This document shows, one piece after another, positions 1 to 64,000 of a stretch of 64,000 nucleotides of DNA. The notes beneath the pieces were generated by a model. The model was not told the DNA's origin, ran no database searches, and saw nothing but the letters and a program-made list of their open reading frames with translations. Location of the stretch: assembly GCA_963693365.1 (NCBI GenBank), contig CAVNZM010000012.1, forward strand, positions 5,406,889 to 5,470,888. The letters run 5' to 3'. Position numbers and translations under genes: made by a program. This DNA comes from Amoebidium appalachense. Lineage: Eukaryota; Protista; Ichthyosporea. Every line of letters starts with the position of its first letter. Position 1 is the stretch's first letter.

Positions 1-1
1 A

Positions 2-328
2 CCGGCCCGACCCGATTCGTTTATGGTCCCGACGCAGGCCCAACAGGTTGCGCAAGGGGAGCGGGGGCAAATGGATGACTTTGAAAGGTGGCTAGGCACG
101 CACAAAGTACAAAAGGGTCAGGTGGGAGAGCCGGCAGCAGGGGTTGGGGAGGTGAACGGGTGGGCGGTAGAGAGGGAGGATAGTGCGTCGGATAATCCGG
201 TGGGCACGACGGATTTCAGACGGACAAAGAGTGCCGTGACTGGGTCGCACAATGCAAGGGTCATGCTTGCCATGCAGGCGGCTGTTAGAAACTACTCGAA
301 GCAGTTGCCTGATAATACAGGTAACTGA
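2..328 (+). CDS. Possible C-terminal end of a gene entering from the left edge; unknown product
   Basis: Frame 2 is open from base 2 to TGA at 326-328 (...MDDFERWLGTHKVQKG...NYSKQLPDNTGN*). Non-repetitive sequence, no recognisable domain. Confidence 0.3.
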   Translation, partial: PARPDSFMVPTQAQQVAQGERGQMDDFERWLGTHKVQKGQVGEPAAGVGEVNGWAVEREDSASDNPVGTTDFRRTKSAVTGSHNARVMLAMQAAVRNYSKQLPDNTGN

Positions 329-1952
329 TTATAGTAGTTTAGGGTGAGGTGAATGCAGAATGTGGGGGGGGAAACACGCAGCGGCCGCTGCACAGAAACA
401 GTTTTTTGCAGTTGTAATTGGCAGTTGGAATCGAACCGGTTTTTCGATTTCCACCAATCGTAATCATATGTGATTGTGCTGATATGGTATTATTAGATTA
501 CCGGATATGTCCATGGCATGAATCTAGAATATTGTAACAAATGATATTGATTTCCTATCATCCAACAACTGGTTCGATGGATAGCAGAGGGTCTGTAACA
601 GTGAGATAAGGGCATTGATACCCTCGAGCGCAATGATTTATATTTATAAATATTTAGTAAAGAGTGGCCCAGTGTTGTAGCTACTGTAAATCCTACCAGT
701 GTCTTCTTGGGCACTGGGGGTCTCGGTGTGGTGACCCAAGGTATTTAATAAATATATACTGCACCTCAGCTGGCAGCTGTGAGGTAGCTACTTATAGGTT
801 TGATAACGTGATGATTTTCATTTTATGTATTGGGCGCACAAACAATGATCGATGCGTTGCTAAAAATAGCATCATGTGGTGCAGGGGCCCCTTTTGCTGT
901 TACGTAATCAGTTTTATACCTATGATCGAGCAATGATCGACTGTCCAAACACAACGGCAACACAGGAATAAACTGCATTTGTAAAAAATCGGTGACTACT
1001 TTGAGTAGCTGTGCAATTATTAAAATTATCATATCTGTATGGCATGATATTCCTGGTAACTAAGTCACATATTGTTATACAGCACAACACATCCGATCAG
1101 GCTAGGGGGCCCATGGAGCACATACAAAGATATATCTCAGCAGAGGCTGTGCACACAGGGGAGAGAGAGAGGCCCTCGGAGAACGGGGGGAGGGGGGGGG
1201 GGGGGGGGGGGGGGGGAGGGGAGGGGGGCGGGGGGGCACGAGGAAGAGAGAAGCACACAGAGAGAAGGCACGAAGGGAGAGAGAGAGAGATGCAGTCACA
1301 ATTGAGAAGTGAACACATGTAAGCAGACAAACAGAATCAAGTAAAAATTGTAAACTTCAAAGCTCTTGCAATTCTAGCACACGGACTTACGTACTCCAAC
1401 ATGATTGCAGTACACACACGTGCACACACACATATATACTAAGTTCATGGGCCTTTTGCGCAGAGCCAGTGACTGTGCCCGTGCCGCCGCATGATATCAA
1501 ACAACAGCAACCGAGTCCTCATCTTCGGAATCTGAGAACGGTTATACGATATTAGTAGTGGTACGCGATCATTTATTTCCAATGTATTAACCAGGGCAGG
1601 TTGCCACTTAACTTTTTAATTAGCTATGTAAAGATGCTTGATACATGCCGTTGCAACTGGGAGCCCGGGCGGTTGCAATTGATTCCCAAAGCAGGCCAGC
1701 ATTGTTTATGTACATGTGCCACAAGGCAAACCCGGATTCGGAAATTGACCTGGCTGACAGTTCTCGGCAGGAAGTTCTTTCGAGACAAGCCAGCTCAATA
1801 AGGTACATATATTGGAATAGCAATAACCTTTACCATGTATCCAATATACGCACAAAATATAATACTACATTAATGCACAGTGACTTTCCACCAGCTCTTT
1901 TCACCTGGGTCATTTCAGGAAAACGGTAAGAGTAGTGGGTTAACGCTCATGA

Positions 1953-2013
<61 letters not shown>

Positions 2014-2190
2014 CGGACCCCCGGGCAGGTTTAATTGGGGATGAAGAGGAAATGAAAAAGGATTCCCCCTCCCCCCCCGCAGCCTCTTCCAGGCCTCCAA
2101 ATCACGAGGCTCTCAGGGACTTTTACTTATCGTTTCGTTTTTTATGGGCCTTGAGCCACTCACCCTCCCATCCCGCCCGGCCCCCCCCCC

Positions 2191-2226
<36 letters not shown>

Positions 2227-2311
2227 CTCCCTCCCTTCCCCGTTCTAATCATGTAGGACGTGCAAAGGAGGCCGTGTACATGATTATGTGTATCATATAA
2301 AGTACCTCCCC

Positions 2312-2342
<31 letters not shown>

Positions 2343-2640
2343 ACCCTCCCCCCACTCCCCCTCCCCCCTCCCCACCGTGACCCATGCAATAATTTAGAAG
2401 CTTCCTCCCTCCACCTCTAACCCCCTCCCCCCTCCCTCCCCTCCCCCCCCACACACACACATACACCCACCAGCACCAGGTCCCCAGGGCCTTAAGCTCC
2501 CTCGGGTGCAATCTTTCGTTTTTCAGCAGGGCCCTCCCCCCCTCCCCCTTCCCTTTCCCCCTGTGTCCCACCACCATCCATTTGCAAATACTCCCCCCCC
2601 CCCCCCCCCCTCACTCCCCTTCCTCCCCCCTACCCCCTCC

Positions 2641-2671
<31 letters not shown>

Positions 2672-3248
2672 AAAAAAAAAAAAAAGGCAAGAAAGAACAG
2701 AATAAGAACTTTGAAAGATTTTGTGCCCTCAAAGGCTTTCTCTTCAACTTAACCCCCAGCCTCCTTCACCCCCTCCCCATGACTCACCCATTCACCCGGC
2801 CCATTCGCAATCCGCACCCCATCCCTCCCCCGTCCCTGCAACTTGTGTTAACGTCCCTCCCTCCTCCCTCCCTCCCCCCACTCCCCCCTTTTCCCCCCTC
2901 CTGGTTCCAAAACCCATTTGGGTGGCCCTGCAATTGTTCAACTTGCCCTAAACTGTGACCCCTCCCCCCTGTCCCTCCCCCCCCCCCCCCCCCCCCCCCC
3001 CCCGCCGCATCCACACAAAATGCTCATCCACTCACATACCATGAATACATATTACCACCTCCCTCCCTCCATTCTCCCCCCAACGATACTCCCAGCCCGG
3101 GGTCACTGATAAGCCATTCCTTATACTAGTGGCATGTTTTATTGTTCAGCTTGCCCCGTGCACCCCGCCACCCACCAAACACACACACATCCCCCCCCCC
3201 CCCCCCCTTCCCTCCCTCCCTCGCCAACCCACTGCCTAGCATTGCCAC

Positions 3249-3323
<75 letters not shown>

Positions 3324-3558
3324 TTTCCAGCCCCCCCTCCTTTCTTCGAACTCCCTTATTTCATATTTCAGTTTCTTAGCCTCCCTCAATCCAGGGCCTA
3401 AACCCCCCCCCCCCCCCCTCCCCTCACACGGGCACTCTCTCTCTCTCTCTCTCTCTCTGTCTGTCTGTCTCTCTCCTCCTCCCCCTCTCCCCCCCGGTCC
3501 CTCCTCACTGACCCACTACCCCCCTCCCTCCCACCCCAGCAGAACACACACACACGCG

Positions 3559-3624
<66 letters not shown>

Positions 3625-3686
3625 TCTCCAAACACCCTTATTCAAATTCCGTTTATCAGCCCCCCCCCCCCCCCCCCCCCACCCCA

Positions 3687-3721
<35 letters not shown>

Positions 3722-3749
3722 AGCATATTGCACACATACGCACTCTGTC

Positions 3750-3786
<37 letters not shown>

Positions 3787-3851
3787 GAGACTCTCTGAAA
3801 CACGAACCCACACATGTACACACACACGTGGCATACACACACACACACCGT

Positions 3852-3905
<54 letters not shown>

Positions 3906-3917
3906 AACACACACACG

Positions 3918-3959
<42 letters not shown>

Positions 3960-4012
3960 GGTACCTGTGGCACACCGTCACACACTACGGCCCCCCCCCC
4001 CCCCCCCGGCCC

Positions 4013-4043
<31 letters not shown>

Positions 4044-4793
4044 AAAAAAAAAAAAAAAAGAAAAAAAGAAAAAAAAAAACTCTCACCCCAACCCGACACA
4101 ACCGGACGCGGGGGTGAGCTGATTGTCAGCTTCAAAACAATGCTGGTGCCCTGCCACTGTTATGCTTTACTCCGTGTGCTTCGTATTCAGTACACCAAAT
4201 TAAAAGGCTGGAGCTGGCTGGCAAGCAGCGCGCAAAGCATTCTCGTACAAGTGTGTCACATGTAAAGAGTAGCACCGTTGGCAAGTTGATGGGCAATAGC
4301 TTTATTATACAACGTTATGGAGTAAGTACCTCGTATGATTGGTCTGAGTCACTGACTTTGAGTGGCAAACCACACAGCTGGCACCCGCTCGAAACTACAA
4401 CTGAGCTCTCATAATCGAAACTGGCCAGCCCCTCTGCGCTTGCCATATGTGGCTGGGCTTCATTTTCTGTCAGCGCCAAGGAACAGAAATATGCCAGGCA
4501 AGCACATTGCTGTGGTACTGAGGATAGTTGCGCTATAGTGTTTACAGAGCGAAAGAACAACAAACATTTTGCGGGATGCAAAGGAAATGCGGGCGGACTC
4601 CAGCCCTCGATCGATTTAAATTCGTTGCCCGCATGATTGCATCCTGGCGACATCGGCAGATAAAAATAGATTTTTGCGGGAGAACCCAGAAAAGTGTGTA
4701 AACAAACCCCTATGTACCCACAGGCTTACGGTAAGTGGCCGGGCACTACCGTAGCAGTACGCCATGACGTCTCCGGTTGGGTCTATGAATTCC

Positions 4794-4904
4794 TGTTGGG
4801 CAATCGGAACGCTTAGTTATCTTGTAAGTCCAATAGGAATGCTCTATTTTCTGTTGGGCAATAGGAACGGTTCCCTAAATTGTTGTTGGGCAATAGCGAC
4901 GCTT
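4794..4904 (+). promoter_or_regulatory. Four phased CAAT/CCAAT-like motifs (TGTTGGGCAATAGGAACG consensus)
   Basis: Units at ~4794, 4823, 4852 and 4884 (spacing 29, 29, 32 bp), followed by TATAAA at ~4925 and CCAATC at ~4941. Confidence 0.4.
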
Positions 4905-6511
4905 CCTTAATTCCTAATAAAATATAAATGTGACTTATAACCAATCATATGCTGTAAATTTAAATTTTGTTTGCGCAATCGGACACTTTGTCTAGTGACT
5001 GTCGCCTCAGATACCCTTACTTGTGCCATGACTAGGAGAACCCATTGAATTGTTTGTACGCCCAAAGTTTAGTGTTGTGAAACTGGCCCATGGAATAAGT
5101 GAGTCAGGACAGTGGATCCAAACAAGACCAATGCACCCCTTACTTGTGCCATTATCCAAACGACTTGACCGTATACGTACGCGTAAAATCTTGGCTCGCT
5201 CGTTGTGCACTCGCGTGGCCATGCATGCACTCGCGTGGCCATGCATATGGCCATATAGTGACTTGAGTACTCTTGAACGTGTCTCAGATCCGATGACAGC
5301 ACAAGAACATGTATATTATCCTTATTGAATGCTCCCCCTCCCCCCCCACCCCCGGCCCAAGTCCCCACACGCCCACACGCCCACACGCCCTGTCACCTAC
5401 TGAGGTGACTCGTATTTTTCCTTACACACACAGCGAACACTGGACTCTCGGGACCGTAGAGCCGCCGCGAGAGAAAGCATGCACGCGGTCGCGAGAGTTT
5501 AAGGAAAAATAGACATATTCCTTTTTTTTTTTTGTGATGCATGTGAGCAGCAATCCTTGATCACAACCGAACACTGCATCGGCTGGTTGATATAGAGTCG
5601 AGTGGCACAGGTTGGACTCCCGGGTCCATATACATATGAATGCTATGCTTCTGCCGAGCCTTGCTAATAAGAAGATTCGATGTTTTGATGGTTCCGATGC
5701 CATTAATATCGGAGTCACCCATCCCATCATGCTTCAGAAACGAGACTCACGTGCTGTTCACATCACCCCGGCCCAGTTCACTTTATCATCACTGATCATG
5801 AGTGATCGATCAGTTCAGTTGCATGTCCCCATTACACAAGTTTGACGTGAAGTGGTTGCTGTCAGGGTCAGTGGGTCAACATCACTGCATAGTGCCATCG
5901 TCATGATGCAACTACTTCGGCGCTGAGTATGCAGAGTTTCTCGGACGTGTATGTATACACGCCAGTGTGAATGTAGTGCAAATGTCACATGTTGGGCCAA
6001 ACCGAATACACATGTGGCCCATGTCCATTACGACGCCGCCCAAGCCGTGGCAATGGTCTCACGGCAATCATCACCGACCGCGAACAGAATGGGCGTCAAC
6101 GAAACGTTTGAGGTCCAAAAAATAGTTGATGGACAATTTTATTATAATCCTCGAGTCTACCGCAGCCAAATTCATTCTATTCTTATTCGTACAGAGTCCA
6201 TTACCGCCAGCGTTAAAAATAAATAGCCCAGGGGCCCACAACACATAGAAGAGCAACCTATGGCATTGTCATGCAGGGAGTGGCCAGCACTCGGTGCACT
6301 CATATATATATATATCATCATTCAGTTCGAGCTCAGAAACACATTCAACCATTAACAACAAATTACGATGAATCAATTCGCAACTTACATAATAAGGTGT
6401 TTAGCATCATAATTGGAGTTCGCAGCAAAACCATTATTCATACATATTCGTAAAAAACAATCAATATAAATAATCACATGTTTGTATTTGTTAACACACA
6501 AACAAGTTCCA

Positions 6512-7696
6512 CTACCACGGTCTCCAGGGGCCGCTCTCCTTTCTCTCACCCACTGCAACGGGTGGAGGTGCAAACTGAGGTGCCTCGACGCGAGGGGCAG
6601 CCGGGTACTCACAACGTGCCGACAGGGGCTTTGGTGTGTGGTAGTAGGGTGCATAGCGCACATGCTGGTATCCCGCCACTTGTGGCTCAGGCCTCGGGTT
6701 GAACAGCCCGGCAGCAGCCTTAAAAAACTGGTGCTGGTTTGGGTGGGCGGCATACACATCCTGGCCCTGCTTGGGGGACGGGCCAAGGGGAGCAATGTAC
6801 GCTGGCTGCTGCGGGGCATTTTGTTGGGGCGGAGCGTTGCCGTTCTCCTGACGGTCAAGCATCTCCGCGGCCGCAATAAGAGACCACATGCCCGTGCTGT
6901 GTTCCTCGTGCCGACTCACTTGGTGGTATTCAGAGGAAGGCACAGTAGGAGACATACCAACGGGCTCCGGTGGGCAGGGGACAAAGGCGGGCGGGGACAC
7001 TTTGCCGTGCACGTAGGGGGGTGGTGTGGGTGACTGCTTCAGGTCTGGCGAGTTTGTGCGGGGAGAGAGAGTGGCCGTGGGCGATAGCATATAGCCGACG
7101 ACCGTGGGAGCCACGTCCGTGAGGATTGCTGGGCACACAGGTCGGCTTACGAGGTGGGGTTGGCGAAGGGCTGGGCATAGGCGGCGCTTGTGCACGCCCC
7201 AGTGCAGGTCAAGCTCCTGCTGCAGCGCGAGAAAATCACGCGTAACCCCTGGCCCACCAAGGTCCGCAACAACAACCTTGGCACCCGTGGCATCTTCAAA
7301 CAGAAACTCGTAACCAGAATACTCGCAAAACAACGACTCCCGGTTGATGTAAATGTATGCAAATAGAGCAATGGTGTCTACGCGCTTGGGCTTCCACAGC
7401 TCCATTGTTTCGTTTGTGCCTGGGTGCTTAATGGTAACCGTCATACGACCCCAAGCGAAAATAGAACTCAACGTAAACACATCTCTGTTCATAATCAACC
7501 TCTTAACAACAGCATGAAGTCGAGCAGGCCAGTTTTCAACCTGCTCGATAGTCGTGTGGAATGGCTTACGTGCCATTCTTAGTTTCTTCTCTGAGCTCGA
7601 AACAGGACTACTCTTCACGTCTTTTTTGGTAGAATTTTCTATTCTTCTATTACCTTGGGCGGCTAGAAATACCTTAGCGCTCCCTCCTTTCTCCAT
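6512..7696 (-). CDS. Intronless 394-aa putative transcriptional repressor with C-terminal WRPW and a Sin3-interaction-like helix
   Basis: Long clean ORF, first ATG at 7696 (MEKGG...). Basic N-terminus, ~130-aa globular-looking segment, Pro/Ser/Gln-rich C-half, GMWSLIAAAEMLDR, ending ...GPWRPW*. TATA-like element near 7930 and several CCAAT boxes upstream. Confidence 0.75.
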   Translation of the reverse strand: MEKGGSAKVFLAAQGNRRIENSTKKDVKSSPVSSSEKKLRMARKPFHTTIEQVENWPARLHAVVKRLIMNRDVFTLSSIFAWGRMTVTIKHPGTNETMELWKPKRVDTIALFAYIYINRESLFCEYSGYEFLFEDATGAKVVVADLGGPGVTRDFLALQQELDLHWGVHKRRLCPALRQPHLVSRPVCPAILTDVAPTVVGYMLSPTATLSPRTNSPDLKQSPTPPPYVHGKVSPPAFVPCPPEPVGMSPTVPSSEYHQVSRHEEHSTGMWSLIAAAEMLDRQENGNAPPQQNAPQQPAYIAPLGPSPKQGQDVYAAHPNQHQFFKAAAGLFNPRPEPQVAGYQHVRYAPYYHTPKPLSARCEYPAAPRVEAPQFAPPPVAVGERKESGPWRPW

Positions 7697-9466
7697 GGCT
7701 ACACTAACATTGAAAAAAATCCAAACAGGAAAGACACCGTCCAAGCACTGTGGACGCGGTGGATGTGCAAAGTGCCGTTCGAAGGCGGCCGGCAGGCACT
7801 TTGTAGAAAGCAGCCGGCTTACGAAATCTGGGGGGGTCCAATCGGAAATCGTGGACGCAATTATATGGGTATGGATCAAAGGCACAAGAGGTTCCCAGAT
7901 CCAGCTGGCGCGTGGAAGAGTCTCGTACTATATAAATTGCATGCATTATGACGTCCCTTATTTGCTGTTATTGACCCAAAATAATATCTGCCCACTGTAG
8001 GCCTGGCCCAGTTTTTGGGTTAAGAATTTCTACAATATAAAATAGGTGAATCCACCGAACATCGTTGAGCAAGGTCATTGCCGAGGGCCGGGGGTGATTG
8101 CGTTCGCTGTAAATTTGCTAGGGTAAAGAGAATTTACCTTTGACTGCGCGCTCGATGATGATTGGTTCACCACTTATCGTCGAGCGATCAGCATGAGAGC
8201 GCGGTAAAAAATATGCGCGGAAGCAATCAAGCTGTTTGCAAACTCAGTCAACAGCAAATGGTAGATATTGGCTCAGCTAGCATGGCATGAGAATCCAATG
8301 GAGTAAGTCAATTTTTCTTCATTTATTTCCTATGCAGACATGGTAGTCTACCTTGCCCTTTTAATTTTAGGTATATCGTAAGGCATGGTCCAATGGACGC
8401 TGGCTGCGAAAGAGACCATCACGTTTTGGCGGTAAGAATGATTGGATGACCCACACTAACCCAATCAGCTCGAAGGCCTTCATTATCAGAAATAAGGGGT
8501 GTGGGCAATATTTTTGGAAATACTCTTTACTAGATCATAATATTCATGTTATCTACAAACCAACCAGAAATGTATAGCTAGATAAAAATGATATTAAACA
8601 TGAAGAATCTATAGTACTGAAAATATTTTATAATATTTGAATAGTTTTCCCACTTATTCGATGTGACACTAATAGTGGAAACAGCTTGCTGCACAGCGAG
8701 CAATATATCAACTTCGTCCTAAACAACGTTGTCAAGTTCAGGATATATATGCGTTCACTCCTTTCATGTGATTTTCGATTGCTCAAAAATCCATTGGCTA
8801 CGCATCCCAAATATGGAAGCACTCAAAATATCGGTGATACAAATGCATGATAAAGGATCACTGTGTAGCAATGGGGAAATTCCTAATCTTTTTGATAAAA
8901 TTGTAAAATGCAGATACCTTGGAATTGCGCCAAAAAATTGTTAAAAAATACATTAAGAGTTTTCTAAGGTATACGCATCAGCTTTATATGAAAGCCCTTC
9001 AACTCTGTGGTTTGACAACTTGCCTGACTGCGATCATCGCCTGTGTTATGATTGTAGAAGACCAATCAGTATCTTTATAGCAGGAGGAAATTGTTGCCAA
9101 ACGGCCTACGCAGCCGTGGGTGCGGCGTGGCCCGCCTGTCGTCAGCCTCCACAACCACAAGTATCACATATGGATAGGATATATATAACGCTAGCTCATA
9201 AGCATTTCCCTGATTACAGTAATAATTTTACTTGTAGTAAGAAATTAAGAGTATGAAGAGGCCATTTATTGGCCCAGGCAGGCTCCCTCGGAGTCCCAGC
9301 ATGTGAAGTCGATTCAAATTCCTTCTGAAGTTGTAGCCAATCGGAGATGGAGACGGCTCTTGGTATGCAGCCAATTGATCAGTGAGCAAAATGCTAAAAA
9401 GCATTTAGCATCAAAACATTCATGATTGGCTCGCTTAGGTTGAATAGATTCCATAACCTTCTGAGC

Positions 9467-9552
9467 CAAGCCTTTTGCTCACCCCACAGTCGGCCGGTCC
9501 GGTCCGGTCTGCCATAATGGCGGTCCGGTCCCGGTCCGAATTCTGTCCTTTT

Positions 9553-9603
<51 letters not shown>

Positions 9604-10449
9604 TTCCCCCCCCCCGGCTCGGGCCCCTCCCAGCCCCCCCCCCCCCCCCCCCCGCACCTTCTCCCCCCCCGTCCGACCCTCCCACGGCCCTTCATCTCTC
9701 TCTCTCTCTCCCTCACCTCACCTCTCATGAGATCATACTCCAACCCGAGCTCCCTCTGTATAACCCCCTCTCCTGGCCATGGACCCCTCCCCCCCCCTCG
9801 CCCCCTCCCTCCCGCCGGGCCCCCTCCCCCCCTCCCGTGCCCGGGCAGCTCTCCAGCTTGCCCATCCCCCCCCCCCCCCCCCCCCCTTTTCCCACCTTGC
9901 TTCCCCCCCATCCCCCCCCCCCCCCCCCCCCCCCCCTCCCCGTCGAGCTCAGTCTCCTTCCCCTACGTATACGCCTGGTGGCCGCTACCGCCAGAACGGT
10001 TAACGCTGTCTGGCACAACAACAGGGATTCTCCTCCCTTCATATCCGTTTGCAGCAAGTATGAGCATACGGACACACACTGGCCCACTCAGTTCATTACG
10101 TGGCTGAGTCTCGCCTGCTCTTTTCAGAGATCTTTCCTGCCGAGCTACATATGTTATGGGCACGGGATCTCGAGATCTGAAAGAGCATGCGTGCGTGTGT
10201 GTGGAAAGAGAGGAAAGAGAGTGGAGAAGAGAGTGTAGAGGGCGGGGAGGAGAGGGAAGAGGATAAGGAAAGTGCCGAGAGAGCCGGGTTGACACTGGGC
10301 ATAGTCATAACAAGGAAAACACAAGAAAACAACTTCCACAAAAAAAACGTGCTGAATGCACCGGTCCTCACTTTTGAGGACCGGTCCGGTCCGATCTGAA
10401 CCCAGAACCGGTCCGAACCGTCTGTCCGGTCTAGACCGGCAATGCCTTG
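9467..10449. mobile_element. Non-autonomous hAT-like DNA transposon (~983 bp)
   Basis: 8-bp direct repeat TTCTGAGC at 9459-9466 and 10450-10457. Short imperfect TIRs CAAGCCTTTTGC / GGCAATGCCTTG. Subterminal CCGGT/GGTCC repeat clusters at both ends (9491-9538, 10360-10439). No transposase ORF. Confidence 0.7.
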
Positions 10450-11374
10450 TTCTGAGCCTGGGCTGCGCCTCATGAAATCGGTGTTTGATTAGTTCAAAAT
10501 CATTCATTCTATTTGCACTGCTTTTCTTCACGTGAGATGATTGTACGTCCATGTTGATTGGCTGTGATCACTTTTAGCGCGCCATTTTCAAACTTTGGTT
10601 GTTGTGCTGCGGTGCCAGTTTGCATTGTAGTGCACTGACCAGAAAAACAGCAATAAAAGCTCTCTGAACATGGCATTTCTTTTTTCTTACCATTTTGCTG
10701 GATGTTATGTTTTTAAAGGGTACAAATAACATTAAGCCCTACCCTCACAGTTTGACGGTAATTATCGTGGGCATTAATTAACTCGACTTGTCATGCGCAT
10801 GGCTTATATACGTATACGGTGTACATGTTCCCGGGCAACTTGCATAGGACAACTTGCAACACAGGTTGGATCGGCGACACAGGTTGGATCGTTTGATCGA
10901 GCCAGTCCGTGTGGCTTCTAATATTGTTGTATTTTATTAGCGCGATGTACTTGGAGGTGTATCAAATCCCTTTGGGAAGCACTTGTGAGCGTTAACTGTT
11001 CAAAGAAAGATTCCGAGCCTTTGGTTTAAAAAGGTTCATGCGAAACTTTTGAAAGCTCATAGAATTCTAGCCTCTCTTGTTGTTTTTTTTTTTTTTTTTT
11101 TTTTTGCACATGTACAATCACTAAGGTGTGCCAGCGCATGGGGTCGAGGGAAAGGGCTTTGCTGACCAGCAGCTAATTAATGAGCAGAAAGCTAATCCTA
11201 CTTTGATCAACAGCCCCCATTCCTGTGCTTGAATTTTATTCATACATTCAGAATTACCATGTTTCTCCCCTGTTGTGTCCTGCAATGCTCATATGCCTGC
11301 ACACAAGCGCAAGTGGTTAGGCGCTGTTAACGATTGTTTGCACGTGTGCCATATGTGTGTGTGTGTGCATGTGC

Positions 11375-11413
<39 letters not shown>

Positions 11414-11615
11414 CGTGTGTGTGTGTATGGCAGGTGTGTGCTTGTCTAAGCGCTTGGCCAATAGATTTGTACAACACGACAGGAAAGTGGCACAGGCCAC
11501 ACGCATTTGTGTGACCTGCTAAGACTACCTTTCTAAATTCTTGAAACCCTCTTGCATGGTTCTTCTCCCTAAACACGTGCAATTCCGGTAGTACTTTTAA
11601 CCAACGAAAAAGCAA

Positions 11616-33678
<22,063 letters not shown>

Positions 33679-33858
33679 AACAGATCACGACACAAGCCAA
33701 TTGCTTGCAGAACATACCTACCATATTCAACTACATTCTGAAAGAGAACCAAAGCAACATTCATCACTTTTCAAAAGTATTTCCACAATGTTCTCGGAAG
33801 CTACCCCCTCACACACACACCCCTTCCCTCCCCTACCCCCTCCCTCCCCCCCCCTCCC

Positions 33859-33928
<70 letters not shown>

Positions 33929-34859
33929 AGCACCAGTACCAGCATACAGCCGCACCTTTCCCCCATTCCCACTTCTCTCACCCGTACCTTCCCCTTTATC
34001 ACTAGGGGCGGAACGAGGCGAGAGCACACACGTACACACACAGTATACACAACAACTCGACCACCACCGAAAGAGACTACTACGGCAACTGCAACTCATG
34101 GCCTCGCGTGGGAAGTATGTAGCCTTGAGAGGAAAATTTTTACACCTAAGCCAAAGATGTCGTTGTAAAACAAAAAAATGAGAGAAGTAGGGGAAGGGGG
34201 GCGGACCGTGAGGAGGGGGGGGAAGGGGGGGGGGGGGGGGGAGGAGGAGGGGGGGGGGGGGGGGGGGGGGAGGGCCACTGACCTAATAGTGCAACCAGTA
34301 CGAGACTCCGAGAGGTGGCCATGGTAGGCCACACCCCAACAGAGAAAACCCTCCTAGTGCTGCAGAAAGGTTAGCTACAAAACAAAATCCAGATGTGCTT
34401 GGCAGTTGCAAAGCAGCTGTTAATGCTTAAAGGAAACTGGGGATTGAGGGCAAAGGGAGAAATCAGCTCAGAGAATTATGCCTCGTTGAAGTCTACATGC
34501 GTTCAAGATCTAGGCTGTGTTGTACATGCAGCGCTTTAACAACCCCATACAAGAAGCTATAAAGGCGATTGCAAATATTACAACAGATGTACGAGTGTGT
34601 GTGTTCAGCCTTCTTAATATTTGGGTTTCCTTAATCTCCGGCAAAACGTTTCCTGCGTAATAAGATCACGTTCAATACTCACCTTTGTAATGTCGCCAAC
34701 CCCACACCCACAGCTTTTACGGGAACGTGTTTTTTTTTGTGCTTTTTTCTTGCCCATGCACAATATATACCAGCATAGAGCGAGTCCCAAATAGGTGCAA
34801 CCCGCCTTCAACCCATGCACATCAAACTAGTACTAGTACTGAAGTCTCTCACGCTCACA

Positions 34860-35000
34860 CCCACAAAAAAACAACCCTTCTCTTCACCGTCACAAAGCGG
34901 AACTGAGCGCACGCACTGGCTTTTATTTTGGTGAAGGTCTGATTGGTTGAGCTGTGGTGAGCTTTGAAACGAGCCAATCAAATGGGGTTGCTTATCTCCT
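34860..35000. promoter_or_regulatory. Putative bidirectional promoter between ABCG (minus) and the intronless ORF (plus)
   Basis: Oppositely oriented CCAAT boxes (GATTGG at 34941, CCAATC at 34974) between divergent coding regions. Confidence 0.4.
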
Positions 35001-35049
35001 AATCAACTACCATATCAGGCAAAAGGCTTCGAAATGCGACCGTTACCTA

Positions 35050-36228
35050 ATGCCAGCCTTTTCGATTTTCTGTCGCGAGTTCTTTCCCATGTTTGGATCA
35101 TGCTCGTTTGGATCATGCTCGTCAAAACATGCGCAAATGTCTGGTGCTGCTCACGCTGGCCTTGCCCTGCGCGAGGCCAGTGGGAATTTGTGCTCGCTAG
35201 ATGGCAGTAACTTCCACGCACATGGCACAGAAACTGAAGATCTAATGGATTTTGCTTTCCAGAAAGGTTTGCTTGAAACAGCTCCAGTCTCTCTCAGAAG
35301 CAATTGTGACGGTCTTTGTGACACCCACTTCCACGCATTGGGAAAGCTAAAATATACCTGCTTAGATCAATTGCACACAGACAACGGTAACATTGACATG
35401 ACGCTAAAGCTAGCAACGGTAGACGCGATGAGGAGTCGTCTTCCTGGCACATATGTCCCAGAAAAGCCACTCAATTGCGCCCCCTGTAAGGTGCGTAGGA
35501 GCAGGGAGACACTCACAAAGAAAAGGAGACAGAACATGGAGGACCAACCACCTAGGAAAGTTACAGTCAACCTCCGAAGCCCAACAGATCAAGCACATGC
35601 ACATGATAATCAGTCGACCCAGTTAAGCGTGACAAGCAAACGACCAGAGCTGAAGGGTTCTCCCCTCGTTGTTTCCTCTGGTTTATGGGCCATTAGCTCA
35701 AACGCAACCCGAGAAGCACACAAGCAGACCGGCGCACCCTATCTTTCCTCTTCTCTACCACCCATCCTTCACTTGGGTTATCACACACAAAACGCTTTCC
35801 CCTTTACACAACAGCAAAACTCGGATACAGTGTTAGCGTTGCCGTACTGTGAAACTGCTACCCTCCCACCGCTGTTCTGCGACAATTCTGCCCCCGAACT
35901 TCCCCCATTGCTTCAGGTTACCCGAGATGTTACTAGATACCCACCCTTCCGCTTTCCAGAAAGCGAGGCCCGTCGTATTGGTGCCTCACTATCAACACAC
36001 GCAACGGTTACCATACCAAGGTTAGCTAAACTTGCATCAACCGGCCCACTTTCTTCTTCCTTAGCAACCACCTTTAGCCCTTCTTCCTTGCTCCCGTTCC
36101 CCTCCCTTCCGCCCTTATGTAAACCATGTACCCATGATACACAAGATCCCACCACTCTCCTGACGCGACAAACCGAGGCTATCACAACACTCCCACTAGT
36201 ACAGGCAACCGTTCAACACAATGTTTAA
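35050..36228 (+). CDS. Uninterrupted ~392-aa ORF: Cys/His-rich N-terminal domain, basic stretch and Pro/Ser/Thr-rich tail (putative zinc-binding regulator)
   Basis: First ATG at 35050 within the 34954-36228 frame. Contains LC...FHAH...CDGLCDTH...C...H...CAPCKVRRSRETLTKKRR and repeated LPP(I/L) motifs. Further Cys/His-rich frames at 36293-36929 may be additional exons. Confidence 0.55.
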   Translation: MPAFSIFCREFFPMFGSCSFGSCSSKHAQMSGAAHAGLALREASGNLCSLDGSNFHAHGTETEDLMDFAFQKGLLETAPVSLRSNCDGLCDTHFHALGKLKYTCLDQLHTDNGNIDMTLKLATVDAMRSRLPGTYVPEKPLNCAPCKVRRSRETLTKKRRQNMEDQPPRKVTVNLRSPTDQAHAHDNQSTQLSVTSKRPELKGSPLVVSSGLWAISSNATREAHKQTGAPYLSSSLPPILHLGYHTQNAFPFTQQQNSDTVLALPYCETATLPPLFCDNSAPELPPLLQVTRDVTRYPPFRFPESEARRIGASLSTHATVTIPRLAKLASTGPLSSSLATTFSPSSLLPFPSLPPLCKPCTHDTQDPTTLLTRQTEAITTLPLVQATVQHNV

Positions 36229-37595
36229 TCGCTGTCCCAAAAGTTGAACCGTTCTATCACCGTTGGCACCACCACGGCTTTCCTCTCTGCAGATCCCCAC
36301 GATGACTCCACCTCTGATGTTTACACTGTTAAGGAAGACGGACAAAGGATAATGCTGAGTGATACAATGATGCAGAATAGTCTCTGTCCGCTTTTTCTGC
36401 AGCGAAAAATGGGCTGCTTGGCTTCTCGTCTTGACTGGCTCCAGGAGGAAGGTATCCCTATCATGATGAACCATCAGAGTATCGGGAGCTGGCAGACGAA
36501 GCGGCGCCTGGTTTGTATGACTGCCTCCGTCATATGAACACATGCCACACCCCAAACCGACCCCACGGGCCAGACAAACTCGATTCCGACCTAATCGAGC
36601 GCCGCACTGTCGCCATGTGTTATGATGCTGCCTACTCCCATAACCACATATGCAACCATTCACCCCAAGCTTTCAACGAGTTGCTATCCCATCTGTTGTG
36701 TTGCACACCAAGAAAGCGTTTGTTTTGCGGCCGGCAAATAAGGAAACCCAATAATAGTGGTTGTGCGCTTTTGCTTGTCATGAACGTGTGCTCAGGCTCC
36801 TGCTCTGATCCTGGAAGTGGGGATTGTGTGCATGCAGAACAATTGGTATTGAGCGGCACACCGAGTGAATATTTACATACTGCTTGCCCGAGCCTTTCGA
36901 ACAGGCTGAGTCGCGGATACCCCTACTGAACATGACATAATGTGCACACTCAAAATTACTCATAAGGCCCACAGGGGTCAGATAATATATCATGGCCACC
37001 ACCACTTGCCTAAATATGGCTACCATATCAACACCGCCACATTCAAACCTACAGCTCCACCACGGCACACCCGAACTACCTTTAGCACAGACAGTCCCGT
37101 AAACCTTGTCAAACCTCCCCCGTGGTGGTCAACTAAACCACAAATAGTGGTCGTTAACTAGAACGTTGGACACCATTCTTTGTGTGTATCAATCGTTCTG
37201 CCATATATGCATGTCCGCAGCCCGGACAGTGTCTGTAAAGGTGGTAAACTGTCGCAATTAAATAGTTAGTAAATATAATTCTCTAGGAGGCCAGTCACGA
37301 ATATTATGACTGATGACGCCTAGGAGTGTGGACAGAGGCAACGGTGCACGTGGAAGACGGTAGCCTCTGCTCTCTGTGAGGTGAAATGGGTACTTTCAGG
37401 GGGTGTAAAAAAAAAATCAAATTAATTAAATTATTGTGCCAAGTACACACCGCAGTATAGAAAAGATTAAGGCTTTGATGCAAGCAGCGGTGTTGTTAGA
37501 AACGACCGGTTCGCGAAGAGGGGGGGAGGGGGGGGGGGGATTTCAGCAGATTATCAGAAAGGAAAGGAAAATAACCCCCCCCCCCCCCCCCCGAG

Positions 37596-37672
<77 letters not shown>

Positions 37673-38260
37673 ACCACCACCACCAATGTCGTGTAGGGAA
37701 TATGTGAATTGCAGATGCATGCATGTGAAATAGCTAGTGGGCAACTTGTGTACGTGCGGCCCTGGTACCGGTGGTGTTGCAAACATGATCATGAAACATC
37801 CCCAGAGAGGGGCCACCCAGTGTGTAACTACAGCATTTTCATTCATTTTACCGGCCAAAGGCAGGCGCACTGACTACATGTCTAATACTACACATTGGCC
37901 ACCCCTCACTGAAACCTTTCTACACGTGAAACAGATATAGGCTACATAAGGGATTCGATATGATATATTATGTATCTTGTGGCTTCCTTCTTTCCCTCCT
38001 GTACGCTTGAACCCCATTCGGATATGTTTACAACGTACAAAGGCATAGAAAATTAATATACAAAATATAAAGACCATTCACAAGATCATTTGCACCACAT
38101 TATTAATTCCGGTCATCAAATTAACACATTTGCATGCCCAGAAGCATTGTTGGTACGTACATGGTGAAAAAACATTAACACCAAAATACATACATATTTA
38201 CAATGCTACGGTCATATTAAACAGTTATTTCGTAAACAAACCCCTCAAGAATAGTTTCCT

Positions 38261-54232
<15,972 letters not shown>

Positions 54233-54619
54233 TTTCCGCTTGCCAATCCCTAGCAAAAAACCATAGATCTGGCGGCCGAGCAGCCACCATATGTCACTAT
54301 AATGGGTGTGCAGGCTGATATTGCTGCTGGTCTAAGCCTGGCATAAAGAGAAGTAGAGCTTCGAGCATAGATGGGTCGTCAGCTCTGAGGCCTCGAAGCT
54401 GGGGATCACACCCAATTCAGAGTCAAGCAGCTCTCAAGACACTGGGGTCAAATTTATGCCAAAGTGTCCAACTAGCTAGAGCCATACAGCAGCACGGACG
54501 GTAGGTACAACGTACTTTTTGTGTATAGATGCAGAGAGCTGTAGAATTCTTTAACACTCCCAGTTCCCCGTATACAAGCTCGTGCAGCCCCTCTGTTTGC
54601 ACGCAACACCTACCTGGGG

Positions 54620-55140
54620 TGACTGTGCAGACTGTGTGGCGCCAAAACGATGATGACGCAAACAGAATTTGGCCTTGGCCCCCGTGACGTCATCAGACAG
54701 CTGGAAGGACCCCTGACCCGATTCAGCTAATCAATTTATGATCTTTAAGCCGGGTCAACAGCGGAAGTTACTGCCTGATCGACTCACAGACCCGAGTCCC
54801 TTGCAGACCTACGCGCACTGTCGGGAAATATTACAAAGGAATGTTGGTCCGCACACACACTGCTGTCCCTAATGCGCCTTAATCATGAGCTCATGAGTCA
54901 GACATCTTCAATGTAGCAGCTGCAGGGTTTTGAGACTGAGACAATCGCACACTTCATTCGCACTTGATGTTCTTCTCGGGTCGACCCGAACATCTTTTCC
55001 AATTCGATCCAAAATCGAAAACCGAACCTCATTTGATCCGGCCCGAGGATCACGTGTGTGTGACGTCACGGGGCCACGAGTGTTACAAAATGGTTTTTCC
55101 AAGTGTCACACAGTCAGAGATTTGTCGGTCACTCGCACCC
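54620..55140. promoter_or_regulatory. Bidirectional promoter region between UBE2O (minus) and eIF2-alpha (plus)
   Basis: Start codons lie ~1.05 kb apart, head to head. TGACGTCA (CRE) at ~54685 and ~55061, CGGAAGT at ~54762, CACGTG at ~55051, recurrent GACCCG. Confidence 0.55.
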
Positions 55141-55280
55141 TCTTTGAGTTAGTGGGGCGTTTTTTTTTTTGCTTTGGTCAGCGTTAGGCTACGCATACCT
55201 CTTTGTAGAGCAGAGGGTAAATATATACTTATACATTTAGCCCCGTTTTGTCCTTGTAGGACGCAAAGAAAGTATCGAAA

Positions 55281-56013
55281 ATGGTGCAGTCCTGCCGGTT
55301 TTACGAGAACAAGTACCCCGAAGTCAACGACATCGTCGTTGTAAACGTGCGCTCCATCGCAGACATGGGTGCGTACGTGTCTCTTTTGGAGTACGATAAC
55401 ATCGAGGGTATGATTCTTCTTTCCGAACTTTCGCGTAGGCGTATTCGTTCCATTAACAAGCTGATTCGAGTGGGGAGAAACGAGGTGGTGATGGTGGTGC
55501 GTGTGGACAAGGACAAGGGCTACATCGATCTGTCCAAGCGCCGTGTGTCCCGTGAGGAGGTGAGTTTCCTTGACACTTATACTTGATGGATCTATTAAGT
55601 TTTTTTTTTTTTTTTTGGTGAACAAACTCTGTGAGTTCCTTAGCCTGGCGGTTTGTTGGGAAATTCAGTACTGGCTCTTAGCGTTGCATGCTATAAACAC
55701 TGCTTCTTCAAATACTGGGCCTGAGATTGGGCACACGTATGCGCTGCATAGCAGTCACGGAGGTACGGTAACAGCTTGATCTTGATTATGATGACAATTC
55801 TTTGGTGTTGATTGTTTCATGTTCCGAAAAAACCGTTTCTTGACTCGACGTTACACATACACACACACACAAACACAGCGTCCCACAAGCATACAACACA
55901 GAAACACATGCAATAATTGAGCGCGAGCACACACTCAAAGCTTTCGGCACACACAGAAACGAAACACGCACAACACACACACACACACACACACACACAC
56001 CAGCAGCGTATGT

Positions 56014-56083
<70 letters not shown>

Positions 56084-57511
56084 AGCAGCGAAGTAGCTGC
56101 ACACACACGCACACACGTACCAGCATCGAAGTAGCTGCGGGGTTGCTTCTTTTGCTTTTATTGGCACAGAGATGTGTATATGAAAATACTGTTGTCCGCG
56201 TCGACAAGCTGTGCTTTCACATAACTCGTGGGGCTGCTGTCAGCTGTATCTGTGCTACCCCGTCGTTCCGTGTGACTAGTCATCTTTTTCGTGGCACATG
56301 GTTTTTTTTTTCCTTTTTCTTTTCTTCTTTTTTCTGTGGGGGGGGGGGGGGGGGGGGGGGGGGAGATCTCGGGCTGGCTCTTGGATCAATTTCTTTACTG
56401 CAGTTACCACAATTGCAGGGCATGAACTTGTACTGCACACAACACACACACACACATACACACACACATAAAGCCTTGTAGAGATCACACACACAAAGCC
56501 TTGTAGAGATGTTTGCATGGTAGGAAGACTTTGCTTGTCCACACACTACACCCTTTTGATGCGGGGATTTATCGGTGATGCTCTTGTTCCTTCGCCGTTC
56601 TTTTGCTGGCTTCGTGTCTCCAGAATGCAAATCCTCTTTAAGCCGTTCTGCTCTTTAGACAGAAGTGCACAGCTTCCTTCTCTCTGCTCTCCCCCCTTTG
56701 CTCTCTGGTCTGGGTTGTGCTCGAGTTTTTTATACCTGATGGCATGCTTCTTCTCCCCCCTCCCGGAACACACTCTCACATTGCCGTTATATTGTACAAA
56801 TAGCAAGCACCTTTCTTCTGTCCACTCTCCCCTCCCTTCAAACACACACCCACCCGCCCCTTTTCTCTTTGCTTGCTCTGGGTTAAGTGTGGCTATGCAT
56901 GCCTGGAACGCTCAACCAAGGTGAGCCTTGGCTTGTTTGCTGATGCCAGTTGCCTGTACGTGTATCTGCACTTTTGCTACATAAAGCTTGTAACATCATG
57001 CTATTGTCCCTTTCCCCTCCCCCCCCCCCCCCCCCCCCCCCCCCCTTCTTTTTGTTGTTGTGAATGTGCACTCCGTACCCTGTAACACTGATGATCCGCC
57101 TTCCCCTCCCCCCCCCCCCCCCCCCTGGAGACCGCTTTACTTCCATGCAACCGGGCATGGTTGCTCTGTGTCGTGCATCTGTAAGCACATACGCATTTTC
57201 CGCTGCACTGCATTAATTTGCACACACACATTCACCGTTTTGCTCACCTTGCTTGCATAAGCAACCCTGCTCGTCTTTGATTAAGACGGGTTGACCCTCC
57301 CAAGTTCAGTTGATGCTGCTGTCTGAGTTGGAGAGTCGTATATACGCGGGCTAAGGGGTCGAAATCAGACGCAATTGATGACTTGGGCCCTCCCTGAGGA
57401 TGGGCTCTGCTTATGACGCATACTGTGCGTGTGGCTGATGTTGCATGCTTGAATGTTTGCCTTTGCATGTGTCCTTCGTGTATGCGTACTTCGTACCGTG
57501 TTCCGCACTCA

Positions 57512-57543
<32 letters not shown>

Positions 57544-58270
57544 ACCACCACCACCACCACCACCACCCTTCTTGACTCTATCTCGCCTTCCTCATTTTTT
57601 TTTGGGGGGGGGGTGGGGGGGGGAGGGGGGGGGGCACCAGCACTTGCATAACATGCTGGTTTTTGTGTGCGCATTCGGGTGTCCCTGCCTAGACTGTTTC
57701 ATAATGGTTGCGGTTTTCTTTCTCTCCTCTTTTTGGTGTGTGATCTTTTTGGTGTGTGAATGCGTGTGGCTTAGGGGGGGTGGGGGGAGGGGGCTTTTCA
57801 TTTATTGTTTGGTGTGGCGGCGTGAGAAGCATGTGGTTGTGTTTTATATGCTCACCCCTGCTGTGGCAGGGGGGAAGGGGAGGGATTGGAGAAAAAGCAT
57901 GTTTGTTTGTGCACGGAATTTCGGGTCTCCAATTTGTATCGTCTCTCTCTCTCCCCTCCCCCCCCCCCCCCCCCCCCCTCCCCCTCCCCCACCCACCCAC
58001 CCACCCACCCACCCATCCCCTTGCCCACCCACCCACGTTTAGGACAAGCACATCTTTAAGATTTCGTTGACGTGTTGAGCCCACCCACCCACGTTTAGGA
58101 CAAGCACATCTTTAAGATTTCGTTGACGTGTTGGATAGGTCGGAAAACCCGGATACTGTGATGGTTTGAGTTCTACCTGAGGATTGGCTCTGCCTTTAAT
58201 GCGTAATGTTTACTTGTGCTTTGCAGCATGCATCGTGTGGTCCGTCATGAATAGACAGCTCGTACTCTAT

Positions 58271-58305
<35 letters not shown>

Positions 58306-58878
58306 TTCGTTCTCTTCTCTTCCAAAACACACACACACATACAGGCAGGAAAAAACTAATGAAGGATTGGGAATGAAAGAACCTTGAGGCAAAGAAAGAA
58401 GGGGGAAATATGTGGGTGGGGGTTGGTGATTGGGGGGAGGGGGGGGGGGGGGAGATACCCGTTACGTTTTCTGTACGTGGTTCCTTGGCGTGTGCATAGA
58501 GAAAATCCCTTCTCTTGATATGGTAGCTTGTTCCATAGGCACGGTTTTTTTTTTCTCCGGGGGGGGGGGGGGGGGAGGGGGGGTGCCTTCCTGGCTGCCT
58601 GCATGTTTACTGTGCTCTTTTTTTGCGACAGGTTTTTTTGTGGGGCAGAGGGGAATGTGGTGGTGGTGGGGGGGGGGGGGGGGGGGGGGGGGGGGCTTAG
58701 GAGGCAAGCTGATGTGGATTAGGTGTGTGTGGGCGTGATGTCGTGCTGTCTGATGGTTGCCCAGAGTGTAGGTACCTTGGTCACCGCTGCTGCCAGCCCA
58801 GTGCCAATCTCCCTTTATCCTTTGCCAGGGCCACAGTTGACCTACACCGCACACGCATGAACTGAACTTCTACTCTCC

Positions 58879-58909
<31 letters not shown>

Positions 58910-59865
58910 GTCGCTTTCTTGTGCAAGTAGTGAAATGCACACCGCCCAATGTCTAATCATACCTTTCTTTTTCTGTGCAGGTAGTGAAATGCGAGGAGAA
59001 GTTCCAGAAGGTCAAGGCTGTCAACGGGATCCTTCGGCACGTTGCAGACATTGTGAACTGCGACCTTGAGGAGCTGCACGAGAAGACGGCCTGGAAGCTG
59101 GCCAAGGTCTACGGCAACATGTACGACGCATTCAAGCGCGCAATCACAGACCCTGACGAGGTCATGGCCCACTGCGACCTGGACGACCGCACAAAGGAGG
59201 TGCTGCTCACGAATATTCAGCGCAGGCTCACCTCCCAGCCCATCAAGGTGTGTGGGTGGGTGGGTGGGTGTGGGGGGGGGGGGGGGGGGTGGATGGGTGG
59301 GTGGGGGGAGGGAGAGGGTGCGAATGTGTGTTTGTTTGTTTTTGCGGGGGGGGGGGGGGGGAGGGGGGGGGGGGTTGCAAGTATGGATTGACATGTCAAA
59401 AGGGGTGCATGTTGTTGATGCGGGCTCGGTGCCTGTGTGTTTTGATGCAGGTGGATGTGTATTCTTTGGTGGTGTGAGTGCGTGTGTGTGGTAGGGTTGT
59501 GTATGTGTGTGTGTTTGAAGGGGGCAGGGGGGGTTGGAGAAGGCTGTGTGTGTGTTGGGAAGTGTGGAGGGGTGGGAGGGGGGGGGGGGGGGGGGGGATG
59601 TAGGAGTGTTTTCTTATGAGCTTGAGTGGGGTGAAGTCTGTGTGCTGAGTGCATGGGGGCTGCAGGTGCGTGCGGACGTGGACGTGTCGTGCTTTGCATA
59701 TGAGGGTGTGGATGCGGTCAAGACGGCACTGCGGACGGGTCTTGCTATGAGCAAGGAGGACATGCCCATCAAGATCAACCTGGTGGCTCCCCCCCTCTAC
59801 GTCATCACTACGTCATCCCTCGACAAGGACAAGGGCATCCAGGCCCTCACAGACGTCGTCCAGGT

Positions 59866-59927
<62 letters not shown>

Positions 59928-60800
59928 ATCGTGTGTGTGTGTGTGCATCGTGTGTATGTGCATGTGTTCTTGAATGTGTGCGTGTGTATGTGCATATGGT
60001 TGTGGGCGTGGGTGTTGGGTGCTTGATGGCAGGGTGTCCATTTGTGTGTGTGTGTGTGTGTGTGTATTTGGGGGGGGGGGGGGGGGGGGAAGGGGGATCC
60101 GTTGGAGCACGAATGTCTGTTGTGGACGACCACTTCACTCCCTGGAGTGTCATGTGCTGTCATTTTATGTGTTTGTGATGTGTGTGTGTCGGGGAGAGGG
60201 CGGGGAGGTGTTGATATGTCCATGTGGGACATTTATTTTCAACATGCCGTGTGTTATGCTGTGCGTGAGCAAGTCCAGGAGAAGAAAGAAGATCTGCCGG
60301 TTGTCAGGATGCTGTTTCTAGCCGTGTTCTTTTTCCTGTTTGATGACCCATTCTGTATACTTTGTGTGTCACCAGTATGTGTGATTGTAATTGTTTGATT
60401 TCGGGGGGGGGGGGGGGGGGGGGGGGGGGTTGGAGGCAAACTTTTGATTCCCGTTTGGTGGGTCCTGCCTCGACGGCCTCTTGTTCCCCTCTCTCTATGT
60501 GTATGTGTGGGTGTGCTGGTGTGCCTCCCTTTTGTGTATATGTGCATGTGTTCTTACCTTTGTCTCTGGCTGCAGGTGATCAAGGACAAGATCACGGAGC
60601 TTGGTGGCCAGCTTGAGGTGCGCAAGGAGGCCCGGGCAGTCAACGAGACGGACGACCGTGAGCTGCAGCAGATGATGGACGAGGAGCTGCGCCGCCAGAC
60701 AGAGGAGGGAGACAGCGACGAGGGGGAGGATAACGAGGGTATCAGCGCACCGGGTATCGGCGCACCGGCGGCTGCTGAGGGCAACGATTTTGATGAATAG
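55281..60800 (+). CDS. EIF2S1: Eukaryotic translation initiation factor 2 subunit alpha (322 aa)
   Basis: Exons 55281-55559, 58981-59247, 59666-59863 and 60576-60800, all phase-0 GT-AG. Contains [34 protein letters not shown] (conserved phospho-Ser), [23 protein letters not shown] and an acidic tail. Confidence 0.98.
57247..57513 (+). repeat. Structured poly(C)-ended repeat family, copy B (eIF2-alpha intron 1, sense)
   Basis: Homologous to copies A, C and D. Followed by a C-run at 57514-57543. Confidence 0.8.
58037..58271 (+). repeat. Structured poly(C)-ended repeat family, copy D, 5'-truncated with a 54-bp tandem duplication at its 5' junction
   Basis: TTTCGTTGACG...ATAGGTCGGAAAACCCGGATACTGTG...CCTGAGGATTGGCTCTGC...GCATCGTGT..TCCGT...TCGTACT then a C-run at 58272. 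58024-58077 is duplicated at 58080-58133. Confidence 0.7.
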
Positions 60801-61304
60801 ATGGCTAGATTAGATGAGGTTAATGAAGGGGAAGGGGGGGGGGGGGGGGGGGGGGGTATGCACAGTGGCACAGTGTAGGCATGTATGGACGGGTAGTTCA
60901 TGTGTACTAGATTTAAGTGATTGTGTGTGTTGTAGGGTGTTTGTTTTGTACTGGATTTGATGTGTTTGGTTGGAGTGTGTGGCGTGGTGAAGCGGGTGCA
61001 TTGTTGTACATGGTTTTTTTTCTGGTTAGTTTTTTTTTTGGTTTTATGTTAGATATTGTTGCAGCCCTGATTCAGAATTAGAGTACACCCGGTGTGTGCC
61101 TGGCCTCTTTATATTCACAAAGTTCCCAGCAACGATTTTCTTCGTAACTTTTGCGCTGGAACTTTTGCGCTGGCTGTCTGGTTGCCATGCCAGCAAATAA
61201 AGTTCTCATTATGACAGTCGGAGTGTTTTCAAATCAGGTTATTGCGCAATATGTTGTTATTGCCATCATCGGCCATTGCATGCAACCCCAACCCCCCCCT
61301 CCCC

Positions 61305-61462
61305 GGGCTCTGGGGCCGAAACTCAGACGCAATTGATGACTTGAGCGGCAAGTCGGGCCCTGCCTGTGTTTGCCTTTGCATGCATATGTGTCCTGCACCA
61401 TGCTGTACACATGCTTCTCACGATCGTGTAACTATGTGTACTTCGTACCGTGTTCCGCATTC

Positions 61463-61463
<1 letters not shown>
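61305..61463 (+). repeat. Structured poly(C)-ended repeat family, copy C (5'-truncated, C-runs on both sides)
   Basis: GGGGCCGAAACTCAGACGCAATTGATGACTTG, TGTTTGCCTTTGCATG and TATGTGTACTTCGTACCGTGTTCCGCA match copy B. Confidence 0.8.
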
Positions 61464-61498
<35 letters not shown>

Positions 61499-61499
61499 T

Positions 61500-61765
61500 G
61501 CCGGCGGCCAGCGCGTGCGACTGCAACAGCGTGGGCAAGTGCTCGGTGTACGGCACGTGCTACACACCCGCCACAGCCGCTGAGTACAACAAGCTGATCG
61601 ATGCAGGGGGGGAGGTGACGGCGCCAACGCAGTTCGAGGGCAGCCCCAAGGGCTCGAACGAAACGTTTTTCAGCATCATGCCGGGCACAAGCATCCACGT
61701 GCAGGCCGGGCAGAGCCTCACGAAGGTGCTGAAAAACTGGCGGCGCGCGGTGCGATGCGGTGGTC
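61500..61765 (+). CDS. Orphan coding exon or gene fragment, Cys-containing, unknown product
   Basis: SACDCNSVGKCSVYGTCYTPATAAEYNKLIDAGGEVTAPTQFEGSPKGSNETFFSIMPGTSIHVQAGQSLTKVLKNWRR. Same strong G/C third-position bias as eIF2-alpha exons 2-4. Partner exons not identified. Confidence 0.5.
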
Positions 61766-62931
61766 ACGGTGGTCAAGTGCACACAGTACCAGAGCTACTT
61801 TCGTGGCGGCGTGCAGCTGTGTGAGCTGGGCTCGTCCAGTGACGATGGCTACCAGTGCACCCGCAGCACGTGCTGCAACTATTGTAGTTTGGTCCAGTAA
61901 GTGCCGATAGTATTTTTAGTGTAAAGCAGTATGTCTGAATGGTTCGCCAAATGGTAAAACGAAGAAGCATTTATACCCGCCCTGTTGTTCTCGAGCGGGA
62001 GGAGGCAGCGGTGAGAGATGACACGTGTTCGGTCAGTCGGCGGTAACGGCTACATAGCGGTGCAAGCTGATTGGCCCTAACGGGTAGAATGTTAAGCTCA
62101 GTCGTATGTATCTTTAGTGATTGGATATAGATCAGGTATAGTTATGAAGTGATCCGTAGTTATCAGTAGATAGGTGATATGATTGGTGGCTTTTCCACTG
62201 TTCTAAAAATGTGAGTGAGCCGCGTACCAGCTTTGTAGAGCTGGCTGTGGGCGTCGTTCGTTCAGTTCTTGTTTTTAGAGCTAGTGTGTAGGTGAAAAGA
62301 AAAAAGGGGAGGGAGCAACGTGATAAGGTAATAATTAGGCTGTTTGGGTGTTTTCTTGGTTTGGTGGCACCTTGTGTAAAGGGGCAGAAGCTGAGACCTC
62401 AGTCTGATTAGTTGGTGCCTTACGGTTTGCTCTTGCTTTCTCTTTGGTTTTCGTTTTAGCGTTTGTGTGAGTGTCTGGCATCAGAGGTAAAAGGGATTTG
62501 TAGAGTTAGTTGGTTGAACTAAGTTTGGTGGTGCTACTGTAAAAGCGCACAAACTAGTTGCCTTAGCTAGCTGTCCTTTTTTCTGTTGACTTCTGCAATT
62601 GTCACACGAATTCTGGCAACTCAACGTTAACCAGCTCGTTCTCCTCATTTTCAAGGTTCCTTTTTTCGCTCTAGATATTAATACGACTTTTACATTTGTC
62701 TTTTCCCTTCAGTATGTTGTTTAGCTCGCTAGCGCTGAGGAGTCTTGTAGAGTGAAAAACTACGTAAATTTTGTCTGTCTCTCTGCCTATACAGTCACAG
62801 TGAACTTTCTGAACTCCAAGCATTACAAATACGTGCTCTGCTTTCCTTGACATGGGCAAGTGAGCCTCTCTTCTTCCCGAGCAGAACTCTCTTATATACG
62901 ACATTGTGAGTCAATGCACGGTCTCTACTAG

Positions 62932-64000
62932 GTAGTCGAGCTCGGTGTAAACACACGGCCTCCCCCTGTGGGGAGGTGCGGGGGGTGTCACGGTGGCGCG
63001 CGTGTGTGTGGATGGACCGTTCGATGGCAACAAGGATGCCTAGGCCCAGCTTCCACAGATTCGTACCCCCCTGCGCCTCCCGCAGCTGCCCAGCTGAGGC
63101 AGGGGGAGGCCACGGTCCACAGCCTTCGTTCCCGAACACAGCTGCCACGGAACCAGCTGAGTTTGGTTCTTTCCCCTCGGAAGTGGTACACCGGTGAGCC
63201 CGTAGCCCCCCATGTTAGTACCCCTGGTGAGGGCGTCACGGGCGCGGCTGAGCCAGGCTTGTTTCCCCATGTGTCTAATGATTTACTTCCACTTCCCCTT
63301 TTTGTAGTCCCGCTGTTGCTTGATGGTGTTAGGTTGTCCTCTCCAAGAAGACGTGGGAGGTTCAACAAGAGATTTGCTGTGTTAAAGTTGGTTAATAGAA
63401 CCATAGCTGCAATCAACACGTTGTATAATGGGCCACCTGGCTCGGTAGAATCTCCTAGGAACGATGTTTGGCACAACATGCACGACACCTCTTCCCAGAA
63501 TCACACACACTTTTCAACATTTTCCCCTCCTACCAGCACACATTTTTTTCCCACGCCTTTTCCTAAATCCACGCACTTTTCTCATGCACCCTCACCGGCA
63601 CAGACACAATCCATTCAGCGAATTTTCGTTTTTTGCGCGGATATGCGCCGCAGGATCAGCAATGTCCCCTTAGCGGCTGTGTCTGAATCTTTCCCATATT
63701 TCAATCACTCAAAAGCTTTCACCCCCATAGTTGCTGAGCGTATTGCCCTTCCTCCTGAGGGGTTTGGGGCAACAGTTCCGCTCCTAGAGGTCCTTCCACC
63801 TGACCTCAAGGAGATGATGGAGAAGCCAAACGTGTTGGTGGTGGCGTCAAATTGCACGGGTGACGCGGTCGGACAGCCGAACGGTCACGGAGTTTGCGGG
63901 CTTGGGGGCGTGTTGGCAACTGAGAGCACCACTGAGGGTGCTGAAGGAGCCCACCCTTTGCCCGGGCGTCCTGTCCATGCATTTGCGTCGCCTGCGGAGT
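62932..64000 (+). mobile_element. Open frame of at least 356 codons running off the window; possibly the N-terminal region of a DIRS/VIPER-like retroelement pol ORF
   Basis: Stop-free frame from 62932 to the window end, absent from the ORF track because it has no stop. Reads DLLPLP...SPRRRGRFNKR...VNRTIAAINTLY...PSPAQ...RI...IVAERIALPPEG..TVPLLEVLPP...SPAE. The resemblance to tyrosine-recombinase retroelement pre-RT regions is from memory only. Confidence 0.4.

Follow-up and report, generated by a model that had tools for sequence, protein, structure and literature searches.

What kind of sequence leaves dispersed copies that share one 3′ end beside a run of C, differ in how far they extend 5′ and carry a pseudoknotted RNA core? 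We addressed this question in a stretch of 64,000 nt from the ichthyosporean Amoebidium appalachense, hereafter the window, by delimiting the copies, modeling the RNA fold and comparing both with described retroelements and ribozymes.

Copies and C tracts of the repeat family

Simple repeats abound in this eukaryotic window, and a plain repeat search was swamped by microsatellites. An initial annotation had recognized four clear copies (A–D). Using blastn, A and B aligned at 79% over 179 nt (E = 6e-33). An nhmmer profile built from A–D and run on the window gave 13 matches at E ≤ 10, with E values of 1e-30 to 1e-49 for the same four copies that made up the profile. These data confirm that A–D are homologous and that the 3′ end of each runs up to a C tract. 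The family is larger than first described, as a fifth clear copy, E (23660–23787, minus strand; E = 5e-6), had been overlooked. Of two degraded 3′-end candidates proposed earlier, the one at 19645–19712 (minus) was recovered as a weak 3′-end remnant (E = 0.002), while the other, at 17425–17480, was not among the 13 matches. Immediately 5′ of B, a further weak 3′-end-like remnant (57041–57107, plus; E = 0.009) is enclosed by two C tracts and is perhaps an older insertion into the same tract.

Copy A (47662–48340, minus) is the longest of the five and the only one with an intact ribozyme core. Its 5′ end lies at or beyond 48340, and a (GT)n run begins near 48466. Copy B (57126–57513, plus) represents a second subfamily with a 5′ part unlike that of A; the two subfamilies have only the core and part of the tail in common. 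Copy C (61305–61463, plus) is 5′-truncated, lacks CUGANGA and is C-rich on both sides, as is copy E, which begins near the 3′ strand of helix P1. Copy D (58037–58271, plus) has decayed and begins with a tandem duplication of 56 nt; it has kept CUGAGGA, lacks the upstream stem II strand and is changed in the GAAA region. A 3′-terminal hairpin, GTAC-TTC-GTAC, is conserved in B (57486–57496, plus), A (47690–47680, minus) and C.

Sequencing-run contigs were placed on A and B at 80% likeness; the resulting summed depth does not give copy number. Contigs fitting A (47662–48340) numbered 3,253, 4,614 and 6,357 in the DNA runs X1, X2 and X6, respectively, and those fitting B (57126–57513) numbered 3,090 in X2 and 3,976 in X6. 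Run X13 is only guessed to be RNA, and its 311 and 181 contigs were not counted as expression; run X15, with only four contigs, carries no weight for habitat. For A, summed depth was high to at least 48340, with 96–181 contigs per DNA run passing an end of the stretch, and B was covered to 57126, where it abuts a C18 tract (57108–57125, plus). Both copies are therefore longer than first stated: the positions 47911 and 57247, previously taken as points of truncation, merely mark where A–B similarity ends. Upstream of the core, summed depth drops steadily in the 5′ direction, from ~355,000 to 53,000 in X6 and from 630,000 to 292,000 in X1, which, read as depth and not as copy number, fits progressive 5′ truncation. 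Truncation at the 5′ end with a common 3′ end is thus present in the family, in the window copies as well as in contig depth. Penelope-like elements of the Naiad/Chlamys kind typically form partial tandems (pseudo-LTRs), inverted 5′ copies and a 30–40 bp tail. Among the joints listed for A and B contigs, only a few at low depth go back within the element, to which the short duplication in D can be added, and none changes strand or forms an inversion. At one joint in X2 (47802–47792), a single contig carries a short CCCTA-type insert resembling telomeric repeats inside the element.

C tracts follow all five copies on the 3′ side, including a C14 tract after A (47648–47661, minus) and a C30 tract after B (57514–57543, plus), against a background of 0.5% of strand positions lying at most 3 nt from a tract of ten or more C. 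On the 5′ side, at least 14 of the adjoining 20 nt are C in four of the five copies (B, C, D and E) versus a 4.5% background, a count that is partly circular because the 5′ boundaries of C–E were placed where homology ends. Poly(C) is not special to the copies, as the window contains 156 C or G tracts of at least 10 nt (71 C, 85 G). At the 3′ terminus of A, the loose ends of 31 and 53 contigs read as poly(G) on the plus strand, 77 contigs break in the same manner at an internal C run near 47775, and several joints connect partial copies through G runs. Whether the element ends in poly(C) or targets it had been left open by the initial annotation; given C tracts on both sides of copies, we favor a target over a tail. 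Most simply, copies would have inserted into poly(C) and been joined on the 5′ side through C-rich microhomology, and the family may have helped to seed the dense C/G tracts of this genome. Separately, a motif that follows (CA)n (CAGGCTCTAG...TGGTATGCAG) occurs three times around A (47490–47625 and 48735–48815, minus), as a second small microsatellite-linked repeat.

A predicted hammerhead with a divided core

The hairpin, the long stem and the stem crossing it that had been described for A and B all exist and interleave as a pseudoknot, with G.U pairs on the strand that ends in poly(C) (five in A and two in B). A closing stem is likewise present, one base from its reported position, at 57257–57263/57408–57414 in B. 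A GAAAC motif beside the crossing stem raised the suspicion of a hammerhead, yet one that departs from the order of types I–III. Eckert et al. 2023 (PMC10085705) defined the hammerhead blocks C, G and S, held them to be uninterruptible and validated the types SGC and CSG; all six permutations in print presuppose an unbroken CUGAnGA block, and the non-circular examples described there come from metatranscriptomes, metagenomes and one bacterial candidate.

Our model of the core predicts a hammerhead ribozyme with CUGAGGA, GAAA, a GUU site and stems I–III. In A, it spans 47743–47904 on the minus strand and begins, from 5′ to 3′, with the closing strand and the P2 hairpin (47868–47888), which lies just 5′ of G10.1 and has a 6-nt palindrome in its loop. 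The 5′ strand of stem II (47861–47866, with G10.1 at 47866) follows and pairs with 47809–47804; it is succeeded by the 5′ strand of helix P6 (47860–47851, partner 47784–47776) and a kink-turn bulge plus GA (47850–47845, with 47787–47785). Next comes block S (47828–47844), that is, a stem III strand (47844–47832), the GUU site with U17 at 47831 and a stem I strand (47830–47828). Block G (47788–47809) comprises the stem II strand (47809–47804), GAAA (47803–47800) and the stem III strand (47800–47788). After the P6 partner, a truncated block C (47763–47772) offers a stem I strand (47772–47770) and CUGAGGA (47769–47763) and is followed by the closing strand. The corresponding hammerhead in B (57257–57414, plus) has stem II at 57293–57298/57360–57355, U17 at 57329, GAAA at 57361–57364 and CUGAGGA at 57394–57400. 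Cleavage is predicted 3′ of U17.

The blocks thus run S-G-C, and not CGS, GSC or SCG as in types I, II and III. Type SGC has this order and also a helix that connects stems I and II at their far sides, the role of P6 here. In that type, however, the stem II strand follows CUGAnGA after 0–2 nt, whereas here the strand normally found after CUGANGA lies ~100 nt upstream, and the pairing available downstream is weaker. With this strand order, A9 is unlinked to G10.1, and two helices enter the core at the break: in P1/P1′ (in A, P1 47901–47895/47755–47749 and P1′ 47893–47891/47761–47759), the sequence 3′ of A9 pairs with that 5′ of P2, and P2 stops 1–2 nt before G10.1. The hammerhead core nucleotides (CUGANGA, GAAA, an NUH site, A15.1–U16.1 and G10.1–C11.1) all occur in A and B. 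The C after GAAA is missing from B in the window and is carried by contigs of X2, X6 and X13 (44, 35 and 7, respectively). P6 is a 9-bp helix with one bulge, formed by the two long linkers. In both copies, P6 is separated from stem III by a 3-nt bulge, tandem G.A/A.G pairs and then A.G or U.U. A 3-nt bulge with tandem G.A/A.G is the standard kink-turn pattern, and a kink-turn is accordingly predicted in both copies. A GATGA...CTGA pair had earlier been likened to a box C/D kink-turn; GATGA does belong to a predicted kink-turn, but with an upstream partner, and CTGA starts the hammerhead core.

How well is this fold supported? We compared 43 pairs of the model in A and B: 34 are identical, three are kept through one-sided changes, five are changed on both sides and one is lost in B. 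The two-sided changes fall in stem I, stem II (twice), stem III and P6, and the pair broken in B is restored by contigs of three runs that contain the missing base. The comparison rests on two full copies, so significant (R-scape-type) covariation cannot be obtained from it. A descriptor of the layout, composed after the element was known, found one locus (A) when both strands of the window were searched and none in 5,000 dinucleotide shuffles of the A core; in 40 shuffles of the window, the rate was 0.05 loci per 64 kb. B fails it solely by the missing C after GAAA. In the 19 and 23 variant rows listed for the contigs, CUGANGA, GAAA and GUU were unaltered in the sample's own organism with one exception, a row at the end of GAAA (0.8% and 11.5%) where the alignment shifts around the base missing from B. 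Variants at 47862 and 47808 swap U-A for C-G in stem II at similar depth in all four runs, the two positions being tallied separately. The other frequent variants affect loops, bulges or flanking sequence, preserve pairing (47859 and 47772) or introduce the base of the other subfamily (47780); the exceptions are 57298 (38% in X2), which would open the last stem II pair of B if its partner stayed the same, and P6 changes carried by single contigs of X13.

Some features strain the model. Stems II and III of A comprise 6 and 13 bp, and stem I only 3–4 bp (3 in A). The nested part of the model, without stems I and II, has a free energy of −41.8 versus −53.7 kcal/mol for the minimum free energy fold, and in comparison with shuffles the A core folds no better than chance (z = −0.8), with z = −2.6 for B. 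P6 directly follows stem II with zero linker, a junction that looks strained in a monomer; a similar geometric problem has been raised for some type-SGC RNAs (PMC10085705). Self-complementary palindromes, which could promote dimer formation, occur in the linker hairpin of A (47816–47825, minus) and B (57337–57346) and in the P2 loop (47875–47880, minus). Another stable hairpin, P5 (47778–47773/47761–47756), would compete with P6 and P1′; none of its pairs changes on both sides, and it was set aside as an alternative fold. A search of 47000–62000 against Rfam, which had been suggested as a check, returned 84 matches at E ≤ 10, located on simple-repeat hairpins or elsewhere, with no match on the cores of A–D and none to a hammerhead.

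Relatives and alternative readings

Among retroelements, the closest likeness was found in two groups of Penelope-like elements surveyed by Craig et al. 2021 (PMC8557442), the Naiads and their sister group, the Chlamys, for which (C)n targeting is known. In that survey, Naiads and most Chlamys lack a canonical hammerhead, with 'half cores' noted. Insertion in these groups is biased toward microsatellites, among them (C)n, (CA)n and (TA)n; 13 of the 49 Chlamys families are listed with a (C)n preference, as are 0 of the 54 Naiad families. It was GAAAC upstream of CUGAUGA at published Naiad and Chlamys 3′ ends that let us recognize the split-core solution. In the supplement of the same survey, a non-exhaustive motif search evaluated by eye placed the split-core layout at the 3′ ends of seven of the 54 Naiad consensus records, which by file order belong to a ctenophore, three near-identical corals, one unplaced source and two octopuses. 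These seven have six upstream stem II pairs (five in one record) and 0–2 downstream, a hairpin before stem II, a closing stem and a P6-like helix; one has a 2-bp stem I. Six further Naiad records, assigned by file order to nematodes and a spider and in several cases labeled 'HHR_half_core', read by eye as complete type CSG, which in the literature covered is known from two metagenomic sequences. Among the few Chlamys 3′ ends viewed, the split-core motif was absent, and two (C)n Chlamys 3′ ends had no CUGANGA in the passages covered.

The family shares with Naiads (PMC8557442) 5′ truncation, very high copy number, insertion at microsatellites and, by eye in seven records, the split-core 3′ end. 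It differs in that Naiads have been described only in animals, with (TA)n or no preference listed, whereas the present copies come from a non-animal holozoan, prefer (C)n and are known from their RNA part alone. Chlamys share the (C)n preference, 5′ truncation and non-animal hosts, but have been reported from green algae, Chara, spike mosses and Physarum, and the hammerheads listed for them belong to canonical type I. In Penelope/Poseidon, Neptune and Hydra elements, too, a hammerhead is located close to the 3′ terminus, and its site is frequently GUU (PMC8557442, file S2), although these are type I hammerheads with canonical C-G-S order and an unbroken core. Non-LTR retrozymes (bioRxiv 10.64898/2026.07.22.740005), which have the same canonical order and unbroken core, are arranged in tandem arrays, while the copies here are dispersed. 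With type SGC, as in HRIMA-1 and its variants (PMC10085705), the core shares S-G-C order, core nucleotides, at least two pseudoknots and the stem I–II helix; the difference is that block C is split here, with two helices entering at the break. In a search of openly accessible articles and preprint texts, we found neither a split-core hammerhead nor a permuted hammerhead in Naiads. The ichthyosporean genome paper PMC11244446 mentions 'Penelope' 0 times in the passages, section 6 and supplement searched. Pattern scans returned 0 and 0 loci in viral contigs; six loci in metagenome contigs, with likeness limited to 18–24 nt around the pattern, and two in prokaryote genomes without further similarity were attributed to chance.

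We conclude that the family is a real, high-copy, poly(C)-targeting retroposon carrying a predicted split-core, noncircularly permuted hammerhead. The split core appears to be a variant form of a known ribozyme class, undescribed in the literature searched. Probably, the copies are the 5′-truncated 3′ ends of a Naiad/Chlamys-type Penelope-like retroelement that would target poly(C), and their core is a predicted self-cleaving, non-circular hammerhead of this split type. The earlier proposal of a 5′-truncated retroposon with a conserved pseudoknotted fold is thereby supported. It compared the element with LINEs and SINEs instead of Penelope-like elements; a ribozyme had been among its options, though the complete rearranged hammerhead went unrecognized.

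Within a Penelope-like element, the fold might alternatively no longer cut, or cut only as a dimer, and be kept for binding of the reverse transcriptase. The short stem I, the GUU site, the strained-looking monomer geometry, the palindromes in loops of A and B and the loss of an intact core in four of the five window copies would all suit this idea, as would dimeric cleavage, known for Penelope-type hammerheads from a title in the reference list of PMC10085705. We nonetheless regard it as unlikely, since the catalytic nucleotides are identical in two otherwise differing subfamilies and essentially invariant among contig variants, and GUU is common among the Penelope and Hydra hammerheads listed in PMC8557442. 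An ordinary type-SGC ribozyme would result if stem II were completed by the sequence that follows CUGAGGA, with 2 nt inserted in between, leaving the upstream strand as the alternative. Such downstream pairing amounts to four pairs in A and six in B, with wobbles, and copy C has two changes that would improve it. It is, however, 3.7–4.6 kcal/mol less stable than the upstream pairing and competes with P1/P1′, and two-sided change is seen in the upstream pairing. The seven Naiad examples, judged by eye, have 0–2 downstream versus six upstream pairs (five in one record; PMC8557442 supplement), and we consider an ordinary type SGC very unlikely.

The copies could also be 3′ ends left by a microsatellite-targeting non-LTR retrotransposon or SINE of the restriction-like-endonuclease type that carries, or has captured, the same hammerhead variant. 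The fixed 3′ end, the small terminal hairpin and 5′ truncation fit this equally, tandem and inverted structures are scarce among the joints listed, and microsatellite targeting is known for restriction-like-endonuclease elements (PMC4640811). What makes this origin quite unlikely in our judgment is that a 3′ hammerhead of the same layout occurs in Naiad records and that (C)n is listed for Chlamys (PMC8557442). A further count against it lies in the ribozymes themselves, which in non-LTR elements are as a rule HDV-like and located 5′. Finally, a box C/D-like RNP RNA encoded in introns, or some other noncoding RNA of the host, spread by retroposition and close to the intronic RNP once suggested, is scarcely credible. 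The predicted kink-turn and the sense, intronic position of B and D speak for it; yet A has no RUGAUGA and CUGA is part of the hammerhead core, which leaves no box C/D pair, Rfam matched none of the cores, and the family combines thousands of contigs with a truncation gradient.

Other candidates were rejected outright. HDV-like ribozymes combine a P1/P2 pseudoknot with P3, P1.1, P4 and a catalytic C in J4/2; here just 3 nt (GAA) separate the crossing 3′ strands, too few to accommodate P4 or J4/2, and Rfam gave no match. The motifs of twister, pistol, hatchet and group I RNAs are missing from the core. For Replitrons and Helitrons (PMC10288648), no terminal direct repeats were seen.

Proposed propagation and genomic setting

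If the copies belong to a Penelope-like element, an autonomous partner with a GIY-YIG endonuclease and a reverse transcriptase would nick C/G homopolymer DNA and prime cDNA synthesis near the RNA 3′ end by target-primed reverse transcription, activities of which nicking and priming have been shown in vitro for a Penelope-like protein (PMC11167929). Most copies would stop early and join the target via C-rich microhomology, producing C tracts on both sides. Acting on read-through or tandem transcripts, the ribozyme would cut on the 3′ side of U17 (47831 in A), ~170 nt from the element end, as has likewise been proposed for the hammerheads of other Penelope-like elements. Naiad and Chlamys proteins combine an N-terminal GIY-YIG endonuclease, a CxC motif and a Penelope-type reverse transcriptase. 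Of 493 stop-to-stop frames, 131 were compared with Pfam, and none of these matched a reverse transcriptase or GIY-YIG domain. It is thus the RNA architecture and the target on which assignment to Penelope-like elements is based.

Several reading frames deserve mention in their own right. A short frame of A (~48150–48362, minus; 70 aa) ends in tandem stops ~240 nt upstream of the ribozyme and may be the C terminus of the element's protein; for 48153–48362, none of 24 candidates and no Atlas entry matched, and five matches to repeat proteins were judged spurious. A 356-aa frame at 62932–63999 (plus) runs off the end of the window and has no Pfam, Atlas or homolog match; its sequence is reminiscent of the part preceding the reverse transcriptase in DIRS/Ngaro-type elements. 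Between two genes, an intron-free and repeat-free segment (34951–36926, plus) with broken frames of 425, 102 and 164 aa and no Pfam match is possibly a decayed transposon. An uninterrupted 471-aa frame with a proline-rich tail and no Pfam match is located at 6515–7927 (minus).

A broader proposal, to which we give an even chance, is that the split core is a seventh natural hammerhead wiring: an active ribozyme in which a multi-helix junction and a kink-turn hold together a block C broken between A9 and G10.1, common to animal Naiads and a poly(C)-targeting holozoan lineage. Under this proposal, the presence of the layout in animal Naiads and in a unicellular holozoan would mean that it predates animals, and Naiad and Chlamys hammerheads would be concealed by non-circular permutation and not lost. 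A split-core form in thousands of eukaryotic copies would then be a new hammerhead topology, and would answer the puzzle of why hammerheads seemed absent from Naiads and Chlamys in contrast to other Penelope-like elements (PMC8557442). The Naiad/Chlamys clade would also reach into ichthyosporeans, in the gap between animal Naiads and algal Chlamys. The thousands of copies themselves constitute a natural dataset for covariation.

Active copies in sense introns could, in addition, cut host pre-mRNA. Copies B and D lie in sense orientation inside intron 1 of the host eIF2-alpha gene (55281–60797, plus), the coding exons of which extend over about 55281–55562, 58978–59250, 59645–59854 and 60570–60797. 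Its first exon is 100% identical to a EukProt transcriptome protein, 97% to a gene prefixed Ihof and at most 88% to others; we take the prefix to denote Ichthyophonus hoferi. The window also contains, on the minus strand, an ABC-2 type transporter gene (11600–33700) with N-terminal EGF-like exons and many repeat-filled introns and a UBE2O-like gene. Judging from exon hits, A and E appear to be sense-intronic too, so that every placeable copy (A, B, D, E and the remnant at 19645–19712) would lie in the sense of a host intron. On the sense strand of the eIF2-alpha span, G tracts number 12 versus five C tracts, both small numbers.
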